Positions 1-64,000 of a DNA stretch of 64,000 nt are shown here, in pieces (position 1 is the stretch's first letter; every line of letters begins with the position of its first letter). Location of the stretch: assembly GCA_965202585.1 (NCBI GenBank), contig OZ241834.1, positions 25,978,001 to 26,042,000 of the forward strand. The letters are read 5' to 3'. The stretch comes from Thalia democratica (taxonomy: Eukaryota). The notes beneath the pieces were generated by a model that searched no databases, was not told the origin of the DNA, and saw only the letters and a program-made list of their open reading frames with translations. The translations under genes were made by a program, and so were the position numbers.

Positions 1-17
1 ACACCAGCTCAAAATAA
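1..17 (+). CDS. H2B: Histone H2B 3' end (cut by window edge)
   Basis: ac acc agc tca aaa taa identical to 7561-7577, followed by stem-loop. Confidence 0.9.
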
Positions 18-30
18 ACGCTAAACAACC

Positions 31-46
31 GGTCCTTTTTAGGACC
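31..46 (+). terminator. Histone 3' stem-loop (H2B; 3'-processing element)
   Basis: GGTCCT TTTT AGGACC. Confidence 0.95.
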
Positions 47-1265
47 ACCATTTGAATAGAACCAGCTGTTCATGTTTACTTAAAGTACAAGAATATAAGC
101 TTAGTACAAATAAGTTCTTATTTGTGTAAATTAAAAACTCATATACTTGAATGAACACACTTTTTTTTTTGTTTCAAATGCTTTATAAACTTGTAACTCG
201 TTATATTGTAGAAAAAGCATTGCATTAGTCTAAAAACAGTAGTAGTGCTTGTAATCAAATGGTTTGTAAAAGATGTTTAACTAACTTGATTTTGTTGTCC
301 GTAAGATTTTTCATCTGAATACTTTTTGTACAAAACACTTGTTTTTATTCATTTGCTGAAGTTCTGTTGAAACATTCAATAAATAAGTGCTTACAAAAAA
401 GTATCATCTTTTTAAACAAAAATGTATATCACTTATAACATGCAAAAACTTAGTTGTAACTTTATTTTAAGTTGTTGTTGATTATTAGTAACACAACCGA
501 GCTTTAACTTTTTAAACGAGTTCTTCTTATCAACTTAACTGCAATTGAAGCCATGTAACACGTTTTAAAAAGTTACGAATACATAAATGAATACAAAAAT
601 GGTTGTTCAAAACAAAAATTACAGATGTGTTTTTCAAGTAAAACAACATATTCCTTCTTTCAAAGCTAACTTCTGTTTAGCATATTCAAGAAACATTTTC
701 AATTCAAAACATAAACACACAAAACAAACCAGCTCATTGGTTGAAACTTGGTAAAACACAAAAAAGTAACTGCTTGTACTTTTTTAAGTAATTTATTATT
801 CTAGTTTTCAAAGTAAAAGGTACTTGTTTTAACTAGATATGAGACAACTTACTGACCTTTAACAACTCTAGTAGTTTGTTGAAAGTTATGTTTCTACATA
901 TCTAAAGTAATCAGGACCACCAGTTGATTTAAGCAGCGACTAATGTCGAGTAAACAGTGTCAAACAAGCTTAAACTAAGCGACAAAAAATGTACAAATTT
1001 ATATCTACATTGTGCGTGTTGGTAAAAATTAACAGTTAGTGTATTTCAATAACTTCTAAATAAACTTTCTAAAACTGAATTTCTCTGTTTTTATTTCTAC
1101 TAGTTAGTTACACTTACTTTATTTTTTGTAGTTCTACTTGACATTTTAAACTACTTTTGATAATGTAGAATAAGTTTTTCTGCTTCACTAGTATTTAAAT
1201 GTTAGGTAAAAATGTTTTTTAGTGGGAATTTTCTTGTTTAACTTATTGTTTAAACAAAACTTATT

Positions 1266-1724
1266 CTAGTTCATTTTACTTTGTAAACTTGTTTTTCAAA
1301 CACTCAATAGATATTTGTTGTTAGTTTAATAAAAAAATCAATCTGTCACTAAATAAAAATTTATGCTTAAATAAGACATTATATTAAATGAGAAGAAAAA
1401 TTTACTTTGCGTTGATACTAGTTCATTTTACTTTGTAAACTTGTTTTTCAAACACTCAATAGATATTTGTTGTTAGTTTAATAAAAAAATCAATCTGTCA
1501 CTAAATAAAAATTTATGCTTAAATAAGACATTATATTAAATGAGAAGAAAAATTTACTTTGCGTTGATACTAGTTCATTTTACTTTGTAAACTTGTTTTT
1601 CAAACACTCAATAGATATTTGTTGTTAGTTTAATAAAAAAATCAATCTGTCACTAAACAAAAATTTATGCTTAAATAAGACATTATATTAAATGAGAAGA
1701 AAAATTTACTTTGCGTTGATACTA
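1266..1724 (+). repeat. 3 x 152-bp direct tandem repeat in the first spacer
   Basis: CTAGTTCATTTTACTTTG... starts at 1266, 1418 and 1570; single copy in other units (e.g. 8825-8979). Confidence 0.95.
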
Positions 1725-4705
1725 AAAATGCTCAATGATATTTATTTAAGGTCTGATTGTCAAATAAGTATTAGTTTTATTTATCAGAATGCAAATGAAA
1801 CAATAAAAAACTGTTTAAAAGTTGAACAGTCAAACTAATGTAGACAACAGTGATTGTTTAAAACAAACATACAATTGAAATAATCTTTCTGCTTACAAAG
1901 CTCATACTTGTTTTGTTGAACTCATTTTTTCTGTGGCTATGACAAATTACAAAATGATTCCACGGTAAAAAAGAACAGCTTGTTACAATTTTTTGTAACT
2001 CTTTTTTAAACTATGTATGAGACAACTCAAAACGACGATACTTGTTTGTTTTAAGCTATGTACTTTTTAAATCTAAAGATTAGGTGGATCACCAACTAAT
2101 TACACAAGCTAATAATGACTACTAAACTCAACAACACAAATAAACATACTTTATCAACTTTGTGGTGATAAAGAATCAAAAACATATTTCCTTCCAAATT
2201 ATAAAACCAATTATTTATTAAATACCTAGCTTGCCAAATTTCTCTACTATACTTTTTTTATGCAACTGTTAAGAAGGGAACTCTAGCTAGATAACTGCTC
2301 TAATCCTTACTTTATTGCTTACTATTATCGAATGCTTAGTGAAAAGCTTTAACTAACTTGAGTGTCTTTTTCGTGGCCTTTTTCCTTTTAACTTTCTTTT
2401 TCAAATAAAACTTATTCTCATTAACTTTGTGGACATTTTTTAATTCAATATTTCATTTGTTTTTTAGTTTATTAAAAAAATACTGTGCCTACGTCACTGT
2501 AAAATCTATTTGTATTTTTCAATGAAAATAGTACGCTTAAACAGAAATAAAAACAAAACTTTGACTTATTAACTGAAAACGTTTTAAACTGTTAATAACA
2601 AACAATGTTTAGTGTCCTTAAAAAATGCTGTTCAATTACAATTAAACTACAACTGAAACATGCTTAACAATTCAAAACTGGTGTAACACATAAATGTAAA
2701 CAACATCGATTGTTAAGAAGAGAACACTATTAACAAGTACACAATTTACAAAACAAAATACCTTAATAAAATGATGAACTTGTATAAATAAATCTTTTAT
2801 TTTACAAAGCTTACATCTACTTACTTGATTTAAGCTTTCTAATCTTGTCAAGCATATGAAATAAACCAATTGATTAGCTAAAACATGGTACAAAGAAAAG
2901 AAGTAAAAAACTTGTTACCACTTGTTTGTTACCCTTATGTACGCTATACATAAGTAAACTAAAATTACTGTAACTTGTTGCTTTAAGCTGTGTAGTTTTT
3001 ATAAATCTAAAGAAGAAGAAAAAACTGGACAAAGCAAAACCAAAACTTTTTTAGCCTTCATTTTTTTACAGCTTATTATGTGACGGTACAAGTTCCATAA
3101 TAGGCAAACAACAATGTAAAACTTTGAATCAAGCAAATACTTTGTTTTATATGGTCTATAATTGAATAAGATAACAGTTACTTTGTTTCAAGTTTATATG
3201 TTATTGCTACAACAGCTATGTTCTTAACGACATCCGAGAATAAAATGTAACTTATCCTAAGCTGTGTTTTTAACTACATTAACAGTAAGTTAGAGATAAC
3301 TAGTTACGAATTTTGAAAAGCAAAACATTTAGTCAATGAAATCAATGGTACAGAATATTATGATTAATCTAGGTTGAGTAAACTAGGAAATCACTATTAG
3401 CAGTAAAGCAGTTAAAACACATGTTTAACTTGGTAAACACTTCAATCGTAAACTTTAAAAAACAGTACAAGTAGTAAGTTGTTCTATGTTGTTTCGACTG
3501 ACTTTAAATTTATGAGAAGTGACAAAACAAAGTTTGAAAAAAAAACTTAATTGCATTATTTTCCAGTTAAAAAGTTTCAAAGATAGATTGAAAGGTTATG
3601 AGTGCTGATTGTAAACAAAGCTTTATTCAAACACCAAGTTTGTCAATCTTATTTCAAAACGTTTTCATTTCGATTTTCTTACTCGATTTTATTTTGTATA
3701 TAATGCTGCTTAAAAAATAAACCAACCTCTTTTTTTACGTGAAATTTTTCATCCAAAAGGTATCAGCTTTTGTTAAAGTTCAAATTTAGTGCTAGTGTTC
3801 ATAAGCTTTTTCGACTTATTTACTTCTTTGAATTTAATTTACTTAATTTTGTTTGGAAATTTTACAACCAAATCCATTTGTTCACTTTTATCAGCACACT
3901 TTATTCGGTTGAAATCTGCAAAGTTAAAGTTCTTAGTTTGATCAAGGTTTAAGTTTAACGAGCAAAATTGCATCAGTTATTTTTTAAACTGTATAACAGC
4001 TTGAATCAGTTGTTTGAAACACTAATTGAATGTTAAACTACTTACCTGTTAAACTAGTTTTTCATATACACTGAAAAATAAAATTTGTGTTTAAATGTAG
4101 TTTACAACTTTCAAACAAGTATCATCATAGTTACTGTACAGCACGTTTTTGAAATGTTGTTTGGAAAACATTGTTGTAAGGTAAGTTACTAGTATGTGCA
4201 AGAACAAAGTTATCTAGTTGTCTGTTTAACAAAAGTTTTGAGTACATTGCTTATGAGTAATCATAAGCAGTAAAGCTAAAAAAAATGAACACTTTTATTC
4301 TTTCGGAATTACTTTTTACACATTAGTTTAAACTGTAATTAACTTGAACATACTTGATAGAACTTACGATTAACAAAACTCCATGAAATCGAAATAATGA
4401 AATTTTGTTTAAGTTTGAGGTAAAAAAAAACCTTATGCTTTGTTAAAACTTTATTACTTTAGGTGAGCGGCAAAGGAAAACTCAGTCGGAAGTGTGTTAA
4501 CATGTTTTGTTTCATTTATGTTTTTCTTAATATATTTAGAGGTGTGCTGTAAGATACAGGCTGTTATTTCTGGACTTTTCAAACTAGTTCTTTTAAAAAA
4601 ATTACTTTTAGAACAAGTTAGATATGGTTTCTTTCTTACTGGAACTTTTTCAACATTCGTAATAAGACAACTAAGTTTTTATAAGCATATATGTCTTAAA
4701 CAAAC

Positions 4706-4718
4706 ATGCTAATGCTTA
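4706..4718 (+). promoter_or_regulatory. H1 upstream octamer-like site ATGCTAAT(GCTTA)
   Basis: One mismatch to ATGCAAAT, 121 bp before the ATG; ATGCTAATGC is retained in all units. Confidence 0.4.
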
Positions 4719-4826
4719 TATTAAGAAGTAAAAGGTACCTTGCAAAGCATAACTGCTCAACAGTCAATTCGTCACAGTCAGTAACTCTTGCAAGTATCGT
4801 TTTGGTCGCTTTAATATTCATTCATC

Positions 4827-5387
4827 ATGTCTACCACAGCAGTAGCAGCAGTACCAGCGCCAGCCGCAGCCAGGTCTTCCAAGAGACCAAGCGCCAAGAA
4901 GGCAGAGCACCCTACTTACAGGGAAATGATTAGCTCTGCCCTTGGAGCAATGAAGGAACGAAAAGGTACATCCCGCCAGAAGATACAAAAGTTTATCGCG
5001 GACACCTACAAGCTTGACCTCACAGCTTCCAATTCTCACTTGAAGAGAGCACTTACCAGCGGCGTGACCAAAGGTGCTTTTCTCCAGACAACTGGAAAAG
5101 GAGCTTCCGGCTCGTTCAAGCTTGCTCCAATGCCAGCTGCTGGGCCCAAGAAGAGGACAAAAAAAGTAGCTAAAAAACCAGCAGCAAAGAAGGCCGCAGC
5201 TAAAAAACCAAAAAAGAAGTGTGCTCCCAAGAAGGCTGCAAAAAAACCAGCAGCCAAAAAGCGACCTGCTAAAAAGTGCGCTCCTAAGAAGGCAGCATCT
5301 AAAAAAGCTGCAAGCAAGAAGAAGAAAGTAACCAAGAAGAAGCCGGCAGCCAAAAAAGCATCCAAGAAGAAGAGCTGCAAAAAATAA
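4827..5387 (+). CDS. H1: Linker histone H1, 186 aa (family A)
   Basis: Globular domain HPTYREMI...GKGASGSFKL, Lys/Ala/Pro-rich tail, 3' stem-loop. Confidence 0.96.
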   Translation: MSTTAVAAVPAPAAARSSKRPSAKKAEHPTYREMISSALGAMKERKGTSRQKIQKFIADTYKLDLTASNSHLKRALTSGVTKGAFLQTTGKGASGSFKLAPMPAAGPKKRTKKVAKKPAAKKAAAKKPKKKCAPKKAAKKPAAKKRPAKKCAPKKAASKKAASKKKKVTKKKPAAKKASKKKSCKK

Positions 5388-5404
5388 GTTGTTCTTTTAC
5401 CCAA

Positions 5405-5420
5405 GGTCCTTTTCAGGACC
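5405..5420 (+). terminator. Histone 3' stem-loop (H1)
   Basis: GGTCCT TTTC AGGACC, just after stop. Confidence 0.95.
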
Positions 5421-5475
5421 ACTCAAACAAAATATAACGCAGCTCAAAATGCATAGAACGATGCTAAGTTGAAAA

Positions 5476-5487
5476 TATGCAAATTAG
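5476..5487 (+). promoter_or_regulatory. Octamer-containing motif TATGCAAATTAG, H3 promoter (all units)
   Basis: Identical 12-mer in all four core promoters. Confidence 0.75.
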
Positions 5488-5979
<492 letters not shown>

Positions 5980-5994
5980 GCGTTAGCTAAAACC

Positions 5995-6010
5995 GGTCCT
6001 TTTCAGGGCC
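5995..6010 (+). terminator. Histone 3' stem-loop (H3)
   Basis: GGTCCT TTTC AGGGCC (one U-G pair). Confidence 0.95.
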
Positions 6011-6089
6011 ACCTTAAAACTTTGACAGTGAGAAAAACTTGACCAAACGAAATAACTTAACTTAAATGTAAGTTAAGAGACTTTTTGAG

Positions 6090-6101
6090 TATGCAAATTA
6101 G
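6090..6101 (+). promoter_or_regulatory. TATGCAAATTAG, H4 promoter (all units)
   Basis: Identical 12-mer. Confidence 0.75.
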
Positions 6102-6134
6102 TTAGTAGTAACCGTACGCGTCCGTAACAGCTTG

Positions 6135-6489
<355 letters not shown>

Positions 6490-6506
6490 TCGCTTTTAGC
6501 AAACCC

Positions 6507-6522
6507 GGTCCTTTTTAGGACC
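6507..6522 (+). terminator. Histone 3' stem-loop (H4)
   Basis: GGTCCT TTTT AGGACC. Confidence 0.95.
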
Positions 6523-6582
6523 ACCTAATTCAATATAAAAGTTTTACAACATTTCTGACAAGATTAAGCATTAGCTATGACA

Positions 6583-6594
6583 TATGCAAATTAG
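6583..6594 (+). promoter_or_regulatory. TATGCAAATTAG, H2A promoter (all units)
   Basis: Identical 12-mer. Confidence 0.75.
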
Positions 6595-6671
6595 TTTTTT
6601 GTTCGACGCGGTTAGGTATGAGTTTTATGTTGAGCTGTGCAAGCTATCATCACAATCATTCGAACAACAAA

Positions 6672-7052
6672 ATGTCAGGACGTGGTAAAGGATCAAAACT
6701 CAAATCTAAGCCGAAGAGCAGGTCTTCCCGTGCAGGACTGCAGTTTCCAGTCGGTCGCGTGCACCGCCTGTTGCGCACCGGCAACTACAGCCAAAGAGTC
6801 GGAGCTGGTGCTCCAGTTTATCTGGCTGCCGTTCTCGAGTACTTGAGCGCAGAAGTGCTCGAGCTTGCCGGTAACGCTGCTCGTGACAACAAGAAAAGCA
6901 GGATCATTCCTCGCCATTTGCAACTAGCTATTCGCAACGACGAAGAGTTGAACAAACTTCTCGGCGGCGTCACAATTGCTCAAGGTGGTGTTCTTCCAAA
7001 CATCCAGGCAGTACTATTGCCTAAGAAGACCGCTTCAAAAAAGTCAGCCTAA
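6672..7052 (+). CDS. H2A: Histone H2A, 126 aa (start trimmed to MSGRGK)
   Basis: [10 protein letters not shown]...LLPKKT; the ORF-track extension runs through the promoter. Confidence 0.97.
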
Positions 7053-7067
7053 GTTAAAAAAAAACCA

Positions 7068-7083
7068 GGTCCTTTTCAGGACC
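7068..7083 (+). terminator. Histone 3' stem-loop (H2A)
   Basis: GGTCCT TTTC AGGACC. Confidence 0.95.
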
Positions 7084-7157
7084 ACCAAAAATATTTACAA
7101 CAAACGAGAGAATTGTGAAGTGAGAGAAACTAGCTATCGTTCGCGTACGGAACTATG

Positions 7158-7169
7158 CTAATTTGCATA
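7158..7169 (-). promoter_or_regulatory. TATGCAAATTAG (inverted), H2B promoter (all units)
   Basis: CTAATTTGCATA on +. Confidence 0.75.
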
Positions 7170-7180
7170 ATTTTACAGCA

Positions 7181-7186
7181 TATAAA
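7181..7186 (+). promoter_or_regulatory. TATA box, H2B (all units)
   Basis: TATAAA 37 bp before ATG. Confidence 0.8.
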
Positions 7187-7217
7187 CCGGCGCCGAGACA
7201 GAAGTCCACACATCATC

Positions 7218-7577
7218 ATGACAGCAACCAAAGGCGCGAAGAAGTCAGTAGCCAAGACCGCTCCGGTCGACGGCAAGAAGAAGCGAAGGAGGAGGAACAA
7301 AGAAAGCTTTGGCATCTACGTGTACAAAGTTTTGAAGCAAGTGCACCCCGACACCGGAATTTCCAGCAAGGCAATGGGAATCATGAACTCATTTGTCAAC
7401 GACATCTTCGAGCGCATTGCAGCAGAGGCTTCACGTTTGGCTCATTACAACAAAAGATCAACTGTTAGCAGCCGCGAAATTCAAACTGCTGTCAGGCTCT
7501 TGCTCCCCGGCGAGTTGTCAAAGCACGCAGTTTCAGAAGGAACTAAAGCTGTTACCAAATACACCAGCTCAAAATAA
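7218..7577 (+). CDS. H2B: Histone H2B, 119 aa (start trimmed to MTATKG)
   Basis: [26 protein letters not shown]...AVTKYTSSK; ATG 37 bp after TATAAA. Confidence 0.96.
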
Positions 7578-7590
7578 ACGCTAAACAACC

Positions 7591-7606
7591 GGTCCTTTTT
7601 AGGACC
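7591..7606 (+). terminator. Histone 3' stem-loop (H2B)
   Basis: GGTCCT TTTT AGGACC. Confidence 0.95.
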
Positions 7607-10290
7607 ACCATTTGAATAGAACCAGCTGTTCATGTTTACTTAAAGTACAAGAATATAAGCTTAGTACAAATAAGTTCTTATTTGTGTAAATTAAAAACTC
7701 ATATACTTGAATGAACACACTTTTTTTTTGTTTCAAATGCTTTATAAACTTGTAACTCGTTATATTGTAGAAAAAGCATTGCATTAGTCTAAAAACAGTA
7801 GTAGTGCTTGTAATCAAATGGTTTGTAAAAGATGTTTAACTAACTTGATTTTGTTGTCCGTAAGATTTTTCATCTGAATACTTTTTGTACAAAACACTTG
7901 TTTTTATTCATTTGCTGAAGTTCTGTTGAAACATTCAATAAATAAGTGCTTACAAAAAAGTATCATCTTTTTAAACAAAAATGTATATCACTTATAACAT
8001 GCAAAAACTTAGTTGTAACTTTATTTTAAGTTGTTGTTGATTATTAGTAACACAACCGAGCTTTAACTTTTTAAACGAGTTCTTCTTATCAACTTAACTG
8101 CAATTGAAGCCATGTAACACGTTTTAAAAAGTTACGAATACATAAATGAATACAAAAATGGTTGTTCAAAACAAAAATTACAGATGTGTTTTTCAAGTAA
8201 AACAACATATTCCTTCTTTCAAAGCTAACTTCTGTTTAGCATATTCAAGAAACATTTTCAATTCAAAACATAAACACACAAAACAAACCAGCTCATTGGT
8301 TGAAACTTGGTAAAACACAAAAAAGTAACTGCTTGTACTTTTTTAAGTAATTTATTATTCTAGTTTTCAAAGTAAAAGGTACTTGTTTTAACTAGATATG
8401 AGACAACTTACTGACCTTTAACAACTCTAGTAGTTTGTTGAAAGTTATGTTTCTACATATCTAAAGTAATCAGGACCACCAGTTGATTTAAGCAGCGACT
8501 AATGTCGAGTAAACAGTGTCAAACAAGCTTAAACTAAGCGACAAAAAATGTACAAATTTATATCTACATTGTGCGTGTTGGTAAAAATTAACAGTTAGTG
8601 TATTTCAATAACTTCTAAATAAACTTTCTAAAACTGAATTTCTCTGTTTTTATTTCTACTAGTTAGTTACACTTACTTTATTTTTTGTAGTTCTACTTGA
8701 CATTTTAAACTACTTTTGATAATGTAGAATAAGTTTTTCTGCTTCACTAGTATTTAAATGTTAGGTAAAAATGTTTTTTAATGGGAATTTTCTTGTTTAA
8801 CTTATTGTTTAAACAAAACTTATTCTAGTTCATTTTACTTTGTAAACTTGTTTTTCAAACACTCAATACATATTTGTTGTTAGTTTAATAAAAAAATCAA
8901 TCTGTCACTAACTAAAAATTTATGCTTAAATAAGACATTATATTAAATGAGAAGAAAAATTTACTTTGCGTTGATACTAAAAATGCTCAATGATATTTGT
9001 TTAAGGTCTGATTGTCAAATAAGTATTAGTTTTATTTATCAGAATGCAAATGAAACAATAAAAAACTGTTTAAAAGTTGAACAGTCAAACTAATGTAGAC
9101 AACAGTGATTGTTTAAAACAAACATACAATTGAAATAATCTTTCTGCTTACAAAGCTCATACTTGTTTTGTTGAACTCATTTTTTCTGTGGCTATGACAA
9201 ATTACAAAATGATTCCACGGTAAAAAAGAACAGCTTGTTACAATTTTTTGTAACTCTTTTTTAAACTATGTATGAGACAACTCAAAACGACGATACTTGT
9301 TTGTTTTAAGCTATGTACTTTTTAAATCTAAAGATTAGGTGGATCACCAATTAATTACACAAGCTACTAATGACTACTAAACTCAACAACACAAATAAAC
9401 ATACTTAATCAACTTTGTGGTGATAAAGAATCAAAAACATATTTCCTTCCAAATTATAAAGCCCATTATTTATTAAATACCTAGCTTGCCAAATTTCTCT
9501 ACTATACTTTTTTTATGCAACTGTTAAGAAGGGAACTCTAGCTAGATAACTGCTCTAATCCTTACTTTATTGCTTACTATTATCGAATGCTTAGTGAAAA
9601 GCTTTAACTAACTTGAGTGTCTTTTTCGTGGCTTTTTTCCTTTTAACTTTCTTTTCCAAATAAAACTTATTCTCATTAACTTTGTGGACATTTTTTAATT
9701 CAATATTTCATTTGTTTTTTAGTTTATTAAAAAAATACTGTGCCTACGTCACTGTAAAAACTATTTGTATTTTTCAATGAAAATAGTACGCTTAAACAGA
9801 AATAAAAATAAAACTTTGACTTATTAACTGAAAACGTTTTAAACTGTTAATAACAAACAATGTTTAGTGTCCTTAAAAAATGCTGTTCAATTACAATTAA
9901 ACTACAACTGAAACATGCTTAACAATTCAAAACTGGTGTAACACATAAATGTAAACAACATCGATTGTTCAAAAGAAAGAGAACACTATTAACAAGTACA
10001 CAATTTACAAAACAAAATACCTTAATAAAATGATGAACTTGTATAAACAAATCTTTTATTTTACAAAGCTTACATCTACTTACTTGATTTAAGCTTTCTA
10101 ATCTTGTCAAGCATATGAAATAAACCAATTGATTAGCTAAAACATGGTACAAAGAAAAGAAGCAAAAAACTTGTTACCACTTGTTTGTTACCCTTATGTA
10201 CGCTATACATAAGTAAACTGAAATTACTGTAACTTGTTGCTTTAAGCTGTGTAGTTTTTATAAATCTAAAGAAGAAGAAAAAACTGGACA
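7602..10290 (+). repeat. Degenerate ~870-bp tandem monomers in the spacer (present in every unit)
   Basis: Landmarks recur at ~850-940 bp: GGAYCACCA 7602/8473/9341; ATCTAAAG 8459/9326/10264; TATGAGACAACT 8397/9271; AAAACTTATTCT 8815/9662. Confidence 0.75.
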
Positions 10291-12107
10291 AAGCGAAACC
10301 AAAACTTTTTTTAGCCTTCATTTTTTTACAGCTTATTATGTGATGGTACAAGTTCCATAATAGGCAAACAACAATGTAAAACTTTGAATCAAGCAAATAC
10401 TTTGTTTTATATGGTCTATAATTGAATAAGATAACAGTTACTTTGTTTCAAGTTTATATGTTATTGCTACAACAGCTATGTTCTTAACGACATCCGAGAA
10501 TAAAATGTAACTTATCCTAAGCTGTGTTTTTAACTACATTAACAGTAAGCTAGAGATAACTAGTTACGAATTTTGAAAAGCAAACATTTAGTCAATGAAA
10601 TCAATGGTACAGAACATTATGATTAATCTAGGTTGAGTAAACTAAGAAATCACTATTAGCAGTAAAGCAGTTAAAACACATGTTTAACTTGGTAAGCACT
10701 TCAATCGTAAACTTTAAAAGACAGTACTGTTGTTGTTTCAAAATATGTTTCAAGAAAGTAGTAAGTTGTTCTATGTTGTTTCGACTGACTTTAAAACTTT
10801 ATGAGAAGTGACAAAACAAAGTTTGAAAAAAAAACTTACTTGCATTATTTTCCAGTTAAAAAGTTTCAAAGATAGATTGAAAGGTTATGAGTGCTGATTG
10901 TAAACAAAGCTTTATTCAAACACTAAGTTTGTCAATCTTATTTCTAAACTTTTTCATTTAGATTTTCTTACTCGATTTTATTTTGTATATAATGCTGCTT
11001 AAAAAATAAACCAACCTCTTTTTTTACGTAAAATTTTTCATCCAAAAGGTATCAGCTTTTGTTTAAGTTCAAATTTAGTGCTAGTGTTCATAAGCTTTTT
11101 CGACTTATTTACTTCTTTGAATTTAATTAACTTTATTTTGTTTGGAAAATTTACAACCAAATCCATTTGTTCACTTTTATCAGCACACTTTATTCGGTTG
11201 AAATCTGCAAAGTTAAAGTTCTTAGTTTGATCAAGGTTTAAGTTTAACGAGCAAAATTGCATCAGTTATTTTTTAAACTGTATAACAGCTTCAATCAGTT
11301 GTTTGAAACACTAATTGAATGTTAAACTACTTATCTTTTAAACTAGTTTTTCATACACACTGAAAAATAAAGTTTGTGTTTAAATGTAGTTTACAACTTT
11401 AAACAAGTATCATCATAGTTACTGTACAGCACGTTTTTGAAAGGTTGTTTGGAAAACATTGTTGTAAGGTAAGTTACTAGTATGTGCAACAACAAAGCTA
11501 TCTAGTTGTCTGTTTAATAAAAGTTTTGAGTACATTGCTTATGAGTAATCATAAGCAGTAAAGCTAAAAAAAATGAACACTTTTATTCTTTTGGAATTAC
11601 TTTTTACACATTAGTTTAAACTGTAATTAACTTGAACATACTTGATAGAACTTACGATTAACAAAACTCCATGAAATCGATATAATGAAATTTTGTTTAA
11701 GGTAAAAAAAAACCTTGTGCTTTGTTAAAACTTTATTACTTTAGGTGAGCGGCAAAGGAAAACTCAGTCGGGAGTGTGTTAACATGTTTTGTTTCATTTA
11801 TGTTTTTCTTAATGTATTTAGAGGTGTGCTGTAAGATACAGGCTGTTATTTCTGGACTTTTCAAACTAATGCTTTAAAAAAATTACTTTTAGAACAAGTT
11901 AAATATGGTTTCTTTCTTACTGGAACTTTTTCAACATTCTTAATAAGACAACTAAGTTTTTATAAGCATATATGTCTTAAACAAACATGCTAATGCTTAT
12001 ATTAAGAAGTAAAAGGTACCTTGCAAAGCATAACTGCTCAACAGTCAATTCGTCACAGTCAGTAACTCTTGCAAGTATCGTTTTGGTCGCTTTAATATTC
12101 ATTCATC

Positions 12108-12662
12108 ATGTCTACCACAGCAGTAGCAGCAGTACCAGCGCCAGCCAGGTCTTCCAAGAGACCAAGCGCCAAGAAGGCAGAGCACCCTACTTACAGGGAA
12201 ATGATTAGCTCTGCCCTTGGAGCAATGAAGGAACGAAAAGGTACATCCCGCCAGAAGATACAAAAGTATATCGCGGACACCTACAAGCTTGACCTCACAG
12301 CTTCCAATTCTCACTTGAAGAGAGCACTTACCAGCGGCGTGACCAAAGGTGCTTTTCTCCAGACAACTGGAAAAGGCGCTTCTGGCTCGTTCAAGCTTGC
12401 TCCAATGCCAGCTGCTGGGCCCAAGAAGAGGACAAAGAAAGTAGCTAAAAAGCCAGCAGCAAAGAAGGCCCCAGCTAAAAAACCAAAAAAGAAGTGTGCT
12501 CCCAAGAAGGCTGCAAAAAAACCAGCAGCCAAAAAGCGACCTGCTAAAAAGTGCGCTCCTAAGAAGGCAGCATCTAAAAAAGCTGCAAGCAAGAAGAAGA
12601 AAGTAACCAAGAAGAAGCCGGCAGCCAAAAAAGCATCCAAGAAGAAGAGCTGTAAAAAATAA
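12108..12662 (+). CDS. H1: Histone H1, 184 aa (family B)
   Basis: As 4827 but with a 2-aa deletion, F>Y and A>P. Confidence 0.96.
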   Translation: MSTTAVAAVPAPARSSKRPSAKKAEHPTYREMISSALGAMKERKGTSRQKIQKYIADTYKLDLTASNSHLKRALTSGVTKGAFLQTTGKGASGSFKLAPMPAAGPKKRTKKVAKKPAAKKAPAKKPKKKCAPKKAAKKPAAKKRPAKKCAPKKAASKKAASKKKKVTKKKPAAKKASKKKSCKK

Positions 12663-12679
12663 GTTGTTCTTTTACCCAA

Positions 12680-12695
12680 GGTCCTTTTCAGGACC
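12680..12695 (+). terminator. Histone 3' stem-loop (H1)
   Basis: Repeat copy. Confidence 0.95.
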
Positions 12696-12762
12696 ACTCA
12701 AACAAAATATAACGTAACTCAAAATGCATAAAACAATGCTAAGTTGAAAATATGCAAATTAG

Positions 12763-13254
<492 letters not shown>

Positions 13255-13269
13255 GCGTTAGCTAAAACC

Positions 13270-13285
13270 GGTCCTTTTCAGGGCC
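13270..13285 (+). terminator. Histone 3' stem-loop (H3)
   Basis: Repeat copy. Confidence 0.95.
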
Positions 13286-13398
13286 ACCTTAAAACCTTGA
13301 CAGTGAGAAAAACTTAACCGAACGTAAGTTAAGAGACTTTTTTGAGTATGCAAATTAGTTAGTAGTTACCGTACGCGTCCGTAACAGCTTGTATATAA

Positions 13399-13746
<348 letters not shown>

Positions 13747-13763
13747 TCGCTTTTAGCAAACCC

Positions 13764-13779
13764 GGTCCTTTTTAGGACC
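13764..13779 (+). terminator. Histone 3' stem-loop (H4)
   Basis: Repeat copy. Confidence 0.95.
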
Positions 13780-13928
13780 ACCTAATTCAATATAAAAGTT
13801 TTACAACACTTTTGACAAGATTAAGCATTAGCTATGACATATGCAAATTAGTTTTTTGTTCGACGCGGTTAGGTATGAGTTGTATATTGAGCTGTGCAAG
13901 CTATCATCACAATCATTCGAACAACAAA

Positions 13929-14309
13929 ATGTCAGGACGTGGTAAAGGATCAAAACTCAAATCTAAGCCGAAGAGCAGGTCTTCCCGTGCAGGACTGCAG
14001 TTTCCAGTCGGTCGCGTGCACCGCCTGTTGCGCACCGGCAACTACAGCCAAAGAGTCGGAGCTGGTGCTCCAGTTTATCTGGCTGCCGTTCTCGAGTACT
14101 TGAGCGCAGAAGTGCTCGAGCTTGCCGGTAACGCTGCTCGTGACAACAAGAAAAGCAGGATCATTCCTCGCCATTTGCAACTAGCTATTCGCAACGACGA
14201 AGAGTTGAACAAACTTCTCGGAGGCGTCACAATTGCTCAAGGTGGTGTTCTTCCAAACATCCAGGCAGTACTATTGCCTAAGAAGACCGCTTCAAAAAAG
14301 TCAGCCTAA
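13929..14309 (+). CDS. H2A: Histone H2A
   Basis: MSGRGKGSK start; same protein as unit 1. Confidence 0.97.
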
Positions 14310-14323
14310 GTTAAAAAAAACCA

Positions 14324-14339
14324 GGTCCTTTTCAGGACC
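14324..14339 (+). terminator. Histone 3' stem-loop (H2A)
   Basis: Repeat copy. Confidence 0.95.
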
Positions 14340-14472
14340 ACCAAAATATTTACAACAAACGAGAGAATTGTGAAGTGAGAGAAACCAGCTATCGTTCGCG
14401 TACGGAACTATGCTAATTTGCATAATTTTTCAGGATATAAACCGGCGCCGAGACAGAAGTCCACACATCATC

Positions 14473-14832
14473 ATGACAGCAACCAAAGGCGCGAAGAAGT
14501 CAGTAGCCAAGACCGCTCCGGTCGACGGCAAGAAGAAGCGAAGGAGGAGAAACAAAGAAAGCTTTGGCATCTACGTGTACAAAGTTTTGAAGCAAGTGCA
14601 CCCCGACACCGGAATTTCCAGCAAGGCAATGGGAATCATGAACTCATTTGTCAACGACATCTTCGAGCGCATTGCAGCAGAGGCTTCACGTTTGGCTCAT
14701 TACAACAAGAGGTCAACTGTTAGCAGCCGCGAAATTCAAACTGCTGTCAGGCTCTTGCTCCCCGGCGAGTTGTCAAAGCACGCAGTTTCAGAAGGAACTA
14801 AAGCTGTTACCAAATACACCAGCTCAAAATAA
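14473..14832 (+). CDS. H2B: Histone H2B
   Basis: MTATKG start; same protein as unit 1. Confidence 0.96.
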
Positions 14833-14845
14833 ACGCTAAACAACC

Positions 14846-14861
14846 GGTCCTTTTTAGGACC
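14846..14861 (+). terminator. Histone 3' stem-loop (H2B)
   Basis: Repeat copy. Confidence 0.95.
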
Positions 14862-17800
14862 ACCATTTGAATAGAACCAGCTGTTCATGTTTACTTAAAG
14901 TACAAGAATATAAGCTTAGTACAAATAAATTCTTATTTGTGTAAATTAAAAACTCATATACTTGAATGAACACACTTTTTTTTTGTTTCAAATACTTTAT
15001 AAACTTGTAACTCGTTATATTGTAGAAAAAGCATTGCATTAGTCTAAAAACAGTAGTAGTGCTTGTAATCAAATGGTTTGTAAAAGATGTTTAACTAACT
15101 TGATTTTGTTGTCCGTAAGATTTTTCATCTGAATACTTTTTGTACAAAACACTTGTTTTTATTCATTTGCTGAAGTTCTGTTGAAACATTCAATAAATAA
15201 GTGCTTACAAAAAAGTATCATCTTTTTAAACAAAAATGTATATCACTTATAACATGCAAAAACTTAGTTGTAACTTTATTTTAAGTTGTTGTTGATTATT
15301 AGTAACACAACCGAGCTTTAACTTTTTAAACGAGTTCTTCTTATCAACTTAACTGCAATTGAAGCCATGTAACACGTTTTAAAAAGTTACGAATACATAA
15401 ATGAATACAAAAATGGTTGTTCAAAACAAAAAATTACAGATGTGTTTTCAAGTAAAACAACATATTCCTTCTTTCAAAGCTAACTTCTGTTTAGCATATT
15501 CAAGAAACATTTTCAATTCAAAACATAAACACACAAAACAAACCAGCTCATTGGTTGAAACTTGGTAAAACACAAAAAAGTAGCTGCTTGTACTTTTTTA
15601 AGTAATTTATTATTCTAGTTTTCAAAGTAAAAGGTACTTGTTTTAACTAGATATGAGACAACTTACTGACCTTTAACAACTCTAGTAGTTTGTTGAAAGT
15701 TATGTTTCTACATATCTAAAGTAATCAGGACCACCAGTTGATTTAAGCAGCTACTAATGTCGAGTAAACAGTGTCAAACAAGCTTAAACTAAGCGACAAA
15801 AAATGTACAAATTTATATCTACATTGTGCGTGTTGGTAAAAAGTAACAGTTAGTGTATTTCAATAACTTCTAAATAAACTTTCTAAAACTGAATTTCTCT
15901 GTTTTTATTTCTACTAGTTAGTTACACTTACTTCAGTTTTTGTAGTTCTACTTGACATTTTAAACTACTTTTGATAATGTAGAATAAGTTTTTCTGCTTC
16001 ACTAGTATTTAAATGTTAGGTAAAAATGTTTTTTAATGGGAATTTTCTTGTTTAACTTATTGTTTAAACAAAACTTATTCTAGTTCATTTTACTTTGTAA
16101 ACTTGTTTTTCAAACACTCAATACATATTTGTTGTTAGTTTAATAAAAAAATCAATCTGTCACTAACTAAAAATTTATGCTTAAATAAGACATTATATTA
16201 AATGAGAAGAAAAATTTACTTTGCGTTGATACTAAAAATGCTCAATGATATTTGTTTAAGGTCTGATTGTCAAATAAGTATTAGTTTTATTTATCAGAAT
16301 GCAAATGAAACAATAAAAAACTGTTTAAAAGTTGAACAGTCAAACTAATGTAGACAACAGTGATTGTTTAAAACAAACATACAATTGAAATAATCTTTCT
16401 GCTTACAAAGCTCATACTTGTTTTGTTGAACTCATTTTTTCTGTGGCTATGACAAATTACAAAATGATTCCACGGTAAAAAAGAACAGCTTGTTACAATT
16501 TTTTGTAACTCTTTTTTAAACTATGTATGAGACAACTCAAAACGACGATACTTGTTTGTTTTAAGCTATGTACTTTTTAAATCTAAAGATTAGGTGGATC
16601 ACCAATTAATTACACAAGCTACTAATGACTACTAAACTCAACAACACAAATAAACATACTTAATCAACTTTGTGGTGATAAAGAATCAAAAACATATTTC
16701 CTTCCAAATTATAAAGCCCATTATTTATTAAATACCTAGCTTGCCAAATTTCTCTACTATACTTTTTTTATGCAACTGTTAAGAAGGGAACTCTAGCTAG
16801 ATAACTGCTCTAATCCTTACTTTATTGCTTACTATTATCGAATGCTTAGTGAAAAGCTTTAACTAACTTGAGTGTCTTTTTCGTGGCTTTTTTCCTTTTA
16901 ACTTTCTTTTCCAAATAAAACTTATTCTCATTAACTTTGTGGACATTTTTTAATTCAATATTTCATTTGTTTTTTAGTTTATTAAAAAAATACTGTGCCT
17001 ACGTCACTGTAAAAACTATTTGTATTTTTCAATGAAAATAGTACGCTTAAACAGAAATAAAAATAAAACTTTGACTTATTAACTGAAAACGTTTTAAACT
17101 GTTAATAACAAACAATGTTTAGTGTCCTTAAAAAATGCTGTTCAATTACAATTAAACTACAACTGAAACATGCTTAACAATTCAAAACTGGTGTAACACA
17201 TAAATGTAAACAACATCGATTGTTCAAAAGAAAGAGAACACTATTAACAAGTACACAATTTACAAAACAAAATACCTTAATAAAATGATGAACTTGTATA
17301 AACAAATCTTTTATTTTACAAAGCTTACATCTACTTACTTGATTTAAGCTTTCTAATCTTGTCAAGCATATGAAATAAACCAATTGATTAGCTAAAACAT
17401 GGTACAAAGAAAAGAAGTAAAAAACTTGTTACCACTTGTTTGTTACCCTTATGTACGCTATACATAAGTAAACTGAAATTACTGTAACTTGTTGCTTTAA
17501 GCTGTGTAGTTTTTATAAATCTAAAGAAGAAGAAAAAACTGGACAAAGCGAAACCAAAACTTTTTTTAGCCTTCATTTTTTTACAGCTTATTATGTGATG
17601 GTACAAGTTCCATAATAGGCAAACAACAATGTAAAACTTTGAATCAAGCAAATACTTTGTTTTATATGGTCTATAATTGAATAAGATAACAGTTACTTTG
17701 TTTCAAGTTTATATGTTATTGCTACAACAGCTATGTTCTTAACGACATCCGAGAATAAAATGTAACTTATCCTAAGCTGTGTTTTTAACTACATTAACAG

Positions 17801-19362
17801 TAAGCTAGAGATAACTAGTTACGAATTTTGAAAAGCAAACATTTAGTCAATGAAATCAATGGTACAGAACATTATGATTAATCTAGGTTGAGTAAACTAA
17901 GAAATCACTATTAGCAGTAAAGCAGTTAAAACACATGTTTAACTTGGTAAGCACTTCAATCGTAAACTTTAAAAGACAGTACTCTTGTTGTTTCAAAATA
18001 TGTTTCAAGAAAGTAGTAAGTTGTTCTATGTTGTTTCGACTGACTTTAAAACTTTATGAGAAGTGACAAAACAAAGTTTGAAAAAAAAACTTACTTGCAT
18101 TATTTTCCAGTTAAAAAGTTTCAAAGATAGATTGAAAGGTTATGAGTGCTGATTGTAAACAAAGCTTTATTCAAACACTAAGTTTGTCAATCTTATTTCT
18201 AAACTTTTTCATTTAGATTTTCTTACTCGATTTTATTTTGTATATAATGCTGCTTAAAAAATAAACCAACCTCTTTTTTTACGTAAAATTTTTCATCCAA
18301 AAGGTATCAGCTTTTGTTTAAGTTCAAATTTAGTGCTAGTGTTCATAAGCTTTTTCGACTTATTTACTTCTTTGAATTTAATTAACTTTATTTTGTTTGG
18401 AAAATTTACAACCAAATCCATTTGTTCACTTTTATCAGCACACTTTATTCGGTTGAAATCTGCAAAGTTAAAGTTCTTAGTTTGATCAAGGTTTAAGTTT
18501 AACGAGCAAAATTGCATCAGTTATTTTTTAAACTGTATAACAGCTTCAATCAGTTGTTTGAAACACTAATTGAATGTTAAACTACTTATCTTTTAAACTA
18601 GTTTTTCATACACACTGAAAAATAAAGTTTGTGTTTAAATGTAGTTTACAACTTTAAACAAGTATCATCATAGTTACTGTACAGCACGTTTTTGAAAGGT
18701 TGTTTGGAAAACATTGTTGTAAGGTAAGTTACTAGTATGTGCAACAACAAAGCTATCTAGTTGTCTGTTTAATAAAAGTTTTGAGTACATTGCTTATGAG
18801 TAATCATAAGCAGTAAAGCTAAAAAAAATGAACACTTTTATTCTTTTGGAATTACTTTTTACACATTAGTTTAAACTGTAATTAACTTGAACATACTTGA
18901 TAGAACTTACGATTAACAAAACTCCATGAAATCGATATAATGAAATTTTGTTTAAGGTAAAAAAAAACCTTGTGCTTTGTTAAAACTTTATTACTTTAGG
19001 TGAGCGGCAAAGGAAAACTCAGTCGGGAGTGTGTTAACATGTTTTGTTTCATTTATGTTTTTCTTAATGTATTTAGAGGTGTGCTGTAAGATACAGGCTG
19101 TTATTTCTGGACTTTTCAAACTAATGCTTTAAAAAAATTACTTTTAGAACAAGTTAAATATGGTTTCTTTCTTACTGGAACTTTTTCAACATTCTTAATA
19201 AGACAACTAAGTTTTTATAAGCATATATGTCTTAAACAAACATGCTAATGCTTATATTAAGAAGTAAAAGGTACCTTGCAAAGCATAACTGCTCAACAGT
19301 CAATTCGTCACAGTCAGTAACTCTTGCAAGTATCGTTTTGGTCGCTTTAATATTCATTCATC

Positions 19363-19917
19363 ATGTCTACCACAGCAGTAGCAGCAGTACCAGCGCCAGC
19401 CAGGTCTTCCAAGAGACCAAGCGCCAAGAAGGCAGAGCACCCTACTTACAGGGAAATGATTAGCTCTGCCCTTGGAGCAATGAAGGAACGAAAAGGTACA
19501 TCCCGCCAGAAGATACAAAAGTATATCGCGGACACCTACAAGCTTGACCTCACAGCTTCCAATTCTCACTTGAAGAGAGCACTTACCAGCGGCGTGACCA
19601 AAGGTGCTTTTCTCCAGACAACTGGAAAAGGCGCTTCTGGCTCGTTCAAGCTTGCTCCAATGCCAGCTGCTGGGCCCAAGAAGAGGACAAAGAAAGTAGC
19701 TAAAAAGCCAGCAGCAAAGAAGGCCCCAGCTAAAAAACCAAAAAAGAAGTGTGCTCCCAAGAAGGCTGCAAAAAAACCAGCAGCCAAAAAGCGACCTGCT
19801 AAAAAGTGCGCTCCTAAGAAGGCAGCATCTAAAAAAGCTGCAAGCAAGAAGAAGAAAGTAACCAAGAAGAAGCCGGCAGCCAAAAAAGCATCCAAGAAGA
19901 AGAGCTGTAAAAAATAA
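19363..19917 (+). CDS. H1: Histone H1, 184 aa
   Basis: Repeat copy. Confidence 0.96.
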   Translation: MSTTAVAAVPAPARSSKRPSAKKAEHPTYREMISSALGAMKERKGTSRQKIQKYIADTYKLDLTASNSHLKRALTSGVTKGAFLQTTGKGASGSFKLAPMPAAGPKKRTKKVAKKPAAKKAPAKKPKKKCAPKKAAKKPAAKKRPAKKCAPKKAASKKAASKKKKVTKKKPAAKKASKKKSCKK

Positions 19918-19934
19918 GTTGTTCTTTTACCCAA

Positions 19935-19950
19935 GGTCCTTTTCAGGACC
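19935..19950 (+). terminator. Histone 3' stem-loop (H1)
   Basis: Repeat copy. Confidence 0.95.
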
Positions 19951-20017
19951 ACTCAAACAAAATATAACGTAACTCAAAATGCATAAAACAATGCTAAGTT
20001 GAAAATATGCAAATTAG

Positions 20018-20509
<492 letters not shown>

Positions 20510-20524
20510 GCGTTAGCTAAAACC

Positions 20525-20540
20525 GGTCCTTTTCAGGGCC
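20525..20540 (+). terminator. Histone 3' stem-loop (H3)
   Basis: Repeat copy. Confidence 0.95.
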
Positions 20541-20653
20541 ACCTTAAAACCTTGACAGTGAGAAAAACTTAACCGAACGTAAGTTAAGAGACTTTTTTGA
20601 GTATGCAAATTAGTTAGTAGTTACCGTACGCGTCCGTAACAGCTTGTATATAA

Positions 20654-21001
<348 letters not shown>

Positions 21002-21018
21002 TCGCTTTTAGCAAACCC

Positions 21019-21034
21019 GGTCCTTTTTAGGACC
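21019..21034 (+). terminator. Histone 3' stem-loop (H4)
   Basis: Repeat copy. Confidence 0.95.
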
Positions 21035-21183
21035 ACCTAATTCAATATAAAAGTTTTACAACACTTTTGACAAGATTAAGCATTAGCTATGACATATGCA
21101 AATTAGTTTTTTGTTCGACGCGGTTAGGTATGAGTTGTATATTGAGCTGTGCAAGCTATCATCACAATCATTCGAACAACAAA

Positions 21184-21564
21184 ATGTCAGGACGTGGTAA
21201 AGGATCAAAACTCAAATCTAAGCCGAAGAGCAGGTCTTCCCGTGCAGGACTGCAGTTTCCAGTCGGTCGCGTGCACCGCCTGTTGCGCACCGGCAACTAC
21301 AGCCAAAGAGTCGGAGCTGGTGCTCCAGTTTATCTGGCTGCCGTTCTCGAGTACTTGAGCGCAGAAGTGCTCGAGCTTGCCGGTAACGCTGCTCGTGACA
21401 ACAAGAAAAGCAGGATCATTCCTCGCCATTTGCAACTAGCTATTCGCAACGACGAAGAGTTGAACAAACTTCTCGGAGGCGTCACAATTGCTCAAGGTGG
21501 TGTTCTTCCAAACATCCAGGCAGTACTATTGCCTAAGAAGACCGCTTCAAAAAAGTCAGCCTAA
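21184..21564 (+). CDS. H2A: Histone H2A
   Basis: Repeat copy. Confidence 0.97.
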
Positions 21565-21578
21565 GTTAAAAAAAACCA

Positions 21579-21594
21579 GGTCCTTTTCAGGACC
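21579..21594 (+). terminator. Histone 3' stem-loop (H2A)
   Basis: Repeat copy. Confidence 0.95.
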
Positions 21595-21727
21595 ACCAAA
21601 ATATTTACAACAAACGAGAGAATTGTGAAGTGAGAGAAACCAGCTATCGTTCGCGTACGGAACTATGCTAATTTGCATAATTTTTCAGGATATAAACCGG
21701 CGCCGAGACAGAAGTCCACACATCATC

Positions 21728-22087
21728 ATGACAGCAACCAAAGGCGCGAAGAAGTCAGTAGCCAAGACCGCTCCGGTCGACGGCAAGAAGAAGCGAAGGA
21801 GGAGAAACAAAGAAAGCTTTGGCATCTACGTGTACAAAGTTTTGAAGCAAGTGCACCCCGACACCGGAATTTCCAGCAAGGCAATGGGAATCATGAACTC
21901 ATTTGTCAACGACATCTTCGAGCGCATTGCAGCAGAGGCTTCACGTTTGGCTCATTACAACAAGAGGTCAACTGTTAGCAGCCGCGAAATTCAAACTGCT
22001 GTCAGGCTCTTGCTCCCCGGCGAGTTGTCAAAGCACGCAGTTTCAGAAGGAACTAAAGCTGTTACCAAATACACCAGCTCAAAATAA
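21728..22087 (+). CDS. H2B: Histone H2B
   Basis: Repeat copy. Confidence 0.96.
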
Positions 22088-22100
22088 ACGCTAAACAACC

Positions 22101-22116
22101 GGTCCTTTTTAGGACC
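22101..22116 (+). terminator. Histone 3' stem-loop (H2B)
   Basis: Repeat copy. Confidence 0.95.
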
Positions 22117-25100
22117 ACCATTTGAATAGAACCAGCTGTTCATGTTTACTTAAAGTACAAGAATATAAGCTTAGTACAAATAAATTCTTATTTGTGTAAA
22201 TTAAAAACTCATATACTTGAATGAACACACTTTTTTTTTGTTTCAAATACTTTATAAACTTGTAACTCGTTATATTGTAGAAAAAGCATTGCATTAGTCT
22301 AAAAACAGTAGTAGTGCTTGTAATCAAATGGTTTGTAAAAGATGTTTAACTAACTTGATTTTGTTGTCCGTAAGATTTTTCATCTGAATACTTTTTGTAC
22401 AAAACACTTGTTTTTATTCATTTGCTGAAGTTCTGTTGAAACATTCAATAAATAAGTGCTTACAAAAAAGTATCATCTTTTTAAACAAAAATGTATATCA
22501 CTTATAACATGCAAAAACTTAGTTGTAACTTTATTTTAAGTTGTTGTTGATTATTAGTAACACAACCGAGCTTTAACTTTTTAAACGAGTTCTTCTTATC
22601 AACTTAACTGCAATTGAAGCCATGTAACACGTTTTAAAAAGTTACGAATACATAAATGAATACAAAAATGGTTGTTCAAAACAAAAAATTACAGATGTGT
22701 TTTCAAGTAAAACAACATATTCCTTCTTTCAAAGCTAACTTCTGTTTAGCATATTCAAGAAACATTTTCAATTCAAAACATAAACACACAAAACAAACCA
22801 GCTCATTGGTTGAAACTTGGTAAAACACAAAAAAGTAGCTGCTTGTACTTTTTTAAGTAATTTATTATTCTAGTTTTCAAAGTAAAAGGTACTTGTTTTA
22901 ACTAGATATGAGACAACTTACTGACCTTTAACAACTCTAGTAGTTTGTTGAAAGTTATGTTTCTACATATCTAAAGTAATCAGGACCACCAGTTGATTTA
23001 AGCAGCTACTAATGTCGAGTAAACAGTGTCAAACAAGCTTAAACTAAGCGACAAAAAATGTACAAATTTATATCTACATTGTGCGTGTTGGTAAAAAGTA
23101 ACAGTTAGTGTATTTCAATAACTTCTAAATAAACTTTCTAAAACTGAATTTCTCTGTTTTTATTTCTACTAGTTAGTTACACTTACTTCAGTTTTTGTAG
23201 TTCTACTTGACATTTTAAACTACTTTTGATAATGTAGAATAAGTTTTTCTGCTTCACTAGTATTTAAATGTTAGGTAAAAATGTTTTTTAATGGGAATTT
23301 TCTTGTTTAACTTATTGTTTAAACAAAACTTATTCTAGTTCATTTTACTTTGTAAACTTGTTTTTCAAACACTCAATACATATTTGTTGTTAGTTTAATA
23401 AAAAAATCAATCTGTCACTAACTAAAAATTTATGCTTAAATAAGACATTATATTAAATGAGAAGAAAAATTTACTTTGCGTTGATACTAAAAATGCTCAA
23501 TGATATTTGTTTAAGGTCTGATTGTCAAATAAGTATTAGTTTTATTTATCAGAATGCAAATGAAACAATAAAAAACTGTTTAAAAGTTGAACAGTCAAAC
23601 TAATGTAGACAACAGTGATTGTTTAAAACAAACATACAATTGAAATAATCTTTCTGCTTACAAAGCTCATACTTGTTTTGTTGAACTCATTTTTTCTGTG
23701 GCTATGACAAATTACAAAATGATTCCACGGTAAAAAAGAACAGCTTGTTACAATTTTTTGTAACTCTTTTTTAAACTATGTATGAGACAACTCAAAACGA
23801 CGATACTTGTTTGTTTTAAGCTATGTACTTTTTAAATCTAAAGATTAGGTGGATCACCAATTAATTACACAAGCTACTAATGACTACTAAACTCAACAAC
23901 ACAAATAAACATACTTAATCAACTTTGTGGTGATAAAGAATCAAAAACATATTTCCTTCCAAATTATAAAGCCCATTATTTATTAAATACCTAGCTTGCC
24001 AAATTTCTCTACTATACTTTTTTTATGCAACTGTTAAGAAGGGAACTCTAGCTAGATAACTGCTCTAATCCTTACTTTATTGCTTACTATTATCGAATGC
24101 TTAGTGAAAAGCTTTAACTAACTTGAGTGTCTTTTTCGTGGCTTTTTTCCTTTTAACTTTCTTTTCCAAATAAAACTTATTCTCATTAACTTTGTGGACA
24201 TTTTTTAATTCAATATTTCATTTGTTTTTTAGTTTATTAAAAAAATACTGTGCCTACGTCACTGTAAAAACTATTTGTATTTTTCAATGAAAATAGTACG
24301 CTTAAACAGAAATAAAAATAAAACTTTGACTTATTAACTGAAAACGTTTTAAACTGTTAATAACAAACAATGTTTAGTGTCCTTAAAAAATGCTGTTCAA
24401 TTACAATTAAACTACAACTGAAACATGCTTAACAATTCAAAACTGGTGTAACACATAAATGTAAACAACATCGATTGTTCAAAAGAAAGAGAACACTATT
24501 AACAAGTACACAATTTACAAAACAAAATACCTTAATAAAATGATGAACTTGTATAAACAAATCTTTTATTTTACAAAGCTTACATCTACTTACTTGATTT
24601 AAGCTTTCTAATCTTGTCAAGCATATGAAATAAACCAATTGATTAGCTAAAACATGGTACAAAGAAAAGAAGTAAAAAACTTGTTACCACTTGTTTGTTA
24701 CCCTTATGTACGCTATACATAAGTAAACTGAAATTACTGTAACTTGTTGCTTTAAGCTGTGTAGTTTTTATAAATCTAAAGAAGAAGAAAAAACTGGACA
24801 AAGCGAAACCAAAACTTTTTTTAGCCTTCATTTTTTTACAGCTTATTATGTGATGGTACAAGTTCCATAATAGGCAAACAACAATGTAAAACTTTGAATC
24901 AAGCAAATACTTTGTTTTATATGGTCTATAATTGAATAAGATAACAGTTACTTTGTTTCAAGTTTATATGTTATTGCTACAACAGCTATGTTCTTAACGA
25001 CATCCGAGAATAAAATGTAACTTATCCTAAGCTGTGTTTTTAACTACATTAACAGTAAGCTAGAGATAACTAGTTACGAATTTTGAAAAGCAAACATTTA

Positions 25101-26617
25101 GTCAATGAAATCAATGGTACAGAACATTATGATTAATCTAGGTTGAGTAAACTAAGAAATCACTATTAGCAGTAAAGCAGTTAAAACACATGTTTAACTT
25201 GGTAAGCACTTCAATCGTAAACTTTAAAAGACAGTACTGTTGTTGTTTCAAAATATGTTTCAAGAAAGTAGTAAGTTGTTCTATGTTGTTTCGACTGACT
25301 TTAAAACTTTATGAGAAGTGACAAAACAAAGTTTGAAAAAAAAACTTACTTGCATTATTTTCCAGTTAAAAAGTTTCAAAGATAGATTGAAAGGTTATGA
25401 GTGCTGATTGTAAACAAAGCTTTATTCAAACACTAAGTTTGTCAATCTTATTTCTAAACTTTTTCATTTAGATTTTCTTACTCGATTTTATTTTGTATAT
25501 AATGCTGCTTAAAAAATAAACCAACCTCTTTTTTTACGTAAAATTTTTCATCCAAAAGGTATCAGCTTTTGTTTAAGTTCAAATTTAGTGCTAGTGTTCA
25601 TAAGCTTTTTCGACTTATTTACTTCTTTGAATTTAATTAACTTTATTTTGTTTGGAAAATTTACAACCAAATCCATTTGTTCACTTTTATCAGCACACTT
25701 TATTCGGTTGAAATCTGCAAAGTTAAAGTTCTTAGTTTGATCAAGGTTTAAGTTTAACGAGCAAAATTGCATCAGTTATTTTTTAAACTGTATAACAGCT
25801 TCAATCAGTTGTTTGAAACACTAATTGAATGTTAAACTACTTATCTTTTAAACTAGTTTTTCATACACACTGAAAAATAAAGTTTGTGTTTAAATGTAGT
25901 TTACAACTTTAAACAAGTATCATCATAGTTACTGTACAGCACGTTTTTGAAAGGTTGTTTGGAAAACATTGTTGTAAGGTAAGTTACTAGTATGTGCAAC
26001 AACAAAGCTATCTAGTTGTCTGTTTAATAAAAGTTTTGAGTACATTGCTTATGAGTAATCATAAGCAGTAAAGCTAAAAAAAATGAACACTTTTATTCTT
26101 TTGGAATTACTTTTTACACATTAGTTTAAACTGTAATTAACTTGAACATACTTGATAGAACTTACGATTAACAAAACTCCATGAAATCGATATAATGAAA
26201 TTTTGTTTAAGGTAAAAAAAAACCTTGTGCTTTGTTAAAACTTTATTACTTTAGGTGAGCGGCAAAGGAAAACTCAGTCGGGAGTGTGTTAACATGTTTT
26301 GTTTCATTTATGTTTTTCTTAATGTATTTAGAGGTGTGCTGTAAGATACAGGCTGTTATTTCTGGACTTTTCAAACTAATGCTTTAAAAAAATTACTTTT
26401 AGAACAAGTTAAATATGGTTTCTTTCTTACTGGAACTTTTTCAACATTCTTAATAAGACAACTAAGTTTTTATAAGCATATATGTCTTAAACAAACATGC
26501 TAATGCTTATATTAAGAAGTAAAAGGTACCTTGCAAAGCATAACTGCTCAACAGTCAATTCGTCACAGTCAGTAACTCTTGCAAGTATCGTTTTGGTCGC
26601 TTTAATATTCATTCATC

Positions 26618-27172
26618 ATGTCTACCACAGCAGTAGCAGCAGTACCAGCGCCAGCCAGGTCTTCCAAGAGACCAAGCGCCAAGAAGGCAGAGCACCCTAC
26701 TTACAGGGAAATGATTAGCTCTGCCCTTGGAGCAATGAAGGAACGAAAAGGTACATCCCGCCAGAAGATACAAAAGTATATCGCGGACACCTACAAGCTT
26801 GACCTCACAGCTTCCAATTCTCACTTGAAGAGAGCACTTACCAGCGGCGTGACCAAAGGTGCTTTTCTCCAGACAACTGGAAAAGGCGCTTCTGGCTCGT
26901 TCAAGCTTGCTCCAATGCCAGCTGCTGGGCCCAAGAAGAGGACAAAGAAAGTAGCTAAAAAGCCAGCAGCAAAGAAGGCCCCAGCTAAAAAACCAAAAAA
27001 GAAGTGTGCTCCCAAGAAGGCTGCAAAAAAACCAGCAGCCAAAAAGCGACCTGCTAAAAAGTGCGCTCCTAAGAAGGCAGCATCTAAAAAAGCTGCAAGC
27101 AAGAAGAAGAAAGTAACCAAGAAGAAGCCGGCAGCCAAAAAAGCATCCAAGAAGAAGAGCTGTAAAAAATAA
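26618..27172 (+). CDS. H1: Histone H1, 184 aa
   Basis: Repeat copy. Confidence 0.96.
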   Translation: MSTTAVAAVPAPARSSKRPSAKKAEHPTYREMISSALGAMKERKGTSRQKIQKYIADTYKLDLTASNSHLKRALTSGVTKGAFLQTTGKGASGSFKLAPMPAAGPKKRTKKVAKKPAAKKAPAKKPKKKCAPKKAAKKPAAKKRPAKKCAPKKAASKKAASKKKKVTKKKPAAKKASKKKSCKK

Positions 27173-27189
27173 GTTGTTCTTTTACCCAA

Positions 27190-27205
27190 GGTCCTTTTCA
27201 GGACC
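27190..27205 (+). terminator. Histone 3' stem-loop (H1)
   Basis: Repeat copy. Confidence 0.95.
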
Positions 27206-27272
27206 ACTCAAACAAAATATAACGTAACTCAAAATGCATAAAACAATGCTAAGTTGAAAATATGCAAATTAG

Positions 27273-27764
<492 letters not shown>

Positions 27765-27779
27765 GCGTTAGCTAAAACC

Positions 27780-27795
27780 GGTCCTTTTCAGGGCC
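27780..27795 (+). terminator. Histone 3' stem-loop (H3)
   Basis: Repeat copy. Confidence 0.95.
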
Positions 27796-27908
27796 ACCTT
27801 AAAACCTTGACAGTGAGAAAAACTTAACCGAACGTAAGTTAAGAGACTTTTTTGAGTATGCAAATTAGTTAGTAGTTACCGTACGCGTCCGTAACAGCTT
27901 GTATATAA

Positions 27909-28256
<348 letters not shown>

Positions 28257-28273
28257 TCGCTTTTAGCAAACCC

Positions 28274-28289
28274 GGTCCTTTTTAGGACC
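28274..28289 (+). terminator. Histone 3' stem-loop (H4)
   Basis: Repeat copy. Confidence 0.95.
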
Positions 28290-28438
28290 ACCTAATTCAA
28301 TATAAAAGTTTTACAACACTTTTGACAAGATTAAGCATTAGCTATGACATATGCAAATTAGTTTTTTGTTCGACGCGGTTAGGTATGAGTTGTATATTGA
28401 GCTGTGCAAGCTATCATCACAATCATTCGAACAACAAA

Positions 28439-28819
28439 ATGTCAGGACGTGGTAAAAGATCAAAACTCAAATCTAAGCCGAAGAGCAGGTCTTCCCGTGC
28501 AGGACTGCAGTTTCCAGTCGGTCGCGTGCACCGCCTGTTGCGCACCGGCAACTACAGCCAAAGAGTCGGAGCTGGTGCTCCAGTTTATCTGGCTGCCGTT
28601 CTCGAGTACTTGAGCGCAGAAGTGCTCGAGCTTGCCGGTAACGCTGCTCGTGACAACAAGAAAAGCAGGATCATTCCTCGCCATTTGCAACTAGCTATTC
28701 GCAACGACGAAGAGTTGAACAAACTTCTCGGAGGCGTCACAATTGCTCAAGGTGGTGTTCTTCCAAACATCCAGGCAGTACTATTGCCTAAGAAGACCGC
28801 TTCAAAAAAGTCAGCCTAA
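28439..28819 (+). CDS. H2A: Histone H2A (G6R copy)
   Basis: Repeat copy with AGA at 28457-28459. Confidence 0.96.
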
Positions 28820-28833
28820 GTTAAAAAAAACCA

Positions 28834-28849
28834 GGTCCTTTTCAGGACC
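28834..28849 (+). terminator. Histone 3' stem-loop (H2A)
   Basis: Repeat copy. Confidence 0.95.
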
Positions 28850-28982
28850 ACCAAAATATTTACAACAAACGAGAGAATTGTGAAGTGAGAGAAACCAGCT
28901 ATCGTTCGCGTACGGAACTATGCTAATTTGCATAATTTTTCAGGATATAAACCGGCGCCGAGACAGAAGTCCACACATCATC

Positions 28983-29342
28983 ATGACAGCAACCAAAGGC
29001 GCGAAGAAGTCAGTAGCCAAGACCGCTCCGGTCGACGGCAAGAAGAAGCGAAGGAGGAGAAACAAAGAAAGCTTTGGCATCTACGTGTACAAAGTTTTGA
29101 AGCAAGTGCACCCCGACACCGGAATTTCCAGCAAGGCAATGGGAATCATGAACTCATTTGTCAACGACATCTTCGAGCGCATTGCAGCAGAGGCTTCACG
29201 TTTGGCTCATTACAACAAGAGGTCAACTGTTAGCAGCCGCGAAATTCAAACTGCTGTCAGGCTCTTGCTCCCCGGCGAGTTGTCAAAGCACGCAGTTTCA
29301 GAAGGAACTAAAGCTGTTACCAAATACACCAGCTCAAAATAA
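28983..29342 (+). CDS. H2B: Histone H2B
   Basis: Repeat copy. Confidence 0.96.
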
Positions 29343-29355
29343 ACGCTAAACAACC

Positions 29356-29371
29356 GGTCCTTTTTAGGACC
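29356..29371 (+). terminator. Histone 3' stem-loop (H2B)
   Basis: Repeat copy. Confidence 0.95.
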
Positions 29372-32300
29372 ACCATTTGAATAGAACCAGCTGTTCATGT
29401 TTACTTAAAGTACAAGAATATAAGCTTAGTACAAATAAATTCTTATTTGTGTAAATTAAAAACTCATATACTTGAATGAACACACTTTTTTTTTGTTTCA
29501 AATACTTTATAAACTTGTAACTCGTTATATTGTAGAAAAAGCATTGCATTAGTCTAAAAACAGTAGTAGTGCTTGTAATCAAATGGTTTGTAAAAGATGT
29601 TTAACTAACTTGATTTTGTTGTCCGTAAGATTTTTCATCTGAATACTTTTTGTACAAAACACTTGTTTTTATTCATTTGCTGAAGTTCTGTTGAAACATT
29701 CAATAAATAAGTGCTTACAAAAAAGTATCATCTTTTTAAACAAAAATGTATATCACTTATAACATGCAAAAACTTAGTTGTAACTTTATTTTAAGTTGTT
29801 GTTGATTATTAGTAACACAACCGAGCTTTAACTTTTTAAACGAGTTCTTCTTATCAACTTAACTGCAATTGAAGCCATGTAACACGTTTTAAAAAGTTAC
29901 GAATACATAAATGAATACAAAAATGGTTGTTCAAAACAAAAAATTACAGATGTGTTTTCAAGTAAAACAACATATTCCTTCTTTCAAAGCTAACTTCTGT
30001 TTAGCATATTCAAGAAACATTTTCAATTCAAAACATAAACACACAAAACAAACCAGCTCATTGGTTGAAACTTGGTAAAACACAAAAAAGTAGCTGCTTG
30101 TACTTTTTTAAGTAATTTATTATTCTAGTTTTCAAAGTAAAAGGTACTTGTTTTAACTAGATATGAGACAACTTACTGACCTTTAACAACTCTAGTAGTT
30201 TGTTGAAAGTTATGTTTCTACATATCTAAAGTAATCAGGACCACCAGTTGATTTAAGCAGCTACTAATGTCGAGTAAACAGTGTCAAACAAGCTTAAACT
30301 AAGCGACAAAAAATGTACAAATTTATATCTACATTGTGCGTGTTGGTAAAAAGTAACAGTTAGTGTATTTCAATAACTTCTAAATAAACTTTCTAAAACT
30401 GAATTTCTCTGTTTTTATTTCTACTAGTTAGTTACACTTACTTCAGTTTTTGTAGTTCTACTTGACATTTTAAACTACTTTTGATAATGTAGAATAAGTT
30501 TTTCTGCTTCACTAGTATTTAAATGTTAGGTAAAAATGTTTTTTAATGGGAATTTTCTTGTTTAACTTATTGTTTAAACAAAACTTATTCTAGTTCATTT
30601 TACTTTGTAAACTTGTTTTTCAAACACTCAATACATATTTGTTGTTAGTTTAATAAAAAAATCAATCTGTCACTAACTAAAAATTTATGCTTAAATAAGA
30701 CATTATATTAAATGAGAAGAAAAATTTACTTTGCGTTGATACTAAAAATGCTCAATGATATTTGTTTAAGGTCTGATTGTCAAATAAGTATTAGTTTTAT
30801 TTATCAGAATGCAAATGAAACAATAAAAAACTGTTTAAAAGTTGAACAGTCAAACTAATGTAGACAACAGTGATTGTTTAAAACAAACATACAATTGAAA
30901 TAATCTTTCTGCTTACAAAGCTCATACTTGTTTTGTTGAACTCATTTTTTCTGTGGCTATGACAAATTACAAAATGATTCCACGGTAAAAAAGAACAGCT
31001 TGTTACAATTTTTTGTAACTCTTTTTTAAACTATGTATGAGACAACTCAAAACGACGATACTTGTTTGTTTTAAGCTATGTACTTTTTAAATCTAAAGAT
31101 TAGGTGGATCACCAATTAATTACACAAGCTACTAATGACTACTAAACTCAACAACACAAATAAACATACTTAATCAACTTTGTGGTGATAAAGAATCAAA
31201 AACATATTTCCTTCCAAATTATAAAGCCCATTATTTATTAAATACCTAGCTTGCCAAATTTCTCTACTATACTTTTTTTATGCAACTGTTAAGAAGGGAA
31301 CTCTAGCTAGATAACTGCTCTAATCCTTACTTTATTGCTTACTATTATCGAATGCTTAGTGAAAAGCTTTAACTAACTTGAGTGTCTTTTTCGTGGCTTT
31401 TTTCCTTTTAACTTTCTTTTCCAAATAAAACTTATTCTCATTAACTTTGTGGACATTTTTTAATTCAATATTTCATTTGTTTTTTAGTTTATTAAAAAAA
31501 TACTGTGCCTACGTCACTGTAAAAACTATTTGTATTTTTCAATGAAAATAGTACGCTTAAACAGAAATAAAAATAAAACTTTGACTTATTAACTGAAAAC
31601 GTTTTAAACTGTTAATAACAAACAATGTTTAGTGTCCTTAAAAAATGCTGTTCAATTACAATTAAACTACAACTGAAACATGCTTAACAATTCAAAACTG
31701 GTGTAACACATAAATGTAAACAACATCGATTGTTCAAAAGAAAGAGAACACTATTAACAAGTACACAATTTACAAAACAAAATACCTTAATAAAATGATG
31801 AACTTGTATAAACAAATCTTTTATTTTACAAAGCTTACATCTACTTACTTGATTTAAGCTTTCTAATCTTGTCAAGCATATGAAATAAACCAATTGATTA
31901 GCTAAAACATGGTACAAAGAAAAGAAGTAAAAAACTTGTTACCACTTGTTTGTTACCCTTATGTACGCTATACATAAGTAAACTGAAATTACTGTAACTT
32001 GTTGCTTTAAGCTGTGTAGTTTTTATAAATCTAAAGAAGAAGAAAAAACTGGACAAAGCGAAACCAAAACTTTTTTTAGCCTTCATTTTTTTACAGCTTA
32101 TTATGTGATGGTACAAGTTCCATAATAGGCAAACAACAATGTAAAACTTTGAATCAAGCAAATACTTTGTTTTATATGGTCTATAATTGAATAAGATAAC
32201 AGTTACTTTGTTTCAAGTTTATATGTTATTGCTACAACAGCTATGTTCTTAACGACATCCGAGAATAAAATGTAACTTATCCTAAGCTGTGTTTTTAACT

Positions 32301-33872
32301 ACATTAACAGTAAGCTAGAGATAACTAGTTACGAATTTTGAAAAGCAAACATTTAGTCAATGAAATCAATGGTACAGAACATTATGATTAATCTAGGTTG
32401 AGTAAACTAAGAAATCACTATTAGCAGTAAAGCAGTTAAAACACATGTTTAACTTGGTAAGCACTTCAATCGTAAACTTTAAAAGACAGTACTGTTGTTG
32501 TTTCAAAATATGTTTCAAGAAAGTAGTAAGTTGTTCTATGTTGTTTCGACTGACTTTAAAACTTTATGAGAAGTGACAAAACAAAGTTTGAAAAAAAAAC
32601 TTACTTGCATTATTTTCCAGTTAAAAAGTTTCAAAGATAGATTGAAAGGTTATGAGTGCTGATTGTAAACAAAGCTTTATTCAAACACTAAGTTTGTCAA
32701 TCTTATTTCTAAACTTTTTCATTTAGATTTTCTTACTCGATTTTATTTTGTATATAATGCTGCTTAAAAAATAAACCAACCTCTTTTTTTACGTAAAATT
32801 TTTCATCCAAAAGGTATCAGCTTTTGTTTAAGTTCAAATTTAGTGCTAGTGTTCATAAGCTTTTTCGACTTATTTACTTCTTTGAATTTAATTAACTTTA
32901 TTTTGTTTGGAAAATTTACAACCAAATCCATTTGTTCACTTTTATCAGCACACTTTATTCGGTTGAAATCTGCAAAGTTAAAGTTCTTAGTTTGATCAAG
33001 GTTTAAGTTTAACGAGCAAAATTGCATCAGTTATTTTTTAAACTGTATAACAGCTTCAATCAGTTGTTTGAAACACTAATTGAATGTTAAACTACTTATC
33101 TTTTAAACTAGTTTTTCATACACACTGAAAAATAAAGTTTGTGTTTAAATGTAGTTTACAACTTTAAACAAGTATCATCATAGTTACTGTACAGCACGTT
33201 TTTGAAAGGTTGTTTGGAAAACATTGTTGTAAGGTAAGTTACTAGTATGTGCAACAACAAAGCTATCTAGTTGTCTGTTTAATAAAAGTTTTGAGTACAT
33301 TGCTTATGAGTAATCATAAGCAGTAAAGCTAAAAAAAATGAACACTTTTATTCTTTTGGAATTACTTTTTACACATTAGTTTAAACTGTAATTAACTTGA
33401 ACATACTTGATAGAACTTACGATTAACAAAACTCCATGAAATCGATATAATGAAATTTTGTTTAAGGTAAAAAAAAACCTTGTGCTTTGTTAAAACTTTA
33501 TTACTTTAGGTGAGCGGCAAAGGAAAACTCAGTCGGGAGTGTGTTAACATGTTTTGTTTCATTTATGTTTTTCTTAATGTATTTAGAGGTGTGCTGTAAG
33601 ATACAGGCTGTTATTTCTGGACTTTTCAAACTAATGCTTTAAAAAAATTACTTTTAGAACAAGTTAAATATGGTTTCTTTCTTACTGGAACTTTTTCAAC
33701 ATTCTTAATAAGACAACTAAGTTTTTATAAGCATATATGTCTTAAACAAACATGCTAATGCTTATATTAAGAAGTAAAAGGTACCTTGCAAAGCATAACT
33801 GCTCAACAGTCAATTCGTCACAGTCAGTAACTCTTGCAAGTATCGTTTTGGTCGCTTTAATATTCATTCATC

Positions 33873-34427
33873 ATGTCTACCACAGCAGTAGCAGCAGTAC
33901 CAGCGCCAGCCAGGTCTTCCAAGAGACCAAGCGCCAAGAAGGCAGAGCACCCTACTTACAGGGAAATGATTAGCTCTGCCCTTGGAGCAATGAAGGAACG
34001 AAAAGGTACATCCCGCCAGAAGATACAAAAGTATATCGCGGACACCTACAAGCTTGACCTCACAGCTTCCAATTCTCACTTGAAGAGAGCACTTACCAGC
34101 GGCGTGACCAAAGGTGCTTTTCTCCAGACAACTGGAAAAGGCGCTTCTGGCTCGTTCAAGCTTGCTCCAATGCCAGCTGCTGGGCCCAAGAAGAGGACAA
34201 AGAAAGTAGCTAAAAAGCCAGCAGCAAAGAAGGCCCCAGCTAAAAAACCAAAAAAGAAGTGTGCTCCCAAGAAGGCTGCAAAAAAACCAGCAGCCAAAAA
34301 GCGACCTGCTAAAAAGTGCGCTCCTAAGAAGGCAGCATCTAAAAAAGCTGCAAGCAAGAAGAAGAAAGTAACCAAGAAGAAGCCGGCAGCCAAAAAAGCA
34401 TCCAAGAAGAAGAGCTGTAAAAAATAA
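33873..34427 (+). CDS. H1: Histone H1, 184 aa
   Basis: Repeat copy. Confidence 0.96.
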   Translation: MSTTAVAAVPAPARSSKRPSAKKAEHPTYREMISSALGAMKERKGTSRQKIQKYIADTYKLDLTASNSHLKRALTSGVTKGAFLQTTGKGASGSFKLAPMPAAGPKKRTKKVAKKPAAKKAPAKKPKKKCAPKKAAKKPAAKKRPAKKCAPKKAASKKAASKKKKVTKKKPAAKKASKKKSCKK

Positions 34428-34444
34428 GTTGTTCTTTTACCCAA

Positions 34445-34460
34445 GGTCCTTTTCAGGACC
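34445..34460 (+). terminator. Histone 3' stem-loop (H1)
   Basis: Repeat copy. Confidence 0.95.
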
Positions 34461-34527
34461 ACTCAAACAAAATATAACGTAACTCAAAATGCATAAAACA
34501 ATGCTAAGTTGAAAATATGCAAATTAG

Positions 34528-35019
<492 letters not shown>

Positions 35020-35034
35020 GCGTTAGCTAAAACC

Positions 35035-35050
35035 GGTCCTTTTCAGGGCC
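35035..35050 (+). terminator. Histone 3' stem-loop (H3)
   Basis: Repeat copy. Confidence 0.95.
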
Positions 35051-35163
35051 ACCTTAAAACCTTGACAGTGAGAAAAACTTAACCGAACGTAAGTTAAGAG
35101 ACTTTTTTGAGTATGCAAATTAGTTAGTAGTTACCGTACGCGTCCGTAACAGCTTGTATATAA

Positions 35164-35511
<348 letters not shown>

Positions 35512-35528
35512 TCGCTTTTAGCAAACCC

Positions 35529-35544
35529 GGTCCTTTTTAGGACC
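35529..35544 (+). terminator. Histone 3' stem-loop (H4)
   Basis: Repeat copy. Confidence 0.95.
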
Positions 35545-35693
35545 ACCTAATTCAATATAAAAGTTTTACAACACTTTTGACAAGATTAAGCATTAGCTAT
35601 GACATATGCAAATTAGTTTTTTGTTCGACGCGGTTAGGTATGAGTTGTATATTGAGCTGTGCAAGCTATCATCACAATCATTCGAACAACAAA

Positions 35694-36074
35694 ATGTCAG
35701 GACGTGGTAAAGGATCAAAACTCAAATCTAAGCCGAAGAGCAGGTCTTCCCGTGCAGGACTGCAGTTTCCAGTCGGTCGCGTGCACCGCCTGTTGCGCAC
35801 CGGCAACTACAGCCAAAGAGTCGGAGCTGGTGCTCCAGTTTATCTGGCTGCCGTTCTCGAGTACTTGAGCGCAGAAGTGCTCGAGCTTGCCGGTAACGCT
35901 GCTCGTGACAACAAGAAAAGCAGGATCATTCCTCGCCATTTGCAACTAGCTATTCGCAACGACGAAGAGTTGAACAAACTTCTCGGAGGCGTCACAATTG
36001 CTCAAGGTGGTGTTCTTCCAAACATCCAGGCAGTACTATTGCCTAAGAAGACCGCTTCAAAAAAGTCAGCCTAA
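35694..36074 (+). CDS. H2A: Histone H2A
   Basis: Repeat copy. Confidence 0.97.
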
Positions 36075-36088
36075 GTTAAAAAAAACCA

Positions 36089-36104
36089 GGTCCTTTTCAG
36101 GACC
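36089..36104 (+). terminator. Histone 3' stem-loop (H2A)
   Basis: Repeat copy. Confidence 0.95.
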
Positions 36105-36237
36105 ACCAAAATATTTACAACAAACGAGAGAATTGTGAAGTGAGAGAAACCAGCTATCGTTCGCGTACGGAACTATGCTAATTTGCATAATTTTTCAGGA
36201 TATAAACCGGCGCCGAGACAGAAGTCCACACATCATC

Positions 36238-36597
36238 ATGACAGCAACCAAAGGCGCGAAGAAGTCAGTAGCCAAGACCGCTCCGGTCGACGGCAAGAAG
36301 AAGCGAAGGAGGAGAAACAAAGAAAGCTTTGGCATCTACGTGTACAAAGTTTTGAAGCAAGTGCACCCCGACACCGGAATTTCCAGCAAGGCAATGGGAA
36401 TCATGAACTCATTTGTCAACGACATCTTCGAGCGCATTGCAGCAGAGGCTTCACGTTTGGCTCATTACAACAAGAGGTCAACTGTTAGCAGCCGCGAAAT
36501 TCAAACTGCTGTCAGGCTCTTGCTCCCCGGCGAGTTGTCAAAGCACGCAGTTTCAGAAGGAACTAAAGCTGTTACCAAATACACCAGCTCAAAATAA
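36238..36597 (+). CDS. H2B: Histone H2B
   Basis: Repeat copy. Confidence 0.96.
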
Positions 36598-36610
36598 ACG
36601 CTAAACAACC

Positions 36611-36626
36611 GGTCCTTTTTAGGACC
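36611..36626 (+). terminator. Histone 3' stem-loop (H2B)
   Basis: Repeat copy. Confidence 0.95.
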
Positions 36627-38980
36627 ACCATTTGAATAGAACCAGCTGTTCATGTTTACTTAAAGTACAAGAATATAAGCTTAGTACAAATAAATTCTTA
36701 TTTGTGTAAATTAAAAACTCATATACTTGAATGAACACACTTTTTTTTTGTTTCAAATACTTTATAAACTTGTAACTCGTTATATTGTAGAAAAAGCATT
36801 GCATTAGTCTAAAAACAGTAGTAGTGCTTGTAATCAAATGGTTTGTAAAAGATGTTTAACTAACTTGATTTTGTTGTCCGTAAGATTTTTCATCTGAATA
36901 CTTTTTGTACAAAACACTTGTTTTTATTCATTTGCTGAAGTTCTGTTGAAACATTCAATAAATAAGTGCTTACAAAAAAGTATCATCTTTTTAAACAAAA
37001 ATGTATATCACTTATAACATGCAAAAACTTAGTTGTAACTTTATTTTAAGTTGTTGTTGATTATTAGTAACACAACCGAGCTTTAACTTTTTAAACGAGT
37101 TCTTCTTATCAACTTAACTGCAATTGAAGCCATGTAACACGTTTTAAAAAGTTACGAATACATAAATGAATACAAAAATGGTTGTTCAAAACAAAAAATT
37201 ACAGATGTGTTTTCAAGTAAAACAACATATTCCTTCTTTCAAAGCTAACTTCTGTTTAGCATATTCAAGAAACATTTTCAATTCAAAACATAAACACACA
37301 AAACAAACCAGCTCATTGGTTGAAACTTGGTAAAACACAAAAAAGTAGCTGCTTGTACTTTTTTAAGTAATTTATTATTCTAGTTTTCAAAGTAAAAGGT
37401 ACTTGTTTTAACTAGATATGAGACAACTTACTGACCTTTAACAACTCTAGTAGTTTGTTGAAAGTTATGTTTCTACATATCTAAAGTAATCAGGACCACC
37501 AGTTGATTTAAGCAGCTACTAATGTCGAGTAAACAGTGTCAAACAAGCTTAAACTAAGCGACAAAAAATGTACAAATTTATATCTACATTGTGCGTGTTG
37601 GTAAAAAGTAACAGTTAGTGTATTTCAATAACTTCTAAATAAACTTTCTAAAACTGAATTTCTCTGTTTTTATTTCTACTAGTTAGTTACACTTACTTCA
37701 GTTTTTGTAGTTCTACTTGACATTTTAAACTACTTTTGATAATGTAGAATAAGTTTTTCTGCTTCACTAGTATTTAAATGTTAGGTAAAAATGTTTTTTA
37801 ATGGGAATTTTCTTGTTTAACTTATTGTTTAAACAAAACTTATTCTAGTTCATTTTACTTTGTAAACTTGTTTTTCAAACACTCAATACATATTTGTTGT
37901 TAGTTTAATAAAAAAATCAATCTGTCACTAACTAAAAATTTATGCTTAAATAAGACATTATATTAAATGAGAAGAAAAATTTACTTTGCGTTGATACTAA
38001 AAATGCTCAATGATATTTGTTTAAGGTCTGATTGTCAAATAAGTATTAGTTTTATTTATCAGAATGCAAATGAAACAATAAAAAACTGTTTAAAAGTTGA
38101 ACAGTCAAACTAATGTAGACAACAGTGATTGTTTAAAACAAACATACAATTGAAATAATCTTTCTGCTTACAAAGCTCATACTTGTTTTGTTGAACTCAT
38201 TTTTTCTGTGGCTATGACAAATTACAAAATGATTCCACGGTAAAAAAGAACAGCTTGTTACAATTTTTTGTAACTCTTTTTTAAACTATGTATGAGACAA
38301 CTCAAAACGACGATACTTGTTTGTTTTAAGCTATGTACTTTTTAAATCTAAAGATTAGGTGGATCACCAATTAATTACACAAGCTACTAATGACTACTAA
38401 ACTCAACAACACAAATAAACATACTTAATCAACTTTGTGGTGATAAAGAATCAAAAACATATTTCCTTCCAAATTATAAAGCCCATTATTTATTAAATAC
38501 CTAGCTTGCCAAATTTCTCTACTATACTTTTTTTATGCAACTGTTAAGAAGGGAACTCTAGCTAGATAACTGCTCTAATCCTTACTTTATTGCTTACTAT
38601 TATCGAATGCTTAGTGAAAAGCTTTAACTAACTTGAGTGTCTTTTTCGTGGCTTTTTTCCTTTTAACTTTCTTTTCCAAATAAAACTTATTCTCATTAAC
38701 TTTGTGGACATTTTTTAATTCAATATTTCATTTGTTTTTTAGTTTATTAAAAAAATACTGTGCCTACGTCACTGTAAAAACTATTTGTATTTTTCAATGA
38801 AAATAGTACGCTTAAACAGAAATAAAAATAAAACTTTGACTTATTAACTGAAAACGTTTTAAACTGTTAATAACAAACAATGTTTAGTGTCCTTAAAAAA
38901 TGCTGTTCAATTACAATTAAACTACAACTGAAACATGCTTAACAATTCAAAACTGGTGTAACACATAAATGTAAACAACA

Positions 38981-39180
38981 NNNNNNNNNNNNNNNNNNNN
39001 NNNNNNNNNNNNNNNNNNNNNNNNNNNNNNNNNNNNNNNNNNNNNNNNNNNNNNNNNNNNNNNNNNNNNNNNNNNNNNNNNNNNNNNNNNNNNNNNNNNN
39101 NNNNNNNNNNNNNNNNNNNNNNNNNNNNNNNNNNNNNNNNNNNNNNNNNNNNNNNNNNNNNNNNNNNNNNNNNNNNNNNN
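38981..39180. other. Assembly gap (200 N)
   Basis: Run of exactly 200 N; a round placeholder, true size unknown. Confidence 0.99.
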
Positions 39181-39299
39181 CCAAGGGCAGAGCTAATCAT
39201 TTCCCTGTAAGTAGGGTGCTCTGCCTTCTTGGCGCTTGGTCTCTTGGAAGACCTGGCTGCGGCTGGCGCTGGTACTGCTGCTACTGCTGTGGTAGACAT
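39181..39299 (-). CDS. H1: Histone H1 5' part, truncated by the assembly gap
   Basis: MSTTAVAAVPAPAAARSSKRPSAKKAEHPTYREMISSAL then N-run. Confidence 0.9.
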
Positions 39300-42200
39300 G
39301 ATGAATGAATAATAAAGCGACCAAAACGATACTTGCAAGAGTTACTGACTGTGACGAATTGACTGTCGAGCAGTTATGCTTTGCAAGGTACCTTTTACTT
39401 CTTAGCATTTTTGCATTAGCATGTTTGTTTAACACATATATGCTTATAAAAACTTAGTTGTCTTATTACGAATGTTGAAAAAGTTCCAGTAAGAAAGAAA
39501 CCATATCTAACTTGTTCTAAAAGTAATTTTTTTTAAAGCATTAGTTTGAAAAGTCCAGAAATAACAGCCTGTATCTTACAGCACACCTCTAAATACATTA
39601 AGAAAAACATAAATGAAACAAAACATGTTAACACACTCCCGACTGAGTTTTCCTTTGCCGCTCACCTAAAGTAATAAAGTTTTAACAAAGCACAAGGTTT
39701 TTTTTTACCTCAAACTTAAACAAAGTTTCATTATATCGATTTCATGGAGTTTTGTTAATCGTAAGTTCTATCAAGTATGTTCAAGTTAATTACAGTTTAA
39801 ACTAATGTGTAAAAAGTAATTTCAAAAGAATAAAAGAGTTCATTTTGTTTAGCTTTACTAGTTATGATTACTCATAATCAATATACTCATAAGCAATGTA
39901 CTCAAAACTTTTATTAAACAGACAACTAGATAACTTTGTTCTTGCACATACTAGTAACTTACCTTACAACAATGTTTTCCAAACAACCTTTCAAAAACGT
40001 ACTGTACAGTAACTATGATGATACTTGTTTGAAAGTTGTAAACTACGTTTAAACACAAATTTTATTTTCCAGTGTATATGAAAAACTAGTTTAACAGGTA
40101 AGTAGTTTAACATTCAATTGGTGTTTCAAACAACTGATTCAAGCTGTTATACAGTTTAAAAAATAACTGATGCGATTTTGCTCGTTAAACTTAAACCTTG
40201 ATCAAACTAAGAACTTTAACTTTGCAGATTTCAACCGAATAAAGTGTGCTGATAAAAGTGAACAAATGGATTTGGTTGTAAATTTTTCAAACAAAATAAA
40301 GTTAATTAAATTCAAAGAAGTAAATAAGTCGAAAAAGCTTATGAACACTAGCACTAAATTTGAACTTAAACAAAAGCTGATATCTTTTGGATGAAAAATT
40401 TTACGTAAAAAAAGAGGTTGGTTTATTTTTTAAGCAGCATTATATACAAAATAAAATCGAGTAAGAAAATCGAAATGAAAAAGTTTTGAAGTAAAATTGA
40501 CAAACTTAGTGTTTGAATAAAGCTTTGTTTACAATCAGCACTCATAACCTTTCAATCTATCTTTGAAACTTTTTAACTGGAAAATAATGCAACTAGGTTT
40601 TTTTTTCAAACTTTGTTTTGTCACTTCTCATAAAGTTTTAAAGTCAGTCGAAACAACATAGATACTGACACATATTTTGAAACAACAACAGTACTGTTTT
40701 TTAAAGTTTACGATTGAAGTGTTTACCAAGTTAAACATGTGTTTTAACTGCTTTACTGCTAATAGTAATTTCCTAGTTTACTCAACCTAGATTAATCATA
40801 ATGTTCTGTACCATTGATTTCATTGACTAAATGTTTTGCTTTTCGAAATTCGTAACTAGTTATCTCTAACTTACTGTTAATGTAGTTAAAAACACAGCTT
40901 AGGATAAGTTACATTTTATTCTCGGATGTCGTTAAGAACATAGCTGTTGTAGCAATAACATATAAACTTGAAGCAAAGTAACTGTTATCTTATTCAATTA
41001 TAGACCATATAAAACAAAGTATTTGCTTGATTCAAAGTTTTACATTGTAGTTTGCCTATTATGGAACTTGTACTGTCACATAATAGGCTGTAAAAAAATG
41101 AAGGCTAAAAAAGTTTTTGTCTTGCTTTGTCCAATTTTTCTTCTTCTTTACATTTATAAAAACTACACAGCTTAAAGCAACAAGTTACAGTAATTTTGCT
41201 TTCTTATGTATAGCGTACTTAAGGGTAACAAACAAGTGGTAACAAGTTTTTTACTTCTTTTCTTTGTACCATGTTTCAGCTAATCAATTGGTTTATTTCA
41301 TATGCTTGACAAGATTAGAAAGCTTAAATCAAGTAAGTAGATGTAAGCTTTGTAAAATAAAAGATTTATTTATACAAGTTCATCATTTTATTAAGGTATT
41401 TTGTTTTGTAAATTGCGTACTTGTTAATAGCGTTCTCTTTCTTTTGAACAAACGATGTTGTTTACATTTATGTGTTACACCAGTTTTGAATTGTTAAGCA
41501 TGTTTCAGTTGTAGTTTAATTGTAATTGAACAGTATTTTTTAAGGACACTAAACATTGTTTGTTATTAACAGTTTAAAACGTTTTCAGTTAATAAGTCAA
41601 AGTTTTATTTCTGTTTAAGCGTACTATTTTCATTGAAAAATAAAAATAGTTTTTACAGTGACGTAGGCACAGTTTTTTTTAATAAACTAAAAAACAAATG
41701 AAATATTGAATTAAAAAATGTCCACAAAGTAAGCATGAATAAGAATAAGTTTTATTTGGAAAAGAAAGTTAAAAGGAAAAAGGCCACGAAAAAGACACTC
41801 AAGTTAGTTAAAGCTTTTCACTAAGCATTCGACAATAGTAAGCAATAAAGTAAGGATTAGAGCAGTTATCTAGCTAGAGTTCCTTTCTTAACAGTTGCAT
41901 AAAAAAAGTACAGTAGAGAAATTGTAGCGAGCTAGGTATTTAATAAATAATGGGTTTATAGTTTGGAGGGAAATTGTTTTTTGATTCTTTTTCACCACAA
42001 AGTTGATTAAGTGTGTGTATTTGTGTTGTTGAGTTTAGTAGTCATTAGTAGCTTGTGTATTTAATTGGTGATCCACCTAATCTTTAGATTCAAAAAGTAC
42101 ATAGCTTAAAACAAACAAGTATCGTCGTTTTGAGTTGTCTCATACATAGTTTAAAAAAGAGTTACAAAAAATGGTAACAAGCTGTTCCATTTTTACCTTG

Positions 42201-43805
42201 GAATCATGTCGTTATTTGTCATAGCCACAGAAAAAATGAGTTCAACAAAACAAGTATGAGCTTTGTAAGCAGAAAGATTATTTCAATTGTATGTTTGTTT
42301 TAAACAATCACTGTTGTTTACATTACTGTTCAACTTTTAAACAGTTTTTTATTGTTTCATTTGCATTCTGATAAGTAAAACTAATACTTATTTGACAATC
42401 AGACCTTAAATAAATATCATTGAGCATTTTTAGTATCAAAGCAAAGTAAATGTTTCTTCTCATTTAATATAATGTCTTATTTAAGCATAATTTTTTATTT
42501 AGTGACAGATTGATTTTTTTATTAAACTAACAACAAATATCTATTGAGTGTTTGAAAAACAAGTTTACAAAGTAAAATGAACTAGAATAAGTTTTGTTTA
42601 AACAATAAGTTAAACAAGAAAATTCCCATTAAAAAACATTTTTACCTAACATTTAAATACTAGTGAAGCAGAAAAACTTATTCTACATTATCAAAAGTAG
42701 TTTAAAATGTCAAGTAGAACTACAAAAACTAAAGTAAGTGTAACTAACTAGTAGAAACAAAAACAGAGAAATTCAGCTTTAGAAAGTTTATTTAGAAGTT
42801 ATTGAAACACACTAACTGTTACTTTTTACCAACACGCACAATGTAGATATAAATTTGTACATTTTTTTGTCGCTTAGTTTAAGCTTGTTTGACACTGTTT
42901 ACTCGACATTAGTAGCTGCTTAAATCAACTGGTGGTCCTGATTACTTTAGATATGTAGAAACATAACTTTCAACAAACTACTAGAGTTGTTAAAGGTCAG
43001 TAAGTTGTCTCATATCTAGTTAAAACAAGTACCTTTTACTTTGAAAACTAGAATAATAAATTACTTAAAAAAGTACAAGCAGTTACTTTTTTGTGTTTTA
43101 CCAAGTTTCAACCAATGAGCTGGTTTGTTTTGTGTGTTTATGTTTTGAATTGAAAATGTTTCTTGAATATGCTAAACAGAAGTTAGCTTTGAAAGAAGGA
43201 ATATGTTATTTTACTTGAAAAACACATCTGTAATTTTTTGTCTTGAACAACCATTTTTGTATTCATTTATGTATTCGTAACTTTTTAAAACGTGTTACAT
43301 GGCTTCAATTGCAGTTAAGTTGATAAGAAGAACTCGTTTAAAAAGTTAAAGCTCGGTTGTGTTACTAATAATCAACAACAACTTAAAATAAAGTTACAAC
43401 TAAGTTTTTGCATGTTATAAGTGATATACATTTTTGTTTAAAAAGATGATACTTTTTTGTAAGCACTTATTTATTGAATGTTTCAACAGAACTTCAGCAA
43501 ATGAATAAAAACAAGTGTTTTGTACAAAAAGTATTCAGATGAAAAATCTTACGGACAACAAAATCAAGTTAGTTAAACATCTTTTACAAACCATTTGATT
43601 ACAAGCACTACTACTGTTTTTAGACTAATGCAATGCTTTTTCTACAATATAACGAGTTACAAGTTTATAAAGTATTTGAAACAAAAAAAAAGTGTGTTCA
43701 TTCAAGTATATGAGTTTTTAATTTACACAAATAAGAATTTATTTGTACTAAGCTTATATTCTTGTACTTTAAGTAAACATGAACAGCTGGTTCTATTCAA
43801 ATGGT

Positions 43806-43821
43806 GGTCCTGAAAAGGACC
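43806..43821 (-). terminator. Histone 3' stem-loop (H2B, TTTC loop)
   Basis: Reverse complement GGTCCT TTTC AGGACC. Confidence 0.95.
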
Positions 43822-43834
43822 GGTTGTTTAGCGT

Positions 43835-44194
43835 TTATTTTGAGCTGGTGTATTTGGTAACAGCTTTAGTTCCTTCTGAAACTGCGTGCTTTGACAACTC
43901 GCCGGGGAGCAAGAGCCTGACAGCAGTTTGAATTTCGCGGCTGCTAACAGTTGACCTCTTGTTGTAATGAGCCAAACGTGAAGCCTCTGCTGCAATGCGC
44001 TCGAAGATGTCGTTGACAAATGAGTTCATGATTCCCATTGCCTTGCTGGAAATTCCGGTGTCGGGGTGCACTTGCTTCAAAACTTTGTACACATAGATGC
44101 CAAAGCTTTCTTTGTTCCTCCTCCTTCGCTTCTTCTTGCCGTCGACCGGAGCGGTCTTGGCTACTGACTTCTTCGCGCCTTTGGTTGCTGTCAT
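43835..44194 (-). CDS. H2B: Histone H2B
   Basis: Same protein; start trimmed to MTATKG. Confidence 0.96.
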
Positions 44195-44327
44195 GATGAT
44201 GTGTGGACTTCTGTCTCGGCGCCAGTTTATATGCTGAAAAATTATGCAAATTAGCATAGTTCCGTACGCGAACGATAGCTGGTTTCTCTCACTTCACAAT
44301 TCTCTCGTTTGTTGTAAATATTTTGGT

Positions 44328-44343
44328 GGTCCTGAAAAGGACC
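44328..44343 (-). terminator. Histone 3' stem-loop (H2A)
   Basis: Reverse complement GGTCCT TTTC AGGACC. Confidence 0.95.
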
Positions 44344-44358
44344 TGGTTTTTTTTTAAC

Positions 44359-44739
44359 TTAGGCTGACTTTTTTGAAGCGGTCTTCTTAGGCAATAGTAC
44401 TGCCTGGATGTTTGGAAGAACACCACCTTGAGCAATTGTGACGCCTCCGAGAAGTTTGTTCAACTCTTCGTCGTTGCGAATAGCTAGTTGCAAATGGCGA
44501 GGAATGATCCTGCTTTTCTTGTTGTCACGAGCAGCGTTACCGGCAAGCTCGAGCACTTCTGCGCTCAAGTACTCGAGAACGGCAGCCAGATAAACTGGAG
44601 CACCAGCTCCGACTCTTTGGCTGTAGTTGCCGGTGCGCAACAGGCGGTGCACGCGACCGACTGGAAACTGCAGTCCTGCACGGGAAGACCTGCTCTTCGG
44701 CTTAGATTTGAGTTTTGATCCTTTACCACGTCCTGACAT
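44359..44739 (-). CDS. H2A: Histone H2A
   Basis: Same protein; start trimmed to MSGRGK. Confidence 0.97.
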
Positions 44740-44888
44740 TTTGTTGTTCGAATGATTGTGATGATAGCTTGCACAGCTCACTATAAAACTCATACCTAAC
44801 CGCGTCGAACGAAAAACTAATTTGCATATGTCATAGCTAATGCTTAATCTTGTCAAAAGTGTTGTAAAACTTTTATATTGAATTAGGT

Positions 44889-44904
44889 GGTCCTAAAAAG
44901 GACC
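44889..44904 (-). terminator. Histone 3' stem-loop (H4)
   Basis: Reverse complement GGTCCT TTTT AGGACC. Confidence 0.95.
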
Positions 44905-44921
44905 GGGTTTGCTAAAAGCGA

Positions 44922-45269
<348 letters not shown>

Positions 45270-45390
45270 TTATATACAAGCTGTTACGGACGCGTACGGT
45301 TACTACTAACTAATTTGCATACTCAAAAAAGTCTCTTAACTTACATTTTTTCGTTCGGTTAAGTTTTTCTCACTGTCAAAGTTTTAAGGT

Positions 45391-45406
45391 GGCCCTGAAA
45401 AGGACC
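45391..45406 (-). terminator. Histone 3' stem-loop (H3)
   Basis: Reverse complement GGTCCT TTTC AGGGCC. Confidence 0.95.
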
Positions 45407-45421
45407 GGTTTTAGCTAACGC

Positions 45422-45913
<492 letters not shown>

Positions 45914-45980
45914 CTAATTTGCATATTTTCAACTTAGCATTGTTTTATGCATTTCGAGTTGCGTTATATTTTGTTTGAGT

Positions 45981-45996
45981 GGTCCTGAAAAGGACC
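45981..45996 (-). terminator. Histone 3' stem-loop (H1)
   Basis: Reverse complement GGTCCT TTTC AGGACC. Confidence 0.95.
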
Positions 45997-46013
45997 TTGG
46001 GTAAAAGAACAAC

Positions 46014-46574
46014 TTATTTTTTGCAGCTCTTCTTCTTGGATGCTTTTTTGGCTGCCGGCTTCTTCTTGGTTACTTTCTTCTTCTTGCTTGCAGCTTTTTT
46101 AGATGCTGCCTTCTTAGGAGCGCACTTTTTAGCAGGTCGCTTTTTGGCTGCTGGTTTTTTTGCAGCCTTCTTGGGAGCACACTTCTTTTTTGGTTTTTTA
46201 GCTGCGGCCTTCTTTGCTGCTGGCTTTTTAGCTACTTTCTTTGTCCTCTTCTTGGGCCCAGCAGCTGGCATTGGAGCAAGCTTGAACGAGCCAGAAGCGC
46301 CTTTTCCAGTTGTCTGGAGAAAAGCACCTTTGGTCACGCCGCTGGTAAGTGCTCTCTTCAAGTGAGAATTGGAAGCTGTGAGGTCAAGCTTGTAGGTGTC
46401 CGCAATAAACTTTTGTATCTTCTGGCGGGATGTACCTTTTCGTTCCTTCATTGCTCCAAGGGCAGAGCTAATCATTTCCCTGTAAGTAGGGTGCTCTGCC
46501 TTCTTGGCGCTTGGTCTCTTGGAGGACCTGGCTGCGGCTGGCGCTGGTACTGCTGCTACTGCTGTGGTAGACAT
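46014..46574 (-). CDS. H1: Histone H1, 186 aa (family C)
   Basis: Protein identical to unit-1 H1; start trimmed to MSTTAV. Confidence 0.96.
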   Translation of the reverse strand: MSTTAVAAVPAPAAARSSKRPSAKKAEHPTYREMISSALGAMKERKGTSRQKIQKFIADTYKLDLTASNSHLKRALTSGVTKGAFLQTTGKGASGSFKLAPMPAAGPKKRTKKVAKKPAAKKAAAKKPKKKCAPKKAAKKPAAKKRPAKKCAPKKAASKKAASKKKKVTKKKPAAKKASKKKSCKK

Positions 46575-49500
46575 GATGAATGAATAATAAAGCGACCAAA
46601 ACGATACTTGCAAGAGTTACTGACTGTGACGAATTGACTGTCGAGCAGTTATGCTTTGCAAGGTACCTTTTACTTCTTAGCATTTTTGCATTAGCATGTT
46701 TGTTTAACACATATATGCTTATAAAAACTTAGTTGTCTTATTACGAATGTTGAAAAAGTTCCAGTAAGAAAGAAACCATATCTAACTTGTTCTAAAAGTA
46801 ATTTTTTTTAAAGCATTAGTTTGAAAAGTCCAGAAATAACAGCCTGTATCTTACAGCACACCTCTAAATACATTAAGAAAAACATAAATGAAACAAAACA
46901 TGTTAACACACTCCCGACTGAGTTTTCCTTTGCCGCTCACCTAAAGTAATAAAGTTTTAACAAAGCACAAGGTTTTTTTTTACCTCAAACTTAAACAAAG
47001 TTTCATTATATCGATTTCATGGAGTTTTGTTAATCGTAAGTTCTATCAAGTATGTTCAAGTTAATTACAGTTTAAACTAATGTGTAAAAAGTAATTTCAA
47101 AAGAATAAAAGAGTTCATTTTGTTTAGCTTTACTAGTTATGATTACTCATAATCAATATACTCATAAGCAATGTACTCAAAACTTTTATTAAACAGACAA
47201 CTAGATAACTTTGTTCTTGCACATACTAGTAACTTACCTTACAACAATGTTTTCCAAACAACCTTTCAAAAACGTACTGTACAGTAACTATGATGATACT
47301 TGTTTGAAAGTTGTAAACTACGTTTAAACACAAATTTTATTTTCCAGTGTATATGAAAAACTAGTTTAACAGGTAAGTAGTTTAACATTCAATTGGTGTT
47401 TCAAACAACTGATTCAAGCTGTTATACAGTTTAAAAAATAACTGATGCGATTTTGCTCGTTAAACTTAAACCTTGATCAAACTAAGAACTTTAACTTTGC
47501 AGATTTCAACCGAATAAAGTGTGCTGATAAAAGTGAACAAATGGATTTGGTTGTAAATTTTTCAAACAAAATAAAGTTAATTAAATTCAAAGAAGTAAAT
47601 AAGTCGAAAAAGCTTATGAACACTAGCACTAAATTTGAACTTAAACAAAAGCTGATATCTTTTGGATGAAAAATTTTACGTAAAAAAAGAGGTTGGTTTA
47701 TTTTTTAAGCAGCATTATATACAAAATAAAATCGAGTAAGAAAATCGAAATGAAAAAGTTTTGAAGTAAAATTGACAAACTTAGTGTTTGAATAAAGCTT
47801 TGTTTACAATCAGCACTCATAACCTTTCAATCTATCTTTGAAACTTTTTAACTGGAAAATAATGCAACTAGGTTTTTTTTTCAAACTTTGTTTTGTCACT
47901 TCTCATAAAGTTTTAAAGTCAGTCGAAACAACATAGATACTGACACATATTTTGAAACAACAACAGTACTGTTTTTTAAAGTTTACGATTGAAGTGTTTA
48001 CCAAGTTAAACATGTGTTTTAACTGCTTTACTGCTAATAGTAATTTCCTAGTTTACTCAACCTAGATTAATCATAATGTTCTGTACCATTGATTTCATTG
48101 ACTAAATGTTTTGCTTTTCGAAATTCGTAACTAGTTATCTCTAACTTACTGTTAATGTAGTTAAAAACACAGCTTAGGATAAGTTACATTTTATTCTCGG
48201 ATGTCGTTAAGAACATAGCTGTTGTAGCAATAACATATAAACTTGAAGCAAAGTAACTGTTATCTTATTCAATTATAGACCATATAAAACAAAGTATTTG
48301 CTTGATTCAAAGTTTTACATTGTAGTTTGCCTATTATGGAACTTGTACTGTCACATAATAGGCTGTAAAAAAATGAAGGCTAAAAAAGTTTTTGTCTTGC
48401 TTTGTCCAATTTTTCTTCTTCTTTACATTTATAAAAACTACACAGCTTAAAGCAACAAGTTACAGTAATTTTGCTTTCTTATGTATAGCGTACTTAAGGG
48501 TAACAAACAAGTGGTAACAAGTTTTTTACTTCTTTTCTTTGTACCATGTTTCAGCTAATCAATTGGTTTATTTCATATGCTTGACAAGATTAGAAAGCTT
48601 AAATCAAGTAAGTAGATGTAAGCTTTGTAAAATAAAAGATTTATTTATACAAGTTCATCATTTTATTAAGGTATTTTGTTTTGTAAATTGCGTACTTGTT
48701 AATAGCGTTCTCTTTCTTTTGAACAAACGATGTTGTTTACATTTATGTGTTACACCAGTTTTGAATTGCTAAGCATGTTTCAGTTGTAGTTTAATTGTAA
48801 TTGAACAGTATTTTTTAAGGACACTAAACATTGTTTGTTATTAACAGTTTAAAACGTTTTCAGTTAATAAGTCAAAGTTTTATTTCTGTTTAAGCGTACT
48901 ATTTTCATTGAAAAATAAAAATAGTTTTTACAGTGACGTAGGCACAGTTTTTTTTAATAAACTAAAAAACAAATGAAATATTGAATTAAAAAATGTCCAC
49001 AAAGTAAGCATGAATAAGAATAAGTTTTATTTGGAAAAGAAAGTTAAAAGGAAAAAGGCCACGAAAAAGACACTCAAGTTAGTTAAAGCTTTTCACTAAG
49101 CATTCGACAATAGTAAGCAATAAAGTAAGGATTAGAGCAGTTATCTAGCTAGAGTTCCTTTCTTAACAGTTGCATAAAAAAAGTACAGTAGAGAAATTGT
49201 AGCGAGCTAGGTATTTAATAAATAATGGGTTTATAGTTTGGAGGGAAATTGTTTTTTGATTCTTTTTCACCACAAAGTTGATTAAGTGTGTGTATTTGTG
49301 TTGTTGAGTTTAGTAGTCATTAGTAGCTTGTGTATTTAATTGGTGATCCACCTAATCTTTAGATTCAAAAAGTACATAGCTTAAAACAAACAAGTATCGT
49401 CGTTTTGAGTTGTCTCATACATAGTTTAAAAAAGAGTTACAAAAAATGGTAACAAGCTGTTCCATTTTTACCTTGGAATCATGTCGTTATTTGTCATAGC

Positions 49501-51080
49501 CACAGAAAAAATGAGTTCAACAAAACAAGTATGAGCTTTGTAAGCAGAAAGATTATTTCAATTGTATGTTTGTTTTAAACAATCACTGTTGTTTACATTA
49601 CTGTTCAACTTTTAAACAGTTTTTTATTGTTTCATTTGCATTCTGATAAGTAAAACTAATACTTATTTGACAATCAGACCTTAAATAAATATCATTGAGC
49701 ATTTTTAGTATCAAAGCAAAGTAAATGTTTCTTCTCATTTAATATAATGTCTTATTTAAGCATAATTTTTTATTTAGTGACAGATTGATTTTTTTATTAA
49801 ACTAACAACAAATATCTATTGAGTGTTTGAAAAACAAGTTTACAAAGTAAAATGAACTAGAATAAGTTTTGTTTAAACAATAAGTTAAACAAGAAAATTC
49901 CCATTAAAAAACATTTTTACCTAACATTTAAATACTAGTGAAGCAGAAAAACTTATTCTACATTATCAAAAGTAGTTTAAAATGTCAAGTAGAACTACAA
50001 AAACTAAAGTAAGTGTAACTAACTAGTAGAAACAAAAACAGAGAAATTCAGCTTTAGAAAGTTTATTTAGAAGTTATTGAAACACACTAACTGTTACTTT
50101 TTACCAACACGCACAATGTAGATATAAATTTGTACATTTTTTTGTCGCTTAGTTTAAGCTTGTTTGACACTGTTTACTCGACATTAGTAGCTGCTTAAAT
50201 CAACTGGTGGTCCTGATTACTTTAGATATGTAGAAACATAACTTTCAACAAACTACTAGAGTTGTTAAAGGTCAGTAAGTTGTCTCATATCTAGTTAAAA
50301 CAAGTACCTTTTACTTTGAAAACTAGAATAATAAATTACTTAAAAAAGTACAAGCAGTTACTTTTTTGTGTTTTACCAAGTTTCAACCAATGAGCTGGTT
50401 TGTTTTGTGTGTTTATGTTTTGAATTGAAAATGTTTCTTGAATATGCTAAACAGAAGTTAGCTTTGAAAGAAGGAATATGTTATTTTACTTGAAAAACAC
50501 ATCTGTAATTTTTTGTCTTGAACAACCATTTTTGTATTCATTTATGTATTCGTAACTTTTTAAAACGTGTTACATGGCTTCAATTGCAGTTAAGTTGATA
50601 AGAAGAACTCGTTTAAAAAGTTAAAGCTCGGTTGTGTTACTAATAATCAACAACAACTTAAAATAAAGTTACAACTAAGTTTTTGCATGTTATAAGTGAT
50701 ATACATTTTTGTTTAAAAAGATGATACTTTTTTGTAAGCACTTATTTATTGAATGTTTCAACAGAACTTCAGCAAATGAATAAAAACAAGTGTTTTGTAC
50801 AAAAAGTATTCAGATGAAAAATCTTACGGACAACAAAATCAAGTTAGTTAAACATCTTTTACAAACCATTTGATTACAAGCACTACTACTGTTTTTAGAC
50901 TAATGCAATGCTTTTTCTACAATATAACGAGTTACAAGTTTATAAAGTATTTGAAACAAAAAAAAAGTGTGTTCATTCAAGTATATGAGTTTTTAATTTA
51001 CACAAATAAGAATTTATTTGTACTAAGCTTATATTCTTGTACTTTAAGTAAACATGAACAGCTGGTTCTATTCAAATGGT

Positions 51081-51096
51081 GGTCCTGAAAAGGACC
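51081..51096 (-). terminator. Histone 3' stem-loop (H2B)
   Basis: Repeat copy. Confidence 0.95.
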
Positions 51097-51109
51097 GGTT
51101 GTTTAGCGT

Positions 51110-51469
51110 TTATTTTGAGCTGGTGTATTTGGTAACAGCTTTAGTTCCTTCTGAAACTGCGTGCTTTGACAACTCGCCGGGGAGCAAGAGCCTGACAGCA
51201 GTTTGAATTTCGCGGCTGCTAACAGTTGACCTCTTGTTGTAATGAGCCAAACGTGAAGCCTCTGCTGCAATGCGCTCGAAGATGTCGTTGACAAATGAGT
51301 TCATGATTCCCATTGCCTTGCTGGAAATTCCGGTGTCGGGGTGCACTTGCTTCAAAACTTTGTACACATAGATGCCAAAGCTTTCTTTGTTCCTCCTCCT
51401 TCGCTTCTTCTTGCCGTCGACCGGAGCGGTCTTGGCTACTGACTTCTTCGCGCCTTTGGTTGCTGTCAT
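51110..51469 (-). CDS. H2B: Histone H2B
   Basis: Repeat copy. Confidence 0.96.
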
Positions 51470-51602
51470 GATGATGTGTGGACTTCTGTCTCGGCGCCAG
51501 TTTATATGCTGAAAAATTATGCAAATTAGCATAGTTCCGTACGCGAACGATAGCTGGTTTCTCTCACTTCACAATTCTCTCGTTTGTTGTAAATATTTTG
51601 GT

Positions 51603-51618
51603 GGTCCTGAAAAGGACC
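51603..51618 (-). terminator. Histone 3' stem-loop (H2A)
   Basis: Repeat copy. Confidence 0.95.
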
Positions 51619-51633
51619 TGGTTTTTTTTTAAC

Positions 51634-52014
51634 TTAGGCTGACTTTTTTGAAGCGGTCTTCTTAGGCAATAGTACTGCCTGGATGTTTGGAAGAACACCA
51701 CCTTGAGCAATTGTGACGCCTCCGAGAAGTTTGTTCAACTCTTCGTCGTTGCGAATAGCTAGTTGCAAATGGCGAGGAATGATCCTGCTTTTCTTGTTGT
51801 CACGAGCAGCGTTACCGGCAAGCTCGAGCACTTCTGCGCTCAAGTACTCGAGAACGGCAGCCAGATAAACTGGAGCACCAGCTCCGACTCTTTGGCTGTA
51901 GTTGCCGGTGCGCAACAGGCGGTGCACGCGACCGACTGGAAACTGCAGTCCTGCACGGGAAGACCTGCTCTTCGGCTTAGATTTGAGTTTTGATCCTTTA
52001 CCACGTCCTGACAT
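51634..52014 (-). CDS. H2A: Histone H2A
   Basis: Repeat copy. Confidence 0.97.
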
Positions 52015-52163
52015 TTTGTTGTTCGAATGATTGTGATGATAGCTTGCACAGCTCACTATAAAACTCATACCTAACCGCGTCGAACGAAAAACTAATTTGC
52101 ATATGTCATAGCTAATGCTTAATCTTGTCAAAAGTGTTGTAAAACTTTTATATTGAATTAGGT

Positions 52164-52179
52164 GGTCCTAAAAAGGACC
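52164..52179 (-). terminator. Histone 3' stem-loop (H4)
   Basis: Repeat copy. Confidence 0.95.
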
Positions 52180-52196
52180 GGGTTTGCTAAAAGCGA

Positions 52197-52544
<348 letters not shown>

Positions 52545-52665
52545 TTATATACAAGCTGTTACGGACGCGTACGGTTACTACTAACTAATTTGCATACTCA
52601 AAAAAGTCTCTTAACTTACATTTTTTCGTTCGGTTAAGTTTTTCTCACTGTCAAAGTTTTAAGGT

Positions 52666-52681
52666 GGCCCTGAAAAGGACC
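52666..52681 (-). terminator. Histone 3' stem-loop (H3)
   Basis: Repeat copy. Confidence 0.95.
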
Positions 52682-52696
52682 GGTTTTAGCTAACGC

Positions 52697-53188
<492 letters not shown>

Positions 53189-53255
53189 CTAATTTGCATA
53201 TTTTCAACTTAGCATTGTTTTATGCATTTCGAGTTGCGTTATATTTTGTTTGAGT

Positions 53256-53271
53256 GGTCCTGAAAAGGACC
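53256..53271 (-). terminator. Histone 3' stem-loop (H1)
   Basis: Repeat copy. Confidence 0.95.
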
Positions 53272-53288
53272 TTGGGTAAAAGAACAAC

Positions 53289-53849
53289 TTATTTTTTGCA
53301 GCTCTTCTTCTTGGATGCTTTTTTGGCTGCCGGCTTCTTCTTGGTTACTTTCTTCTTCTTGCTTGCAGCTTTTTTAGATGCTGCCTTCTTAGGAGCGCAC
53401 TTTTTAGCAGGTCGCTTTTTGGCTGCTGGTTTTTTTGCAGCCTTCTTGGGAGCACACTTCTTTTTTGGTTTTTTAGCTGCGGCCTTCTTTGCTGCTGGCT
53501 TTTTAGCTACTTTCTTTGTCCTCTTCTTGGGCCCAGCAGCTGGCATTGGAGCAAGCTTGAACGAGCCAGAAGCGCCTTTTCCAGTTGTCTGGAGAAAAGC
53601 ACCTTTGGTCACGCCGCTGGTAAGTGCTCTCTTCAAGTGAGAATTGGAAGCTGTGAGGTCAAGCTTGTAGGTGTCCGCAATAAACTTTTGTATCTTCTGG
53701 CGGGATGTACCTTTTCGTTCCTTCATTGCTCCAAGGGCAGAGCTAATCATTTCCCTGTAAGTAGGGTGCTCTGCCTTCTTGGCGCTTGGTCTCTTGGAGG
53801 ACCTGGCTGCGGCTGGCGCTGGTACTGCTGCTACTGCTGTGGTAGACAT
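53289..53849 (-). CDS. H1: Histone H1, 186 aa
   Basis: Repeat copy. Confidence 0.96.
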   Translation of the reverse strand: MSTTAVAAVPAPAAARSSKRPSAKKAEHPTYREMISSALGAMKERKGTSRQKIQKFIADTYKLDLTASNSHLKRALTSGVTKGAFLQTTGKGASGSFKLAPMPAAGPKKRTKKVAKKPAAKKAAAKKPKKKCAPKKAAKKPAAKKRPAKKCAPKKAASKKAASKKKKVTKKKPAAKKASKKKSCKK

Positions 53850-56800
53850 GATGAATGAATAATAAAGCGACCAAAACGATACTTGCAAGAGTTACTGACT
53901 GTGACGAATTGACTGTCGAGCAGTTATGCTTTGCAAGGTACCTTTTACTTCTTAGCATTTTTGCATTAGCATGTTTGTTTAACACATATATGCTTATAAA
54001 AACTTAGTTGTCTTATTACGAATGTTGAAAAAGTTCCAGTAAGAAAGAAACCATATCTAACTTGTTCTAAAAGTAATTTTTTTTAAAGCATTAGTTTGAA
54101 AAGTCCAGAAATAACAGCCTGTATCTTACAGCACACCTCTAAATACATTAAGAAAAACATAAATGAAACAAAACATGTTAACACACTCCCGACTGAGTTT
54201 TCCTTTGCCGCTCACCTAAAGTAATAAAGTTTTAACAAAGCACAAGGTTTTTTTTTACCTCAAACTTAAACAAAGTTTCATTATATCGATTTCATGGAGT
54301 TTTGTTAATCGTAAGTTCTATCAAGTATGTTCAAGTTAATTACAGTTTAAACTAATGTGTAAAAAGTAATTTCAAAAGAATAAAAGAGTTCATTTTGTTT
54401 AGCTTTACTAGTTATGATTACTCATAATCAATATACTCATAAGCAATGTACTCAAAACTTTTATTAAACAGACAACTAGATAACTTTGTTCTTGCACATA
54501 CTAGTAACTTACCTTACAACAATGTTTTCCAAACAACCTTTCAAAAACGTACTGTACAGTAACTATGATGATACTTGTTTGAAAGTTGTAAACTACGTTT
54601 AAACACAAATTTTATTTTCCAGTGTATATGAAAAACTAGTTTAACAGGTAAGTAGTTTAACATTCAATTGGTGTTTCAAACAACTGATTCAAGCTGTTAT
54701 ACAGTTTAAAAAATAACTGATGCGATTTTGCTCGTTAAACTTAAACCTTGATCAAACTAAGAACTTTAACTTTGCAGATTTCAACCGAATAAAGTGTGCT
54801 GATAAAAGTGAACAAATGGATTTGGTTGTAAATTTTTCAAACAAAATAAAGTTAATTAAATTCAAAGAAGTAAATAAGTCGAAAAAGCTTATGAACACTA
54901 GCACTAAATTTGAACTTAAACAAAAGCTGATATCTTTTGGATGAAAAATTTTACGTAAAAAAAGAGGTTGGTTTATTTTTTAAGCAGCATTATATACAAA
55001 ATAAAATCGAGTAAGAAAATCGAAATGAAAAAGTTTTGAAGTAAAATTGACAAACTTAGTGTTTGAATAAAGCTTTGTTTACAATCAGCACTCATAACCT
55101 TTCAATCTATCTTTGAAACTTTTTAACTGGAAAATAATGCAACTAGGTTTTTTTTTCAAACTTTGTTTTGTCACTTCTCATAAAGTTTTAAAGTCAGTCG
55201 AAACAACATAGATACTGACACATATTTTGAAACAACAACAGTACTGTTTTTTAAAGTTTACGATTGAAGTGTTTACCAAGTTAAACATGTGTTTTAACTG
55301 CTTTACTGCTAATAGTAATTTCCTAGTTTACTCAACCTAGATTAATCATAATGTTCTGTACCATTGATTTCATTGACTAAATGTTTTGCTTTTCGAAATT
55401 CGTAACTAGTTATCTCTAACTTACTGTTAATGTAGTTAAAAACACAGCTTAGGATAAGTTACATTTTATTCTCGGATGTCGTTAAGAACATAGCTGTTGT
55501 AGCAATAACATATAAACTTGAAGCAAAGTAACTGTTATCTTATTCAATTATAGACCATATAAAACAAAGTATTTGCTTGATTCAAAGTTTTACATTGTAG
55601 TTTGCCTATTATGGAACTTGTACTGTCACATAATAGGCTGTAAAAAAATGAAGGCTAAAAAAGTTTTTGTCTTGCTTTGTCCAATTTTTCTTCTTCTTTA
55701 CATTTATAAAAACTACACAGCTTAAAGCAACAAGTTACAGTAATTTTGCTTTCTTATGTATAGCGTACTTAAGGGTAACAAACAAGTGGTAACAAGTTTT
55801 TTACTTCTTTTCTTTGTACCATGTTTCAGCTAATCAATTGGTTTATTTCATATGCTTGACAAGATTAGAAAGCTTAAATCAAGTAAGTAGATGTAAGCTT
55901 TGTAAAATAAAAGATTTATTTATACAAGTTCATCATTTTATTAAGGTATTTTGTTTTGTAAATTGCGTACTTGTTAATAGCGTTCTCTTTCTTTTGAACA
56001 AACGATGTTGTTTACATTTATGTGTTACACCAGTTTTGAATTGCTAAGCATGTTTCAGTTGTAGTTTAATTGTAATTGAACAGTATTTTTTAAGGACACT
56101 AAACATTGTTTGTTATTAACAGTTTAAAACGTTTTCAGTTAATAAGTCAAAGTTTTATTTCTGTTTAAGCGTACTATTTTCATTGAAAAATAAAAATAGT
56201 TTTTACAGTGACGTAGGCACAGTTTTTTTTAATAAACTAAAAAACAAATGAAATATTGAATTAAAAAATGTCCACAAAGTAAGCATGAATAAGAATAAGT
56301 TTTATTTGGAAAAGAAAGTTAAAAGGAAAAAGGCCACGAAAAAGACACTCAAGTTAGTTAAAGCTTTTCACTAAGCATTCGACAATAGTAAGCAATAAAG
56401 TAAGGATTAGAGCAGTTATCTAGCTAGAGTTCCTTTCTTAACAGTTGCATAAAAAAAGTACAGTAGAGAAATTGTAGCGAGCTAGGTATTTAATAAATAA
56501 TGGGTTTATAGTTTGGAGGGAAATTGTTTTTTGATTCTTTTTCACCACAAAGTTGATTAAGTGTGTGTATTTGTGTTGTTGAGTTTAGTAGTCATTAGTA
56601 GCTTGTGTATTTAATTGGTGATCCACCTAATCTTTAGATTCAAAAAGTACATAGCTTAAAACAAACAAGTATCGTCGTTTTGAGTTGTCTCATACATAGT
56701 TTAAAAAAGAGTTACAAAAAATGGTAACAAGCTGTTCCATTTTTACCTTGGAATCATGTCGTTATTTGTCATAGCCACAGAAAAAATGAGTTCAACAAAA

Positions 56801-58355
56801 CAAGTATGAGCTTTGTAAGCAGAAAGATTATTTCAATTGTATGTTTGTTTTAAACAATCACTGTTGTTTACATTACTGTTCAACTTTTAAACAGTTTTTT
56901 ATTGTTTCATTTGCATTCTGATAAGTAAAACTAATACTTATTTGACAATCAGACCTTAAATAAATATCATTGAGCATTTTTAGTATCAAAGCAAAGTAAA
57001 TGTTTCTTCTCATTTAATATAATGTCTTATTTAAGCATAATTTTTTATTTAGTGACAGATTGATTTTTTTATTAAACTAACAACAAATATCTATTGAGTG
57101 TTTGAAAAACAAGTTTACAAAGTAAAATGAACTAGAATAAGTTTTGTTTAAACAATAAGTTAAACAAGAAAATTCCCATTAAAAAACATTTTTACCTAAC
57201 ATTTAAATACTAGTGAAGCAGAAAAACTTATTCTACATTATCAAAAGTAGTTTAAAATGTCAAGTAGAACTACAAAAACTAAAGTAAGTGTAACTAACTA
57301 GTAGAAACAAAAACAGAGAAATTCAGCTTTAGAAAGTTTATTTAGAAGTTATTGAAACACACTAACTGTTACTTTTTACCAACACGCACAATGTAGATAT
57401 AAATTTGTACATTTTTTTGTCGCTTAGTTTAAGCTTGTTTGACACTGTTTACTCGACATTAGTAGCTGCTTAAATCAACTGGTGGTCCTGATTACTTTAG
57501 ATATGTAGAAACATAACTTTCAACAAACTACTAGAGTTGTTAAAGGTCAGTAAGTTGTCTCATATCTAGTTAAAACAAGTACCTTTTACTTTGAAAACTA
57601 GAATAATAAATTACTTAAAAAAGTACAAGCAGTTACTTTTTTGTGTTTTACCAAGTTTCAACCAATGAGCTGGTTTGTTTTGTGTGTTTATGTTTTGAAT
57701 TGAAAATGTTTCTTGAATATGCTAAACAGAAGTTAGCTTTGAAAGAAGGAATATGTTATTTTACTTGAAAAACACATCTGTAATTTTTTGTCTTGAACAA
57801 CCATTTTTGTATTCATTTATGTATTCGTAACTTTTTAAAACGTGTTACATGGCTTCAATTGCAGTTAAGTTGATAAGAAGAACTCGTTTAAAAAGTTAAA
57901 GCTCGGTTGTGTTACTAATAATCAACAACAACTTAAAATAAAGTTACAACTAAGTTTTTGCATGTTATAAGTGATATACATTTTTGTTTAAAAAGATGAT
58001 ACTTTTTTGTAAGCACTTATTTATTGAATGTTTCAACAGAACTTCAGCAAATGAATAAAAACAAGTGTTTTGTACAAAAAGTATTCAGATGAAAAATCTT
58101 ACGGACAACAAAATCAAGTTAGTTAAACATCTTTTACAAACCATTTGATTACAAGCACTACTACTGTTTTTAGACTAATGCAATGCTTTTTCTACAATAT
58201 AACGAGTTACAAGTTTATAAAGTATTTGAAACAAAAAAAAAGTGTGTTCATTCAAGTATATGAGTTTTTAATTTACACAAATAAGAATTTATTTGTACTA
58301 AGCTTATATTCTTGTACTTTAAGTAAACATGAACAGCTGGTTCTATTCAAATGGT

Positions 58356-58371
58356 GGTCCTGAAAAGGACC
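58356..58371 (-). terminator. Histone 3' stem-loop (H2B)
   Basis: Repeat copy. Confidence 0.95.
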
Positions 58372-58384
58372 GGTTGTTTAGCGT

Positions 58385-58744
58385 TTATTTTGAGCTGGTG
58401 TATTTGGTAACAGCTTTAGTTCCTTCTGAAACTGCGTGCTTTGACAACTCGCCGGGGAGCAAGAGCCTGACAGCAGTTTGAATTTCGCGGCTGCTAACAG
58501 TTGACCTCTTGTTGTAATGAGCCAAACGTGAAGCCTCTGCTGCAATGCGCTCGAAGATGTCGTTGACAAATGAGTTCATGATTCCCATTGCCTTGCTGGA
58601 AATTCCGGTGTCGGGGTGCACTTGCTTCAAAACTTTGTACACATAGATGCCAAAGCTTTCTTTGTTCCTCCTCCTTCGCTTCTTCTTGCCGTCGACCGGA
58701 GCGGTCTTGGCTACTGACTTCTTCGCGCCTTTGGTTGCTGTCAT
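58385..58744 (-). CDS. H2B: Histone H2B
   Basis: Repeat copy. Confidence 0.96.
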
Positions 58745-58877
58745 GATGATGTGTGGACTTCTGTCTCGGCGCCAGTTTATATGCTGAAAAATTATGCAAA
58801 TTAGCATAGTTCCGTACGCGAACGATAGCTGGTTTCTCTCACTTCACAATTCTCTCGTTTGTTGTAAATATTTTGGT

Positions 58878-58893
58878 GGTCCTGAAAAGGACC
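58878..58893 (-). terminator. Histone 3' stem-loop (H2A)
   Basis: Repeat copy. Confidence 0.95.
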
Positions 58894-58908
58894 TGGTTTT
58901 TTTTTAAC

Positions 58909-59289
58909 TTAGGCTGACTTTTTTGAAGCGGTCTTCTTAGGCAATAGTACTGCCTGGATGTTTGGAAGAACACCACCTTGAGCAATTGTGACGCCTCCGA
59001 GAAGTTTGTTCAACTCTTCGTCGTTGCGAATAGCTAGTTGCAAATGGCGAGGAATGATCCTGCTTTTCTTGTTGTCACGAGCAGCGTTACCGGCAAGCTC
59101 GAGCACTTCTGCGCTCAAGTACTCGAGAACGGCAGCCAGATAAACTGGAGCACCAGCTCCGACTCTTTGGCTGTAGTTGCCGGTGCGCAACAGGCGGTGC
59201 ACGCGACCGACTGGAAACTGCAGTCCTGCACGGGAAGACCTGCTCTTCGGCTTAGATTTGAGTTTTGATCCTTTACCACGTCCTGACAT
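58909..59289 (-). CDS. H2A: Histone H2A
   Basis: Repeat copy. Confidence 0.97.
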
Positions 59290-59438
59290 TTTGTTGTTCG
59301 AATGATTGTGATGATAGCTTGCACAGCTCACTATAAAACTCATACCTAACCGCGTCGAACGAAAAACTAATTTGCATATGTCATAGCTAATGCTTAATCT
59401 TGTCAAAAGTGTTGTAAAACTTTTATATTGAATTAGGT

Positions 59439-59454
59439 GGTCCTAAAAAGGACC
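59439..59454 (-). terminator. Histone 3' stem-loop (H4)
   Basis: Repeat copy. Confidence 0.95.
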
Positions 59455-59471
59455 GGGTTTGCTAAAAGCGA

Positions 59472-59819
<348 letters not shown>

Positions 59820-59940
59820 TTATATACAAGCTGTTACGGACGCGTACGGTTACTACTAACTAATTTGCATACTCAAAAAAGTCTCTTAACTTACATTTTT
59901 TCGTTCGGTTAAGTTTTTCTCACTGTCAAAGTTTTAAGGT

Positions 59941-59956
59941 GGCCCTGAAAAGGACC
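59941..59956 (-). terminator. Histone 3' stem-loop (H3)
   Basis: Repeat copy. Confidence 0.95.
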
Positions 59957-59971
59957 GGTTTTAGCTAACGC

Positions 59972-60463
<492 letters not shown>

Positions 60464-60530
60464 CTAATTTGCATATTTTCAACTTAGCATTGTTTTATGC
60501 ATTTCGAGTTGCGTTATATTTTGTTTGAGT

Positions 60531-60546
60531 GGTCCTGAAAAGGACC
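60531..60546 (-). terminator. Histone 3' stem-loop (H1)
   Basis: Repeat copy. Confidence 0.95.
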
Positions 60547-60563
60547 TTGGGTAAAAGAACAAC

Positions 60564-61124
60564 TTATTTTTTGCAGCTCTTCTTCTTGGATGCTTTTTTG
60601 GCTGCCGGCTTCTTCTTGGTTACTTTCTTCTTCTTGCTTGCAGCTTTTTTAGATGCTGCCTTCTTAGGAGCGCACTTTTTAGCAGGTCGCTTTTTGGCTG
60701 CTGGTTTTTTTGCAGCCTTCTTGGGAGCACACTTCTTTTTTGGTTTTTTAGCTGCGGCCTTCTTTGCTGCTGGCTTTTTAGCTACTTTCTTTGTCCTCTT
60801 CTTGGGCCCAGCAGCTGGCATTGGAGCAAGCTTGAACGAGCCAGAAGCGCCTTTTCCAGTTGTCTGGAGAAAAGCACCTTTGGTCACGCCGCTGGTAAGT
60901 GCTCTCTTCAAGTGAGAATTGGAAGCTGTGAGGTCAAGCTTGTAGGTGTCCGCAATAAACTTTTGTATCTTCTGGCGGGATGTACCTTTTCGTTCCTTCA
61001 TTGCTCCAAGGGCAGAGCTAATCATTTCCCTGTAAGTAGGGTGCTCTGCCTTCTTGGCGCTTGGTCTCTTGGAAGACCTGGCTGCGGCTGGCGCTGGTAC
61101 TGCTGCTACTGCTGTGGTAGACAT
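60564..61124 (-). CDS. H1: Histone H1, 186 aa
   Basis: Repeat copy. Confidence 0.96.
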   Translation of the reverse strand: MSTTAVAAVPAPAAARSSKRPSAKKAEHPTYREMISSALGAMKERKGTSRQKIQKFIADTYKLDLTASNSHLKRALTSGVTKGAFLQTTGKGASGSFKLAPMPAAGPKKRTKKVAKKPAAKKAAAKKPKKKCAPKKAAKKPAAKKRPAKKCAPKKAASKKAASKKKKVTKKKPAAKKASKKKSCKK

Positions 61125-64000
61125 GATGAATGAATAATAAAGCGACCAAAACGATACTTGCAAGAGTTACTGACTGTGACGAATTGACTGTCGAGCAGTT
61201 ATGCTTTGCAAGGTACCTTTTACTTCTTAGCATTTTTGCATTAGCATGTTTGTTTAACACATATATGCTTATAAAAACTTAGTTGTCTTATTACGAATGT
61301 TGAAAAAGTTCCAGTAAGAAAGAAACCATATCTAACTTGTTCTAAAAGTAATTTTTTTTAAAGCATTAGTTTGAAAAGTCCAGAAATAACAGCCTGTATC
61401 TTACAGCACACCTCTAAATACATTAAGAAAAACATAAATGAAACAAAACATGTTAACACACTCCCGACTGAGTTTTCCTTTGCCGCTCACCTAAAGTAAT
61501 AAAGTTTTAACAAAGCACAAGGTTTTTTTTTACCTCAAACTTAAACAAAGTTTCATTATATCGATTTCATGGAGTTTTGTTAATCGTAAGTTCTATCAAG
61601 TATGTTCAAGTTAATTACAGTTTAAACTAATGTGTAAAAAGTAATTTCAAAAGAATAAAAGAGTTCATTTTGTTTAGCTTTACTAGTTATGATTACTCAT
61701 AATCAATATACTCATAAGCAATGTACTCAAAACTTTTATTAAACAGACAACTAGATAACTTTGTTCTTGCACATACTAGTAACTTACCTTACAACAATGT
61801 TTTCCAAACAACCTTTCAAAAACGTACTGTACAGTAACTATGATGATACTTGTTTGAAAGTTGTAAACTACGTTTAAACACAAATTTTATTTTCCAGTGT
61901 ATATGAAAAACTAGTTTAACAGGTAAGTAGTTTAACATTCAATTGGTGTTTCAAACAACTGATTCAAGCTGTTATACAGTTTAAAAAATAACTGATGCGA
62001 TTTTGCTCGTTAAACTTAAACCTTGATCAAACTAAGAACTTTAACTTTGCAGATTTCAACCGAATAAAGTGTGCTGATAAAAGTGAACAAATGGATTTGG
62101 TTGTAAATTTTTCAAACAAAATAAAGTTAATTAAATTCAAAGAAGTAAATAAGTCGAAAAAGCTTATGAACACTAGCACTAAATTTGAACTTAAACAAAA
62201 GCTGATATCTTTTGGATGAAAAATTTTACGTAAAAAAAGAGGTTGGTTTATTTTTTAAGCAGCATTATATACAAAATAAAATCGAGTAAGAAAATCGAAA
62301 TGAAAAAGTTTTGAAGTAAAATTGACAAACTTAGTGTTTGAATAAAGCTTTGTTTACAATCAGCACTCATAACCTTTCAATCTATCTTTGAAACTTTTTA
62401 ACTGGAAAATAATGCAACTAGGTTTTTTTTTCAAACTTTGTTTTGTCACTTCTCATAAAGTTTTAAAGTCAGTCGAAACAACATAGATACTGACACATAT
62501 TTTGAAACAACAACAGTACTGTTTTTTAAAGTTTACGATTGAAGTGTTTACCAAGTTAAACATGTGTTTTAACTGCTTTACTGCTAATAGTAATTTCCTA
62601 GTTTACTCAACCTAGATTAATCATAATGTTCTGTACCATTGATTTCATTGACTAAATGTTTTGCTTTTCGAAATTCGTAACTAGTTATCTCTAACTTACT
62701 GTTAATGTAGTTAAAAACACAGCTTAGGATAAGTTACATTTTATTCTCGGATGTCGTTAAGAACATAGCTGTTGTAGCAATAACATATAAACTTGAAGCA
62801 AAGTAACTGTTATCTTATTCAATTATAGACCATATAAAACAAAGTATTTGCTTGATTCAAAGTTTTACATTGTAGTTTGCCTATTATGGAACTTGTACTG
62901 TCACATAATAGGCTGTAAAAAAATGAAGGCTAAAAAAGTTTTTGTCTTGCTTTGTCCAATTTTTCTTCTTCTTTACATTTATAAAAACTACACAGCTTAA
63001 AGCAACAAGTTACAGTAATTTTGCTTTCTTATGTATAGCGTACTTAAGGGTAACAAACAAGTGGTAACAAGTTTTTTACTTCTTTTCTTTGTACCATGTT
63101 TCAGCTAATCAATTGGTTTATTTCATATGCTTGACAAGATTAGAAAGCTTAAATCAAGTAAGTAGATGTAAGCTTTGTAAAATAAAAGATTTATTTATAC
63201 AAGTTCATCATTTTATTAAGGTATTTTGTTTTGTAAATTGCGTACTTGTTAATAGCGTTCTCTTTCTTTTGAACAAACGATGTTGTTTACATTTATGTGT
63301 TACACCAGTTTTGAATTGTTAAGCATGTTTCAGTTGTAGTTTAATTGTAATTGAACAGTATTTTTTAAGGACACTAAACATTGTTTGTTATTAACAGTTT
63401 AAAACGTTTTCAGTTAATAAGTCAAAGTTTTATTTCTGTTTAAGCGTACTATTTTCATTGAAAAATAAAAATAGTTTTTACAGTGACGTAGGCACAGTTT
63501 TTTTTAATAAACTAAAAAACAAATGAAATATTGAATTAAAAAATGTCCACAAAGTAAGCATGAATAAGAATAAGTTTTATTTGGAAAAGAAAGTTAAAAG
63601 GAAAAAGGCCACGAAAAAGACACTCAAGTTAGTTAAAGCTTTTCACTAAGCATTCGACAATAGTAAGCAATAAAGTAAGGATTAGAGCAGTTATCTAGCT
63701 AGAGTTCCTTTCTTAACAGTTGCATAAAAAAAGTACAGTAGAGAAATTGTAGCGAGCTAGGTATTTAATAAATAATGGGTTTATAGTTTGGAGGGAAATT
63801 GTTTTTTGATTCTTTTTCACCACAAAGTTGATTAAGTGTGTGTATTTGTGTTGTTGAGTTTAGTAGTCATTAGTAGCTTGTGTATTTAATTGGTGATCCA
63901 CCTAATCTTTAGATTCAAAAAGTACATAGCTTAAAACAAACAAGTATCGTCGTTTTGAGTTGTCTCATACATAGTTTAAAAAAGAGTTACAAAAAATGGT

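Follow-up and report, generated by a model that had tools for sequence, protein, structure and literature searches.

The spacer behind the H2B gene in the tandem histone units of Thalia democratica is very AT-rich and looks empty, which raises the question of what it is made of and how it grew. It is described here for a window of 64,000 nucleotides (contig OZ241834.1), whose positions are used throughout. Its beginning is, with a probability of roughly 85%, the remnant of an old tandem amplification that is now homogenised at the level of whole units, the hairpin relics in it being fossils and a few short islands perhaps in use.

Tandem subrepeats fill the first part of the spacer. Three complete monomers (M1, M2 and M3, Table 1) follow each other head to tail between 7602 and 10274, and every monomer opens with the H2B hairpin's loop and 3' arm, succeeded by the H2B 3' flank; the head of M1 is the loop and 3' arm of the H2B stem-loop itself. 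Phase is constant, with the same head and tail motif at each junction: the tail ATCTAAAG precedes a GGACCACCA-type head at 8459-8481 and 9326-9349, stands alone at the end of M3, and also closes monomers in relatives. GGACCACCA is found at 7602 and 8473, 871 bp apart, TCAGGACCACCA at 8470, and GGATCACCA 868 bp further on at 9341. Additional paired landmarks are TATGAGACAACT (8397/9271), AAAACTTATTCT (8815/9662), AATGTARACAACA (9092/9948) and two tails of 39-40 nt (9295/10232); in family B, monomers 2 and 3 both contain AGCTACTAATG. All landmarks and coordinates given in the initial annotation, including the 871 and 868 bp spacing of the stem-loop remnants, proved exact.

Table 1. Features of the histone-unit spacer (positions in the window)
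Feature	Position	Strand	Remarks
Genuine H2B 3' stem-loop and downstream flank	7586..7630	+	Rfam RF00032, 30.1 bits, E 1.6e-5
Monomer M1, 871 bp	7602..8472	+	directly behind the H2B gene; profile match hmm 2-909, E 3e-171
24-nt island CTAACTTGA-N5-TTGTCCGTAA in M1	7840..7863	+	weaker paralogue in M3 starts at 9608
Monomer tail motif ATCTAAAG	8459..8466 (end of M1), 9326-9333 (M2), 10264-10271 (M3)	+	invariant in the three-way alignment
M2 stem-loop relic TCAGGACCACCA (loop end, 3' arm, ACCA), then H2B-type flank	8470..8481	+	without 5' arm
Monomer M2, 868 bp	8473..9340	+	profile match hmm 6-910
M3 stem-loop relic GGATCACCA	9341..9349	+	homologous column block in the three-way alignment
Monomer M3, 934 bp	9341..10274	+	profile match hmm 5-912, E 2e-208; tail adjoins the non-repeated distal spacer
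TACGTCAC island in M3	9745..9752	+	only ACGTCA in the unit
Non-repeated distal spacer and H1 upstream region	10275..12107	+	outside the subrepeat array

Adjacent copies share their orientation, and their similarity exceeds composition-matched chance. Where 1.1 matching 10-mers would be expected at lags of 871-901, 13 are observed (z 9), and weaker peaks lie at about twice and three times that distance. Smith-Waterman scores, set against 60 dinucleotide shuffles, are 33 versus 19.2 for M1-M2 (z 6.2), 42 versus 18.3 for M1-M3 (z 12.2) and 53 versus 19.0 for M2-M3 (z 16.4). Sensitive blastn aligns 8382-9122 with 9256-9978 at 60.6% over 794 columns (E 4e-19), and a profile built on the three copies re-finds them end to end (7591-8466, 8466-9334 and 9333-10274). 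Autocorrelation and local alignment, the latter 6-16 standard deviations above dinucleotide shuffles, thus both bear out the period first proposed for this spacer. Global-alignment identities of the monomers were set aside, being gap-inflated to the point that shuffles reach 60%.

A chance or low-complexity effect of DNA with 27% G+C, or the insertion of an unrelated satellite or transposon, could in principle produce such a periodicity, and would suit both the AT-richness of the spacer and the fact that Tandem Repeats Finder sees nothing at the monomer period. The program cannot detect an array of this kind, whose period is above 500 bp and whose copies are too dissimilar. Scores far above dinucleotide-preserving shuffles, together with profile matches of the same monomers in other array families and taxa (E 1e-40 to 1e-200), refute this explanation; moreover, the head of every copy is the H2B flank itself and, among the matches listed, spacer and 24-nt island sit at unit-length spacing in histone arrays. 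We regard it as hardly credible.

The count of monomers had initially been put at three or more plus part of a fourth. Three complete copies stand, but the window holds no partial fourth, and the landmark at 10232 once taken to indicate it belongs to the tail of M3. Between 10275 and 12100, a fourth or fifth monomer was found neither with the M1-M3 profile (best score -0.5, whereas shuffles reach 7.2) nor by Smith-Waterman comparison with 200 shuffles (p 0.055-0.89), and a richer profile of 24 monomers likewise gave no match there. A blastn match of 8637-8780 with 11255-11393, accompanied by a k-mer peak at a lag of about 2620, fails the shuffle control (p 0.055). Positions 10324-12200 align to the unique part of units on contig C8, behind their M5 and 5S gene, and 11612-12036 is conserved with the distant relative L025. 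Searches of the unit with Rfam (E<=1) and ARAGORN returned five stem-loops and no hidden RNA genes, Rfam finding no 5S gene in the window's own array family, and no hidden open reading frame exceeds 87 aa.

The five genic stem-loops are also the only ones called by Rfam at E<=1; neither spacer relic is among them. The true H2B stem-loop has a GGTCCT/AGGACC stem, a 4-nt loop, ACCA and a downstream flank, and folds at -10.1 kcal/mol (6-bp stem, 4-nt loop, z -3.8). The M2 relic does not fold (-0.3 kcal/mol), and the M3 relic forms a weak, non-canonical 4-bp hairpin (-4.3 kcal/mol) that 36 of 200 shuffles equal or beat. Both relics therefore lack the 6-bp stem, 4-nt loop and covariance score of a histone 3' stem-loop, and the earlier claim that remnants without an intact 5' arm cannot fold as stem-loops holds. 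The 5' arm is absent from every extra copy in all array families. AGGACCACCA occurs exactly in the M2 relic and nowhere else in each unit spacer (34 matches in the window against 1.1 expected). In L017/L032 this relic reads GGACAACTA or GGACAACCA, and it is missing in the L013, L015 and L034 types. Sister families have mutated or lost their hairpin relics, which marks these as non-functional fossils. A search with a U7 snRNA model, meant to probe the relic flanks for a retained pairing site, gave no match in the genome, but control genomes were equally silent.

At the junctions in M2, M4 and copies d and e of L023, AAATCTAAAG is joined through T(A/T)ATC to AGGACCACCA, as against GGTCCT-TTTC-AGGACC in true stem-loops. 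The exact breakpoint within the hairpin, as read from these decayed junctions, is uncertain. The relic flanks read ATTGATTTAACCAGC(TACTAATG), and the true H2B flank of the distant relative L025/L026, GGACCACCA-ATTGATTTAAACCAGC, agrees with them through ...CCAGC. They match this flank better than does the present H2B flank of their own species.

A hairpin half with an H2B-type flank at the start of every copy, and a monomer length in the range of a gene plus spacer, might suggest that the monomers are decayed H2B pseudogene units (gene and 3' flank) and the spacer a row of dead histone genes. Smith-Waterman comparison with the 2.8 kb genic part is, however, no better than with shuffles, and tblastn with five histones gives a best E of 0.86, so that the monomers do not qualify as histone pseudogenes. 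M1, which is pure 3' spacer, aligns to M2 and M3 head to tail along its whole length, leaving no room for a gene in the block, and the 5' arm is missing from each additional copy in every family. Such an origin is very improbable and, for lack of nucleotide or translated similarity to histone genes, was rejected.

The amplified spacer block is repeated at two levels, as had been proposed. Among the five intact units of family A, spacer identity is 99.7-99.8%; the family B spacer is 96% identical to that of family A. Monomers within one unit share 47-56% over profile columns 14-470, and monomer-to-monomer identity is about 50-60%. Near-identical units thus hold diverged monomers that are orthologous by position, as in a higher-order repeat, and not mutually homogenised subrepeats of the rDNA type. 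The monomer region changes about as fast as the remaining spacer (0.56-0.84 identity to L023).

In the monomer tree, a copy groups with those in the same position in other array families and related taxa, not with its neighbours in the unit, with support of 100% for M1, 98% for M2 and 100% for M3. M4 branches outside the M2 clade (99) and M5 outside M2+M4 (96). Clustering by position implies that the duplications are older than the splits among array families and related plankton, and that the copies were not mutually homogenised; the amplification to at least five copies is older than both splits. The related sequences are metagenome contigs, in which labels as species or as paralogous arrays are uncertain. 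Within the same genome, other histone array families carry about two, three or five monomers. The window, L035 and L036 give profile matches equivalent to three monomers, L032/L033 to five, L023 to five or more, and L013/L024 and L034/L037 to about two; L013/L024, L015 and L034/L037 have lost M2 in part or altogether. On contig C8, the units with five copies include a 5S rRNA gene as well, located behind M5 and antisense to the histone genes. Homology of the distant relative's own 777-bp repeats to M2 and M3 is not supported, the two weak in-phase island matches (E 0.01-0.03) being within the reach of shuffles.

The first 2.7 kb of the spacer is accordingly, most probably, what is left of a tandemly amplified block of about 0.87 kb, which is likely to have run from the hairpin apex at the H2B 3' end (loop, 3' arm, ACCA, flank) to ...AAATCTAAAG. 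Neither the coding region of H2B nor the 5' arm was ever inside the block, so that extra copies start with half a hairpin and should be unable to bind the stem-loop machinery. The array grew to five or more copies (M1-M5) ahead of the divergence of today's array families and of related plankton taxa. From the topology of the tree, the family in the window most likely kept M1-M3 and lost M4 and M5, acquisition of these copies by exchange with a diverged array being the alternative. Copies in a unit have since diverged independently to their present identity, while whole 7.26-kb units were presumably held 99.7% alike by unequal exchange or conversion at unit level, giving a higher-order-repeat hierarchy with genes inside. 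The initial annotation had suggested ancient serial duplication of a block bounded by a stem-loop, followed by decay. Its growth and decay agree with the position-wise tree and the relic flanks; beyond the supposed fourth copy, it was too simple in that the ancestor had at least five copies and the present family has fewer.

Compared with the sequence around them, several short islands change slowly, which makes some function possible. No array family departs from the 24-nt island in M1, and even the distant relative L025/L026, where the flanks no longer align, shows it almost unchanged. It has 125 matches in the genome against none for the reversed control, and among 100 of these 125 matches listed all lie at unit-length spacing in arrays. 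Versions with up to three mismatches persist in M4, M5 and L023 d/e, the island of L025 M1 scores z 11.7 against M3 of the window, and M2 has lost it. TACGTCAC is kept in M3, M4 and M5 as well as in M1 of L025, differs by one base in L023 d, has degenerated in M2 and is gone from M1 of the window. Sites invariant among the three paralogues are better conserved in orthologues (77 versus 68%, p 3e-5), and columns conserved in the other monomer clades mismatch less between orthologues in the clade under test (23.6 versus 35.9%). Such a pattern of slower sites could stem from uneven mutation rates, patchy conversion or alignment bias of the HMM. The choice between leftovers and functional elements, initially left open, thus falls differently for different parts: the hairpin relics are leftovers, and a few other islands are mildly constrained and may be cis-acting sites.

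On the amplification itself there is no disagreement with a second reading, according to which the copies persist because they are used. The subrepeats would be a selectively kept array of cis-modules with one set per monomer (CTAACTTGA-N5-TTGTCCGTAR, TACGTCAC and AATGTAAACAACA..GATTGTTCAAAAC), serving like rDNA spacer repeats as enhancers, insulators, RNA polymerase II pause or termination elements, or nucleation elements of the locus body. The invariance of the 24-nt island, its survival in M4, M5 and L023 d/e and the slower orthologous sites speak for it, as would the presence of spacer sequence in contigs of two metatranscriptome libraries. Against it, M2 is without the 24-nt island and was itself partly or wholly deleted in several amplified families, copy number varies from two to five or more, the monomers diverge on average as much between orthologues as the remaining spacer does, and the slow sites have the other possible sources named above. 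Nor are the island motifs repeated in the histone promoters, which share ATGCAAATTAG instead; the monomers show no similarity to the genic and promoter region and hence are not promoter copies of the rDNA type. An octamer at 9044 in M2 matches ATGCAAAT of the promoters without the TAG extension, for which the chance is about even by a base-composition estimate. The RNA-library contigs, which in the two runs cover most of the spacer at low depth, are indistinguishable from DNA carry-over of a high-copy array, a possible source for them. Overall, selective maintenance of the array appears unlikely, if worth keeping in mind; that conserved modules (the 24-nt site, TACGTCAC and a small inverted repeat per monomer) organise termination, insulation or histone-locus-body assembly is slightly more doubtful still.

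A decayed amplification under unit-level homogenisation resembles alpha satellite, in which diverged monomers stand in fixed order in a larger homogenised unit and cluster by position, not by unit. The two-level hierarchy is the same, but the large histone unit carries five expressed histone genes, and its spacer monomers are 0.87-0.93 kb long, number only 2-5, make up part of the spacer and are far more diverged (about 50-60% identity). Subrepeats of rDNA intergenic spacers, such as the 60/81-bp enhancer repeats and spacer promoters of Xenopus and the 240-bp repeats of Drosophila, are short promoter-side duplications of known function that are kept mutually similar. Here, too, the spacer of a tandem gene array is enlarged by internal duplication of a gene-flanking control region, with copy number differing between units and species. 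The histone monomers differ in duplicating the 3' processing side of an RNA polymerase II gene, with half of the signal, in not being mutually homogenised and in matching no promoter of the unit. With the tandem quintets of sea urchin, Drosophila and grasshopper the unit shares the same quintet, one strand, a length of several kb and length variants due to spacer indels. According to passages of the review PMC13525598, invertebrate histone units measure 3.7-13 kb, same-strand arrays occur in echinoderms and grasshoppers, and linkage of histone and 5S rRNA genes is known in Artemia and Mytilus galloprovincialis. The five-monomer families on C8 with their 5S gene in the spacer are comparable to the latter two, whereas the window's own family is without it and the C8 gene lies antisense behind M5. 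The passages of that source, and literature searches, mention no spacer subrepeat derived from a histone 3' end, an absence that is no proof of novelty.

The locus offers a natural experiment in concerted evolution, in which units are 99.7% alike and the nested 0.9-kb repeats have drifted yet remain orthologous by position; this combination indicates that homogenisation operates over whole units rather than through short internal homology. For spacer growth it provides a concrete history of an 'empty' spacer, with a hairpin-forming RNA signal marking the edge of the original duplication. Monomer copy number (two, three or five) and the 5S gene, present in some families and absent from others, are markers for tracing the birth and death of histone array families, within the genome and in plankton relatives. 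If the array of cis-modules were real, it would be for the histone locus what spacer enhancer repeats are for rDNA, and would have started with a break at the H2B hairpin. The slowly evolving islands are candidate control elements of the histone locus in a non-model animal, and cheap to test.

Histone quintet units in tandem make up the window, at C10:25978001-26042000 of an 801-Mb eukaryote assembly; H1, H3, H4, H2A and H2B are all on the same strand, and a 4.5 kb spacer of 27% G+C follows them. The unit is 7255 bp long. Intact family-A units lie on the + strand and their spacers are 99.7-99.8% identical; family-B units are inverted, lie beyond an assembly gap and are 96% identical to family A. 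The gap, a run of 200 N at 38981-39180, was left as is. The array orientation flips across it, family A (+) stopping mid-spacer at 38980 and family B (-) beginning at 39307, and the junction itself falls within the gap. The first unit carries three tandem copies of a ~152-158-bp segment equivalent to window 8822-8979 in the second spacer monomer (M2); they lie at window 1262-1724 and lengthen that spacer by ~280 bp, and two further places on C10 have this variant.

The spacer downstream of H2B begins with three monomers, M1-M3. The initial annotation had reported that the 3' arm of the H2B stem-loop recurs at 871- and 868-bp spacing, with further landmarks, one of them shared by M2 and M3 of family B; its strings and coordinates are all exact. 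The predicted periodicity is present, with 13 10-mer matches at lags of 871-901 compared with 1.1 in dinucleotide shuffles (z 9) and weaker peaks near two and three times this lag. Local alignments of the monomers score 33, 42 and 53 (z 6.2, 12.2 and 16.4), against ~19 (SD ~2) for shuffles. Sensitive blastn aligns 8382-9122 with 9256-9978 (60.6%, E 4e-19) and 9201-9334 with 10132-10272 (70%), and M1 segments also align to M2 and M3. A profile HMM built from the three-way alignment recovers three abutting full-length copies (7591-8466, 8466-9334 and 9333-10274). Of the three monomers and part of a fourth proposed at first, the three stand and the fourth does not, since the landmark at 10232 is the tail of M3 and matches those of M1 and M2. 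With two profiles and with Smith-Waterman, the last 1.8 kb of spacer gave no monomer signal. A contig from run X8, which carries another organism label, skips 887 bp of this non-repeated distal spacer (window 10340-11228); 4 nt are shared at the deletion joint, and the skip has about monomer length in a region without detectable monomer homology.

Table. Coordinates of spacer monomers, conserved island, 5S rRNA genes and histone arrays
Feature	Location	Remark
M1	window 7602-8472	
M2	window 8473-9340	
M3	window 9341-10274	
Clearest island, CTAACTTGA-N5-TTGTCCGTAA	window 7840-7863	in M1
5S rRNA gene	L032:5094-5203 (+ in locus orientation); L033:4728-4838 (-)	Rfam 68-72 bits; gathering score 38
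5S-bearing arrays, 9.9-kb and 8.8-kb units	C8:46.2-46.3 Mb and 46.99-47.15 Mb	
Array loci	C7 31.36-31.41 Mb; C8 46.2, 47.0, 54.4 Mb; C10 25.63-26.06 Mb; C167; C342	

Each monomer is headed by the loop end and 3' arm of the hairpin plus ACCA, followed by a flank of H2B type, and ends in ...AAATCTAAAG. The motif AGGACCACCA is found exactly once in the spacer of each unit (34 matches in the window, 1.1 expected). Across families the junction reads AAATCTAAAG + T(A/T)ATC + AGGACCACCA, and true stem-loops read GGTCCT-TTTC-AGGACC; from these decayed junctions we infer that the duplicated block probably began near the boundary between 5' arm and loop. The flanks of the relics, i.e. the half-hairpins heading M2 and M3, read ATTGATTTAACCAGC(TACTAATG). 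In a distant relative, whose H1 is 77% identical, the genuine H2B flank GGACCACCA-ATTGATTTAAACCAGC matches them through ...CCAGC, so that the relics keep the ancestral H2B flank better than the present flank of the species does. Rfam calls five genic stem-loops and none in the spacer, and the relics fall outside the histone stem-loop family. Folding energy is -10.1 kcal/mol for the true H2B hairpin; for the relics it is -0.3 and -4.3 kcal/mol, values that shuffles match, which bears out the earlier statement that they cannot fold as stem-loops. The M2 relic is GGACAACTA or GGACAACCA in L017 and L032 and has lost its first G in the metagenome contig L023, and three families lack it by deletion; the hairpin relics are therefore leftovers. 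The monomers were also considered as dead histone genes. This reading is rejected: they resemble no histone gene at either the nucleotide or the translated level, and M1, itself plain 3' spacer, aligns head to tail with M2 and M3. No ORFs above 87 aa, tRNA genes or other Rfam families were found.

Identical H2B proteins and close H1 relatives were found by protein look-up only in marine plankton metagenome contigs, and H2B and H1 look-up recovered such contigs with identical gene order. In the genome, an island pattern search revealed several array families on C7, C8, C10 and C167, with units of ~6.6, 7.17-7.26, 8.8 and 9.9 kb, and a DNA search with the spacer added further units on C342. The families differ chiefly in subrepeat number, as counted by profile annotation of representative units. 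Three monomers are present in the window family, L035 and L036; M1, a partial M2 and M3 in L034/L037 and in the metagenome type L013/L024, with out-of-register deletions of 642 bp and ~1020 bp; five (M1-M5) in the C8 families L032/L033; and at least five in L023, two of them 84% alike and thus products of a later duplication. In the C8 units a 5S rRNA gene follows M5, ahead of the unique spacer, and runs antisense to the histone genes; it is absent from the window family and the other families examined. Window 10324-12200 aligns to the C8 sequence behind this gene, and M3 therefore directly abuts the unique spacer in the window family. Further joints are seen in contigs from other runs: 1023, 463 and 877 bp are skipped, and one joint steps back by 1695 bp, from late in M3 to where M2 starts. 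These mostly out-of-register changes fit monomers too diverged for homologous unequal exchange.

The distant relative (L025, a 7085-bp full unit, and L026) has the same gene order and a recognisably homologous M1, the only monomer recognised by the profile (E 7e-27); two weak in-phase matches to the central island are at a level that shuffles can reach. L025 has spacer repeats of its own, with lags of 777 and 885 bp and 64-76% identity (offsets 707-2060 from L025:5900), for which no tie to M2/M3 could be established.

In a maximum-likelihood tree of 25 monomers (profile columns 14-470) the copies group by position (M1 100%, M2 98%, M3 100%), each clade holding the window family and the C8 families, together with L017, L023 and L024 where these are available. 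M4 branches outside the M2 clade (99%) and M5 outside M2+M4 (96%), a pattern also given by FastTree. Wherever the root is placed, neither M4 nor M5 nests within the M2 orthologues; these two are therefore older than the divergence of the families, whose ancestor carried at least five copies. Most likely the window family lost M4-M5, their gain by exchange with a diverged array being the lesser possibility. Summed branch lengths are ~0.9 substitutions/site among M1-M3 and ~0.34 between window and C8 or L023 orthologues. The two-level hierarchy of the initial annotation, with homogenised units and internal copies that are not, is upheld, and its account of ancient duplication of a stem-loop-bounded block followed by decay is essentially right.

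Whether the persisting islands are leftovers or functional had been left open. Window and L023 are 0.56-0.84 identical per 100-bp bin in the monomers, similarly in the unique spacer, and 0.95-1.0 in most coding bins; average monomer rates appear neutral. The monomers have decayed unevenly. Where all three paralogues agree, 77% of sites are conserved in the orthologue, compared with 68% at the remaining aligned sites (p 3e-5). By a non-circular test, columns that are conserved in other monomer clades show 23.6% orthologue mismatch in the tested clade versus 35.9%, a gap that profile alignment may inflate, and 17.5 versus 30.5% at A/T sites only. The 24-nt island at 7840-7863 stands out most clearly. 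It is invariant in M1 of all families and nearly so in the distant relative, persists with up to 3 mismatches in M4, M5 and the individual L023 copies d/e, and is gone from M2. It has 125 genome matches (0 for the reversed control), and among the 100 listed all lie at unit-length spacing in arrays. Other conserved blocks are TACGTCAC, AATGTAAACAACA..GATTGTTCAAAAC and TTACAAAGCT, none of which recurs in the histone promoters; ATGCAAATTAG, consisting of an octamer with a TAG extension, is instead common to all four core-histone promoters (window 5477, 6091 and 6584 on +, 7161 on -). A lone octamer without the TAG extension lies in M2 at 9044, about chance level. In two marine metatranscriptome libraries (X19, X20), contigs with variants 85-99% alike, aligned to window 7000-12200, cover most of the spacer at a depth similar to or above that of the H2B gene, which could reflect spacer transcription or DNA carry-over of the high-copy array. 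A mostly fossil array with a few possibly used islands ranks well above a maintained functional array; that the conserved islands are working parts is given a minority chance.

Higher-order repeats likewise combine diverged monomers in fixed order with a homogenised large unit, and rDNA spacer subrepeats are similar in mode of origin. In contrast to functional subrepeats of the rDNA type, the monomers show neither promoter similarity nor mutual homogenisation. A recent review of histone gene organisation in >250 species (PMC13525598) describes units of 3.7-13 kb, same-strand arrays and 5S linkage. No spacer subrepeat originating from a histone 3' end is mentioned in those of its passages that matched a term search, nor in the literature searched, a silence that is weak evidence of novelty. 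The subrepeat array is real, well defined and very old, with clear origin and phase; its novelty is modest, as a variant of known spacer-subrepeat and higher-order-repeat organisation.
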